A stretch of 63,950 bases of DNA, counting the filler, from Hyphochytrium catenoides (taxonomy: Eukaryota > Protista > Hyphochytriomycota): NCBI GenBank assembly GCA_900088475.1. It is 7 parts of 7 records of this genome, joined end to end, with 100 filler letters (N's around TTAATTAATTAA, not from the genome) between each part and the next. Parts side by side here need not be neighbours in the genome. Positions count along the whole stretch, not along the records: positions 34,301 to 55,219 come from FLMG01002295.1; 6 more parts are not named here. One strand, given 5' to 3'. Below the pieces are notes generated by a model, which worked only from the letters and a program-made list of their open reading frames with translations, did no database searches and had not been told where the DNA came from. The translations under genes and the position numbers were made by a program. Shown here piece after piece: positions 1-63,950 of this stretch (position 1 is its first letter; each line of letters starts with the position of its first letter).

Positions 1-469
1 TAGTACAGTAGTCACTCTCTATACACACCTAGCTCTCAGGGACATAGACATTACGGGTACACCTGTGTTATGGGAAAGAAGAGGGAGGATGTGAGAAGAA
101 TTTCCAGAAGAACACAGGAGCAGCAGAGGAGAGAGAGATAATGAGGGAAGCCGGGCCGAGCAAAAGATCTCGAGTAGTCCAGACCAGGCTCTCAGGACGG
201 AGTAATCATTCATAGAAATCTCCATCACACATCAATACCAAGTCCCTTTGTTATCATTGCATCTAGATTGTGCTCATACAGAAGCTTCAGGCATTGCCAC
301 CCATCTCTGTAAAAAAATTCATCAATGCCAACGTCGGCGTGCAGAAGTTCAAGCAGGCTTGTTGTCTTACGGGGCTGAGCGTGGTAAGGCTTACGAGTTA
401 GCTTCGCAAGAATGCAGGTCTCACAAAGACAGAGCTGCTGAGAGGCTCTATCAAGGGCTATACCGGAAG

Positions 470-1065
470 CCTGCAGGGCTAGTCTTCAAATATTATATCT
501 GTGGGGTTAAGATGGTTAAGCCGTTTGTGCCACAGGGGTCAGACACTGCTGGCTGATGGCAAAGACCCGCTCACCAGTAAGGATTTCACAGAGACAAGCA
601 AGAAGAACTGGAAGAAGAAAGATCGGAAGACGATCAACAAACTGGTTCCCCTAGTTTCTGATGAGCTCCTGTCGTTGCTGGAAGGGCAAGAATCAGCATA
701 CGCGGGATGGCTCAAACTGCAGGAGCAGATGGGTGGAAAGGAAGGGGACAACGTCCTCAGGCGTCTTCAGGAGATCACCAACTCCAGGTTTGATTCTGGA
801 GGGACCACCTCTCTGAGATCGCACCTAACCACCCTGAAACAGAGGACAGAGGCAAAGAATATCATCTTCGAAAGGAGAAACAAGAAAGAGAACTAGCAGG
901 ACATTTATGAGACAATCCTGATCTGTTCAATTCTCCAACGCCTCCCTCCGTCCTTTGGCTCTATAGTGAGCCATCTGTAGTCCTAGGGACTTCCTCTCAG
1001 GCTGCAAATGAGGTCATCAACCGTATTATGGCTGATGAACAGAGAAGAGTGTCTAGCTCTGTACA
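470..1065 (+). mobile_element. Degraded Ty1/Copia gag (UBN2/Retrotran_gag_2-like) remnant
   Basis: ORF 501-896 (KNWKKKDRKTINKLVPLVSDELLSLLEGQESAYAGWLKLQEQMG...LRSHLTTLK) continues past in-frame TAGs as ILICSILQRLPPSFGSIVSHL and, after a frameshift, NEVINRIMADEQRR. These are typical Copia gag motifs. No pol follows. Confidence 0.75.
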
Positions 1066-1978
1066 CTTTCCAGATACTCTACCCTCTTTATGGACACAAA
1101 TCGTCGAATTTGTAGGACTAAAGGGAAAGGGCCTTTGTGTCGACCACGAGAGCCACAGTGACTGAAGATAGAGCTTTCCGTGGGTAATATTGTCTTGTCT
1201 CCACTAGCCCCCGTGGGATCCTCACGGTAGAATCCATTGGATTGTGCATTTACGGTTGGTTGTGATGGTGTAGATAGATAGAGATACGGCTGAGAGAGAA
1301 GGTGATATACAACATATGGAATTGAGGAAGCAAGGCATTCAAAAACATCGGCGGAGAGGGCAAGGGGGGATTATCTCAAGATACCCAATATTCTGGCGGC
1401 TCCTAAGGTCAGAACGTTTAAGATTGAGTATCGAAATCGCCACCTGATTGTGCAACAATACTCCCTCCGAACTGTGAGGCCAAACAGAACTCAATAATAC
1501 CTGTTTAGTACCGTCGTATAGCGCCGAATATCATATAACACTGCAATAAAGTACCCAATCACGAGAAAATCAGGATTTTGTCGCTGAATTCAGACGGACC
1601 CATTTTTATCTTATCCATGCCCTTTCAATCGGAGCTTGTCCATCAGGTTGGTCGTCAGCTAGTTATAGGATCAATTATTTGCGTCGGTTACTGATTCGCT
1701 GAGAAGCAGATGTCCTGCAATGACTGGGTGCTTTTAGCCTTGATCCCTTTCCTCCTCCTCTACGAGGCCATGTGCGTACACTCTTCTTTCTGACGATCGT
1801 TGGAGGATCGATAGTAGCTGTTGTTGTTTGCCTTTTCAGACTCTCATCGCTGATCTAAGAACCCTCTACCGCAGCTCAAAATACGCGAAAGACTCTGCAA
1901 GGGAAGCCGAAAGGTGCTGCTTTATAGCGATAAATAGGTGCGTCTTTTATAATCATTCTCCTTCCTCTTCCTCTTTGT

Positions 1979-4900
1979 TTATGCTTGGTCGCCATCCTCC
2001 TCGTCCTCTTTTGCATCCTCCTCCTTCTCTTCTTCCAAGGTGTTCCAAACGGACAAAGGAGGCCGATGATTCTCATGGAGAGTCTGAGACATAGAGGAAG
2101 AGCTGCAGCAGGATTCAAGGTCAAACAAACAAGGCGGGAAGGGTTAGAAGAGGTATGCGTCAAAGGAGAGAGCGAGGGAAGGGTAGGCAACTGAGAGAAT
2201 GAACTGGGGCTTGGCTGAGCATTAGGCCAACAAGATAGAGGAGGGTAGGTGTGTACCTGTAGACATTAAAAGCCTCCGGTCGAGGCTGGGTTAGCCGCGC
2301 CTCCATGTGGGCTGAGGTCTCAGCAGCCCTCCGCGCAAGCACATCCTGCCATTCCCAAGAAAGAGAAAGAGAGACCAAGAACAATAGAGACACAGGACAG
2401 GAGAGAAAATAGAGATTTAGTGAAGTCAATGTTAATGCATCGTGCCTGTCTGCTGGTAGTGTAAAGTGACAGCCCTTTGGAGTATGCGAAGGTGAAGACA
2501 AGCGAACCGCAGGAAAAGTCGCTATGAAAGGGAGCCCACAAGCGGGATGGCAAAGGGACAAGGAATGAGCAGTAGAAGACGAGGATAACCTGTGGCTGAT
2601 CAGGCCTCTTTTTGGCTGGCAAAGAGACGCTGATCTGCGTGAGAAAGTCCTGCCAGGTGCTGGTCCGTCGGTCCAGCATACGAGGGGGAGAAAGTGGGCC
2701 TGAGCGCAAAAGAGGAGAAAGCGAAGAGCGAACGAGTGTGAAGGAGAGTAAAAGCGAGAGGGAAGAAGAAGAAAGAGAAAAGAATGGGTCCAGGAGGATA
2801 GCAAAGGGAGGGGATCGAAAAGCGACTGCCGAGAGGCAGATGGCATCTGACAAGAGACACAATAGAGGTGCAGAAACAAGCATGAAAGGTAGAGAAATCA
2901 AGAAAGATCAAGGAAAAGTAAGGGTTGGAACCAGGGAGACTAGGAAGGGTTCCACAATCACCTTCTTCTTTCCCTTCTGCCATTGATTTCTTCCCTGCTT
3001 CCCCTTCCACATCTTTTTCCCCTCCGATTGCGGAACTGTCTTGGGAAGGCGAGACGCCGTTGCTGTCTTCTGCTGTCTCTTTCTCTCCTGCCCTCAGCTT
3101 GAAGTTGTACTTGACGCCTTTCTGCCCGCTCCGAATAAATTCGAACCAGTTCATCAGCAGCTGAGAGAGGTGCAGGAGGTCGTCCTGCTCCACCAGTAGT
3201 TCGTCAGCAGAGAGAGAGACAGAGAGAGTCTGCTGGCCCAGTAACCCTCCTTCTGGGGAGGAGGAGGTAATGGAAAGCTCTTCTGCGTCTCTCTTCTGTC
3301 GCTTTTTGATGTCGTGCCTCTCTTTCCTCTCTGACCCGCCAACAATAGGATTGGTGCTGTTCTCGCTGCTAGCATCTCCCTCCCCGCTTCCGGAGCGAGG
3401 TGTAGAGTTCCACTGCCCGGACTGCAGCGCTGGTGTTGGAGAGACAGACAGTGAGGCAAAGCGGATATCGAGAAACTTCCACGGACCTTTAAAGATGCCC
3501 CAAATGTGCCAGTGGAAGAAAGAAAGAGAGAGAGAGAACAGAATGGCGTCCTCCAGACGGGTGGTCAACAGCTCAGGTATATATAGTAGAGAGATAGAGG
3601 AGGAGGTTGGAAATAAAAAGGCGGCATTGCCAAATGAAGCGAAGTGAAAGAGAGAGAATAGAGCCCGACCTCTTCTGGCTTCTAGCACTTCTTTCCTTCT
3701 CTGAAAGGCCTGCGCCAGCTTCTCCACGAGGTTTTCGTCCAGGAACTTGGAAGTGCGCTTCAGACGCTCCAGAGTGAAGAAATCTTCTTGAGACACGTGC
3801 ATTGTCCGCTTCTCTGTAGGCAGGAGAGAAGAAGGAAAAGGAAGGAGAGCCATGTAAGAGAATGACGACCGAGAGGGAGTGAAACAGAGAGAGAGAGGGG
3901 AGAGGAAGAGATGGAGAGGCACTCCGAGTAAAACCACTCCAGAGGGAAGAGGATCCCAGTGTCTCTTGACTGATCCCTTGGGAAAAACTATCGCTACCTT
4001 CACACACCTCTACTCTCTCTTAGTCCTCGCACACTCTCTCTCTTGAAAGGCCTACGCTCCCTCTCGCCTCCCCTCCCTCTCTCTTGAAAGGCCATCAATT
4101 TCAAAGGCATCCATCTATTACTTCCTGTCCTTCCCTCTCTTCGTTCCCTTGTCTTTCACTCCTCTTCTCTCTTTCTTCTCACCGGAAGCTGCGTCCTGTG
4201 TCTGTTTGGCCCCTGCAAGCCGGACGAGAGGGAGGAGACCCCTCTGCTGCACGAGAGGGGCCGCTGATGCCTCCAACTTGGCCAGCGTCCCGGGGTGAAT
4301 CTTGCGGGCGCTGTCGAGGATCCCGCGGAGGAGTATGAGCTCCTGCTCAGCGTTGTGAAGGGCAAATCGTGCCTGAGGAGACAGAGATTGGAAAGTTGAA
4401 GTGAGGAAAAGTATAGTCGTTGAAGAGGGAGACAGAGATGCAAAAAGGAAGTTAGCTTGAGTTCCATCAAGCTTGAGGAGGTTCCTTAAGAGGGGAAGAA
4501 AGATAAGAGAACATGGGGATCTGAAAGTGAGAGAGAGAGGGGAGATGAAGCTCCAGGCTTGAAGAGTTCAGCATATCATCTCTTAGTTTCAGCCGCACGC
4601 GCTGCCTCACCATCTGCAGCGCTGACTCTTTGCTATCGATCTCTCTCTCTCTCTCTTCGATGCCTCTTCTCGCAATGGCCACAGCCCCCTCTAGGTCCTG
4701 GATCGCCTCTTTATGGCGAGCCAGCGCGTCCTCAAGCTGCAGCGCGTACTGCTTCATCTCATCAAACGCACGGGCCAACTCGGTTTTGGTGTGAAGCGAT
4801 GCGACCTTGCCGTAGAGCGCTTGATGCTAGAGGGTGCGGAGTGAGCATCAGACACGACAGACAGACAAAGAGTGAGCACAGAAAAGGATGAATGGTGTCA

Positions 4901-7900
4901 CAAGTAAGGCAGAAGAGCGATGAGAAGTAGCGTTTTCAAGGTGCGAGGTGCGAGAGGAGTGCAGCTAAATAGTTTATACGGTGGGAAAGAGTGCACCAAT
5001 CGCTTAGACACACACACACAAAGAGCTCAACGATATACACAAAGAGAGAGGAAGCAGACGCATAGACCTGCAGACAGAGCAAAATAACGATAGGGAAGTG
5101 AGAGGGAAAGTAGAGACAGATGATGGCCGAGCAGAGAGAGGAGGGAGAGAGAGAGAGAGAAGAGAAAGAGAGAGAGAGAGAAAGAAAAGAGAGAGAGAGA
5201 GAGAGAAAAGAGAGAGAGAGAGAGAGAGAGAGAAGAGAGAGCTCTTACCTTCCACGATGTGAAGACGCTATTGAGTAGCCGCTGCGTCCTTCTCCTTCTT
5301 AGCGCTCTGGTGATGGCATCCCTGAACCTTCTTTTATTCTTTCGGTTCCGAGCATAGTCGCGCCACAGCCGCAGGGGCCGCGAGCGCACCTACAGGGCAA
5401 AGGAGATGATTCTTAGTGAAAAGGATAAACAACAGTGGGCGAGAAGAAGAGAGATAAAGTGTGAGACACAGGAAATGAAGGGGAGAAGAGGCCCTTAAGG
5501 GAGACTCTGTCCTGTTGATGGTAAAGAGGGATCTGTCCCGATATCTAGCGGTAAAGCAAGGAGGAACGCTCTCTCGCGATAATGCCAGATAACTTAAGGT
5601 AGGGGAGAGGGAGAGAGCCAGAAGTACAGAGAGAGAGAGAAGCCTGCTCGAGGTCGAGTCAAGAATGGGGAGGGATGAGAAGTCAATCACAAAGAGAGCT
5701 CAAGATCTTGTCTCGCACCTGGACGCAGTACTCTCTCCATTCCCTAAGATAATATTCCCGCGTCGTCTTGGCCGTGGTGCAGTGCTCTCGCCAACTGCGC
5801 ACAATGGCGCGTGCTTGCGAGTTCATCAGACGGGAAAACTTGGTGCGCACTTGCCTTTCAATGTGCGTATATTGTCGCCAAGCGGCGAGATGTTGCTGCA
5901 GAGCGTGAGAGAGGACAAAAGAGGAGCGAACATTTTCAGTGAGAGAGAGCCAGAGCGCGAGAGAGGAACGAGACAAAAGGGAAGGGGAGAGAGTGGGGGA
6001 GAGACGGACAGAGAGAGAGAGGTCGGGAGAGACTAAGCAAGGGCTAACTTGAAGGCTGAAGAAGTAATGAAAGAGAGAGCTAAGTGTAGGGAGGAGAGAG
6101 AAAAGCATGATGGAAATGCCGGCCTCGCCTCCTGACGCGTAAAATGGAGGAAGAGAGGAAGAAAGAGAGAGAGAGAGGAGACAGGAGAAGGAGAGAGATT
6201 TAAGAGCAAGCACCTTGAGCGACTTCATCCTATGGAACTCTACGGCTACTCGTGGATTATACGCGGGTTCGGGCAGTTGAGGTCGTTGCCAAATCTTCCT
6301 CTCCATGGTCTCCTCCCCCTTCTGTCTCTGAGTGTAGAGACGCCACCCAGAGAGAGACAGACGGAGCAGCTTTCGACGGTAAAAGGTACGCGCCTTGAGA
6401 GTCTAGGGAGACAAAGAGAGAGAGAGAAAGAGGAATGGAGAGAGGAGAGAGAGGAATGTGTATGGAGGAATATAGAGCATGGAGGGAAAGGGCAAGAACC
6501 GTCAGACAAGAAAGTGATTTAGTGTGGGCGGTTCTCTCTCTCCTAGGTCTTCAAACTGATGGTTGCCTTTGCTTCGGCACTCTCCTTCTGTTGCTGTCTC
6601 TTTTTCTCTCTCTCTCTCTTAATCGCTGACATAAAGGAACCTTGCCTGTATGTCCTTCTGTTGCTTTCAAAAATTCTCTGTCTCTCCTTCTGACCTTCCC
6701 TTTCGTTTCCTTTTTAATTTCTCTCTGTTCAGTCAATCTCTCTCTCTTACCTTGTCATGTTGCGGATAGGAGTACTGCTCAGCCCAGGTGTAGAAGGTCC
6801 AGCGGAGGAGAAGCTTGCAGTGTCTCTCTCTCACTCTCTCCACAGCCTCGCGGTGTAGCTCCGTCCGGATCAACTTGTTGGTCAGCGTCCATTCTACACC
6901 CGGACCGCGGCTCTCCTGCAGCTGATGCTGAGGAATGAGGGAGAGAGATAGAGATAGAGAGAGATAGATAGATAGAGATAGAGATAGAGAGAAGAGATAG
7001 AGAGGTAGGAAGAGGAAGAGCGAAAAAGAATGGGAATCGGGACGGAAATTGACGTGAGAGAGAGACAGAAATAAAAAGATGAGGGAAAGGGGAAAAGAGT
7101 AAGAGAGAGAAGCGAGTGACGAGAGGGCAGAGACGACAGAACCGAAGAAGGAACGGAAGAAGACCGAGAGGAACAACACAAAGAGCAGAGGNNNNNNNNN
7201 NNNNNNNNNNNNNNNNNNNNNNNNNNNNNNNNNNNNNNNNNNNNNNNNNNNNNNNNNNNNNNNNNNNNNNNNNNNNNNNNNNNNNNNNNNNNNNNNNNNN
7301 NNNNNNNNNNNNNNNNNNNNNNNNNNNNNNNNNNNNNNNNNNNNNNNNNNNNNNNNNNNNNNNNNNNNNNNNNNNNNNNNNNNNNNNNNNNNNNNNNNNN
7401 NNNNNNNNNNNNNNNNNNNNNNNNNNNNNNNNNNNNNNNNNNNNNNNNNNNNNNNNNNNNNNNNNNNNNNNNNNNNNNNNNNNNNNNNNNNNNNNNNNNN
7501 NNNNNNNNNNNNNNNNNNNNCGAAGAAGAGACGGAAGAAGACCGAGAGGAACAACACAAAGAGCAGAGGGAAGAGAGACCGGAGAATAGAGAAGCGAAAG
7601 AGAAAACCAGGAGGAGAAAAGAGAGACCAAGGGAGAGAGAGGAGACGAGGTTTATCTTGATACAGGAGACTATTTCTACCTCCACTTGCTCTCTGATCTT
7701 CTCTCTTCTCTCTNNNNNNNNNNNNNNNNNNNNNNNNNNNNNNNNNNNNNNNNNGAAAGAGACAGAGAGAGAGAAATGACAGGTTAGGCAAAAGAAAGTT
7801 GGAAAGCGAGAAGACACAATCACCAAGGACCAAAAAGGGTGAGGCAGGAATATAAGGAGACGCAGAGCCTCAGATGGGAAGATGCGGAAAGGAAAGAGAG

Positions 7901-10369
7901 TGGCAAGCGAAAACGCGCGCGCGCGAGAGAGAGAGCTCGTGGAAGAGAGAAAAAAGGAAGTGAACTACATAGAATTATATATGCGCAGTAGCCTCGGAGC
8001 TTACTTTCCAAAATTTCTCTCTTTTCTGAGCAGCAAACGCGGAGGCTTTGCCGGCTTTCTTCTTTCTCTCCTCGCCATGCTCTGCCGCGGCCTTCGTTAG
8101 CGCAGAGATGACCAGACGCCGCATTCTCTCTTCTCTTTTCTTTGCGAGCGAGAGAATGGATCTTTCTATCCTCTCTCCCCTTTCGGCAAAGTTTTTGACG
8201 GCGGAGAGAAGAGAGGGAGAGAGAAAGCGGTACCAGGCTCGGAGCCCTTGCTGGAGGGCGAGATACTTCCGGCGAGCGCGATATCTTGGAACGGGAAAGG
8301 GAAAGAAGAGAGAGGGAGCAAAGTGAGAGAGAGAGATGTTAGAAAAGCGGAGAGTGGAAGAGAGAGAGAAAGGAAGAGAGAGAGAAAGAGAGAGAATAGG
8401 GTTAAACTCCAGCAGGAAGCTAGTGGCATTGACAGGAGATATATGGACAGATTGTGGAGAAAGAGTGAGAGAAATGTCACTAGACTAGACTCAAAGGAAA
8501 GAGGAGAGGATAAGGCCAGAGGAGCAAAGAGATCATGACGAGAGAGAGAGACAGAGAAAGAAAAAGGCAAAGAGATAGTGAGAAGGGAAAGAGAGAGAGC
8601 AAAGAGTCAAAAGACAGAACTAGTGCAAGTGCAAAAGAGCGAGTGTGAGTGTGTGTGTGTGAGAAAGAGAGAGTGTGTGTGAGAGAGAGAGAGAGTGAGA
8701 GCGAGAGAGAGAGAGACCTTCTGTAGATGCTGCCTATCTTGGTGGCGGCGGTATGGTACTGGAGAGAATGGTCAAGACCGTGCTTTTTGAAGAGTTTCTC
8801 CAAGTCTCTCACGGAGCTTTGTACAGTTCGCAGCGCGCGGCCCACCGCCTGAGATTGAGAGAGAGAAGAGAGAACTTCCGAAGAGAGAGAAGATGACGGA
8901 GCTAAGAGAGACAGACGGATAAGAAGAGAGAAAGAGATCGAAAGAGACAGTGAACGAAGAGATGGGAGTGTCCGTGAGACACAATAATGGAGATGGTTAG
9001 AGAAAGATATAGAGACTAATGAAGGGAAGACCACAGGCGAGACCGACAAGAGAGAGAAAGAGAGAAAATTGCGGTTTGAAGAGAGAGAGAAGGAAAATGA
9101 GAGAACAAAGGGTCTTATAATTAGGCGAAATGGCGGCTTTTTGAAGGGAAGATGTGGATGGCGAGAGAACGAGAGTGAAAGGAGAGGAGAGCGAGAAAGA
9201 GCTGGACAAGAGAGAAGAGAATGAGGTGAGAGCATCATTGGATGCAGAGAACAACAGAGAGCGAAAGAGAGAGAGAGAGAGAGAGCGAGAGAGAGCCACC
9301 CTCCTACCGTGTCTCTTCATTTTTCTGACAGACTCTAGCTTCTCTTCTGCTGCCTGAAGGCGGGAAGAGAGCATTGTACAGAGAGAGACGAGAGCCGCAA
9401 CCTCATTCTCTTCTGCTTCCCTTCTCCTTTCCTCTTCCTCTCTCTCTCCACTCTGTCAGGCAGGAAAGGTAGAGAGCGTAAGAAGACAGACAAGGAGAGA
9501 AGCACCAGACTGAAAGAGAGAAGAGGAGATGCATCTTTCAGACGATGACAGGGAGGGAGAAAGAGGGCAGAGAAAAGGCAAAACGACAGAAGAGAGGGCA
9601 AGAGCGAGAGAGAAAGACATCGAAGACATAGGCTGGGTGAGAAGGGATCTAATAGACGCGGGAATAGAGAGAGAGAGAGAGAGAGAACAGGCTGAGTGGG
9701 AACAGGAACAACCTTGAAAGAGACAGGAAAGAGAAGCCAAAGAGAGAAGAGAGAACGATCGCGACAGAGTCAAGGTAGCAGTTAGACTTGCATCCTGTGA
9801 AGATCCGTGAGAAGATGTCGTGGGCGCTCCCGCGCGAGAGAAAGAGACCTCGGAGGTCGCTGTCAACACTCTTTCTCCCTTTCTCTTCGTCTCCGGAGAG
9901 GCGCCATTCTCCTTCCATCCTAAGGTAACAGAAGAGGCAAATAAGTCGGAGTCGGAGGAGCGGGAGAGAGAAAAGAGAGAGAGAGACGTGACGGTTCACC
10001 GAGAGAGGAAGAGAGAAACAATGTCAACAAGAGAAAGTGTGAGACAATGGGAGAATGAGATGAGGGAAGTGCGCAGGGTAGGAGAGACAGTTGAGAGAGA
10101 ACGGGGTGGCTGTTTCCCAAAGCAGCAGGTAGAGAGCGAGAGCGTTCAGAGAATAAAAGAGTGAGGAAAGGTGATAGGAGCGGAGAGAGAGAGAGATAGG
10201 GGCAGACAGACACACAGAGAGAGAGAGAGAGAGAGAGGCGTTTTCGAAGACTCACGTGTACTTTCCCCTTCTTGAGGAGCGTCCCCCACTGCTAAACGCA
10301 GCCTAGACGTACACCGAGAGACAGAAAGTTGATTAAAGGGACAAGAAGAAGAAGAAAGAGAAGAAGGAA

Positions 10370-10410
<41 letters not shown>

Positions 10411-11326
10411 AGGAAGTACATAACGTTATTAAAAGGCGGTAGAGGAGGCCCAAGTGCACACACCAATAGACAAGAAGTGCGGAGAATAGAAATTTAGAGG
10501 GCTCTCTCTCTCTCTCTCCCCCTCTCTCTCCCTCCTTTTTTCTCTGCTTTCCCGCTGCTCATAAACTCCGTATCTATGTCAATGACTCTCCCAGGCTCGG
10601 CTGTTCCCAGATCTCGCATTTCTCTCTCTTTCTTACTTGTTTACTTTGCTGGAGAGAGAGGTTGTCTCCTCTCCTGACAGAAGTTCTCTTCCATTTTCTC
10701 CTGGTCCGGCTAAGAGGTCGGGGATGGGAGAGCGATAGAGTGGGCGGGGCCGAGCGAGGAAAAATGACAGAGCGAAAGAGAGGAAAAGAACGGAAAGAGC
10801 ATATTTGGGAGCATGAGAGAGAGAAAACGAGAGAGAAAGAGAGAGAGAAAGAGAAAGCGAGAGAGAGCGTGGAGTATGAGTTAAGATATCTTTTCAATCC
10901 CTAGAGGACATGGACAAGGGGGGAGAAGAGAAAACGCGGGCCAACAAAGAAGAAAGAGAGGTGGATAATGCTAGAACGAAGCAATGACGGGGAGGAAGAG
11001 AGAAGAGAAAGAGGATCAAGAGAGAGAGAGCGAGCGAGAGAGAGAGATTAAGACGTGAGGAGGTTGAAAGGGAAAGAATGGGACGAAAGAGAGACAGTCC
11101 CAGATAAGAGAGGCAGAGAGAGAGAGTGTGTTAAGCTTGCCTCCCGTGCTATTACCTGAATGGGCATGGTAGGGAGAGGAGGGAGAGAGAGAGGAAGAGG
11201 CTGGAGAGAGAACTTTTCGATGCAGAATGATCTCTTCTATGGATCGCTCGACAGGAGAAGGGCGAGAGAGACGCTGAGGAGCCGAGGGGCGGATGGTCTT
11301 CTTCAAAGCACCGGAACTGAGGGAAG
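1979..11326 (-). CDS. Large multi-exon coiled-coil protein with an IQ-like motif and Sfi1-like W-containing repeats (putative centrin/calmodulin-binding, basal-body type); 5' end unresolved
   Basis: Phase-consistent GT-AG exon chain, with one link passing through N gaps at about 7200-7750. It includes HTAATKIGSIYR|RYRARRKYLALQQGLRAWYRF (IQ-like), LLLRWTFYTW, QHLAAWRQY...AIVRSWREH...LREWREY, PLRLWRDY...LLNSVFTSWK|HQALYGK...LARAFDEMKQY, and ends DEEDGDQA* (TAA at 1979-1981). Confidence 0.65.
7143..7569. repeat. About 49-nt direct repeat on both sides of a ~330-N gap (probable collapsed intronic minisatellite)
   Basis: cgaagaag(ga/ag)acggaagaagaccgagaggaacaacacaaagagcagagg at 7143-7191 and 7521-7569. 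Confidence 0.8.
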
Positions 11327-11798
11327 CTGTGGGACGGAAAGAGAGAGAGCGAAGAAAGAGAGAGAGAGAGAGAGAGAGAGAAGAGAGAGAAGAAGAATGA
11401 GAGAGTGAGCCATTCGAACGGGAAGAGAGAGAGTGCAAAAGTCAGAGAAAGTGAAAAAGAGAGAGAGAGCACATGGAAGGGGGTTTTAAAGAGAGAAGAA
11501 CTGCATGAGAGAGAAAGAGCCACGGACCAAGAGAGAGAGGAAGTGCCATGACAGCGAGAGAGATAGACAAAGAGAGGGAGATAGAGAGAGAGAGTGTGAG
11601 AGAGAGAGAGTGAGAGACGCTGTCATAACTAGCGAAGTTTGAGAGAGACTTGAGCGAAATAGTCCGCAGGCTATAAACAGAGAGAGAGAAGAGAGAGAGA
11701 TGCAGATGTGAAAGAGAAGCTAAATGAGAGGCGGACAAGTTGAAAAGGCGAGAGAGGAGGCAGGTCTTCTTGTTCCCTCTCTCTTTCGACGGCTTCTC

Positions 11799-11841
<43 letters not shown>

Positions 11842-12500
11842 CCCCCTCCCGCTTCTGGATGGTGTGTACCTGTGGTGGTGATAGGCCGAACGTGCTCATC
11901 CTCTTTTCGTCCCGAAGGGGACTTCAGAGGGAGACCTGGCATTCCTCGTCGCCTTACCCTTCTCTCTTTATCTCTCTCTCTCTTTGCCTCTCTCTCTCCC
12001 TCCCTGTTGTCTCGCGTTCTCTCTTTCTTACTCCCTCACTGTTCAACTCTCTCTCTCTGCGTCCGCATGTTCAACTCTCTGTGACTCTCATAGGCAACAT
12101 AGATCACTGAGAGAATTGTCTCTTCCTCCTCCTGCCTGGGCGTTTTGGCTCTGTCTGTGCGTCTTACGGTCGATGCACCTAACTCACAACTCTCTCTCTC
12201 TCTCTCTCTCTCTTTTCTGACTTTCTCAGTCCCTCTTTATTGCTGCTTCCCTTCTCTATCCTCTCTCTCGCGGTGTGTCCCCCGAATCTATTATTACGAT
12301 CTTCCCGATTTCAACATCTTTCCGCGCTCGCGAAGAAAGAATCTGTTTCTCTTCGGTCTCTTTCTTCCCCTCCAATCTCCTCACGGGATCTAAAGTCGAA
12401 GCGACATTTGCTCTGTCTGAGGCTCCGGAAACACGGTAGGAAGAGCAACGAAAGAGAGAAAGGGGAGAGAAAGGGTTTAAAGTTGCGTGTGTGAGGAGAC

Positions 12501-12520
12501 AGAGAGAGAGCGAGCGAGCG

Positions 12521-12551
<31 letters not shown>

Positions 12552-12564
12552 GAGAGCGAGAGAG

Positions 12565-12618
<54 letters not shown>
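12501..12618. repeat. Long imperfect (GA)n microsatellite, representative of very many GA/CT tracts in the window
   Basis: About 120 nt of near-pure GA dinucleotide. Confidence 0.95.
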
Positions 12619-12621
<3 letters not shown>

Positions 12622-13302
12622 GCCAAGGGTAACGAGAGAAGAGTGGCGTTACACGCCCATAGAGCCGCTAACGGCTACAATTAAGGCCTACCAGTACAAG
12701 CCAAACATCGTCGAACATGTACGACGCACAAGAAGGGCAGATGACAGACGGAGCTTGGCAGACGGACGCACACACGGAAAATATGATCTTATTTAGTGTA
12801 TTAAAACGTTTAGGTGAGTGCAGCTGTGAGTGCTCTTAGTGTCCGTCACGCTGGCTTCGACTGCACACATAAGATGCTGACCGAGATTGAGGCTCGCGTC
12901 CAAGTGAAGAAGAGAGGGAGAGAGGGAGAGAGAGAGAGAGAGAGAGAGAGAAAGAAAGAACTGACAGGTGACTTCCTTATCCTTCTCGGCACAGTGTCCC
13001 ACTCTCTTTATCCTGCAAGCGCAGTGCCATTCCCTCTCTGTAGCTTCTCTCTTCCTCGTCTCTCACTTCAACAATGAATTCACAGCTTGCTATAACTGAA
13101 GGAGAAGACTCTAAAGTATGAAAAGAGAGAGAAGAAGGATTGAGGAGAGACAGGGAGAGAGAGAAGAAGCGCATTGAATAGAAGCAAGGGACAAGTCAGG
13201 GAACCAGCCGGATGGCCGAGAGTTGAGAGAACGCCAGCGCCCTTCTGTTCGACTTCGTCTTTGGATGCAAGTAATTGTCTCAAAGAGGCATGAAGGGAGA
13301 CG

Positions 13303-13336
<34 letters not shown>

Positions 13337-13505
13337 AGAGAGCAACTAGAGGAGAGAGAAGGGATTGAATGCAATTAATCAAAGCTATGGATAGAGTCTA
13401 ACCTATAAGAATTTGCCAGAGTTAGGAGCAAGGTACGTGAACGAGAGCAAAGGAAAGAGATTAGCCTAAAGAATAAAAAGTACTAGCGAACTAGAAGGAG
13501 AGGAG

Positions 13506-13539
<34 letters not shown>

Positions 13540-14074
13540 CTACTCCTTCTTCTTAGTGATGGAGAGGACGTTGATCTTGAGGTACGCGGCGATCTCATTG
13601 GCGGCTCTGATGACGTAGTAAAGATAGGCGATCACGGTGTAACTCAACTCGAAAAACGCAGCCACCGTCAGATCCACAGGAGGTGCCTTCAAAGAGTATC
13701 TGCACAGAGAGGGAGAGAGAGAGAGCGAGAGAGAGAGTATGAGAGAAAGAGACGAAGGGGAGAGAGAGGACAGAGAGGAAGAGAGCAAGGCGAACAACGA
13801 CGGGAGAAAGAGAGGAAGGACGAGAACGAAAGGAAGAAAAGCCCCGTGAAGCGGAGTGAGTTGGGAGGAGAGATAATAGATGATAGAGCGAGAGCAGGAA
13901 AGAGAGAAACAGACTTGCATACAAGAAGTGGAAAAAGGCGGCGAAAGAGGGAGAGGAGCGAAGAGAACAGAAGGAATCTTTACAAGAGAGAGAAGGGAGC
14001 GAGAGCAAAGGTTCTGGACACAAGTGAGAGTGAGAGAAGCCCCAGAAGGTAGAACAGTGACAAGTCCAAAAGGC

Positions 14075-14122
<48 letters not shown>

Positions 14123-14960
14123 CAGAAAGGAGTCCTAACCCACCCAAACAGAGCTGCAATCTGCGTGCTATAGGTGTTGGCGACCACCAGCGCCAGAGGG
14201 ACCAGAAGTCTAAAGTTGGTCGGGCAAGGAACCTTCGCCACGTGAGAGATGATCACCGTTGTCTGGCAAAGGAGAGAGAGAGAAAGAAAGAGTGAGTGAG
14301 AGAGAGAGAGAGAGAGAGAGAGGAAGAGAGAGAAGACAGAGCAAACATAGAGATTGACAGCCAAAAGGAAAAGGCGAAAGAAAAATAGAGAGGATAAGTG
14401 AGATCGCTATGCTCGGCAATGACTTCTGCTTACGATGAGAGACGGATCAACGGAGGAGGAGGAAAGAAAGAGGGAGAAAAAGCGTTGCGGCTAAAGATTT
14501 ATTAGGAGGAGAAAACGTGGAAGAAAAGAACAACAGAGAACCAAGAAGTAAGATGAAAGTAGAACAGCAAGATAGTGCGAAGAAAGAAGCGTGAGAGGAA
14601 AANNNNNNGACATATGGGCGGAGATGAATCCCATGGTGTAGAGATGGAGGAGAGGAAACTCTTCATACACCGCAGCGCCCGGACCCGTGATCCAGAGAAT
14701 GCCCAGCGCATAGATCATAAAGGGAACAATGATGGTCCGCTTGGACAGCTGAGGGAAAAGAGAGAGGAAGAGAGAGAGGAGGAGAGAGAGTAAAAGATTA
14801 TAATGTGAAGATTTCAGTTAGGAAATCGAAGATTGAAAGAGAAGAAAAGAGGCGTCAACACAGAAGTAGACGTCGTCAATGGGAGAGAGGAAGGAAGTTA
14901 AGAGAAGAGACGTCGGAGAAAGGCCAGGAGACTTGAAGATCATGAAGGGAAGAAAGAGAA

Positions 14961-15008
<48 letters not shown>

Positions 15009-15497
15009 GAAATACCCTCTTATATCCTCTCTCCTGCTTGGGGATAGTGTCTGCATCCAGAAGAAGTCCTGCAGTCACACTGCAAACACATTATCAGACT
15101 CTGAGGCACTCAGAAAGAGAAACCTCTAGACAGACTTGAAGAGGGAGAGACAATGGGAAAGAGAGAAAGAAACAGCAAAGAAGCAATGAAAAGAGAAATA
15201 AAAGACAGGATGCAAAGAGACAGTGAGAGAAACGGAACAATGGAAAGTGAAGAAATGGAGGGACGAATAGGATAGGGAGAGAGAGAGAGAAAGGGAGACC
15301 CTCTCACATAGAAGTCAAGAGAGAGATAGATAGAGAGTGATCGAGAAGAGAAACGAAAGAGAGGAGGCAAGGGAGAGTGGGACGTACTTTCCGATGGTAA
15401 GAATCGAGTTGGCCGTCAGAAGCGTCACTGCCAGGACATTCCTCACTGTGAGATATGGAAGAGAAGGAATCGGAGCCCAGTAGAACGCGTCGGGGCC

Positions 15498-15540
<43 letters not shown>

Positions 15541-16007
15541 AGAGAGAGAAGGGAAGAGAGAGACAAAGACGGAATATGTAGTAGAGATAAGGGAGAAGAG
15601 AGAGAGAAGAGGGGCGTTATACGTTTTGAGGAGACAAGAAGAAGAAGGGCATCCCCTCTGGACCGTTGTCATCTTCTTCATTCTCTCCCAGTTGGTCTCC
15701 CTTTCTCTCCCTTTTTCCCTCCCCCTCTTTTCCTCCTACATTAGCGTCCTCTCGTCCCTCACCTGCACTCAATCTTTCTTTTGTTTTGTCTTCTGTTTAC
15801 CTTCTTCTTGGTTCCCAATCCCCTCCAGAGACATGATTTGCTAGGATCAACGTCTGAATAACTCCCTCTCTCTCTCCTTCTCCCTCTCTCTCCTCTTAGT
15901 TTCCCTCTCTGCCTGCAGCGCTACTTGACGATCCTTCTTTCTCTCTCTTTCTCTCTCTCTTGTCTTACCCAGTATTGCAGAGACGGCATAGATGGCCACG
16001 AGAGAGA
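13540..16007 (-). CDS. Choline/ethanolamine phosphotransferase (CEPT/EPT1 family), 3' part; 5' cut by scaffold edge
   Basis: Exons include LVAIYAVSAILG|PDAFYWAP..., FMIYALGILWITGPGAAVYEEFPLLHLYTMGFISAHM and TTVIISHVAKVP. The family-typical C-terminus YVIRAANEIAAYLKINVLSITKKKE* ends at TAG 13540-13542. The catalytic DGxxAR motif is not in the window. Confidence 0.8.
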
Positions 16008-16107
16008 NNNNNNNNNNNNNNNNNNNNNNNNNNNNNNNNNNNNNNNNNNNNTTAATTAATTAANNNNNNNNNNNNNNNNNNNNNNNNNNNNNNNNNNNNN
16101 NNNNNNN
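16008..16107. other. Artificial 100-nt scaffold spacer
   Basis: 44 N + TTAATTAATTAA (stops in all six frames) + 44 N. Confidence 0.97.
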
Positions 16108-16536
16108 AGAAGACGATGTTCTTCCTCCGGCAACACCAGCCACTGAGGGTTCGTTCGCCTTGAGAAGCTCAGCGCAGCCCGAGAAACCTTAGGTCAAGCC
16201 GTCAGTGGGGGCTGTTCCAGGGACCAGGCCTGTCTCTTCTCTCTCTACCTATTCTTACTCTCTCTCTCTTTCATTGCCCCGTGTCTTTCTCTCTCTGCTG
16301 CTGGCTTATGTCGGCTCTGTCTCTTCCAGTCAATGGCCTTTCGTCATTTCTTCATTTTCTCAAGCTTATATTCCCGCATAGCAGTCACACTCTTCAAGCT
16401 TGAGTGCCTTTCTATCTGTCTCTTTCTCTTTCTGTCTCCCTCTCTCTTTCTGTCTCTCTTCCTCTCCTCCTCCCATGTTTTCTTCTCCTTCTTCCCCCTC
16501 TTGCTCTGGTAGTTTGATCTCTTGGCAGACACGTAC

Positions 16537-16676
16537 CCTTCCACACTTGGCCTCTGATCTCTGCCGGTATCCCCGCTCTCACAGCTGTCAGGAGCTCAGG
16601 ATTTCTTTCAAAGACTCCTGTCGCCACGCAATTCTCAAGCTGCTTGGATCGAGAGCTCGCATGGCCCTAGGAGCGC

Positions 16677-16739
<63 letters not shown>

Positions 16740-17192
16740 AGAGGGTGAGAGTCTTGTTCATAGAGTATCGATGAAAAGGATAGGCGAATGACTGAACAAG
16801 TGGAGCGATAAGAGAGAGAGAAAAGAGAGAGGGAGAGAGACAAAGAGGGAAGCCAGGTACTTGATGTCACAGTGACGGTTGGCTGTAGATAAGGAAATAG
16901 AAGGAGAGGCGGGGGAGTCGCAGCTTGGGACAATGTATAGAAGGAAATCTAGGAAACGAGCAAAAGACTGACAATTCTCTAACGTAACGCATAAGCAAAT
17001 GCTCTCTCTCTCTCTTCCCTCTCTCTCTCTCTCTTCGCTTGTCTCTCCCCTCACCTGCATAAGGAGGTCAAGCCATTTCCTGGCAGTGCTCGGTAGCTCC
17101 TGCTGCGGACTGCCTTTATTCTCACTCCGGTCAAAGACCTCAAGACAGAGAAAGAAGAGAGAAAGCAAAAGAGAGAACGCAAAAGAAAGGAA

Positions 17193-17235
<43 letters not shown>

Positions 17236-17811
17236 GACTATCAGTAAAGAAGTACTGCCAACCAACAATCATCGCTCATCTCCTCACCTTGAGAACAAAC
17301 ATCTTTGTGGAAGACTGGGCAATCCACACGAGGACAGGCGGGAACTCTTGGCTCATACCTCCAAAGTGGTCGTCAAAGAATGTTATTCTCCCTTTCTCTC
17401 CCTCTCCTTCTCTCTCTCTCTCTCCCTCTTTCTCTCCTGTCACCCGCACGATAGAAGCCTGTCGGACATTGATCCGCCCCTGGAGAAAGGGAAGATTCTC
17501 GTCTGGGAAGTAAATGAGATCTCCTGACTCTAAGAAGATGAAGAAGTGCTTCTTCCAAAGAGACGGAAGATAGTGGAACTCCTTCCTGCAGGAAGGAGAG
17601 AGAAGAGAGAAAGAGGTAACGACTCAATAGGAAGCTACGGATAAGGAAATAACGAGAAGAGAGAGAGAGACAGTGTCGGAGAAAAAATTGGCAGAGGGAA
17701 AGCGAGAGAGAGTATAAAGAGAAAAAGTTCAGGTAGGGCAGCGCAGAGGGGACGAGACTAATGTTTAGAGAAACCGACGGACACAGAAAAGGAGAGAGAC
17801 AGACACAAGGG

Positions 17812-17858
<47 letters not shown>

Positions 17859-19076
17859 AATAAGAGAGAGAGAGAGAGAGAGATAGGAAGAGAGAGAGTA
17901 GATGTGATCTTTTTCTGCTCAGACCTCTTCTGCATGTCCCTGCTAGCCTTCTCTCTTCTCTTGGAGAGCCAGCCCTGATAAAGAATGTTAATGGGAGGGC
18001 AGAAGAGAGAGAGAAGAGAGAGAAGCTCCAGCGGGCTCTGGTGGGAGGAGTGAGAGCTCCAGCTTCCTCCTTCCTCAAACGCAAGCATCCAGGCGTCTTC
18101 AGCCGTCAGAATCACAAATTTCCTGTCCGTCTCTCCCTCTCCCCCGCCGCTCAGCCCCACACCGCCGCCACTCTTGATTGTGTCCTAACCATCAAGAGAA
18201 GAGAGAGGAAAGATCAAGAGTGGAAAAGATAGCAAGAGAAAGGGCGATCGGAGAGGAGAGAGAGAGGCGGACAGACAGTGAGGGCTAGAGAACGAGAGTG
18301 TAAAAGACAGATGAAGACAGAGAGAGAGAAAGGGACAGAGACAGAGAGAGAGAGAAAGAAGTTCACAACAGCAGCCTGAGTGAGGAAGAGAAAAACAATT
18401 GGAGCAGAATAGGGTAGAATCAAAGTGAGAGAAAGGGAGAAAGAAAAGAAGTCGAACGAAGAGAGAGTACGAAGAAGAGTCGAGGAAGAGAGTAGAAGAG
18501 AGAATATGAAAACTGGCATCTTCATCTTGAGGTAAGGACCAGAAGCGAGGGAGAGAAGAGTCGAGAGAGACATTTGTTGGCAAGATGAAAGGCTTATAAA
18601 AGTACGAGAAACCGGAATGGAAGAGCCAGGAAGAAGAGCAAGAAGGAGAGGAAGAAAAGGAAGAGAGGAAGAAGACTAAGCGTGAACGAGAGAGAGAGAG
18701 AGAGAGAAGAGAGAGAGAAGAGAGAGGGAGCAGAAAAAGAGAAGGGACAAATAGAGTGACAAGAGGTTGAGAGAGACAGAGACGAAGGCCTCTACCGGTC
18801 TAGGCAGGAGGCATAGTCCATAGATATGGTTCAGCTGTATCAGCTCCTTCGGCTCCTTCTCGGCCATGCTCACGTGCTGAGGAGAATCTGCGACCAAAGA
18901 GGCACGGAGGGGAAAGAGAGAGCAAGACAGAGAGTGAGAGAGAGAGAGAGAGAAGAGACAGATAGTAAGAGAGAGAGGCAGAGACAGAGGAAAGAATCAA
19001 AACGAGAGAGAGAGAGAGAAAAGTTTAGAGAGATTGACATTATGAAGAGATGCTGAAGTACAGACAGGAAGAGAGA

Positions 19077-19123
<47 letters not shown>

Positions 19124-19512
19124 AGGGAGAATCCAAGAAGGCCTATTCTGAGAAGAATCTGCAACCAACCAAAGAGAGACGGAGGGGAGGGAGAGAGAAA
19201 GACAGAGAGAGACACACACAAAGAGTGAGAGAGGGGCAAAGAGTGAGACAAAGAGACAGAGACAGAGACGAGAAAGAGAATGAGAGAGAGAATAGAGAGA
19301 GCGAGAGCGAGAGAGAGAAGAGGCAAAAGGGGAGAGAAAGAGAATGAAGAGAGAGAGCGTAGAGGGTTCCAGGTACCATAATAGCAGAGCTCTCTGTTGC
19401 CTGCCCCAGCTTTGAGCACGAAGAATCGTCTCTTCCATCGTTTATTAAACTTCGTCGCCTTCTTCAGCCACCCGCTCCAGCTCACTGAACCCTTGCTCAA
19501 GCGATGGTCCAT
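16537..19512 (-). CDS. PH-PH-TBC (Rab-GAP) protein, 5' part; TBC domain incomplete
   Basis: ATG at 19512. PH1: WSGWLKKATKFNKRWKRRFFVLK...ELCYY. PH2: GWLSKR...LWKKHFFIFLESGDLIYF...LQGRINV...ARKWLDLL. TBC start motif AVRAGIPAEIRGQVWK is followed by a GT donor at 16536. Confidence 0.75.
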
Positions 19513-19543
19513 CCTTAGTCCCTCCTGCGAGCTCTCTCTCTTC

Positions 19544-19583
<40 letters not shown>

Positions 19584-20210
19584 CTCTCTTCTGCTGCCCT
19601 TTGTCTAGTTTTTCAAAGAGCTTGCTCTTCCTATCTTTTGCAGGCTTTTTTCATCCTATGGCTGTTGTCCCATCCAGCCTCTGTCGGACATCTCTCTCTC
19701 TCTCTCTTTCTCTGTCTCCGCCGCGCTTCTTTCTATCTCTCTTCTTCCACTCCTCCTCGCTCTCAGGCACTATCGTAGAGCAGGAGAGAAAGAAGGCAGC
19801 AAGACAAGCAGAGAGCTGATGAGAGAGAGGAAGAGCAGGAGAGAGAAAGATGAAGCGAAGGAGGAACAGAGAAGAAGGAGATGAGGGGCTGTTTGCCTTG
19901 ATGTTGAAGATGGTGACGCCGTGACGCCGTGAAGAGGAGGACGAAAGAGGATGATCAGAACCCGACAAGTCCCGGATCCAAGGCAGGAGACAGAGAGGAA
20001 GACAGAGAGAGGGAGATAAGAGGGAGATAAGAAAGAGGGATATAAAAAAGAGAGAGAGAGAGAGACAGAAAGAGAGAGAAGAGAGAAAGAAACAGCGAAA
20101 AAAGAGGAAGAGAGAGAGTGGGAGGGAAGAGAGAGAGGAAGAGAAAAAGAGACAGAGACAGAGATAAGAGAGAGAGAGGGAGGAGAGCAGAGAGCAGAGA
20201 CGGACACGAA

Positions 20211-20252
<42 letters not shown>

Positions 20253-20434
20253 CAAAGAGAGGAAAGAGCCTGGCAGACACAGACAAAGAAGACACAAGAA
20301 GGATGAGAGAGACAAGACAAAAGAGAAGATACTTCCTTTTGATTAATCAAGAGCAGAATCTAAACTCTGATTCTTTGTGAAGGCCCTCGCGATTCTGACC
20401 GTTTCATGGGGTGTCGCTGTATGAGAGAGGCAGC

Positions 20435-20495
<61 letters not shown>

Positions 20496-21175
20496 AATAG
20501 AGAGAGAAAGAGAGAGAGAGAAAGAGAGAGAGAGAAAGAGAGAAAGAAAGAGGGAGAGAGAGTGTGAGAGAGAAAGATAGAGTAAGGCGGTTAGCCTCCT
20601 TGGTCTGTAGCCTCCAGAAGCTGATGTTTGTGAACGATGAGGACAAACAATGACGGACACAACAAGGAAGAGGGAGAGTAAGATAGAAAGGAGAGAGGCG
20701 CAGAGGGGAGAAAATGGTGAAAGAAAGGAAGAGGCAGCAGGAGAGAAGAAGTCGATGTTGTCATCTGATCAGCAGGAAAGATGTGAGAAAGGCGCAAGAA
20801 GAAGGAGAGAGACCACGAGGAATACCAAGAGAGAACGAAAGAAAGAGGAAGAAGAAGAGAGAAAGACTTGATGACAAGATGATGTTCCTCTTCTTCTTTA
20901 TAAGGCGAGAAGAGAGAGACTTCCTGAAGAGTTCTCTCCTGCTATGTAGCGGACTGTCCTGTTAGATCTCGAAGCATAGTAGGGAGCCTAAATAATAATC
21001 TCTCTCACTCCTCCTCCCTGCTCTTCTCCAAGCTCTCACTTCTCTGCAGCACTCTTTCTCTCCTGCGTCGTAATCCAGGTCTTTTTCTTTCTCTCTCTCT
21101 CTCTCTCTCTNNNNNNNNNNNNNNNNNNNNNNNNNNNNNNNNNNTTCTTCTTCTTCTTCGTCTCTCTCCTTCACT

Positions 21176-22324
21176 TTGTCCATCAAGAAAGAAGAAGAGA
21201 GACGTACCTGCTCCCCTCCTACTCCAGAAAAGGAGAGAGTCGTCGGCTGCAGCAGTGAGAACAAAGAGAGCGAGCTCTCTCTCTCTCTCACTCCCTCCTC
21301 CACAAAGAGAGAAGACGAGGTAGTTCATTATCAAAAGGTCCAACAACTGGAGCGAGAGAGAGAAGAGAAGAGAGACAGAGCAACTATATTGACATCTCTC
21401 TCTCTTTCCTCTCCACCTCTGTCTCCTCCTTCCGCCGCCTTAGCTACGCCAAAGCCTGGAAAGAGCCAAAGTCCGATTCCGCTCGAGAAGAAACACTTGT
21501 CTCTTTCTTCTTCTCTCTCTCTCTCTCCTCTCCTCACCTATTCGTTCTCTTCTTCCCTTCAAGACGGTAATAGAAGCCATGTCTCTCTTTCTGTTTCTCT
21601 CTCCCCTTCCCAACAGAGAAGAGAAGTGGGAGTCGTTCCTCCTGATTCTAAGTCGTCTCCCTCTTCTTCTCTTCTCTCTTCTGCGAAAAGTGTCTCTTTC
21701 TCTTCTTCTTCTTCTCTTCTCTCTCCGCTAAGGAAGAAGGCTCAGAAAGAGGAAGAGAGACATTCTTCTTCTCCTCTTCGGCCGCTTGTTCTAGGAAAGC
21801 GCTCTCTCTCTCGCTATGGATACCGACGTCTTCTCTCGTCTTCCCAGGCGTCTCTCTCCACAGCAGGAGACAATGACTCTCTCTCTTCTTCTTCCGTTTC
21901 CTCTTCTTCTCTCTCTCTCTCTCGTTCTTCTTCTTCTTCTTCTCCGCCACAATCTCCCAAAAAGAAAGAGAGAGAGACACATCTTCGCCGCTGGGACACC
22001 CGGCACCATGACCTTCCTCCCTTTCCTGCCATTACGCCTGCGTCTCCTCTCTCTTCTCCTCCCTCCTCTTCGTCCTCCTCTCTCTCTCTCTCTTCTCCTT
22101 CTTCTTCTTCTCCTGCTCTTGTTGCCTCTCTCTTCTCTTCCAAGAGAGAGAGAGGCGTCGAGGAAGGAGTGCGCACACGCGTTGTCTTCCAATATAATGA
22201 CAGAGTTACCTTCTCGAGAGTGATCTCTGAAGATTCTCTCCAGTTTGACTCGCATTTCGAGGGAGGAAACCTTCAGGCGGCACACAGAGTTTACGGAGAG
22301 ACGCACGGGCTTTGGGATCAGGAG
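21176..22324 (+). CDS. Cytosolic carboxypeptidase (M14D, CCP/AGBL/Nna1-like) N-terminal exon with long Ser-rich leader; 3' cut by scaffold edge
   Basis: SLQFDSHFEGGNLQAAHRV...DQE matches the CCP N-domain LxFxSxFE(S/G)GNL motif. Donor gtaaga at 22325. The start codon is uncertain. Confidence 0.75.
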
Positions 22325-22388
22325 GTAAGAGAAGAGAGAGAGGAAGAGGGAGAGAGAAACTCTGCAAGAAGAGACATAATATATATAG

Positions 22389-22488
22389 NNNNNNNNNNNN
22401 NNNNNNNNNNNNNNNNNNNNNNNNNNNNNNNNTTAATTAATTAANNNNNNNNNNNNNNNNNNNNNNNNNNNNNNNNNNNNNNNNNNNN
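22389..22488. other. Artificial 100-nt scaffold spacer
   Basis: 44 N + TTAATTAATTAA + 44 N. Confidence 0.97.
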
Positions 22489-24521
22489 AGAAAGTTATGG
22501 AGGTGATAATTTAACCTATGGCCAATGCTGAGAGAGTGCCCCTAATTGCCCACCCCTGCTTGGGAGTAGAACTACTGGGAGTCCTACTGTTTCTTTAGGA
22601 CTTACTGGTGGTGGTGCAGCCAAAACAGTAGTTCTGTTAGAATGAGGGAAATGGCATCTATTATTTCTATTGCATTTTTATAAAATAAACGGCTCCTCAC
22701 TGGTGCGAGATGCTGTTCGTAGTTCATAGCTCTCTTGTTACTGAGAGAAATCCCTGGTCAAAACAATGACAACATAGATTTATTTTGCTTCACATAAAAT
22801 CTACAATAAAGTGTTATAGTTTTACCAGTAGAAGAGCCATGGGCGGCGCGCGGCGCTGATGGTGCGGGCCGCTGCTTGGTCGCGCCAGGCCACAGGAAAC
22901 AAAGGAAAGCTGCTGAGCGTTTGACGCCAAGGCTTTGTCAGCCTGTGTGAGCCTTCAGCTTGGTCTGCTCTCAGCCCGAGAGCTAATAATAGGGCACGCT
23001 GCCTCATCATCAGGGTAGATCATGCTGAGGATGACGGATGTTGAGTCTCCAGACTAGAAGTGTTGAGGGCAAGCGGTCCCGATTCCTCCCTCTTGAAACC
23101 CGCCACCTCTAGTGCGGGGCGGGAAAACGCAGCAACGCCCTTCTCTCACCACCTCGGGCAGTGACCAGCGGCTCGCGGTATTCCCCTCGAGAGAACAAAT
23201 ATTTGCGTCCCCATAAATTGTATGGGACAAGCAGTTGCGGAGCCTAAGCCTGGGGTTTGGACAGCCTGGCACCGGGGACTACTGCGCGTCGCTGTTTCTT
23301 GGCTCCACATTTCTTCTTCTCGCCCTAGCCGGTAGTAGAACTACTAATAATATGCAGCTTTCGCTGTGGTGGTCGGTCTAAGATGGCAAAGTTTGTCTGT
23401 TGACCAGGCTCCTGGTTCCTAAGCAATAGAACAGACGGCAAGCAGGCCTGATGGTCGTGAGATGACTTTCCCTCTTTCCCTAACAAAATGTTAGAAATAT
23501 TAGGGGAATGTTCGTAGAAGAGTTAGTCATCGTGTTTCCATCCCAGTGCCCGCCCGCCCAGTGTCTCACAAAGGAAAAGAACAGAAACTTCCTTTTCTGC
23601 CTTGTTCACTTCGTCACGTTGTTCGCTAGTACAAGTACATTCACGTTGGGGTTGTTCTCCTTCCTTGCTGGCCAGTCTACAGCCCACATGCAAAGGAGAC
23701 CGACCGCCTTGTACGTTCCCCTTTCTTATCTTCTGCTGTTCGATCGACAGGACGATGAGGATAACAAAGAACGAGGTCATCTAGTTCTATCGGCCGGCCA
23801 AGAAGAAGGTCGCAGACCCTCGACTCAGTCCTCCAACGACTGGGCCCGGGAAAAAAGCGATGTGCGGGATAAGGACAAGGGTGGGACCATTAGTGGCTTG
23901 ACTNNGAGAGAGAGAGAGGGAGAGAAAGAGAAAGAGAAGGGACAAAAGAGAGAGGCAACGAACTCTCGGGAGCTGCCAAAGAGAATGAGGAGAACGCAAG
24001 AAAGGAAGAGAAATTCTTCGTTCTTTGTTCAAGGGTCGACTGCAGCCCTTGATGGTAAGAATGAAAGGGCTCTCCTTTCGTAAAGAAGAGGAGGTGCCTC
24101 CTCTCGGTAGAAGCTATTTAGTAGTTTTTTGTCCTCCTTCTTTCCTCTCTCTTTCTTCTCTCTCGCTACACCGCATCGTAGCTGGGTCCATTCTTTCTTC
24201 GCTGTTTCCTTATTCTTCTTCCTCTTTCTCTTCCCTGGCTCGCCCAATGGCTCCCGTTCTCTTTCCGGCCTCTTCCTTGCTAGTAACCGTCTTGCAAAAC
24301 TAACAGAAAATAACAGGCAACGTCCTTGTCTCATTCCAGTTAGCCTGCGGCTTGCTCCTGTTATTCAGTCAGTCGATGGGCCTGTCTCCGTTATCCCAGT
24401 CAATCAATGGCCTGTCACGACTAATAAAGCTCCTCTTCCCCCAGTCCGATCCCCGTCAGAGGGCTCTTTCCTTCTGCTATCTGGGTTGAAGATTCTGGAC
24501 TTCCTCTGGCTCGAAGCGCCT

Positions 24522-24561
<40 letters not shown>

Positions 24562-24909
24562 CTCTCAGGTTATCCTAACTCCTTGTCACTGCGCTTGCGG
24601 TGACTCTTCTTGGCACAGACATGTCCGTGTCTTGTTGGGCACCCCAAAGGCCAATGTTAGACCTCTCATCCTCCTCCTCTCCCTCTGTCCTCCCGCGCAC
24701 TCTCATCATCCTCTACCTTCTCTCCTCGCGTGTGCCTTCTCTCCGTCCTCTGCTCAGAGAGCTCTTCCAATCACTTTCTCATCTCCACGGTCAAAGCTCT
24801 ACCGCGCTTCCCTCGGCACGGGAACCTGTCCTCGCAGCCTTCAGCTGCATACTTTATGCATTACAATCTTTCACCGTCCGTAGCATCCTCTCCTAGAAGA
24901 CTAAGCAAC

Positions 24910-25380
24910 ATGGGATTTCTTCGGTCAGCTCTATCACTGGGCGTCTGTGTCCTCTCTCTTTCCTCGCTGTCATTTGAAGCGTTGGCTCAGCCTGGGAAGC
25001 AAGCGGACTTGGCGTCTTCAAGATATCTCAATGAGAAAGTCGTGTCCAAGTTCCTTGTCGGGCAGGGCTGCGAAGGATATCGGCCCAGCGCCTCGCGCTG
25101 GGAGGAGCTTGCCCGTAGGATACATGGGATTCTGAATGAGGTTCGTCGCTCGGTTCTTGGCTTCCACTTCTGGACCCATTTGCTGCGGTCTTCTAGCTTC
25201 TTTCTCGCTGTCTTCTCTCTCTCTCTCTCCTCGTTTTTTTTTTGGTCGTGTGAAGTCCGGTGTGTCCGCATCTGACGGCTGGCGCTTACGCTTTCTAGTC
25301 TTCTCATTATGCATTGTCGTTGTTCCTTCAAACCCAATCACTGCGGTTTCTATAGACTGGCAATAGAAACACTGATATTG

Positions 25381-25413
<33 letters not shown>

Positions 25414-26358
25414 TCTCTCTAGGGACGTACTAACCTTGGTCCAGAAAAGATATCATCCCGTCGTTTGGCCGCAATCTTCATCCGAACCGCCTTCCACGAT
25501 GCAGGCACGCACAAGCCTGGACCTGGACCGATAGCCGAAGATCCTCTTCTCAATAAAGGCGGCGTGGGCGGTGCTGATGGCTCCATCGTGTTGAGAGAAG
25601 AAGAGAACGTCTTCCTGGCCAACCTCCTTCCCTTTCAGTTCATCCCATACGTACGAGGCTCACTGAAGCCTTTGGTCGAGGAATTCCAAGTGTCTTGGGC
25701 AGACGCCATCGCCGTCGCAGGCGCAGTGGCTTCCAACTTTTTCAACGTAAGGCCTCCGGCAGAATTCTTCCTGACGCTTGGCCGCTGTGATCGAGACGTT
25801 GCCAACCCGTTGGAGGCCCTGCCCGTGCCCTGGAGCACGTTTGACGACGTCCTCAAGTACTGGAAGTCCGTGGGCATCCCTCTCAGGCAAGCTGTTGCTC
25901 TAATGGGCAGTCACGTCACGATGCGAGACGGCGGCAAGAACCGGGACGGCAGTGAGAAGGCAGGACCGCTGATGTTCACCTGGACCAATAGATATTACCT
26001 GGACAGCACCTTAGGAGCCAAGTTTGTGCGCGGTGTTAATGAGACAGCAACAGTCCAATGGACGACCGGTAGCAACTGGCGGTACACTGTCAATGATGCA
26101 TTGACTAGCCTCACTACCCTTCCTTCTTCCATCTCTTTAGCCCGGGGCGGTGTCTCCAGTCCAGCTGTGGCTTGGATGAGTACCATAGCGTCCTTTGCAA
26201 GTCGTGAGGACGAATGGTTCACAGTCTATAATCAGGCGTACAGGGCCATGACGAACATTGGCGCTCACTGGGGGCCAGCGCGGCAAGAAGTCAGATTCTT
26301 AACCAGCAGAGTCCGGCAGCCATCATCAGCGTTGCGGACGCAGGGAGCTCGCAACTAG
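24910..26358 (+). CDS. Non-animal heme peroxidase (APX-related/hybrid-like), signal peptide, 2 exons (24910-25140, 25423-26358), 388 aa
   Basis: N-terminal MGFLRSALSLGVCVLSLSSLSFEALA. Phase-0 GT-AG intron. Distal RTAFHDAGT, GGADGSI, VSWADAIAVAG and LGRCD; proximal VALMGSH; C-terminal WFTVYNQAYRAMTNIG. Confidence 0.9.
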
Positions 26359-28498
26359 CTGGATCTTCGACCATCCTTCGGCGTCTGCTGCTGAGCATTA
26401 TGATCTAGAGCCAATAATGTCCTCAGACAACGGTTGGGAGCTTCATCGTTGACAACAGCCGCCTCAGTCTCTTCCAGATAGCCGTAAGTCTGGCTGCCTG
26501 GCGAGCTCAGTCGTCTGGAGACCCTACTAGGATGAGGATCTAGTCCTCGTTCCGCAGTGGTTAGCGCAGCAGCGAGAGCGAAGAAGAACAAGCCATTAGT
26601 GTCCTCTCTCCCTCTTTCTTCGGAAGAGCCCGGCCGACTGAGGACGAAGAGAAAGGAAGAGGACCAGGATGATCCTATGTAACTTTGCTCCGCGCCTTCT
26701 CTTCATTCTTCCGTCACGAGACCTATTATGTCTTTCCGCCTTCTATCTCATGAGCTCTAAGGAGTGAGCACCGCTAACAGAGAACGGAGGTTGAGGTTCT
26801 CAGCTTTTTAAAATAGACAAGCTTACCGCGCCGTGCAGGCATTTTGCTCTGTCTTTCTCCACTATAAATCCATAAAGAGTTTCTCTTCACAGGTGCTCTC
26901 ACCCGAGATCTCGTTATTACTCTCTGCGTAGCGTCGTCGCCGTCCGTGACCGTCTGTCTAGCTCTTCTTCACTAGGCTGTTCAGAGAGAGAGAGAGAGAG
27001 AATGTGAGCTTCCTACCCTTTCCATCATTTGCCAGTTGAGAAGAGAACCTACTCTCTGCTCTTCCAATAGAGCTAGTTCTGTCTTTCCTCTCTGCTAAGC
27101 GGACTCTTTCCATTCCTTCCCTCTCCTTCACTGCGTCTTCTTCAGGTTGCTACCCGCTGTGGCTCTTAAAGATTGAACGGAAGGAAAGATTAGATGAGAG
27201 AGAGATGCCAAGAAGGTCCATAGACCTCTTCTACTGCTTCTCTTACGTGCTCTCCCTCGTCCACTTAGTGCTGACAGCTTCGCTTCACCTTCTCTCCCAG
27301 CAATCCCTAGCTAAAGCTTGGCCTAGACCGTTGCACGAGCAGTAAAGCAGACAACATTGTTGAGTTCAAAGCTCCATAAACCCTCTTTCCTTCCTCGAGC
27401 CTGCCAGAGTTGTAGCTAAGAGAGGTGCCAGTGATTTGTCTAGCTACTGAGTCAAACAACATGCAGGGCGCAGACGGGTCTCTATAGGAAGCGATCGAGT
27501 CTGCGCCTTCTCAATAACCTCTCTCTCCTCTAGGCTAAGCATCGTACCGAGAGCAACATAGAGATAAGTTTGTTGGCCACGAGAGGAAGAGTGGCTTCAA
27601 GGAATGAGCAGGACAGGGAATGGGTGGAGAGAGGGCGAACACAGGCTGGCCAAGGGCGAAGATTGTAACCTCCAGACGCGAGGCCGAAGAAGAAGAGAGC
27701 AAGCCAGTGAGAGNNNNNNNNNNNNNNNNNNNNNNNNNNNNNNNNNNNNNNNNNNNNNNNNNNNNNNNNNNNAGAGACAGAGAGAGAGAGAGAGAGAGAG
27801 GAAGTGAAGAAGAGACAGGATCGGTCGGTGTATGGGCTGCACGTTCCTCTTTCAGGGTACTCACAGGACGCGTAGTCCTGACTTGAGGATTCAACGGATG
27901 GCTCTGACGAAGGATCTTTTCTCTATTTTTCCTTTCTGTTCTCTTCCTCTTTGTATGTTCCTATGGTAGCCTCTTTATGCAATCCCTCTTGCATGTTACG
28001 CCTTCTACCTCTGCATTATCAGGAAGGACAAGGCTTTCTTACTTGCGTGCGTTCCCTCAAAGTCTTCCTCTGCGTGGTGCTCGTCTGGAGTGAGGCCTTG
28101 CCAGCCAAGGTACAGAGAAAGCATCTTCTCACTCTCCTTCAAGACCGTCCTTGGTCGTCTTACATCACGAGAAGGCAGAAGAAAATGAGCGAACAGTGAG
28201 GAAGAACCAGGTGACGCAGGGTTAACGGCCAAACCTGTCCGTGTCCGTGCAAGAATGAGTGTCAACACTCCTTATGCTTTAAAAATAGAATAATTAAAAA
28301 CCGGACACACTCCGAGAGAGAGTTAGCAACACGGTCCAAGAGAGAGAAAGCGTTGAGTCAATTGTACAGAGAGAGAGAGAGAGAGAGAAAGGATGAGAGA
28401 TAGAAAGAGAAAGGGTGAGAAATAGAGAGAGAAAGAGTGAGAGAGAGAGAGAGAGAGTGAGATATATCTGATAAGCGAGAGGGGAGGAACACGACGCG

Positions 28499-30109
28499 CT
28501 AGAAAGCAAGGAAAGAAGTCCTCCGTCGACCACACTCATTCGAAAGAGAAGAGGGGCATCTCAGCCGCTTCAGCCGCACTCGAGAGTGGAGAAGGTCAAT
28601 GGGTGCCGACTCCTGAGGCTCTTCTGATGATGAAGAGAAACGAGACAGAACTGAAGAGAAAGAAAGGAGAGAGAAAGACAACCTCCTCCGGCTTCTCCTT
28701 AGTTGACTCGAAGAGAGGCTGCTACGAGACGCAGCGTTGAGAGGTCGAAGGAGAAGTGTCTCTCCTTCCTCCTCTTCCGCGTCCTCTTGGCTCTCTCCAT
28801 CTGACTCCAGTCGGAAGCCCTGGAATCTATGGATCCGGACACTGTCTTCCTTTTCTGCTGTCTCTTTCTCTTCCTCTTCATGATCTCTCTTTCTTAGCTG
28901 CTGCTCCTGAGAGCTGTCTCTTCTTTCTCTGTTCTCTGTCTCTTTACTCTCTCCTGCGCCCTTGGTTGGGCCTGAACAGACAGGAGAGAGAGAAGAATTG
29001 AAGCCCACGACGTGACCCGAGGCCCGCCTCTTCTCCTCTTTCTCTCCACCACGAGAACGCTCTCTTTCCACCTTTTTCCAGCTTATTGTTTCCAAAGAAG
29101 AAGAGGCATCTTTCTCTTCCTCATCTCCTCTCGTACCCTCTTCCTCTCCTGGTCGTTGTCCTTCTCCTCTCTTTCGAGTCTTTGAGGACATACAAGGCGG
29201 GCCAAAGGTTCGGAGGGATTGGACCTCAAAGCTCCTTCTGAAGCTTTGCCAACCAGAGAGAGAAAGAGAGTAGTCGGTCGTGTCTTCCACACCGATGACA
29301 GAGCTTCTTCGTCTTATTCTTCTTCGTCCATCTTCCCACCATCTCCCAAAGCATGACCACGGGTTAGAACCTTCTCTCTCCTCGCCATGGGTATCTGTCA
29401 AAGAGGAGGGATGAGGAGAGAGACACGCCTCCACGCTGGAGAAAGAAAGAGCGTTGCGGTCTCTGAGAAACGGTGCCTCTTGCCTCTGAGGAGGCGGAAG
29501 ACGGAGAAAATGAGCAAGAAGAGACAGAAGATCGCAGTGACGGGCACATTGACGGAGGTGGAAGAGCGAGTGCCTTCGAACTCGGGAGAGAAGAGAGAAA
29601 AAGAGACCATTAGCGAGGTCTCTTCCCTCTTGTCTAGCAATCCATTCTCTCCTGGGTCCTGCTGTCAGCAGACAGACAAGCGGCCAGCGACAATGTGAAG
29701 AAAATGGTCGAAAGGCTCGAAGATTCTCAAGTATATCCTGGCAGACCTCACACACCTTGCCGCGCCGCCTGCGAAGCTTCTCCAGACGTGTGTGCAGCTT
29801 CAGAATGGCTTTGTACGGCTGAGAGATCTCATAGGAAGGAAGCTGGCCGCCCAAGAACTGAATGGAGAGAAGGAACTCAAGATCCTCAGAGCTCGAGGAC
29901 GAGGAAGAGAGACCGGCACCAGCAAGAGAAGAGGAAGAGGAAGCTCCTACGCAGGACACAGAGAAGACAGCCTTCAATGCTAAGACGTTGATGGGCAAGC
30001 TGCCCCGGGGAGAAGAAGTTCTGTCTTCTCTGTCTCTTTCTTCTTCTTCTGACTGCCTTTCCCTGGCGGCGGCTCTCTCCTCCTCTCTGGCGCCGTAGTG
30101 CGGGCTCAT
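28499..30109 (-). CDS. Hypothetical protein with a divergent PX (Phox)-like N-terminal domain carrying a CxxC insert and a low-complexity tail
   Basis: 536-aa ATG-initiated ORF. LEFLLSIQF...YEISQPYKAILKLHTRLEKL...CEVCQDIL...LLAHFLRL resembles the PX pattern. Confidence 0.55.
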   Translation of the reverse strand: MSPHYGAREEERAAARERQSEEEERDREDRTSSPRGSLPINVLALKAVFSVSCVGASSSSSLAGAGLSSSSSSSEDLEFLLSIQFLGGQLPSYEISQPYKAILKLHTRLEKLRRRRGKVCEVCQDILENLRAFRPFSSHCRWPLVCLLTAGPRREWIARQEGRDLANGLFFSLLSRVRRHSLFHLRQCARHCDLLSLLAHFLRLPPPQRQEAPFLRDRNALSFSSVEACLSPHPSSLTDTHGEEREGSNPWSCFGRWWEDGRRRIRRRSSVIGVEDTTDYSLSLSGWQSFRRSFEVQSLRTFGPPCMSSKTRKRGEGQRPGEEEGTRGDEEEKDASSSLETISWKKVERERSRGGEKEEKRRASGHVVGFNSSLSPVCSGPTKGAGESKETENRERRDSSQEQQLRKRDHEEEEKETAEKEDSVRIHRFQGFRLESDGESQEDAEEEEGETLLLRPLNAASRSSLSSSQLRRSRRRLSFSLLSFSSVLSRFSSSSEEPQESAPIDLLHSRVRLKRLRCPSSLSNECGRRRTSFLAF

Positions 30110-30742
30110 CTTCTTCTATCGGGGCTGTTTTTCCGTTTCTCTTTTCTTTTCTTCTTGCTGCATTATCGGCCGTCCATAGCTAGTGACGCCCGCAGCTGTC
30201 ACTGAGAGAGCTCACGGGTAGGACCTTGTCTGAGGTGTTGAACAATAAGAGAGAGGGAGAGACAGGGAGAGAGAGAGAAGAGGGGAGAGAGAAAGAGAGA
30301 AAGAGATACAAGATGACCGGTAAGAGCCGGACGGCCTCTCTTTCGATAGTGAGTAGCTACCAGTCAGACCTGAAAAGCCGGGAAGTGCGCAGCCGCGCGC
30401 TGGGTCTGCCACAAGAAAGAGATCCCTACTACTGGCGAAAGAGCAAGAAAGATAGGGAAAGAGAGAGAGAAAGAGAGAGAGAACTGCGATTCCGAGAAGG
30501 AGAACAGTGTAGTGAGGTCGGTTCTGTTGATTAGATGGTCACGGCTCTATCTTGGTCTGTCCATCATCCGCAGCACGGCTTTTCCTTCTGTTGCCTTTTC
30601 TGCGGCAGTGACTTCCTTACATGTACAACTAGAGACTTCATTCACTCTCTTCTTCTCATTGACATCGTAACGATGCCCTGCTGGATGACGTAAGAGCAAT
30701 GAACAAGGAGAATAGGAAAAGAGATGGAGAGACAGAGTGCGG

Positions 30743-30798
<56 letters not shown>

Positions 30799-31180
30799 CC
30801 TATTCGGGCAGAGGAGACAAGAACAAGGAAACAACGAGCACAGCAGAGCCAAAGAGAGAAGACACCGACATAGCGAGACCAAAAGGGCGAGAAGAGGAAG
30901 AGGAGTGAGGAAGAGAAATAAGGGATGCGAACATGAAGAAAAGTGAGAACAGAGACATCATGAGGGTGAGGAAACAGGGACGTAGTGGTAATAAGTAGAG
31001 AGAGGAGAGAGAAAGGGTTTAAAAATAAGAAGCTGTGAGGAAGAGAGGGAAGAAAAAGAGAAAGAGAGAGACAGAGAGAGAGAGAGAGAGAGNNNNNNNN
31101 NNNNNNNNNNNNNNNNNNNNNNNNNNNNNNNNNNNNNNNNNNNNNNNNNNNNGAGAGAGGGAGAGAGAGAGAGGAAGGAC

Positions 31181-31217
<37 letters not shown>

Positions 31218-31221
31218 GGAC

Positions 31222-31257
<36 letters not shown>

Positions 31258-34200
31258 AGGGAGAAAGAGAGAGAGAGAGAGAAGAGACAGAAAGTGTGGT
31301 GGGACAACGGGCGGGGATTTCTCTGGGCCACCAGGTCAAAAGGATACTCTACAAATTACAGACGAAACGCTCTGTAGCACTCACCTTTATCTACGATACT
31401 ATTAGCTTTCTATAGAATGACAATATCTAAAATGTCAGATATTCCAGACACTAACTCCGGTGACGATTCACTAGTCGTAGATCTTGGTGATCTTAGTGCT
31501 TTGGTAGAAGGGAAGAGAGGTTACAATGCCGTCATCATTACCTTGTTGCATCAGTAAGCAGAGCAGAAGAATTATGCACTACACTGCTATTTAAAGTTGT
31601 TCAACAATCTCAATAATGTCTTCGTTCGCGAAGAAGAACGAGCAGCAGCAGCAGATGAAATGCTGTGATGAGCATCGCAGAGAAGAAAAGTAATAAATAG
31701 GGACAGCAGCAGGAAGAGCAGACAAGGGAGGAGGAGGATCGTCCATAATCTGACCACAGCACCATTCTCTGGGTCGTGATCACGTGCTCTCTGTTCTCTG
31801 TAATGGCAAGAGGGATGATGATGGCGTTATGACGCGCGCCTGATGGTTCTGACGAAGACGCACCCACCACCTCAAGACAGTCTTCTTCACAGTGTCATTC
31901 AGTTCAGGGTTGCTCACCAAGGCCGAATCTATTTACTATAAAGCTGCTGCTTGATCCGTGGTGGTGTCACGACCGTGGTGGTGTCTAGGTTATCACGGTT
32001 ATCGACCTTCTTCTGATAGCAATGCAAGGCGTCAAGAAGTGATTGTTGGCCCCTACTAGGCAATCTCCTTTGGCACCACAAAGGGAGTGAGTTGTCTGGA
32101 CAGTTTCTTCCCAGGGCGCCGCTGCAGCAGAAAAAAGCCCGATGATGGCACCCACCGCCGATGGCGGTAACCACCACCAGCGGCAGTTCAGAGCCACTGC
32201 AATCGATATCCAGAGACCATCGCAACCTTATTATCCGCGCTATAGCAAGTAGAGATGATACTGAGGGTCCTCTTCTACTGCTTTCATCGTGTCTTCTGCA
32301 AAACTGCGGTATAAGGAGTTACAGTCTGGCAATGGCCAGTTTACAACACGTCTTCTCAACATTGCATGGCATGCATTGAAGACCTCTTCCAGTTAAAGAG
32401 GAAGAGGAGCTGTTCCAATGCGCCGCCCCAATTGTTCGGCCACAGGAATAAGCAGAGGATGCAGCGGGGACGACCTGAAAATGACTTAACTGCGTACAGC
32501 AATAACCAGTTCATAGTATTCCCCGTACGCCGCAGCCTCCATCATCGCTATCATCATTTACGTGCTAGGTGGTGGCGAATCCTCGTTGACGAAAGGGCGC
32601 ACTAACACACCTACAACAACTCCCCCGTATCAAGGGCTAGAGTCTTTCCGTCCTCGCTGTGTAGACTGGCGGAAGAAGCGCTCGTGAAGCGGCTCGCTCT
32701 TTCGCTCATCCTACCCCACTGTCTCTTTCTTGAAAGCCACACCGGCCATCATCCTGTCCGATTCTAGTTCTTTCTCCTTCTCCTCGAATGCACCAGCGCA
32801 TCAAAGAACCCATCACCATGTTGTCAGCTTGCCCCGCCAAGCAGCGGGCGTCCGTCATCCACTAAAAGCTCTACGTGGAACGTTCCCTATATTTACATCC
32901 AAGCTCTGTAGAGGTTGCCAATCCATGGCTTCAGGTGACTGCTCTCCTTTTCTTCTCTCTCTTTCTCTCTCTCTCTCTCTTGCTTTCTTCACTTGAATTT
33001 TTATTTATAAAAGAGGAATCACAGTTTTTTCTTTATATTATAAAGAACTACTACCATCGCTACTAGCAGACTAATTCTAGAAGAAGAAGAAAGTGAAGAA
33101 GAAGAAGAGGAAAAAGAAGAGAAGAAAAGCTAAGAAGCCTTATTAGGCTCTTCCATCATCTCAGCTCGAACCTGCTCCCTGCTCATCATCAGTAAAAGAA
33201 GAATCATAGTTGATTTCCTCAGTAATGATGAGCGGAGAAGAAGGAGGAGGAGAAGGTGAACCACCATTTCCATAGAAAAATAGCACTATCTGCTGTTCTC
33301 TCATGACAGATGACAGAGTTACACTGACACAGATTGTATGTCTGGAGCAGCTAATTGTTAACAAAACACAGTACTAGTTGCTTCCTCTCCATCTCTCTCT
33401 CTCTTCTCTCCTGCTGGAAATGGTCTAAGATCCTGACCTCTGTTTCTTCCTCTGTCTCGTGCGCGCGGCAGATGTGACGAGGTCGGAAATATGACACAAC
33501 GTGGAGTGAACATGGCGGGCATCAAAGGGAAATCGAAAGGACCCAGAACTGGGCGTTAGCCGCCTAGATCGGCTAGTTCTAAATACCTGTCTAACTTTTA
33601 GAAAATTCTTGGCCTAACCATGGCAAAACGGACAAACTGGTAATAAAATGCATCTTTCATGCTCATATTGTAATGCGCTCCATGATTTGGACTGCGACGT
33701 CTTTTCGCCGTCAAACGTAGAAATGTCGGTGTTGTGCTATCTGGGCAATAGTAATGGCCAATAGACGGTCTAACACAGGCACAGCATGTCATATTATTTC
33801 AATGCTGGGGCATGCGGGCGCTAAAAACTCTGAGAATAGAACAGCATACCGCTGGCTCTGTTCTGCAGTCCCATGTCCAATGTCTTTGTGCATCAACATT
33901 TAGGACTGCTGATGATTTTTAGACGACGTGAGCTTTGTTCATAGATTTGTATGGGAGATTTGGGCCTTTTGATGGAGTAATTTAGAACAAGAACCAAAGT
34001 TTTACCAGGAACGAAAAGGCAAGGGTCAAAAATTGTCATTGTCTGTCTCTGTCTCCTCAAAGGATATCTCTCCATTTAGTCAACTCTTCTCTCTGAGTGA
34101 GTTACAGGGTTCGCTTACCTTTATGCCTTACACTCTATCTCGCTGTACTCCCTACTCTGTCTTGAACGTCAATCTCTCTCTCTCGTGGGGTGTGAGGCTG

Positions 34201-34300
34201 NNNNNNNNNNNNNNNNNNNNNNNNNNNNNNNNNNNNNNNNNNNNTTAATTAATTAANNNNNNNNNNNNNNNNNNNNNNNNNNNNNNNNNNNNNNNNNNNN
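34201..34300. other. Artificial 100-nt scaffold spacer
   Basis: 44 N + TTAATTAATTAA + 44 N. Confidence 0.97.
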
Positions 34301-34772
34301 GAGAGAGAGAGAGAGAGAGAGAGAGAGTGTGTGACTCTGTGTGAGAATGTGTGTGAGGGAAGGAGATTGAGGAAGAGAAGTGTGCGAAGGAGAAAGAAAA
34401 TCAAAAGAGAGAGGAAGGCAAACGAGAGAGAGAGAGAGAGAGACAGAGAGAGAGAGAAAGACAGAGGGATAGAGCGAGGAGCGAGAGTGTCGTCAAGGAC
34501 AGAAGGAGCCTATCTACCCGGGGGAGGCAGGAGGGGCTCAGTCATCGAAGGATGAGGGAGCGGCGAGGAGGAGAGAGAAAAAGCAGGATGACGAAGACAA
34601 CCCGAGAGGGGGATGAGCTGGGCAGGATGGGAAGAATGGCAAGAAAGAAGCCGTGCGGGGCGAGAGAGAGCTAGGGAGAGAGAAACGGAGAGGTAGACAG
34701 AGAGAGACAGGAGAGAAAAAGAGACAGGAAGAGGGCGATAGAGAGAGACGGGAGCTGAAAGGAGCGACTCAC

Positions 34773-35000
34773 CTGCCGCTGCCATCCCAGAAAAGCCCCG
34801 CCGTCGTAGGCGAGGAACGCCCTAAACTTGGTCAGGCTCGCGACAAGACTTCCATCGTCTCCTCCAATCTCTTCCTCTTCTCCTTTTCCCACCTTCTCTC
34901 TTCGCTGATTCGCTACTCTCTCTTTCTGTCTCTCTCTCTCTGTGTCTGACTCCTCCTCATCGCCCTTCTCCCGTCTCCCTTCCTGCTGGCCCTGGACCAT
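34773..35000 (-). CDS. truA: tRNA pseudouridine synthase A (TruA family) N-terminal exon; remainder not seen, probably beyond scaffold edge
   Basis: KFRAFLAYDGGAFLGWQRQ (YDGxxFxGWQxQ motif) followed by donor gtgagt. Confidence 0.7.
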
Positions 35001-35296
35001 CGCGGAGCCACAGGAAACACAAGGCGCTGCTCTTATCTCTTGCTGAGAGATTATGGTGAAACCCCCACCGTGACGCAGGGCCAGACTGACAGATCAGGCG
35101 AGCGCGATCAGCGGCGTGCCCCAACCGACGGGTGGGGACGAGAAGAGCGAGAGGGAGAGAGGNNNNNNNNNNNNNNNNNNNNNNNNNNNNNNNNNNNNNN
35201 NNNNNNNNNNNNNNNNNNNNNNNNNNNNNNNNNNNNNNNNNNNNNNNNNNNNNNNNNNNNNNNGAGAGAGAGAAAAAGAAAGAGAGAGAAAAAGAA

Positions 35297-35334
<38 letters not shown>

Positions 35335-36168
35335 GAAGTGATGAGAAGATGCGAACACGTCTCCTTTTATCGCCAGGCACATCCCCAACCCGTGAACGAA
35401 CTACAATAGACAACCTATTCACACAGACCTTACTACAACACCGAACCGAAGGGTTTGGAGGGAAGCACTCACAACAAACTCGCTCTCTTTCTGGCATTCT
35501 TATGAACCACTTCTGCTTCTTACAGAGCAGCGCGGAGAGCATCACTGTCGACCTCTCCAAAGAGAACCAGCGAATGGGATCGAGTCTGGAGACTCTGTCT
35601 GAGTCGACCTGAACGCTATCATCACACAGGAAGTTGTAAGTCAGTCACACATACTTCAGGAGAGCCATCGACTCATTTGTCATTATGTCCTGGCCACAGA
35701 TAGTGAGCCAGAGAACGGAGAGTGAAGGGAGCGGGAGAGAGAAAGAGCGAGAATGCGAGCGGTTCGAGACAAAGAGAGAGCGTGGAAGAGAGAGAGAGGG
35801 GGGGAGAGAAAGAGAGAGAGAGAGGAAGAGAGACTTTGCAAGTAGAAGCGGCAGCAAGCAATAGAAGAGCAGGTCACAGACAGAGCTAAAGGCCATCGCT
35901 ACTTACAAAGCGTAGTATAAAATAGATTATTAGTCGCAAGACACATTCCCAACACTTCCATCAACCCGCAAAGATTAGCTTTGCAAAGACAGACCGAGAG
36001 AGCGAGAGAACATTAGAAAAACAAGAGCCATAGAGAAGAGAGAGAGAGGCGAAGCAGTTGAAGAGAAAAGTTAGACGCTACCCTCTAATGTCTGCTTAAG
36101 ACCAGAGCCTAAAGCCTCAGCAAATAAAAGAAGAGACAGCACATGAGAACTCGAGAAGGATCAATCGG

Positions 36169-39100
36169 TCAAGGGTCCGCGCTGAGGTCTTCGCCTGCGT
36201 TGAGCCGAAGGACGATTGGCACGCGCTTCCTCTTGACTATTGCTTCTTCTTCTTCCTGCTTTACTTGCGCGTCCGACTGCCGCCGTCGTTTTGTTCCCTG
36301 GGTGGCTGCGGAAGAGGGGAGAAGCGCGTAAAGCTGTCTCTCTTTCTCTTCCAAATCTTCCAGCAGTTCTTCTTCCTTCCTATTCAATGCACTGCCTTCA
36401 TTCTCATGACTGATCCCCTCAGAGCTGCTCTGGTGCTGGGTGTTGACTTTCACTTCTTGTGTAGGTTGAGATAAAGACCTACGCTCCCGCAAACTCCTCC
36501 GTGACCCTCTCTCTCTTTTCTCCCGCTCCCGAGGCTCTTCCGTCTCCTGGGTTGGCTCCTCCTGCGCCGAAGGCCTCAAGGACCTACGTGCCTGAGGTTT
36601 CCTCTCCTCTTTTAGTTCTACTACCTTACTGGGCTGCTCTTCTCGCCGGCGAGAGGAAGAGCGGACCCCAATCTCGGTGTTTTTTTCTAGAGGCACTGGT
36701 TCTTCCTCGACCTTGGGTGTGACGTTGAGGACGGGCTTAGAAGGGCTGGCGGAGACTATGCGGAGAGAAGAGCGGCGAGGTAACTCTCTTGGCCCGTCGC
36801 CCTCTTTCTGTTTCTTGTTAGCTCCGCGTTCTGCAGGCGCCTTCCTTTTCGTGGGAGTGGAGCGTGCAGACTTTCTTCTTGTTGTCCGTACCGTACCGTT
36901 CTTTTTGAAGCAGTCAGTGCACGTCCAAACATCCTGCTTTCTCGCTTCTTCTTCCGTGAGGCCGACACAAGGGGGATGGAACCAACCGCTGCAGACCTCG
37001 CAACCGATAAAGAAGCTCCCAGCCTCGTCCTCAGCGGCACATTTCCGACATCTCTAGAGAATTCAAGAGGACATTAGATGTGCAAGATGCTAACTTGAAA
37101 GAGACGAGGTGGTGCACAGACTTTGGAGAGGGAGGGAGGGGCAGAGGCAACGAAGAGAATCTGTTTACAAAAGGGAGATAGAAGTGCCTTATACCGAGTC
37201 ATCGTTCTTGCTACAGCTGCCGCAAACCCAAGAGGTTAGAGCTTCCGCTGCCTCTTCTGACAGTCCGACGCAGGGAGGATGGTACCATCGCTCGCATAGG
37301 TCGCACCTGCAAAGGAGAGAAGGGTGAGCTAGAGCTTAGAGAGTAGACGCAGTGCAGTGGCTTCCATATAACGTACCCAACCATCATTAGCGAAGTATCG
37401 TCCTCATAGCTCTTCCCACAGACGCACCGGTCACTGCTCAAGCCATCTGAAGCGCGAAAGGCGTGTCCACATTTGTGATGGTTAGCTTCTCTAACGAGTG
37501 GACAGGATAGAGCACCAGAGGAGTATATATTTATCGTTAACAGTGCATTTACCTTCGTCGTCACCAACTTCTGGCTGAACGTGGTCCTCGCAATAAAAGA
37601 CGCTCTCTCCCTCGTTGCCCGTGGGCTGGACCCTCCCCTTCGTTGATAATGCACAGCGAAGATGGTAACTGTGCTTGCAATCAGCTCTAAAGCAGCCAAT
37701 TGTCGCCCCTCGCTGCAAAAGAACGAACGCGGCGTTAAAATCATCGACAAAGAAGAAAGTGAAGACCGACCTGGAAAAGGAGAACGAGACAAGGAAGACA
37801 GGAGGAGACTATACCTGTTTGCAGACGGTGCAGATTAGCATTCTTCCTCGTTTGAGCGCCTTCTCCACGTTTCTATAGTTCTTCTTTTCATCAATAAACA
37901 CTTCAGGAGACCACTCTGCGCACCGCTGATGGACCCAGCACTTCTCTTTCTTCTGCTCTTTGGAGCCTACCGCAAACGAGAAAGGAAGGATGGGCCCTTC
38001 GACTTTATCCTCTTCTCCCATGTCCTCATAACCTCGTTCGGCAAGGGCTTTGCGGACGTTAATGCAAAGGCCGCAACGCTTAGGAGCTTGTTCATCGTCG
38101 TCCTCTTCCCCTTCCTCGTCATTGCTCTCTTTTGACGGCAGAGGTCTAGCCTTCCCGCCAGTGGAAGCCCGCCTGCTACCTCCGCCTCGCCCTCCTGCAT
38201 CTGTGAGCTTCCTCTTTTTACCTTTAATAGACGCAGGCGAAGCTTCGTCCCGGTCCTCCTTGTGCTTCAAGACCAGCCTGCAAACTCTGAGGGTTGATAG
38301 ACAGAAGGGAAAGGAGGCACAGCTTGAGTAAAAGCCTAAGAAAGGCATAGTACGATTGGCAGCAAAACGTTACCTTGCAGGCTTTTTAGCGGCTTTGCAC
38401 TTGGGGCATTTGCTCAGTTTCTTGACCGGTTGAGGAGACTCTTCTTCGTCCTCTTCGTCCTCTTCCTCCTCTTCGTCAACCCCGTCTTCGCAGACTACTT
38501 GTTGTCCTTTGACGGTGATGACACGCTTGCCCTTGAGGTGCTCAGGACAAATGATGAGAAAATTCAGGGCTCGGAAAAACTTCCCTTTGGGCAGACACTT
38601 GGCATGAAAGGCACGCGGACATCGGATACATTGTAACAGCGGACGAGACGAGGAGCCAGAGCATCTGTGACAGTTGTGCTGTGGACAAGCAAAGGAGGGC
38701 TCCCCTTTCCCTTCTAAGGATACGGCAAGCGCCTTTCCTGACTCTGTCCTCCACTGCTGCAGACATCTGGTGTGATAAAATCGGCCACAGCTCTCGTCTT
38801 CGCAGTTCCAAACTAGAGGACAGGCGTCACGTATAGGTCAGAAGAACGCACGCATACAGTGGTTTGGGCAGAAGGTGCTGGCTCCAACAAAGTAGACTTG
38901 ACTGAAGAAGGAAAACAATTGCACCCAACATCAAAATGCCCTGGAGCCCTACTACTGACGGCGTAACGAGCAAATGTTGGAAGGCGACGTGGCAAAGAAT
39001 GAGGCTGCCTTTGCCGGGGGCACATTGAAGCCAGGACACGAAAAAGAAGTACGGACAAGGGTAAGATAGAGCGTAGAGAACTCACCGCCATTCTTCGTGT

Positions 39101-42100
39101 TATCTCTTCCTGCATGGCCACAGATGAGGCACATATGCTTCTGTGCCGCACAGTCAGGACATTGCCAGGTGTCGTCCTCTGGAGCCTCGTCCAGGCTGAG
39201 ACATTCCACATGGAAAGAGCGCATACACGGACCATCGCAGAGAATGAGAAGGCCTCCCTCTCCACAAAGAGCGCAGATGTCCGAGGTGGACTCCTCTTCA
39301 TCTCCGTCCTGAACGCCATCCTCGTCTTCCTCCATCTCTTCCTCTGAGGCTTCCTCCTCTTCCACTGGCTCTTCTTCTTCGTCCTCTTCCTCTGAGTCTT
39401 CGGCTGCTTTTTTCCCCCTTCCTGTGCTCTTCGTTCCTCGGGTGTTCTTTTTCTTTGCTGTTTCCTTCTTCTTGTCCTCTTTCGACTTCTTTTCCTTGCT
39501 CTTCTTTGGTGTGACAAAACTCTCTCTCGTCTTTGTCCTGCAGCTTCTAACCATAGAAGTGCGAAGTCCCTCTAACATCTTCGTAGCCATTTCCTGCTGT
39601 TTAGGAACGAACTGTTTCTTCATTACAGAGATCCGACGAAGAAGTTCACACGCCTGGTCCAGCTCTCGGCTATCGACTTCTCCATCAGCTTGAGCCTCTT
39701 TTAGGTTCTCGACAGCGGTCTTGACTTGTTTGAGAAAGTCTGCGCAAGACAATAGCCCAGAAGGTGACGGACGAAGAGACACAGCGGTAAGACTGGGTGC
39801 CTTTCCCTACTACGTTACCCGCGCTTGCTTCTTATTATCTAAAGCCCTGGAATGTCTATCTTCTTCCCACGTGACTGCCATCACTCACTGCTTCTGGTGT
39901 TTAGACCCGTGATTTTCCAGGGAGAAAGAGAAGTACACGTCCGACTTTTCTCTTCGCAGTTCTTCCGCCTCTCTTACCTGATCTAGTCTTCGCGCTCTCA
40001 AACGGCGCTCCATCCTCGAGCCTGGTCAGTAACAACTCACAGTTGATGGCGTCCGGAAGGACTTTGGACCAGAACTCTGGATCATCCACGGAGATGTTCT
40101 GGTCGCCTACATTCACCGTAAAAGTAGAACGATCCACCTTGTGTCCTAATGCGCTCGCCGTCTTCACCTGCTCTACCACACGAACGTGCGCATTCTTCTC
40201 CAGGATCTAAAGAGACGAGACAAAAACAGACAGAGAAAGAGATGACAGTCAGAAGAAGGGGTCGGATGCCGAGTTACAAGTGATCAGATAGACAATCTAG
40301 CCCATGACGGCTTTAGGGGATGCGGAGTAGTACTCCCTGGAGTACGAGGAAGGATTGACTCATAACGGCACACCTGTTCAATGTCCAGCTCTAAGAACTT
40401 CTTGCTGTCTTCCTCATTGTCATCCAGCATAGCATAAGCCCCTTGCTTCAAGAGTATCTCCAGCTCCTTTGCGCTTATCTTCTCTCCTTTGCTAGTCTCC
40501 GAGAAGGAGACAGTACCTAGCACAGCGTGTTCCAGGCCAAGCTTCCGGCTAGCCCGCTCGAACATCTCTGCCTCAAAAGTCTTCCTGGTCACCAAGCGGT
40601 ACACTTTGACTGCCTTCTCCTGGCCGATACGATGACACCGAGCTTGGGCTTGAACGTCATTCTAGAGCAATGATTGAAATCTTTAGGGAAACTCTCCAAA
40701 CGAACCTGGTGCGACACATGAATCTTCAAAGAAACAGGCATTTGACGCAAGAGAATGACACAGACATGACATAACCAGCGAAGGGCGCAAGGCTGAGATC
40801 TTCGGCAGAAGCAACGGACAACGCTCAGGAAGGACTCCATATGTGTGTGTACCTGTGGGTTCCAGTCACTGTCAAAAATAATGACAGTGTCAGCAGCCAC
40901 CAGATTGATACCGACGCCTCCAGCGCGTGTGCTCAGTAAAAAGATAAAGGAGTCTGACTCAGGGGCGGAGAAGCGGTCGATGGCGCTCTGTCTATCATTG
41001 CCCTGGACTGAGCCGTCGAGTCGCTCGCAGCTATAGCCTTTAGCAGCGCAGTAGTCAGCCAGGATGTCTAGCAATATGACAAATTGCGAGAAGATGAGCA
41101 CTTTGTGGCCCTCCGCGCGCAGCTTTGGCAAAAGCTTATCGACCAACACCTATGATGCAATGAGAGAAGGTGTGAGATTCAAACCTCTTGATCGCTTGCT
41201 CCCATACATCCAAAATGACCACTGGCACTCTGTCTACGTGCCACTGTACCCTTTGAAGCTTTCTTCTTCAATGTCCTATAAGTGTCATCGTGTCTACCCA
41301 TCGCGTCTCCGTGCCCATTTACAAGCACACGTCCGAGATCTCTGCCCTCCTCCAGTGTCCCGAAACAAGTGCCTTACCAGCTTTCCTGAGCATTCAATGG
41401 TCTTCTTCATCCGTTCTTCGGTGGCAGGTGCCTCTCCGAGCTCCTCCATCTCCTTCTCCTCCACCCCCTTGAGAAGAAAAGGATGGTTGCAGCACTTCCT
41501 GAGTTCCATGTGGATATTCAATAGCTGCGGGGTGACGCCCTTTGTCACCTTCTGCAAGAAAGAACGGTTCTTCTCGAAGATGGCACGATAATAGCGTTTC
41601 TGCAAGATCGTCAGCTCTACGTCAATGATCGTTTCCTCCTTCGGGGGGAGGCACTTTTCAACGTCCTCCTTCACTCTACGTAGTATATGAGGAGCGATCT
41701 CTGCTTGGAGCTCCAGCACCTGACTTTGGGTCTGCAGGTTTCCAAACCTCCGCTCAAAATCCACCTTGTCGCCGAACTTATTGGGCTCTATGAAGTTCAG
41801 CAGAGTCCAAAGTTCTTGAGTGTTGTTCTGCAGTGGCGTGCCCGTAAGCAAGAGTCTAAAGTCTGTGTGCAAGATTTTGAAAAGCTTCAAGGCCTTGGAG
41901 TTCTGGCTCTTCAGCCTATGCGCTTCGTCAACAACCAGATACCGCCAGTGGACCCACTGGAACTCCTCATAGTCGGCAATGACCGTCTCGTAGGTTGTCA
42001 AAAGGACATTAAACTTCAGCAGACTTCTCTTTTGATGAGGAAAGAACCACTCGTACTGACGTAGCCACGCCCGGAGGTTCTTCCCTTTGCCTCCAAGTCC

Positions 42101-45100
42101 TGAAGACTCATGGTAGAGACAGACATTCATATCCGTCCAGTTCTCAAACTCTCTTTTCCAGTGCTGGATGGTAGATAGAGGGACGACAACCAGAAAAGGC
42201 CCGCGTAGGTTATCTACGGTGTGAATATAGTTGAGCGATGACACCACTTGGACGGTCTTTCCCAGGCCCATTTCATCCGCCAAAATCAAGTTGCGGCCCA
42301 GATACCGGCCCCTGCAGATCCAGTTCAGTCCTTCAACCTGCGATCAAAAGACAAATTGGGGAAAAGAATTACTAGGTGTAGGTCAACAACCAACCATATC
42401 GTATAGACCAGAGTGCTCAGCCATAATCGCTTGAGGAAAGGGTCGGCACAAGGATTACATTTCAGCGAACAGTCGTGGCAGGTACCTGGTATTTGAATAG
42501 TTTGTTCCCATTTTTAAACTCCGGGCTCTCAGTATAGGGCTTGAAAGCAGTACGTGGGCGCTCCACATAGACCACACCGTGTGGAGTTATCCGGCCAATG
42601 GAGAAGAGGCTGCTTTCCTCCTTCCTCTGCTTATTTTTCTTCGTTGTCTCTTCGTCAACTTCCTGAAACTCCTCATCATCGCTGTCCTGCTTGTCCTCTT
42701 TTTCCGTCTTTGGGATTAACCTTTCTTCTCTGCTTTCCTGACCGTCATCGTCTTGGTCTTCATCGTCCTCCACCTCATCTTCATCATCGGAGCTACCGGA
42801 CTTGTCCCCATCCCCCTCTTCCTTCCCTTCTTCTTCTTCTGAGTCGGAACCCGACGTTTTCTGCATGACAGACTTGAGGATGTCCTCTCTCTCTGTCTCT
42901 AGAAGAACCGCCTGTTTCAGATTGCCTGACTGCAACTCTTCGATGGCTAGAATTTCCTTGATCGTATCCTTTGACTCCAGTTTGCCCGCCATAGCGTCTG
43001 CCAGCAGCCTGTGCATTGCCCCAAAGTTTGGATGGTCCTCAGACCACAGCTGGAAGTCATTGACCTTCTTCTCCACACTTTGATTAACTGGAGGGCGAGA
43101 CTGATCCGTAGTCAATATGCCAAATTGCTGATGCTCGAAGGGCAGCTGTGGCAAGCAGAGCCTGCCTTGAGGATCAAGGAGACATGGCGAGTACTTCTCG
43201 GCAACAGCAGAAAAGGGTCTGCGGGTCCTAAGTGCCAGTTCTACTTCTCCTGCGACGCTCTTGAGCCTCTCTATGACTTGGTGAAAGCGCATCTGGTGTA
43301 TTCTGAGGCCGTCAATGGCAACAATGAGGTCTCCGACCTGGATAATTCCTGATGCCTTTGCGACACTGGGAACTCCTTCTTGGAACTCATGAAAACCAAC
43401 CACCTGAAGATGAGAAGCAGTCCTTAGACCCAATGCGCTATCTGGCCCATGATGAAGTCCTATGCTCATTGCTGTTTTCAGCCATATCAGACCGTGCAGA
43501 CCACTAGCACTTAAGCGAAACCAAGACAAGAGCCTTCTCGGCAACATTCAGAACCCATTTCCACCCATCTTCTAGCTCATTCCAGCATGCTTACCTCTAC
43601 GCCGATCCTAGTGGATTCGTCCTTCAATAAGCTCATTCCCAGCCCAAAATTCGGATCCTTCACCAGTTTGACAGTGTATTCCAGACAGGGCTCGTCGTCC
43701 TCCCGAGTCTCACGTCCCTCATAGTGTCGCAGCACATCACTGATGGCGCTTGGAACAGGCTTATTCGCTGTCACGAACTCCACCAACTCCGCCGTAACAA
43801 GGGCGACTTCTGGATCAGTCTACGGAAGTTCCCCAAAGGGCAGAATAGCGAAGTGAGAAGCGACATCGAGATATTGGAGATGACAAAGCGAAGAAATAAC
43901 AGGCGAAGAAAGAACTGTGTAGGGGAAGAAAGAACTGTGTGCGCGCACACGCTGCGTAATGACAGATTAACGATAGCTCAGGGACAGCCTCTACGGAAAA
44001 AGAGATCAATAGCACTTACCCCAGGTACATCCAGGACATACTGGTAAGCAGTGGTGTGAGGCCCACACTGAAGCAGAGCCTCTCGACCTGGCGCCTCGCC
44101 CTTAGTTAGGGCTGCAAAGGCAGATATTTGCGAGGAAATCTGCCGGAAGTAGCCGTCGACTACATGTTTCATTTTGCCTCCTGGACCTCTCTTCAGCAGC
44201 TTCAAGTTCCAAGGCATCTTGTCCTTGGCTTTCTGTAGATGTTTGTTGCATCTGCCCTGATGGTTCCCTGGGCGAGAGCAAAAAGGAGATCGGCTGCAAT
44301 GTGCTTGCATGGTCGTAAGCTCTTCAGGTTGCACAATGCGTTGCTTCGTGCAACAGACTTGCTGGCACATAGTGCGCGTTATCTCCTCTTCCGAGGGCAC
44401 TGCTGATATGACTTTGTACCTGTTAATAAGGTCGGAGAGCTGTGGCACCCCTCTCATGTCCTCCTCTGTCTCCCAGGTGCAATCTCTGTATGGAAGAGAC
44501 TTCCATTGGACTAAATACTCGGTGACCTTTTCACCCACCACGTTTTTGGGGTTATCGCCCGTGGAGTCCTGTGCCTGCTTCTGCGCTGTCTTCACATCGT
44601 AGGGAGTCCTCTTCAGCTTAGTGCACCTTTCGCAGAGCCAGGTCCCGCTAGGTACCTCAGATAAAGGCGGCTTTAGGCAATAAATGTGATATTCTCCGTC
44701 ACAAGCATCGCAAAGTATAGACTGATCTGCGTCCTTCTCCTCCTTGCACGAGCAGCAACCCTTGGACCATGGTGCCCAGCCCTTCACCTCTTTAGACCAG
44801 GCGGTTGCAGACGCAATCCACTCATGGTATAGGCGCTCAAAGTAAGTCTCCAAGTGATCCGCAGCAGCCCAGATCTCGGATGTCTCGTCATTGTACAGCT
44901 TACAGTTCCGGAAGACCAAGCGGACGTCTGAGACAAACATAATGTGGCACTTTTGACCTCGGTAAAAACTCTTCTTCATACGCTTGGCAATAGTTCCGAA
45001 GTCCATAGGGCTAGTAACGTACTCCAGGTAGTCATCAACAGCGCTGCATGAGGGTGGGGAAATACTTTAGAGCAAGACGTAGAGACCGCAATACTCACTG

Positions 45101-46245
45101 TAAACTATATAGCGAAGGGTGAAAAGGCTCAATGGCAAGAGCAGCCTATAAGCTTTTCAAAGAAAACGACAAGCAGGAGCATGCACCATTAGATGTCGAA
45201 ACGCCGCCGCAATCAGCACGAAGTATAGAAGCAGCCGTGTCTTACGTGACATCTACTGGTTCCATGAACGGCTCCGCCTCCGGCTCATGGGTAAGTCTTC
45301 CAAGAATGGCTTCATAGCGGACGAATGCTTCTTTGGTATGGTCATTTAGAAAGGAGAGAGAGACCGACGACGTTTCTGCAGAATCTTCTTTCAGTCGCGC
45401 CTTCCTCGGTATAGTCTTTCTGCGACTAGCGTCGATAACTCTGTGGCTCATAATGTGATCAATTTCTATCACGATATCCTTAAGCTCGTCAACGTCATGC
45501 AGCTCATCAATGCCATCGTCGAGCAGCTTCCTTTCGTATCTACACGTAGAGCGAACAACAATAAGAAGATGTGGAGGTGTCGCCAGCCGGATGATGTTAC
45601 GTGAGGGCTAAAACGCTCTGCAACAAAAAGGCTTATAATGCAAGCAAACAGGCAGACTATGGGCGTACTTTTGAAGTCTGGGCTTGTCGAATCGCCCGTA
45701 GACCGGGTGGTTCTCGATCTCTTGCCGCGTGAGCCAAGCGGTGTGCAGAAAGGAAAGCCCGCGGTATTTCGCATGAAATTCCTCATTGAGTGTGTTTTGG
45801 TTGATGCGTCGCCCTATAAACAGCTCAATCCTCGGATCATCCTAGCCAATAAGCTCAAATGTCAGTCCATCGTTCGGGGCACAAAATCTATCTCGACTGT
45901 CTTGTCGCACGGTTTTACCTCTTCAATGTCAGCGGGATGCCTCCATTCTATCACTTCCTGCTTGGCGTCATCGCTTGATTCGCCTTCATCGTCCGTTCCG
46001 AGTTTCATATCAAACTTGTACTTGACGCCTGCTGATGACCGGCGCCTAGAGCGGCCCTGCAGAATGAGAAGCGTACAGCACAGACAGGGCGATGAAATAG
46101 TGAGGCATAAATGTCAGCAGGGCCCTCTTCATGCTATACGACTGTAGAGACGCACCGTATCTGCAAGCATTGCTTCATCCTGGACGCTGTCTTCTGCATC
46201 CAAAGGATGATCTTCATCTTCGATGGCTGCTTTCCGGCGTGGCAT
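36169..46245 (-). CDS. CHD-family SNF2 chromatin remodeler: chromo, split chromo with bromo+PHD, C3H motif, PDZ, SNF2 ATPase/helicase-C, NSD-like PHD array, ePHD, two PHDs
   Basis: ATG at 46245 ([10 protein letters not shown]). Helicase motifs are intact: [34 protein letters not shown] and DSDWNPQ|[14 protein letters not shown]. Bromo: PFMEPVD...PMDFGTI...[13 protein letters not shown]: FGLGMSL...[12 protein letters not shown]. Multiple C4HC3 fingers. Ends EDLSADP* at 36169. Confidence 0.92.
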
Positions 46246-47135
46246 CACGTCAACTTATAGCAGCTGGTGCCCCCAAGTGTAGGCTTCCTGGGGCTCAGAG
46301 CGAAGAGCCCAATCAGCAAATGTAGCGATCCCAGATGTCTACGGCGCAACAGCTATCGCCATACCAATTGATTGCATAGAGACTATTGGGATAAGAATCA
46401 CTACTTGGACCAGCAGCGAAGACTTGCAGTGACAGCCACCGCGAAACGAAATATTACAAAATTGAAAACACTTCAACTTCCCGCCAAAGCCGATCCAGCA
46501 GTTTGGGAAGCGAGACACACCAACGTCGCGTCCACCTGTGAAGCGGTAGACGGTCACCTCAGCTAAAGGACAAGCGTCCCGATAACCTTTCCATCAATGG
46601 CCCTTCACAGAGCTCCGAACTCCTCTCTGTGGCGACGTTATGCCGGTAACGGAGCTTCAAAAGTGGGTAAGAAGGTCTGTTTGTGTCTGAAATGTAGCTC
46701 TTGAAGACCGCAGAGCTTTTTACTGAAGCTGCATCCCGAAATTACTCCAAAGAAAATCTGCGTCTCCAATTCCCCCAGAACCAAAGACATGCCAAGGGCA
46801 GCGAAAGAGAAAGAGAGAGAATTACAGTAATATAGCTTAATCGTATTCCGCTCACTAGGTACGATGTATATTGTCTGGCAGTAAAACATCCTGAGGATAT
46901 TCCGCTCTATCCCCATCTCTCCTCCAGTCTCCTCCTCGATCTCTCCCTCAAGGCTTCCTAAGAGGAACCTTCCATTGTTGCACAAAGGAGCGCACCTTTT
47001 GTAGGCGGAATAAAGCGCAACCTCACAAAGTTCTTGGCGATGACGGCTGAAAACACAAATTAGATGGAGTGGGCGATTATTCTTGGATTAATGTCAATTA
47101 TGTGGCAAATGACTCGATATTGTAGCATACGATTG

Positions 47136-47334
47136 ATTGGGATAAGGCTGTTTATAAATCGGAGTTGTCAAGATGCCCTATTTTCTATTTTGACACTGTA
47201 GTACTTTACCAGGAGACAAGACATTAGTTCTATTACTGTACACCAGTATTGACTTCGCATTTTTGACGTCAAAATTACATTTTTGAACTCAGCCAATCTG
47301 ACGGCGTCTCGTCCTCGCGCCGCGATTTAATTGG
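47136..47334. promoter_or_regulatory. Candidate NF-YA promoter elements in the divergent CHD/NF-YA intergenic region: CCAAT boxes and a TGACGTCA palindrome
   Basis: ATTGG 47136-47140; TTTTGACGTCAAAA 47261-47274; AGCCAATC with CCAAT at 47293-47297; ATTGG 47330-47334. Locally AT-rich. Confidence 0.45.
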
Positions 47335-47776
47335 CCGCAGCTTGGGAGCTTGAAGAGTGCATCAAAGCGTCAGAAACTCATCAGAAAAGCTTCGAGCCTT
47401 GAGAGACGTATATAGAGTCCATTGTGGGCTGATAGTAAGGCAGCGCTGCACGCAGGCAAGCTACGCAGAGGTTTACAGTTGGGCTCAGAGCTGCAGGAGG
47501 ACGGAGGCATAGTGGAATAGGCCTGAGCAAAGCACTTGAAGGACTTCTTCCTTCCGCTGTAAGTAGGCGGGGATAAGCTACCTGGTGCATCAAGGATCCA
47601 TCACAGCGTGTTGACATGCGGTGAGCCTTTCCACCGCCAGCGAACGCACCGCCAGGTGAGATAGCTAGAAGTATGTCTACCAAAAAGACCTTCGCGCTCG
47701 ACTGCCTATGAAGGAAGTCAACACGACTGTGTGTACGTGCTAATCATTGTGACAACCTGGAACCCCAGACTCTACA

Positions 47777-48871
47777 ATGGATCAGGCGTCCAGCTCCGTT
47801 GCTCCAACGTATGACGGCCAACAGCCACAACAACATGGCACAGCTCAGCCACAAGGTTCCTCTCAAGGGATGACGGGAAACGTTGGCGCGCTACCTTCCT
47901 TACCAAACGCCATGCCTGGCATGCCGTCCGGAATGGCGCTGCCCGGCTATGTCATGACGCCCGAGCAGCACTCTCAGTATATGAACAACATAGCCATGGT
48001 CTGGCCCGCCTGAGTTCCTAACCCCTGGATTCTGGCAGTTTGCTAGACTAACCCTCTTTGACCTTGCTCATGCACTCCAGATGTACCAGATGAATCCCGG
48101 AGGAGTGATGTACATGCATCCTTACATGGTAAAGGGCCTGAGCACCGCTCTGTCTACTTGACCACCTCTATTATGGGATATGACTTGGTCCTTTCTCCTC
48201 AAAGTATAGATGAGAAGCCTGTTTTTGCGCTAGTGGGGATTCCTTCTCGTTTTGACATATCCCTTCCCTTCATCCCCCTCTTAGATGGCGCAGGCTGCTG
48301 GCCAAGGAGCCGCTGGAAGTGCGCAAGGAAACGCGGCTGCGGCAGCGCCAGGTCGCGTCGTTCCAGTACCCGTTCCGGCTCCACCAGTGGTAGAGGAAGA
48401 GCCAGTCTATGTAAACGCTAAGCAGTACCACAGAATTATGATCCGACGGCAGCAGAGGGCAAAGCTGGAGGCAAAGCTACCTCGACAGAGGAAGGTAAGA
48501 GGAGCAGCCAACACCTTGCTCCTGCACTTGGGTCCCTGCCAATACACCAAAGGTCTCAGCGCTCTTATGCCTCCTATGAGTCTTCTATTAACAGAGGCGG
48601 GGCCTATCTTTATTCCACCTTCCTGCCTCTGGCCAGAAACCGATCTACATAGATCAAGATGTCTTGCTTCTTCTGGCTGACACCTTTCTAACTTGTCTCC
48701 TTACGTTCTTGGTAGCCCTTCCTCCATGAGTCACGACATAAGCATGCGATGCGGCGACTGCGAGGGCCTGGAGGTCGCTTTCTTACCAAAGAGGAGATCA
48801 GAGTGTACAAAGAGACAGGCAAACTACCTCTGGACGAGGACGAACCCCCAAAAAGAAGTAAGCCCATTTAG
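47777..48871 (+). CDS. NFYA: Nuclear transcription factor Y subunit A (CBF-B/HAP2), 4 exons (47777-47998, 48081-48128, 48285-48494, 48716-48871), 211 aa
   Basis: EEPVYVNAKQYHRIMIRRQQRAKLE...RK|PFLHESRHKHAMRRLRGPGGRFLT. All introns are phase-0 GT-AG. Q/M-rich N-terminus. Confidence 0.95.
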
Positions 48872-49409
48872 AGGTTCTCCGCAAGATCCATACCATTCCA
48901 GCTTCTCCTTTTCTCTATCTTCCTAACCTTCCTAGAAGTCTAACAATCTGTTGTCGTCATTCGGCTCATGCTATGGTTCCAAATAGAGTAAGCGGTGGGC
49001 ATATCCTGTGTTCTTAGCGAGGTGAAGCCCGACGGAAGCACCCGAGTATTTAAAGAAACAAACCCAGCCCCGTGCAGGATAGGGCACATGTTCCTTGAAA
49101 GAGGGAGCCAGGGGAAATACGGAGAGAGAGTGAGACAGGCACGACAGCAAGGGTGGGAGGGAGTTAGAGCCGAGGAAGAGGCAGCCAGGGGGAAGACAGA
49201 GAGCGAGAGAGAGAAAGCGAGAAACGAGAGAGAAAGGACAGCACGACAGGAAGGGAGAGACAGAGCTAGGGCCGAAGGGAAAGAGACTAGCAGTCTTTCA
49301 GAAAGATCCCTATGTAACATAGCACTAGGACAGCTTTGGAAGTCAAGAGACTCCTTTTCGCCCCAAACTCATGTGCTTCCTTCACTCTCCGTCAGAAATC
49401 TAGTTCCTA

Positions 49410-49449
<40 letters not shown>

Positions 49450-49713
49450 CTGGACGGTGACTTTTCTAAGGCTTAGGCAAAGACAGGATAGGCTGCTGGC
49501 GGGAAGAGCTGGATGTGGCATTAGTTACCACTAAATATACTGACAAATTGAACGAAGAACAGCACAGCGGGAACGAGACAGCAGAAAAGGACAAACCAGC
49601 GCTTCGTCTTTCACCATGAAGAGGAGGAGAGGACGAAGAATAGAATAACCCGTTGTGCCATTGGGCTCCAACGCAAAGTGGGGCAAAAGAGAGAGGCTTG
49701 CTTTCTTGAAGCG

Positions 49714-50465
49714 TTAAGAATTCTGTGGGACAGCTCCCGGAGGAGGAGGAGGGCTAGTGATGTGGCCACCATCGTTGGGAGGAAGAGGGGAAGCAGGCAA
49801 GGGCTCTGACTCTTCCATCTCCTCCGACTTCTTCGCCTGGCCACTCTCAGTAGCCTCTTTTCCATTCTCTTGCTCCGTCTCCCCTTCCTTGTCCAGTCTT
49901 CTCGCTCCTTCGTTGTCCACCTGGCCTTCTTGTTTCGAGTCCTCTTTTCCATCTGTCTGCCCTTCTCCTTGTCCTCGTAGGAGGACATCCTTGAAGCTGG
50001 AGGCTGTCTCCTTGCGTTCAGGCTCAACGCTAAATGTGTCCAATGATTGCACTGAGTCGATATGCGGGATTCGTTGGCTGTTCTCCTCTTGGACTGTGTA
50101 CAGCGACGTATCTGTGCTTGAAAAGCCTTTACTCTCATCATCTACATTGCGAAAGAGAGCGAGGGACAGACACTGAGTGTCAACGCCAGGTGTGAAGGTC
50201 AGACAGAGCGAGAAAGAGACTGTCGNNNNNNNNNNNNNNNNNNNNNNNNNNNNNNNNNNNNNNNNNNNNNNNNNNAGGTTGGATTTCGTGCAGAAGGTCG
50301 TCCATCTAGTGAGAAAGACGATAAAGAGCGATGAGAGAGGCGTTTCGGTCAGAAGCACACGAGAAGCCACGAAAGGACTGTCTAGGCCCTCACACCTTAT
50401 CTTGCTACCGGCGTCTCAGCCATCAACTCCTCCATTTCTCGGTCTCTACCCTCCTCGTCCTCATG

Positions 50466-50515
<50 letters not shown>

Positions 50516-53500
50516 NNNNNNNNNNNNNNNNNNNNNNNNNNNGTCCCTAAACAAAGCGTCATCGTCATAGTTATCAACAGCCTTCTTTCCGTTCTTGTTC
50601 TTTTCTCCTGCCCGCTTCGCTAGCTTCTCAAGCTTCCCAAAGGCTGCCGATTGACAAAGGAGGAAGAGACAGAGACCGACAACGAGAGTGATAGATATCA
50701 GCCAGAGACCAACTTGAGCCAAGAGCGCTTTGCTAGACCTTCAGCCCCAGGCAACAGCAAGGGCTGGAGGAAGAAGCGCGCCAGAGAAGACTGAACATCT
50801 GATAGAAACAGATAGCGACATTTAGCAACGACGTCCTTCTCCTACTCACCCGATCCCAAGATCGTTCCTGCACCTCCTCTTGCGGGTGCTGCGGGGCTTC
50901 GGATCTCTTTCTCAGGGTCTAGATCCGCAAACTCTTGGTCCACGTAGTCCACACAAGTGTCCGATTTCTATTAAAGCAGTAGGAAAGAGTGCACAGGAAG
51001 AGCATGATATGCTAAGCCTATCGTCCTGCTAATGAAACAATAGGGAGAAGCCAGTCCGGGTCTAAAAAACGTTCGGGACAAGCTGAACAAAGAGGCGAGC
51101 AAAGACCTAGACCGAGAAGAGACATTATTTTGAACCAGGGCACAGCGCTAGAAGGATAGAACAGGAATAACTGTTGACGAGAGGAACCGTCGAGTTTTAC
51201 AGAGTAGGACAGGGTCAGGAGCAGCGGCGCCTACAATGTTGGGCTTCCATGGTGGCACAATCTCCTTGGCAAGCAGTTTATCCCAGTCCAATCCGCGGTA
51301 GAAGGGATGGTCCTTGATCTCTGAGAACTTTTGTCCAAGCCTTTCCGTAGGGTCCTTGCAGAGCAGCTAAAGGAGACGAGAGCCAGCATAGTGAGAGAAC
51401 ACTTTCAGTCGTGAACTAAGCCCATGATCTAAGATCTAAACGGTTCCCCCCTCTCTTTCTCCGGCAAATCGTCCCGTTGTCTCTACATTCAGAACGACTA
51501 AGCTCTATTGTCTTTCTCTATTTAGATTATGTCTTCCTATCGGCCATCTTCCCAACTGCATGCTCTGAGGCCTTATAGCTCCATCTCCTTTCCTCTCTCT
51601 TACCCCTCTCAAAAGGTCCTTGAGCTCCTCAGAGACGAGTTGGTTTTCCGGGAACTTGACCGGCTCTTCCTTTATCTTCTTGTACATGCGGTCAATGTTA
51701 GAGTCAAAGAATGGACTCTTCCCACAGCTCATTTCATAGATCAGGACGCCTAGGCTCCACCAGTCGATCATTTTGCCGTACTGCCGCTGTTCCTTGGGTG
51801 CCAGCAGCTCGGGCGCAGTGTACTGCGGGGATCCCGCCATAGTCTTGGCGCCTTTGTAGTCTTGCACATGCATCTTTGCGAGCCCAAAGTCCACGAGGCC
51901 AATGTGCCCAGAGGCGTCAATCATGACGTTCTCCGGCTTCAGATCCCTACATAAATGAGAGAAGGATGACGCCAGATGTAAGCTCTACGCGGGGAGACAC
52001 TCGCGAAGTTGAGGACAGTCGACGGTTATTCTGCACGTCGACGCCCATACTCTACTGACTGGGACGTTATCCAAGGAGATTCACAAGCCGCACTTTATAT
52101 TTGTCTCCCAACTATCTAATAGGCTCATACCTGTACAGAATGTCATGCTTATGCAGGTGGTGGATGGCCAGCATCAGCTCAGCTCCATAGAATTTGGCCC
52201 TTGCCGGTGCGATCTTACACGTAGCGCCCCTACTCATATGATGGAAGAGGTCTCCCCCTGCGTAGAACTTCATCCCTAGAAAGAGCTTGCTGCGGGACTG
52301 GAAAGCGAGTTGTAGAGACGCGATGAAGGGATGGTGGATGGTCTGCCCGATGTTCATCTCCGTGAAAGAGCTCTCCACGTCGTACTTCGTCATCTTCAGT
52401 TTATCGAGGATCTTGATCGCATAGACCCTACCATCCGACTTCTTCTTGGCGACAACCACCTGACGGGACACAAGACAACCAGAGAGACAGAGAGAGAGAG
52501 AGAAAGAGAGCCAAAACATTGACCAAAGGGGTGAGCACTCGCTAGCGCTGACTACGTTGTATAAAGGAAAATTCGAGACAAAGACTTTGAGGGTGACGAG
52601 CCTTCCAGAGCATAAAAACGTCCATCAATCCTTCATGTCTTACCGTCCCAAATCCTCCCTTGCCGATGACATGATGGACGGTGAAATCATTCATAGAGAG
52701 AGCCAGAGCTCTCCGTGTATGATAGACTCTATTATGGTCATCTTTCAGGACAAATGGAGTCGCGGTGGCTTTTAGTGCCGCATAGGCGTCTCCAGCCTTC
52801 TCCAGGTCAATCTTCATAGTGATCTTGGTGATCTTGTCGCCGCCTGGACCGAAGCGGATCTCATGCGTCCAGCGTTCGAGAATCTCCGTCCGATCTGCGC
52901 GTGATCTAACTAGGGTTGTGCCCTGGACGATGGTCTTGCGCTTGTGGGGCTAATCAGAGCAAGAGCGCACAAGGATGTTAACGAGACGATCCTCAGTGCC
53001 AGCGTAGAATGGATTAAGAGAGATCCTGGCGTTCGACAGTGGATACGCGACCGTCTTCAGAAAGGTTGCTCAAAAATGACGTAAGTGACCAAAAGAAAGA
53101 GAGAGTAATAGAAAGGGTAAATGGCCTGTCTCCGCTAGTGTCCCCTTCCGCAGCTGGTCTTACCTGCACACTCTCCACATTCAACTCATAAACCTTGAGG
53201 TTACGAGTGTAGAGCTCACAAAAGGCGACAAGCCCTTCTCTGCCATAGAAATCTCCACCAAATGCGAGAGCTCGAGGGTAGTTGGACGTCAAGATTAAGT
53301 CTACCAAAAAGGTACGACAACATGCGGTCAGACACGCAAGAGAATGACGAAAGAAAGCTCATGCCAGCGGTAAGCGGGAGAGGGCAGAGGAGAGGATGGT
53401 TTTCAACTAGCAGGGAGACAGGACGAGCGAAAAGAAAGTAGGATTTGTCTCTCTTATAACCTTTGCTGAAGTAGAACACGAAGTCCTCCATGCCTCTTCT

Positions 53501-54823
53501 CTCCATGAGGATCTTCTTATACTGCGAGTACAGCGTCTCATCCGGCACGTAGTTCAATAAGAAGTTATGTGTCTGAAACTTTGGGCGTCCCTTTGTCTTG
53601 AACAGCACTGCGTCTACTCCGGCCTAGGAGGATAGAGTCAGCGCGCGACCAGAGAGGAAGAGATGGAAAGGTAGACGGAGGAAAGACTGAGCATTCCGGC
53701 CTCCGCCCAAAGCCGGCAGCTCTGGCGGTTAAGGCGGGGCAATTGACGGCCAAAGATTGTGGGATATGTACGCCGCATCCACTTATTCCCTCTCTTCCCT
53801 ATCCAGATGACATCCGTTTCCTCTCCCACTCGTTCTCTTCCTGTCTCTTTCCACGTCTCTCTCGAAACATGCTCACCTCCATCATCCTGACCCAGACTCT
53901 CCTTTCCATATCGCAGGCAATAGAGCAGTGGAACTTCTTTCTCTCCACAGTGTCGATTATAAAGTCATAGCCTCGACTGTTATCTTTCTTCTCTTCCAGC
54001 TGGACGTCCGAGATGTGCAGCCGACCCTTCAGATGCCGCCGCTTCACCGCGTCTTCTTTGTTCTCATAGTCTGATGAGCGGCAAGAGAGTCAGAAGAACG
54101 AAACTGTGGCTTCCACATATAGCAAAAGACCGAAGGATGAAACATGAGGAAGACAGAGAACGAAGAAGGGGAGAAGGCTCATAAGGGAAGAGAGCAGACC
54201 GGACGGAGAGAGTAGACGGGATAGGAGAGATAGTGAAAGAAGAGTCGGCGGACAAGCAGACTCCATAGAAAGTAAAGAGACCGATCAGAGTCATCAAGAG
54301 GACACTAACGAAACCACGAGGACCTTCTTCGCAGACATTTGATTCATGACGGAGAAATGAAGGACAGTACAGGTGAACAAAGGAATAGAAAGAGACCACG
54401 AGAGGAAAAAGAAAAGACGGACGAGCGAAGGAGAGAGAGCAGACAATGCCAGCTGTCCATGAAGAAGTCATGGCCAAGCTTCAACGAGAAAATAGCAGCG
54501 CTAGAATGTCTCTCTCGCTTACAGGAGAGAGAGACAGAAACAAAGACAGAGAGAGAACAAGGACGAAGAGAGAGCGGTAGTGAGAAGAGAGAGGAGCCAT
54601 TGCCAGCTGCCCTAGATAGGCCAAGTCAAGGAGACACGCAGACCGAGAGAGGTGTCTCTCCCTTACAGGATAGCGTGTTCCCTTCTAACGTGCAGAAGCG
54701 TGGTTTCCAATGCCTGAGCACATGTCCCTTCTTCTCCATATAGCCTTCCCATTCCACGTGAGTCGTGTCAAAGCCGCTCACTTCCTCGCTGAGAGCCGTT
54801 GAGGTCGTCGTCACACTCCGGGA
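49714..54823 (-). CDS. AGC-family Ser/Thr kinase with N-terminal PH and SnoaL/NTF2-like domains; first exon unresolved
   Basis: PH: WEGYMEKKGHVLRHWKPRFCTLEGNTLS|YY...ERRVWVRMME. SnoaL-like: LTSNYPRALAFGGDFYGREGLVAF...WTHEIRF...KITKITMKID. Kinase: GKGGFG, YAIK, YR|DLKPEN, DFG, APE. AGC tail: HPFYRGLDW...PPWKP...YVDQEF...ALFRD then N gap. The acidic last exon ending at 49714 is joined across gaps and less certain. Confidence 0.88.
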
Positions 54824-54885
54824 CTAAAGGAAAGAGAACACAGAGAGCAAATAGCAGGCCAATTTGAAAGAGAGAGAAAGGGAAA

Positions 54886-54925
<40 letters not shown>

Positions 54926-55219
54926 CAAAGACGTTTGTTAAGTCAATGTAGAGAGACGTTAATGGAGTGAGCAGAGCAAAACGGCGTAGAGATGGAAGGA
55001 AAGACAGTGGCGGAAGAAAAGGGGTGGAGGAGAGAAGTTGACATATTTGCACAGACGCAGCAGAAGAACCTTCTTAACAGTAAAAGACAATACTAAGCAT
55101 CGTCACAGCGACACAAAGAGAGAGAGAGAGACAGAGAGAGAGAAAAGTACACGAAAGGAATATTGTACAGCCTCTTGATGTACAGCGTCTTGAAAGGAAA
55201 AGAGAGAGAGAGAGAGAGA

Positions 55220-55319
55220 NNNNNNNNNNNNNNNNNNNNNNNNNNNNNNNNNNNNNNNNNNNNTTAATTAATTAANNNNNNNNNNNNNNNNNNNNNNNNN
55301 NNNNNNNNNNNNNNNNNNN
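55220..55319. other. Artificial 100-nt scaffold spacer
   Basis: 44 N + TTAATTAATTAA + 44 N. Confidence 0.97.
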
Positions 55320-58300
55320 TCCCTTCCGCGCTTAGGGTTTCGTGCCCGACTGGCCAGCCTCTTAATGGCCGCAGCTAGCTCATTACAAGTGTTTAGGTCC
55401 GGCACCCGTTCGATATACGACGAAAGTGCGTTTCGATCCGTCTCGTTAAGGTCCTCAATCAAAGCTTCTGTCAGGGTTTGCCAGTCCAAGGAAAGAATAT
55501 CGGGGATCACCACAAGCCTTTCTGTCGACAGTGCAAAGGCTATCACCTGATTGGTCGACATTTTCGTTCGCGTGAATCAAGAGAGGACTCGCCTGCTTCG
55601 CTAAGACACGATCGCGGAAGACAAGTGCAGAAAACTCTCACCAGGGCCGACGGCCATTACGGACCTGGGGACAAACCTGGTGATCTCAGCCAAATCGAGT
55701 GCTTCAATTGTCGCGAGTTAGGACACATGCAAGCCCAATGCCCGCGCCTAAAGGGCGATGGTAAGAAGCAGAAGAAACAACGATACACCGACTGGCGCAA
55801 GAAGCGGTCAGGTTTACAAAGTATCACGACGAGGATGAAAGCAGCGTTGATGGCTCTAAATCCAGCGACTATGAAGACCAAGACGAGGGTGCGGTGAAGC
55901 GCAGACGTACCTGTAAGAAAACACACGCTAAGAATGGACCGCAGCAAACGGCCACAGGGACTCTGGTCAGCGGAGAACTAGATGGGTTCAAAGTGCTCAT
56001 TGAACTTGACACCGCGGCTAATGTGTCACTAGTAAGCAGGAGATGGCTAAAACGACAGCCAGCGGAATTGCAGAAGCAATGGCGCGGGGGTAGCGTAACC
56101 CTCTACGACGCGCAAGGCCAACCATCAATGAAGACAAGCGGTTCCCTTCTCACCACACTATGTGTGGGCAAGCAAATACTGAGACATAGATTCGTCGTGC
56201 TGATGGGCTTACAGCCAGATTTGCTCTTGGGAACCGACGCATTCCAAGTAGTAGCTATGACGTTCATGCTAGGCAAAGGCGACAGTGAGCCAGGAACAAC
56301 TGTACGACTCACAACCGCAGAAGCAAAGACGCCTTCCTTCGATCAGCAGCTGGAAAGCAAAATCAGCCATCTCGCCGAAGGGATAGAGAAGGAAGGATCG
56401 AGGACGGTACTCACCTCCTTTCGAGACGCCTTCTGGATAGAGGGAGACGAGCTAGGATATTCAAAGAGAAGACCTTCGACGTACCATACGACACCAGCCT
56501 CCCGGCTGTGGGGCCTGTTCGACAAAGACTGAATGCAAAAATGAGAAGCCACGTCGAGGCGCACGTCAGAGAGATGGTCAGACTAAAGATCATTGAACCT
56601 ACCACCGCACCAACAATGGTCTCCCCCTTTCTCCTGGTCGTCAAACCTTAACGGCAGCTACCGTTCCGTGACGGACTTTCGGAAGCCCAATTTGCGGTTC
56701 GGGAAATATCCCTATTTAATCCGTCACCAAAGCACGCTCTTAGAAGCACCACACGGTGCTACACGAATCACTACCCTGGATATGGCTCAAGGATTCCACC
56801 AAGTGGACATCTCGCCGTCGCTGTCCAAAGTCTTCAGCTTTGCTACAGACAGTGGTGTATATGCACATACACGCTTGCCTATGGGAGCTAAAATTAGTCC
56901 CAACATCTTTCAAGAAGTCATGGATTACACGCTAGGAGACCTTCGATATCAGTTCGTGGTGGTTTACATCGACGATGTACTGGTGTACTCTAAAGCTGAA
57001 GAGGACCATCTTGGCCACGTCAAAGAAGTCTTGGAAAGAATCAGGGAGAATCAAGCTAAAGCTTGATAAGTGTCACTTCAACCTCCCTCAGGTAGATTTT
57101 CTGGGGCACACCCTGTGTGTTAGAGGCATCACACCATTACAAAGCAAGGTAGCTGCTATCGCTACGAGACCAAGGCCTACCAAGGTGAAGGAAGTTAGAA
57201 GCTTTCTCGGCATGATGAACTATTATCGGGCCTTCATACCGCAGTTTGCCCAGAGAGCCAGGCCCTTAGTAGCTCTCACCAGTAAGAATGCTCGATTCGT
57301 TTGGACCAAGGCATGCGAGGATGCCTTTGAAGGATAAGAAATGTCTCACTACGGAGCCCGTGATGCTCGCCACCCCTGACTTCGATAAGCCATTCGTGCT
57401 CTATACCGACGGGTCAACAAGAGCAATCGGGGCAATACTGGCCCAAAGGGATGCGGAAGGAAATGAGAGATTGGTGCAATACCTCTCTAATGAGATCTCT
57501 TCCCCAAAATATCCTAAGGAGCCCCACTATTTCGAAGGCTATGCGATATACTGGGCTATAAAGAAGCTAAGACCATACCTCCTTGGCACGAGGTTCACGG
57601 TCGTGACCGATCACAAGCCCCTGACTGCGTTGATGGCTACGAAAGAGCCTACAGGCCGCAAAGCGAAGTGGATTGCCTACCTCCTTGAGTACGATTTCGA
57701 GATTGTGTACCGTCCAGGGAAAGGCCACGCAAATGTGGATGGGCTTACTCGTTACCCAAACGCTGGGCCTAGCAACAAGAAGAAGACTGTCAAGGCCCCT
57801 ATGACAGCTCATACTCCAACCGACTTGCGAGCGTCGGTCGAGGAAGGACAACGGGAAGACCCTGAGGTCCGAGGTCTAATAGCCCTAGTGAGGGAGAGTC
57901 CCAAGTTACAGAAGGAGTATATTCTACGTGATGGTATCCTGAACCAAGCGAAGATGGTAGATGGCCACATCGTCCATAGATTGGTAGTGCCACAGAGCCT
58001 ACGGCAGACAATCTTAGAAACTAATCACGATGACGTCCTAAAGGGTTCACATATGGGGTCCAACCGCATGCAACGACTTATTACCCGACGCTATTAACGG
58101 CCCGCTATGCACATAACCATCAGCGAATACGTGAGGAAATGTCGCACTTGTCAGCGTCACCCGCCGCAGTCTTTGGAAGTGGACAGAACCGTTCGCTTCG
58201 CGGTTTTCCCTACCGCACTTATGGTCGTGGTTGTTGTTGACAGACTGGGACCTTTCCTGATCAGCAAGAAAGGCAATCGTTACGTGATTGTTGTCTACTG

Positions 58301-59610
58301 TGCCTTCTCTGGTTGGGTAGAAGCCTTCCCATGCCAGTCTTTGGACTCTGCAGAAATAGCTACGCGACTCTACCGGGAATTCTTTTGTCGGTACCTTTGT
58401 GCACAGTACTTGGTGACAGATGGCGCTAAATACTTCAACAGCGAGCTCTTGAAGGAGCTTTACAAGCTACCTAAGATCCGCCATCATACTGGGTCACCTT
58501 ATACGCATGGCTCGACTGCCACTGTGGAGAGATTTATCAGAACGCTGGAGGGTATGATATCCAAGTATGTGGTGAGCGAGGACCAGTCGGACTGGGACGA
58601 GAGATTAGAAGCTCACCATGCAGCTTATCGCATCTCTATCAACGCGGATACCGGGTTTTCGCCCTACTACTTATGGCATGGTCGAGAACCGCAAACAAAG
58701 ATGGATTTGCTCTTGCCAGGACTAGACGGAGAGAACAAGTTCCGTACTGCCTCAAGCTTCACGAGACATCTGTGTGGCCATTTCAGACGAGAGCTCCTGG
58801 AAGTAAAGAAAAAAAAAAGCTTTAGCAAGACAACATTCTTGGGCTAACTCTGTATCCTCTTCCATCCCTACAGGCAGGTGGAGCGCTTACCAGAACTCAA
58901 AGTTGGAGACAAGGTGTATCGCTACTATTATCCGTGTGTACGGAAAGGGTTGAGCAAGAAGCTTTCGGCCAAGTGGGAAGGACCTTTGACGATCGTCGCA
59001 CAGCGAGGCCCTCGTTCGTATGAGCTAGCTAGAAAAGGTACGAATGATTAAGAAGGGTCGACCTGTTAGGAAGAGAAAGAGTCTTCGCACACAGGCGCCA
59101 CTTGAAGCTAGCTGTAGGAGAAGACCATCAAGACGACGTCGGAAGTATCACTGCTGTGTCTTCTACTTTGCAGTGATGATCGAATTCTCTTGGAGGCAAT
59201 GCTTGGAATAGCACTTTTTTAACTGTCGGCAGCTTGGTTCTGCTACTTGTCTGTCTCCTACTTCTTTGCTCTACCGAAGCGTTGACTTGGTCAGTGAAGC
59301 TCATTGGGTTTTCCCTCTGGTGGATGAGATTGTTTTCCATCATTGAGTTGAGACCCTGCGCTAAGGATCTTTCAGTTGTTGGTCCTGTCTTAGTAAAGCT
59401 CTTCTTCTAGAGCTTGAGGGGGAGGGCATGTTACAGAGCTCAGAGGTACCAGGAACATTATCAGACGTGACCTCTGCCTCTGGTGGTACTACTGGTAGTT
59501 AGGCATAAACTATAGGGATCCTAAGCCCTAGATAATGTCAGTGACCAATTCCACCGGGATAATACATGCACAAGTCGATTCTGTGGTGCCCACTACATTC
59601 CACGGTAACA
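55320..59610 (+). mobile_element. Ty3/Gypsy LTR retrotransposon, frameshifted/degraded, 5' truncated by scaffold edge
   Basis: Domain order is gag CCHC (CFNCRELGHMQAQC), protease (LDTAANVSLVS), RT (LPMG, YIDD), RNase H (LYTDGS, TDHKPL), integrase (H..H..CRTC, VTDG, VERF), GPY/F (VGDKV...KWEGP). This is the Gypsy order. Several frameshifts and stops. Confidence 0.95.
59429..59610 (+). repeat. Candidate short 3' LTR of the Gypsy element, preceded by a polypurine tract
   Basis: PPT GAGGGGGAGGG at 59416-59426, then TGTTAC...GTAACA 6-bp inverted termini. No 5' LTR is available for comparison. Confidence 0.6.
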
Positions 59611-59988
59611 CTCAGACACTTCCAAGAGGAGAAGCAGCTAGCAGAGAATCGTGGAGGACCGCCGCTGAGCGGACGCTGCTTGCCAATCTCTCCTTCTTCT
59701 TACTTCTTGCTGCTGCTCTTTCAGCAGCCTTGCTGCATCTTCTTTCTGGAGCTCTGCCCTGGTGAGATATTGAAGCGGAGGCTTGGTTCCCGCCGCCTTG
59801 AGACACTAAAAGCCGCTGATATTATAGTTATAGCCTGCTACAGTACGAGTAATATAAAACTATCTGTTCCGCACGCCGCTCAGACACTCCGCTGATCCAT
59901 AATCTATAAAACAAAATAACTTGCTGATATAAAGTATTGGTTACGCGACTCTATAGTTAATACCCTGCTACCTTAAAGTATATCTGGG

Positions 59989-60088
59989 NNNNNNNNNNNN
60001 NNNNNNNNNNNNNNNNNNNNNNNNNNNNNNNNTTAATTAATTAANNNNNNNNNNNNNNNNNNNNNNNNNNNNNNNNNNNNNNNNNNNN
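59989..60088. other. Artificial 100-nt scaffold spacer
   Basis: 44 N + TTAATTAATTAA + 44 N. Confidence 0.97.
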
Positions 60089-62118
60089 AACTTCTTTATC
60101 TCCACGGTGTCGAAGAGAGTGGAAAGAAAGAGCATCAGCCCATCATAGCGCCGGTATGTACCCCAGAAGGGGACAATCGGAGGATAGTTGGAGGAGAGGG
60201 TCCTGGATTAAAGAGATGCGGAGGTAAAGAGTCGCCGTCCGTAAGGGATAAAGGAAATCACTTGGATCTTCCAGGAAAGGCTTCTTTCTCAATCCTGCCT
60301 GGCGCAATCTCTCTCTTCGTCACCTCTCCTCTCTCTGTAGGCCTATCTCCTAGCGTGTCATGATCTTTTGTTCCCTGTTTTGGACCGGACCCTAAAGTTT
60401 CTTCCCATTACCTCCATCTCGTGACTTACATTTCCGAATGTAAGCTAGAAAAAAGCGCAGTGAAGTCCTCGAGCTCTCTGGACATGATCTTTGTCAGCGT
60501 TTCATAGAAGTCTGAGACATCTAAAGGCTTGCTTCCGAACGGAACATATGGCGCCTCTGCCTCTCCTGTAAGACAGAGAGACGACCAGGGAAAGCGCTTA
60601 GCTGTCGTCTCGTCGACAATGTCATAGCAAGAATGCATCATGAGAGACTGTCTGTCTGAAGGCGAAAGGGTACTTGCTCCTTCACCATTGGAAGAGAGCT
60701 AGAATTCAAGAATGTGGTGAAGAAGACACAGATTGAACAACAACGCAGGGTGGAGATGGTACATGGGTAGCTTGGAAACTGCAGAAGCTTTTAACTTCCA
60801 CGGGAGAAAGCGTGCAAGCGGGCGACAGTTGAAAAAGAAGCGTACCTTGGCTGGCCTGCACCTCGGTTCGGATGGCCCTCATCCATTGTTCTTTCTCTAG
60901 TGCTGTCCTCGCGGCGAAGAGTGCCTTCTTATGGCCTTCAGTTGACACTTTGAAGCTATGCTCTCGCCCTCCATCGGCGACCTCCACTCCTGAGACCACG
61001 ATGCGGCCTGTATCAGGATAAAAATCGTTTGCGAGAGATGGTCAGATAGCAAGCACATGCCGATCTTTCTTTCAGTGGTCCACTTCAAACTCAGAGGGAA
61101 GATAGATAATATAAGCCGTGAACCAATCTCTCTCTCTCCTCTCAATATGGGCGGGGATTTCTTTTCGCTTCGAGTTCTTTCGGGTTCTCTTTGGCCTTCC
61201 TCTCCTTCCGATGCTTAAGGGCCCCAGTTTCTCTTCTCCTCTCTCTCTTTCCTTATCAACGAAGCTCCACACAATCGAACTTATCCGAGTATCTGTCTAC
61301 CTACTATCACATACCCTTAAGAGAAGTATTGGTCACGGCATGCTCCCTGCTGGTGTAGTAGGATAGAGAAGTCCCTTCGAGCACGCAATAATATCCAAGC
61401 CAAGTCTTACTAGCGCCCCTCTTCTGAAGGAACCCTTCTAAGCTGATTCTCTTGTTGGTTTGATAGCGAAGAGTGTGTGATCGGCCGCGGGTCTGGAGGT
61501 CCTCCTCCCTTTCGGCTTCCCAGTCTCCTTTTACAGATTGCTCCGGGCCTAATGGAGGAAAGATTGATAGAGGATAGACAGTACGTGATAGTTAGCCCTA
61601 TAAGGCATCACGCCTAGCTTATTCAGACTCTTGTCGCAAAGCGAGAGCACTTTTCAGCCTTAGAGAGGCAACATGGAACACAGCTCGGATAGAGGGCACG
61701 AAAGAAAATGGGCTGGCAAAGCGTCTTAAAGACGGGAATATCTTACCTTCATCCTCCTGTCTGGCCCCTAGTTCCCCTCTTTCTCCTCCCTGGCGGATAG
61801 CCTCTAAGACCTCAGCCGGGGGAAGAGGATAAGATAGAGAAGCGCTCTCTTCTCCCTCTTCCTCGACAACAGGCGGCGTAGAAATGAAGTTGACGCTACG
61901 CCTTCTTACTAGGGTTGATGAGGAAGGGTGCACAACCAAAGGCGAGGAAGAGGGCTCTCTGTCCAGATTCTCTCCAAAATTTCCAAGTGGAGGCGATGAC
62001 TCTTGAAAAAAAGAAGTATTAAGGATGTCAGTGGCTAGCTCAACTACAGGGGCATGGACAATCAACCCGCTCGAAAGAAGAGACTGAGAAGACAAAGGCA
62101 AAGAATACCCTGGAGTCT
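60089..62118 (-). CDS. Second PH-SnoaL-like protein (paralog of the 49714-54823 kinase N-terminus); partial at both ends
   Basis: Exons give LEGFLQKRGASKTWLGYYCVLEGTSLSYYTSREHAVTNTSLK|GRIVVSGVEV...EKEQWMRAIR (PH) and FYETLTKIM...LHSEM|TLSSNYPPIVPFWGTYRRYDGLMLFLSTLFDTVEIKK, which runs into the scaffold end. Further upstream exons are likely up to about 62800. Confidence 0.8.
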
Positions 62119-62805
62119 AAAGCGGTTGTCTAAGGTGACTGGGAAAGGAGGAAAAGAGTTAGCAGAAGGAAGATAGAACCAGGAGCTCGGTTGCTTTCAA
62201 GATATTCTATGTAAAGGTCACAAGCCGAGGGACGCCTGAAGAAGGAATTATGGAGGGAAGAAAGATATGATTTTAGACATGTCTACATAAAGAGCAGTTA
62301 CTAGTTCTTCACCATCAAGGAAAGAGCTCTCTCTTGAGATCTCATTGAGTGCTTCCAGCTTTTTCATCTCGCGCGGACTTGGGAAGTGCATTACCTGGGA
62401 CGAGTTACGCGCTCTGTACCAAATGGTAGAAGACAGTTGATCGATCAGTTGAAGACAGAGAGAGAGGGAGACAAGAGTGAGGGGAGGAGAATGAGGCTAC
62501 GCAGGCTTAGACGAGAGGAGACGTAAGAGAGACATACCGCGGCTTCTGATGGTGCTCGGGATAGGTCAGACAAGCCAGAGAGGAGATGCTAGGGCTAGAC
62601 AAGGACAACTACTAGCCTTCTTATGAAGAGAATAAGAGCATCCTACCTTGGGGCTTGTGGCGGAACAACGTTCAGTGGCTGCAGTCTCTGCTGCACTAGT
62701 CGAGTGAACCAATGCAAGGTGACTCTCTCTTTCTCCTTCTTCCTATCCCTCTCTTGGCCAGAAGAGTTGACACCTTTACAGAGTATCTTGATCTGCTGGG
62801 AGTTC

Positions 62806-62905
62806 NNNNNNNNNNNNNNNNNNNNNNNNNNNNNNNNNNNNNNNNNNNNTTAATTAATTAANNNNNNNNNNNNNNNNNNNNNNNNNNNNNNNNNNNNNNN
62901 NNNNN
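62806..62905. other. Artificial 100-nt scaffold spacer
   Basis: 44 N + TTAATTAATTAA + 44 N. Confidence 0.97.
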
Positions 62906-63950
62906 ACTCGCTGCCTTCTGCAGACCTCTGTGCATAGCTCAGCTATCAGGTTATGGGCCCACTTCTTCCAGGTTCTGCCGCGTGTTACTCTATCTTGGTT
63001 GAGAGATGGCGTCCCCTACTTCTTCCAGCCTTGAGGATTCACCCTCCTCTTCTGTTGCTGGCCCTCGCCGCAGTGATCCTCCTCCAACAATGAACAGCTC
63101 TTCTGCTGGAGGAACCACTACGACTTCATTCGGTGGCGCCACTACGTCCTCTGCTCCGACGACTGCTGGATCCAACCAATCTCAGCAGACGATCGTATTG
63201 CCCTCATCAGTGAGGCTAAAGGGCGAAGAAAATTTCGAAATTTGGGAATGGCAAGTTGAAAATCACCTCTCATGTGAAGGTTTACTGGACATTGTGACAG
63301 GTCAGACGAGCCCCATCGACCCGGACGACCATGATGCATTCCGTGACCTTAGTCGACGGAAAGATCGCGTCATGCGCATCCTAATTCAAACCATTGACGC
63401 CGGTATCCTTGCGGAACTCTTGGAGTTTCGGCATGACCCTGCTCTTCTTTGGGGTGAACTCCAGGCCCGCTACAAGGCCTACAACCGGAACCACTCGTTT
63501 TTCCTTGCACAGCAACTGTTCCGCTGTCGTTATGAAGGAGGTTCCTTGCGCGACTATGTCCAGAAACTGCGGGATCTACACCGCCGTTTAGCATTGACAA
63601 ATGTCCGTCTCGATGAACCCGTCCTTGTGGTCTGCCTTTGCGTAGGCCTCATCGGCACCAAGTTTGAGCCCCTCCTCGGCAACTTTACGGCCCGCTCCAC
63701 GGCTCTTACGTGGAACGATATCACCAGCGCGTTGTACAGTTACGAAGTCCTCTACTCCTCTCAGCCTGACGGTCCCTCTCAACCACACCCTCAGGCACCT
63801 CGTGGACTTCACACTCATACCGGTAACCATCCCCAACGTCCCTCTGGTACCCCACGAGGGACTGGACCTACCCCTCCCTCGGGACATGGTAACCAAACCC
63901 CTAACCCTACTAACCCGCCCTCCCGCATCATCTGTCACTACTGCAACAAA
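62906..63950 (+). mobile_element. Ty1/Copia LTR retrotransposon 5' end (LTR end, PBS, gag)
   Basis: LTR terminus ...TATCA ends at 62948, immediately followed by PBS GGTTATGGGCCCA (62949-62961) and then the gag ORF. Confidence 0.9.
63006..63950 (+). CDS. Copia Gag polyprotein, open to window end (absent from the ORF track)
   Basis: 315 stop-free codons from ATG 63006. LKGEENFEIWEWQVENHL...GLLDIVTG, LWGELQARY and SLRDYVQKLRDLHRRL, ending at the start of the zinc knuckle ICHYCNK. Confidence 0.9.
   Translation, partial: MASPTSSSLEDSPSSSVAGPRRSDPPPTMNSSSAGGTTTTSFGGATTSSAPTTAGSNQSQQTIVLPSSVRLKGEENFEIWEWQVENHLSCEGLLDIVTGQTSPIDPDDHDAFRDLSRRKDRVMRILIQTIDAGILAELLEFRHDPALLWGELQARYKAYNRNHSFFLAQQLFRCRYEGGSLRDYVQKLRDLHRRLALTNVRLDEPVLVVCLCVGLIGTKFEPLLGNFTARSTALTWNDITSALYSYEVLYSSQPDGPSQPHPQAPRGLHTHTGNHPQRPSGTPRGTGPTPPSGHGNQTPNPTNPPSRIICHYCNK

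What the first reader, a model, noticed from the sequence alone, without database searches (positions are those of the whole stretch)
44410..45470. CHD second chromodomain apparently split by an inserted bromodomain+PHD cassette
Seen: after chromodomain 1 (IELFIGRR...[17 protein letters not shown], about 45670-45840), the first strand of chromodomain 2 ([10 protein letters not shown], about 45440-45469) is separated from its remainder ([17 protein letters not shown], about 44410-44520). The gap is roughly 240 aa and contains a full bromodomain and a C4HC3 PHD. Established: CHD chromo-2 reads xxVDRIlxxR-short loop-YLVKWxxLxYxxxTWE, and animal, yeast and plant CHDs carry no bromodomain. Inference: a nested domain insertion puts acetyl-lysine and H3-tail readers on the module that gates the ATPase.
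Basis: partly seen in the sequence, partly recalled or inferred. Interest (0 to 1): 0.75.

Follow-up and report, generated by a model that had tools for sequence, protein, structure and literature searches.

The report
Bromodomain-PHD cassette nested in CHD chromodomain
This is an intron-containing gene for a CHD-type chromatin remodeler whose second chromodomain is interrupted, between its first and second strands, by about 240 residues holding a bromodomain and a PHD finger; the domain order was already listed for oomycetes and Tetrahymena, but I found no paper that reads it as a split chromodomain.

Summary
On the minus strand, about 46245 to 37500, lies a spliced CHD-type remodeler gene. 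After splicing, [13 protein letters not shown] (45478-45440) is followed by a full bromodomain, a C4HC3 PHD and then [22 protein letters not shown] plus helix (44532-44404), 240 residues later.

Evidence for a split chromodomain:
- Pfam's Chromo match starts at profile position 13-18 in the window and five homologs, so strand 1 is missing locally.
- Joining the upstream motif to the downstream part extends the match to position 2-3 and raises the score in three lineages.
- At least 29 homologs keep the motif, about 56-60 residues after chromo 1 where measured and ahead of a highly variable spacer.
- Two AlphaFold2 models of the closest homolog (35-39% identical) make it a 10-11-residue strand. 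It persists without chromo 1, and the local pre-strand-2 segment is disordered.

Limits: the window's own spliced protein could not be folded. No coordinates were returned, so pairing is inferred from the secondary-structure strings. Function is untested.

The architecture is not new. It is tabulated for Phytophthora PITG_03401 (2014) and described for Tetrahymena CHD1. Homologs also occur in a diatom, a brown alga, a pelagophyte and a foraminiferan. My limited searches found no paper describing the nested topology.

The parts
37494..46245 (-). Whole CHD-type remodeler gene (multi-exon; 3' end approximate)
   Evidence: tblastn of homolog P0002 is colinear from 45829 to 37581; the ATG and first six exons were modelled by hand with GT-AG introns.
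45710..45829 (-). Chromodomain 1 (IELFIGRR...[24 protein letters not shown]), compact type
   Evidence: Pfam Chromo match is weak (E 0.12). A family profile of chromo 1 plus linker hits the CHD1 double chromodomain 2b2u at E 8e-10. Strands at 19-27, 34-40 and 49-52 in the homolog model.
45440..45478 (-). Strand 1 of chromodomain 2 ([13 protein letters not shown]), upstream of the insert
   Evidence: It is the only segment of the 648-aa N-terminus that matches the family's strand-1 profile (8.9 bits). It aligns with VTIDCIVSHK / VEVEKILD in homologs. The equivalent segment is an 11-residue strand with pLDDT about 80 in the homolog models. It supplies Chromo profile positions 2-12 when fused.
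45347..45439 (-). Short basic/Ser-rich spacer between strand 1 and the bromodomain
   Evidence: This region is the most variable in the family, carrying more than 200 insert columns in alignment A3 and an HMG box in one subgroup that includes a diatom.
45246..45346 (-). Bromodomain, N-terminal part (end of exon 4)
   Evidence: Aligns with the homologs' bromodomain start ...PFxxPVD.
45044..45245 (-). 202-nt GT-AG intron inside the bromodomain
   Evidence: GTAAGACA...TCATGCAG. Splicing restores the frame and a gap-free bromodomain.
44815..45043 (-). Bromodomain, C-terminal part, including NCKLYN with the acetyl-lysine-anchoring Asn
   Evidence: Pfam Bromodomain E 5.7e-12, profile 22-83. The Asn and the NCK motif are at least 90% conserved in 50 sequences. 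The homolog model aligns to solved bromodomains at Z 14-16.
44623..44757 (-). C4HC3 PHD finger
   Evidence: Pfam PHD E 2.2e-10. Best solved relatives are CHD4/CHD5 PHD2, PHF12, KDM5, DPF3, AIRE and TRIM24.
44533..44622 (-). PHD-to-strand-2 linker ([10 protein letters not shown]...DNPKNVV)
   Evidence: Length and sequence vary among the closest homologs. The equivalent segment in P0002 is disordered, with pLDDT below 50.
44404..44532 (-). Rest of chromodomain 2: strands 2 and 3 plus helix ([22 protein letters not shown]...LINRYKVI)
   Evidence: Pfam Chromo E 3.2e-10 to 5.9e-12, profile 13-50 only. YLVKW..L.Y..CTWE is nearly invariant in the family.
44239..44370 (-). Conserved Cys/His-rich motif after chromo 2 (CQQVCC...[21 protein letters not shown])
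   Evidence: Conserved in the four closest homologs. No Pfam match.
43233..43684 (-). PDZ domain (split by an intron) between the chromodomains and the ATPase
   Evidence: Pfam PDZ E 5.6e-6. Weaker PDZ hits occur at the same place in P0002, P0008 and P0033.
40287..42343 (-). SNF2 ATPase lobes (SNF2-rel_dom, Helicase_C), several exons
   Evidence: Pfam SNF2-rel_dom E 5.5e-79 and Helicase_C E 1.2e-20. Best solved relative is human CHD1 at 258 bits.
37494..39290 (-). C-terminal NSD-like PHD cluster and zf-HC5HC2H
   Evidence: Pfam PHD-1st_NSD 2.6e-8, PHDvar_NSD 8e-12, PHD_NSD 4.4e-10 and zf-HC5HC2H 3.5e-8.

Best explanation
The locus encodes a CHD-family ATP-dependent nucleosome remodeler. Its domain order is chromo 1, linker, chromo 2 strand 1, [spacer, bromodomain, PHD, linker], chromo 2 strands 2-3 and helix, Cys/His motif, PDZ, SNF2 ATPase and a C-terminal PHD cluster. 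The roughly 240-residue bromodomain-PHD cassette is a nested insertion in the strand 1-strand 2 hairpin loop of chromodomain 2. The two separated parts are predicted to reassemble into one chromo fold. This structural part is shown by sequence analysis and by models of a homolog. The rest is inferred. The bromodomain keeps the acetyl-lysine-anchoring Asn. The PHD resembles fingers that read the unmodified histone H3 tail. The cassette therefore probably tethers the remodeler to acetylated nucleosomes with unmethylated H3K4. In yeast Chd1 the double chromodomain gates DNA access to the ATPase. Both ends of the cassette are anchored in the chromo 2 hairpin, so tail binding may also be coupled to release of that gate.
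For: - The spliced order and coordinates are confirmed.
- Pfam finds a bromodomain, a PHD and a Chromo match that lacks profile positions 1-12 in the window and 1-14 to 1-17 in five homologs.
- Joining the upstream motif to the downstream part extends Chromo coverage to positions 2-3 and raises the score: window 45.8 to 52.5 bits, P0002 37.3 to 40.8, P0008 45.9 to 56.8.
- The motif lies 56-60 residues after chromo 1 strand 2 in most homologs where I measured it, and about 248-251 residues (window) or 271-422 residues (homologs) before strand 2.
- It is a conservation island (DPS..EVEKILD.REEEV) ahead of a spacer with more than 200 insert columns.
- It is the single best match to the family's strand-1 profile within the window's N-terminus.
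- AlphaFold2 on P0002:59-483 (pLDDT 80) gives a strand at 98-108 on the motif, strands at 363-371 and 380-383, a helix at 390-400, and disorder at 333-358 just before strand 2.
- A second model without chromo 1 (P0002:150-483, pLDDT 82.7) keeps the strand at 7-16 with pLDDT 76-83. The only partner of comparable length is strand 273-280.
- P0002 is one intron-less ORF.
- The ATPase is CHD-like.
Against: - The window's own spliced protein could not be submitted for folding. The models are of a homolog 35-39% identical in this region.
- No coordinates or predicted-error maps were returned, so strand pairing is deduced from secondary-structure strings and strand lengths.
- Structure searches were swamped by bromodomain hits and gave no chromodomain superposition.
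- The window has a local NVVGEKV just before EYLVQW that resembles the end of a canonical strand 1 and could contribute to the hairpin.
- The Pfam gain is modest and I ran no decoy control.
- The profile search of solved structures aligned chromo 1 and the linker but stopped before strand 1 of chromo 2.
- No RNA run was listed, so the introns are unconfirmed.
- Ligand binding and gating are entirely untested.
Confidence: 0.8

Rival explanations
1. Bromodomain and PHD sit between two separate chromodomains, as the literature draws it. On this reading [10 protein letters not shown] is only the tail of the chromo 1 linker, and chromo 2 is a complete or truncated domain that uses local residues (KNVVGEKV) as strand 1.
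For: [10 protein letters not shown] resembles the HP1-type strand-1 end, turn and strand-2 start (sequence; my knowledge of HP1). Diatom-type homologs have KVVKVKxKKYLVKW at the same place. The window's own protein was not modelled.
Against: Pfam never aligns the local segment to profile positions 1-12. The local segment is not conserved in the closest homologs and is disordered in both models. The upstream motif is conserved, sits at the canonical spacing and forms a long strand independently of chromo 1.
Confidence: 0.12
2. The PHD plus following chromodomain is a Mi-2/CHD3-5-like PHD2-chromo 1 unit, and the upstream chromo-like region is an unrelated addition.
For: phmmer aligns window PHD-to-chromo (query 99-195) in one stretch to CHD4 residues 455-565, entries 6ryr and 6q3m.
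Against: There is only one N-terminal PHD. No second chromodomain follows. The chromodomain after the PHD lacks its own strand 1, whereas (from my knowledge of CHD4) CHD4 chromo 1 has one directly after PHD2. The upstream part matches the CHD1 double chromodomain through chromo 1 and the linker. The ATPase scores higher against CHD1 than CHD4 (258 against 220 bits).
Confidence: 0.05
3. The order is an artefact of gene modelling or assembly, with two genes or misjoined exons.
For: The introns were modelled by hand and no RNA run was listed.
Against: The motif and the bromodomain start lie in one exon, and the bromodomain end, PHD and chromo 2 rest lie in the next. About 60 independent proteins show the colinear bromodomain-PHD-chromo 2 order. 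One of them is an intron-less ORF.
Confidence: 0.02

Closest known systems
Oomycete 'Chromodomain-containing protein (D)', Phytophthora infestans PITG_03401 (Matari & Blair 2014, PMC4030286, Table 2)
   Same: [quoted passage not shown] The window shows every item.
   Different: The paper only tabulates domains and does not note that chromo 2 is split. I did not compare the PITG_03401 sequence itself. The window gene is intron-rich, and the closest database relative is only 35-39% identical.
Tetrahymena thermophila CHD1 (TTHERM_00193800; PMC12361904, citing Saettone 2018 and Wahab 2020)
   Same: A CHD remodeler with a bromodomain drawn 'between its two chromodomains' plus PHD fingers. It clusters with CHD6-9, and JGI likewise names some homologs found here CHD7.
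   Different: The review calls the architecture unique to Tetrahymena. Searches show it also in a diatom, a brown alga, a pelagophyte and a foraminiferan. I did not examine the Tetrahymena sequence, so whether its chromo 2 is split the same way is untested.
CHD1 / yeast Chd1 double chromodomain plus ATPase (PDB 2b2u/2b2w, 3mwy)
   Same: Chromo 1 and the linker align at E 8e-10. The ATPase lobe is closest to human CHD1 at 258 bits. The tandem chromodomains lie N-terminal to the motor.
   Different: CHD1 chromo 2 is contiguous and has no bromodomain, PHD or PDZ. The two CHD1 tryptophans that hold H3K4me3 in chromo 1 correspond to Tyr and Leu here (KYRGL, by my reading of the alignment). I found no SANT-SLIDE domain.
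CHD3/4/5 (Mi-2) PHD-PHD-chromo-chromo remodelers
   Same: A PHD of the same sequence type is the best solved match, and it lies upstream of a chromodomain and a CHD-like ATPase.
   Different: Here there is a single PHD, it lies inside chromo 2 rather than before chromo 1, and it is accompanied by a bromodomain.
Combinatorial bromodomain/PHD reader cassettes (CBP/p300 bromodomain-PHD, TRIM24 and BPTF PHD-bromodomain)
   Same: An adjacent acetyl-lysine reader and H3-tail reader. Foldseek's top hits are p300/CBP bromodomain-PHD modules. From my knowledge, p300 is also a precedent for nested domains, with a RING inside its PHD.
   Different: The rigid-body fit is poor (rmsd 12-17 A). In those proteins the cassette is not inserted into another reader domain or attached to a remodeling motor.

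Membership tests
CHD (chromodomain-helicase-DNA-binding) remodelers | Snf2-type two-lobe ATPase most similar to CHD ATPases | tested here: met
   SNF2-rel_dom E 5.5e-79 and Helicase_C E 1.2e-20. Top solved matches are human CHD1 at 258 bits and yeast Chd1 at 232, then SNF2h 221 and CHD4 220.
CHD (chromodomain-helicase-DNA-binding) remodelers | Tandem chromodomains N-terminal to the ATPase | tested here: met
   Chromo 1 is weak in Pfam (E 0.12), but the family profile hits the CHD1 double chromodomain at E 8e-10. Chromo 2 is present but discontinuous.
CHD (chromodomain-helicase-DNA-binding) remodelers | Subfamily-specific C-terminal modules (SANT-SLIDE in CHD1; BRK in CHD6-9) | tested here: not met
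   Pfam on the C-terminal exons shows NSD-like PHDs and zf-HC5HC2H only. P0002 shows the same. Short exons may have been missed.
Bromodomain-bearing CHD of stramenopiles, alveolates and rhizarians (oomycete protein D / Tetrahymena CHD1) | [quoted passage not shown] | tested here: met
   for the window, for homologs, and PMC4030286 Table 2 for the published order.
Bromodomain-bearing CHD of stramenopiles, alveolates and rhizarians (oomycete protein D / Tetrahymena CHD1) | Sequence orthology to PITG_03401 or TTHERM_00193800 themselves | not tested
   Neither sequence could be fetched by accession. Relationship is inferred from identical architecture and from named relatives in Nitzschia, Ectocarpus, a pelagophyte and Bolivina.
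Chromodomain (PF00385) for chromo 2 | Three-stranded sheet plus C-terminal helix from one contiguous segment of about 50 residues | tested here: not met
   The contiguous segment covers only profile 13-50. Full coverage (2-50) needs the segment 240 residues upstream. The fold is therefore predicted to be complete but discontinuous.
Chromodomain (PF00385) for chromo 2 | Aromatic cage for methyl-lysine (HP1 Tyr, Trp, Tyr/Phe positions) | tested here: inconclusive
   By eye against HP1, the positions read Ile, Trp and Leu in the window. This rests on my own alignment from memory of HP1 and not on a tool result.
Bromodomain (PF00439) | Four-helix bundle with the conserved Asn that anchors acetyl-lysine and the ZA-loop Tyr/PMD motif | tested here: met
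   Pfam E 5.7e-12. NCKLYN and DYL..V..PMD are present. N, C, K, N, Y and P are at least 90% conserved in 50 sequences. The homolog model aligns to solved bromodomains at Z 14-16 and rmsd 1.3-2.5 A. Binding itself was not tested.
PHD finger (PF00628) | C4HC3 zinc-ligand pattern | tested here: met
   CxxC-x11-CxxC-x4-H-x2-C-x15-CxxC at residues 328-372 of the spliced model. Pfam E 2.2e-10, full profile 1-47.
Mi-2 / CHD3-5 | Two PHD fingers preceding two contiguous chromodomains | tested here: not met
   There is one PHD and it lies inside chromo 2. No chromodomain follows it other than the chromo 2 remainder.

The most novel reading that the evidence does not exclude
The nested cassette may act as an allosteric switch. 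Both of its ends are anchored in the chromo 2 strand 1-strand 2 hairpin. Engagement of an acetylated or H3K4-unmodified tail by the bromodomain-PHD pair could then strain or reposition the double chromodomain. That would release its gate on the ATPase and give a remodeler whose motor is licensed directly by histone acetylation. The same loop accepts a further HMG box in one subgroup that includes a diatom, so it may be an evolvable insertion site for regulatory readers, possibly ancestral to stramenopiles, alveolates and rhizarians.
Probability: 0.2. Interest if true: 0.7.

Novelty: new member of a known kind. Interest (0 to 1): 0.5.

Why it matters
CHD chromodomains are regulators of the ATPase as well as histone readers. 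A natural family in which two further histone readers are inserted into one chromodomain offers a way to test how reader domains communicate with a remodeling motor. Tractable hosts exist, including Tetrahymena, Phytophthora and diatoms. The survey also corrects a recent statement that a bromodomain-bearing CHD is unique to Tetrahymena. The architecture occurs in stramenopiles (a diatom, a brown alga, a pelagophyte and, by published domain list, oomycetes), in a foraminiferan, and, by the literature, in a ciliate. Domain diagrams showing a bromodomain between two chromodomains miss that standard profile scans truncate chromo 2, because its first strand lies 250-420 residues upstream.

Tried and rejected
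- RNA support: no sequencing run was listed for 43900-46300.
- The window's own protein is not in the protein collections; the best identity was about 40%. A spliced sequence has no reference, so it could not be handed to structure prediction, and I folded the closest homolog instead.
- Structure searches with both models were filled by bromodomain matches and said nothing about the chromodomain: pdb_via_wide, Foldseek pdb and atlas.
- No model coordinates are exposed, so contacts could not be measured.
- The profile search of solved structures with chromo 1 through strand 1 matched the CHD1 double chromodomain only through the linker.
- No CHD6-9 chromodomain pair appeared among the solved-structure hits for a direct comparison.
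- The protein-atlas search was busy.
- Phrase searches for a split, interrupted or discontinuous chromodomain found nothing relevant.
- I considered a decoy control for the in-silico deletion (random upstream segments fused to the same C-terminal part).
- The Mi-2-like reading and the artefact reading were rejected for the reasons given under rivals.
- The organism was not identified. The neighbours are ordinary nuclear genes: an NF-YA-like ORF and a protein kinase.
Full report
**What is in the sequence**

Between about 46245 and 37500 the minus strand carries a multi-exon eukaryotic gene. Stop-free segments in three frames and the raw sequence gave a hand-built model of the first six exons. 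They are 46245-46156, 46056-45919, 45841-45669, 45539-45246, 45043-44020 and 43819-43595. All introns are GT-AG and 77-202 nt long.

In the spliced N-terminus of 648 residues the features are:
- Chromo 1 at residues about 81-120 (IELFIGRR...[17 protein letters not shown]).
- A linker, then [13 protein letters not shown] at residues 155-167 (window 45478-45440).
- A bromodomain at residues about 199-308, split by the 202-nt intron 45245-45044.
- A C4HC3 PHD at residues 328-372.
- A 30-residue linker, then [22 protein letters not shown] plus a helix at residues 403-445 (window 44532-44404).

Pfam confirms Bromodomain (E 5.7e-12), PHD (2.2e-10) and Chromo (3.2e-10) in the single exon-5 ORF. Downstream it finds PDZ (5.6e-6), SNF2-rel_dom (5.5e-79) and Helicase_C (1.2e-20). 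The last exons carry NSD-like PHDs and zf-HC5HC2H.

No RNA run was listed to verify splicing. However, the junction inside the bromodomain gives a gap-free alignment with homologs. The closest homolog is encoded as one intron-less ORF.

**Is chromo 2 really split?** Five lines of evidence agree.

1. Pfam's Chromo alignment begins at profile position 13 in the window. It begins at 15-18 in five homologs from different subgroups. From my knowledge of the Pfam consensus, positions 1-12 correspond to strand 1.
2. Joining the upstream segment to the downstream part extends coverage to positions 2-3. It raises the score in the window (45.8 to 52.5 bits), in P0002 (37.3 to 40.8) and in P0008 (45.9 to 56.8). 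I ran no decoy control.
3. An exhaustive protein search gave about 60 proteins with colinear bromodomain, PHD and chromo 2 remainder.
   - In at least 29 of them I located a motif of the type [DN]P.[YFW].E[VI]E[KR][IV]LD or VT[VI][ED][KC]I[LV].HK.
   - It sits 56-60 residues after chromo 1 strand 2 in most homologs where I measured it, and 271-422 residues before strand 2. In the window that second distance is about 248-251 residues.
   - It is a conservation island ahead of a spacer that carries more than 200 insert columns.
   - A profile of this motif built without the window finds [13 protein letters not shown] as its only match in the window's N-terminus.
4. The local segment before strand 2 (KNVVGEKV in the window) is not conserved in the nearest homologs.
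5. AlphaFold2 models support reassembly of the fold.
   - The closest homolog, P0002:59-483, was modelled with a 50-sequence alignment at mean pLDDT 80.
   - The motif is an 11-residue strand (98-108, pLDDT about 77-86).
   - It is followed by the bromodomain helices, the PHD, a helix and a disordered stretch (333-358, pLDDT below 50).
   - Then come strands 363-371 and 380-383 and a helix at 390-400.
   - A second model without chromo 1 and its linker (P0002:150-483, pLDDT 82.7) keeps the strand at 7-16 with pLDDT 76-83.
   - The only other strands in that construct are the 3-residue PHD hairpin and strands 273-280 and 289-292. The partner of a 10-residue strand can therefore hardly be anything but strand 2 of chromo 2.

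It is not met in the homolog.

**Caveats**
- I could not fold the window's own spliced protein. It has no reference and is not in the collections.
- The models came without coordinates, so pairing is deduced rather than measured.
- Structure searches were dominated by bromodomain hits.
- The profile search of solved structures aligned chromo 1 and the linker to the CHD1 tandem chromodomains (E 8e-10) but stopped before strand 1 of chromo 2.
- The window's NVVGEKV resembles the end of a canonical strand 1. It may add to the hairpin next to the turn. That would place the insertion late in strand 1 rather than strictly in the loop.

**What family is it?**

The ATPase is CHD-like. The best solved matches are human CHD1 at 258 bits, yeast Chd1 at 232 and CHD4 at 220. 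JGI names some homologs CHD7.

[quoted passage not shown] It equals the oomycete 'Chromodomain-containing protein (D)', PITG_03401, tabulated in 2014 (PMC4030286). A 2025 review describes Tetrahymena CHD1 as having a bromodomain between its two chromodomains and calls this unique (PMC12361904).

Named relatives found here are from Nitzschia inconspicua, Ectocarpus fasciculatus, Pelagophyceae sp. CCMP2097 and the foraminiferan Bolivina argentea. The architecture is therefore widespread in stramenopiles and rhizarians and, by the literature, present in a ciliate. I found no paper that describes the chromodomain as split. The search covers open-access text only.

**How it probably works (inference)**

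The bromodomain keeps the Asn of NCKLYN and the ZA-loop motifs. These are at least 90% conserved in 50 sequences. The homolog model superposes on solved bromodomains at Z 14-16.

The PHD is closest to CHD4/CHD5 PHD2, PHF12, KDM5, DPF3, AIRE, PHF21A and TRIM24. From my knowledge these mostly read the unmodified H3 N-terminus. By eye, neither chromodomain keeps a complete aromatic cage.

I therefore favour a model in which the cassette tethers the enzyme to acetylated nucleosomes with unmethylated H3K4. In yeast Chd1 the double chromodomain gates the ATPase (3mwy; Hauk et al. 2010, from my knowledge). An insertion anchored at both ends in chromo 2 could couple tail binding to that gate. I give this coupling about 20%. 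Nothing here tests it.

**Rivals**
- Two independent chromodomains with a local strand 1: about 12%.
- A Mi-2-like PHD-chromo unit, suggested by a single-stretch alignment to CHD4 455-565: about 5%. Arguments against it are the single PHD, the missing strand 1, the lack of a further chromodomain, and the CHD1-like upstream region.
- An assembly or annotation artefact: about 2%, contradicted by about 60 colinear homologs and an intron-less ortholog.

**Verdict**

The nested-insertion interpretation is supported at about 80% for the structural claim. The gene is a new member of an already catalogued family of bromodomain-bearing CHD remodelers. What appears undescribed is the split-chromodomain topology and how broadly it is distributed. 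Interest is moderate at 0.5.

Noticed in passing
window 43684-43233 (-): A PDZ domain, split by an intron, lies between chromo 2 and the ATPase (Pfam E 5.6e-6). Weaker PDZ hits occur at the same position in P0002, P0008 and P0033. I know of no PDZ in animal, yeast or plant CHD remodelers, though it is bracketed in the oomycete table.
   Followed up: partly
window 44370-44239 (-): A Cys/His-rich motif directly follows chromo 2 (CQQVCC...[21 protein letters not shown]). It is conserved as CQLPCCA...C.KD.FC.LG..H.G.C in the four closest homologs and has no Pfam match. It may be an undescribed zinc knuckle.
   Followed up: partly
homologs P0047, P0077, P0179 (Nitzschia inconspicua), P0171-P0181: In one subgroup that includes the diatom Nitzschia, the same strand 1-strand 2 insert also carries an HMG box ahead of the bromodomain. 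The strand 1-to-strand 2 distance there is about 410-420 residues. The loop therefore hosts up to three domains.
   Followed up: partly
L001:2001-7997 (metagenome scaffold encoding P0002): The closest homolog is a single intron-less ORF, whereas the window gene has at least five introns in its first 2.7 kb and more downstream. Intron density thus differs greatly between related lineages.
   Followed up: no
literature (PMC12361904 against and PMC4030286): A 2025 review states that a bromodomain in a CHD protein is unique to Tetrahymena. The protein searches here and a 2014 oomycete table contradict that.
   Followed up: yes
window 48285-48680 (+) and 51505-52519 (-): The neighbouring genes are an ORF with a CBF-B/NF-YA domain (E 4.7e-11) and two exons of a protein kinase (E 2.6e-23 and 3.5e-17).
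   Followed up: no
window 34301-35833: The piece starts with a strongly purine-skewed stretch (GC skew 0.25, AT skew 0.37) made of several GA/AG microsatellite arrays.
   Followed up: partly
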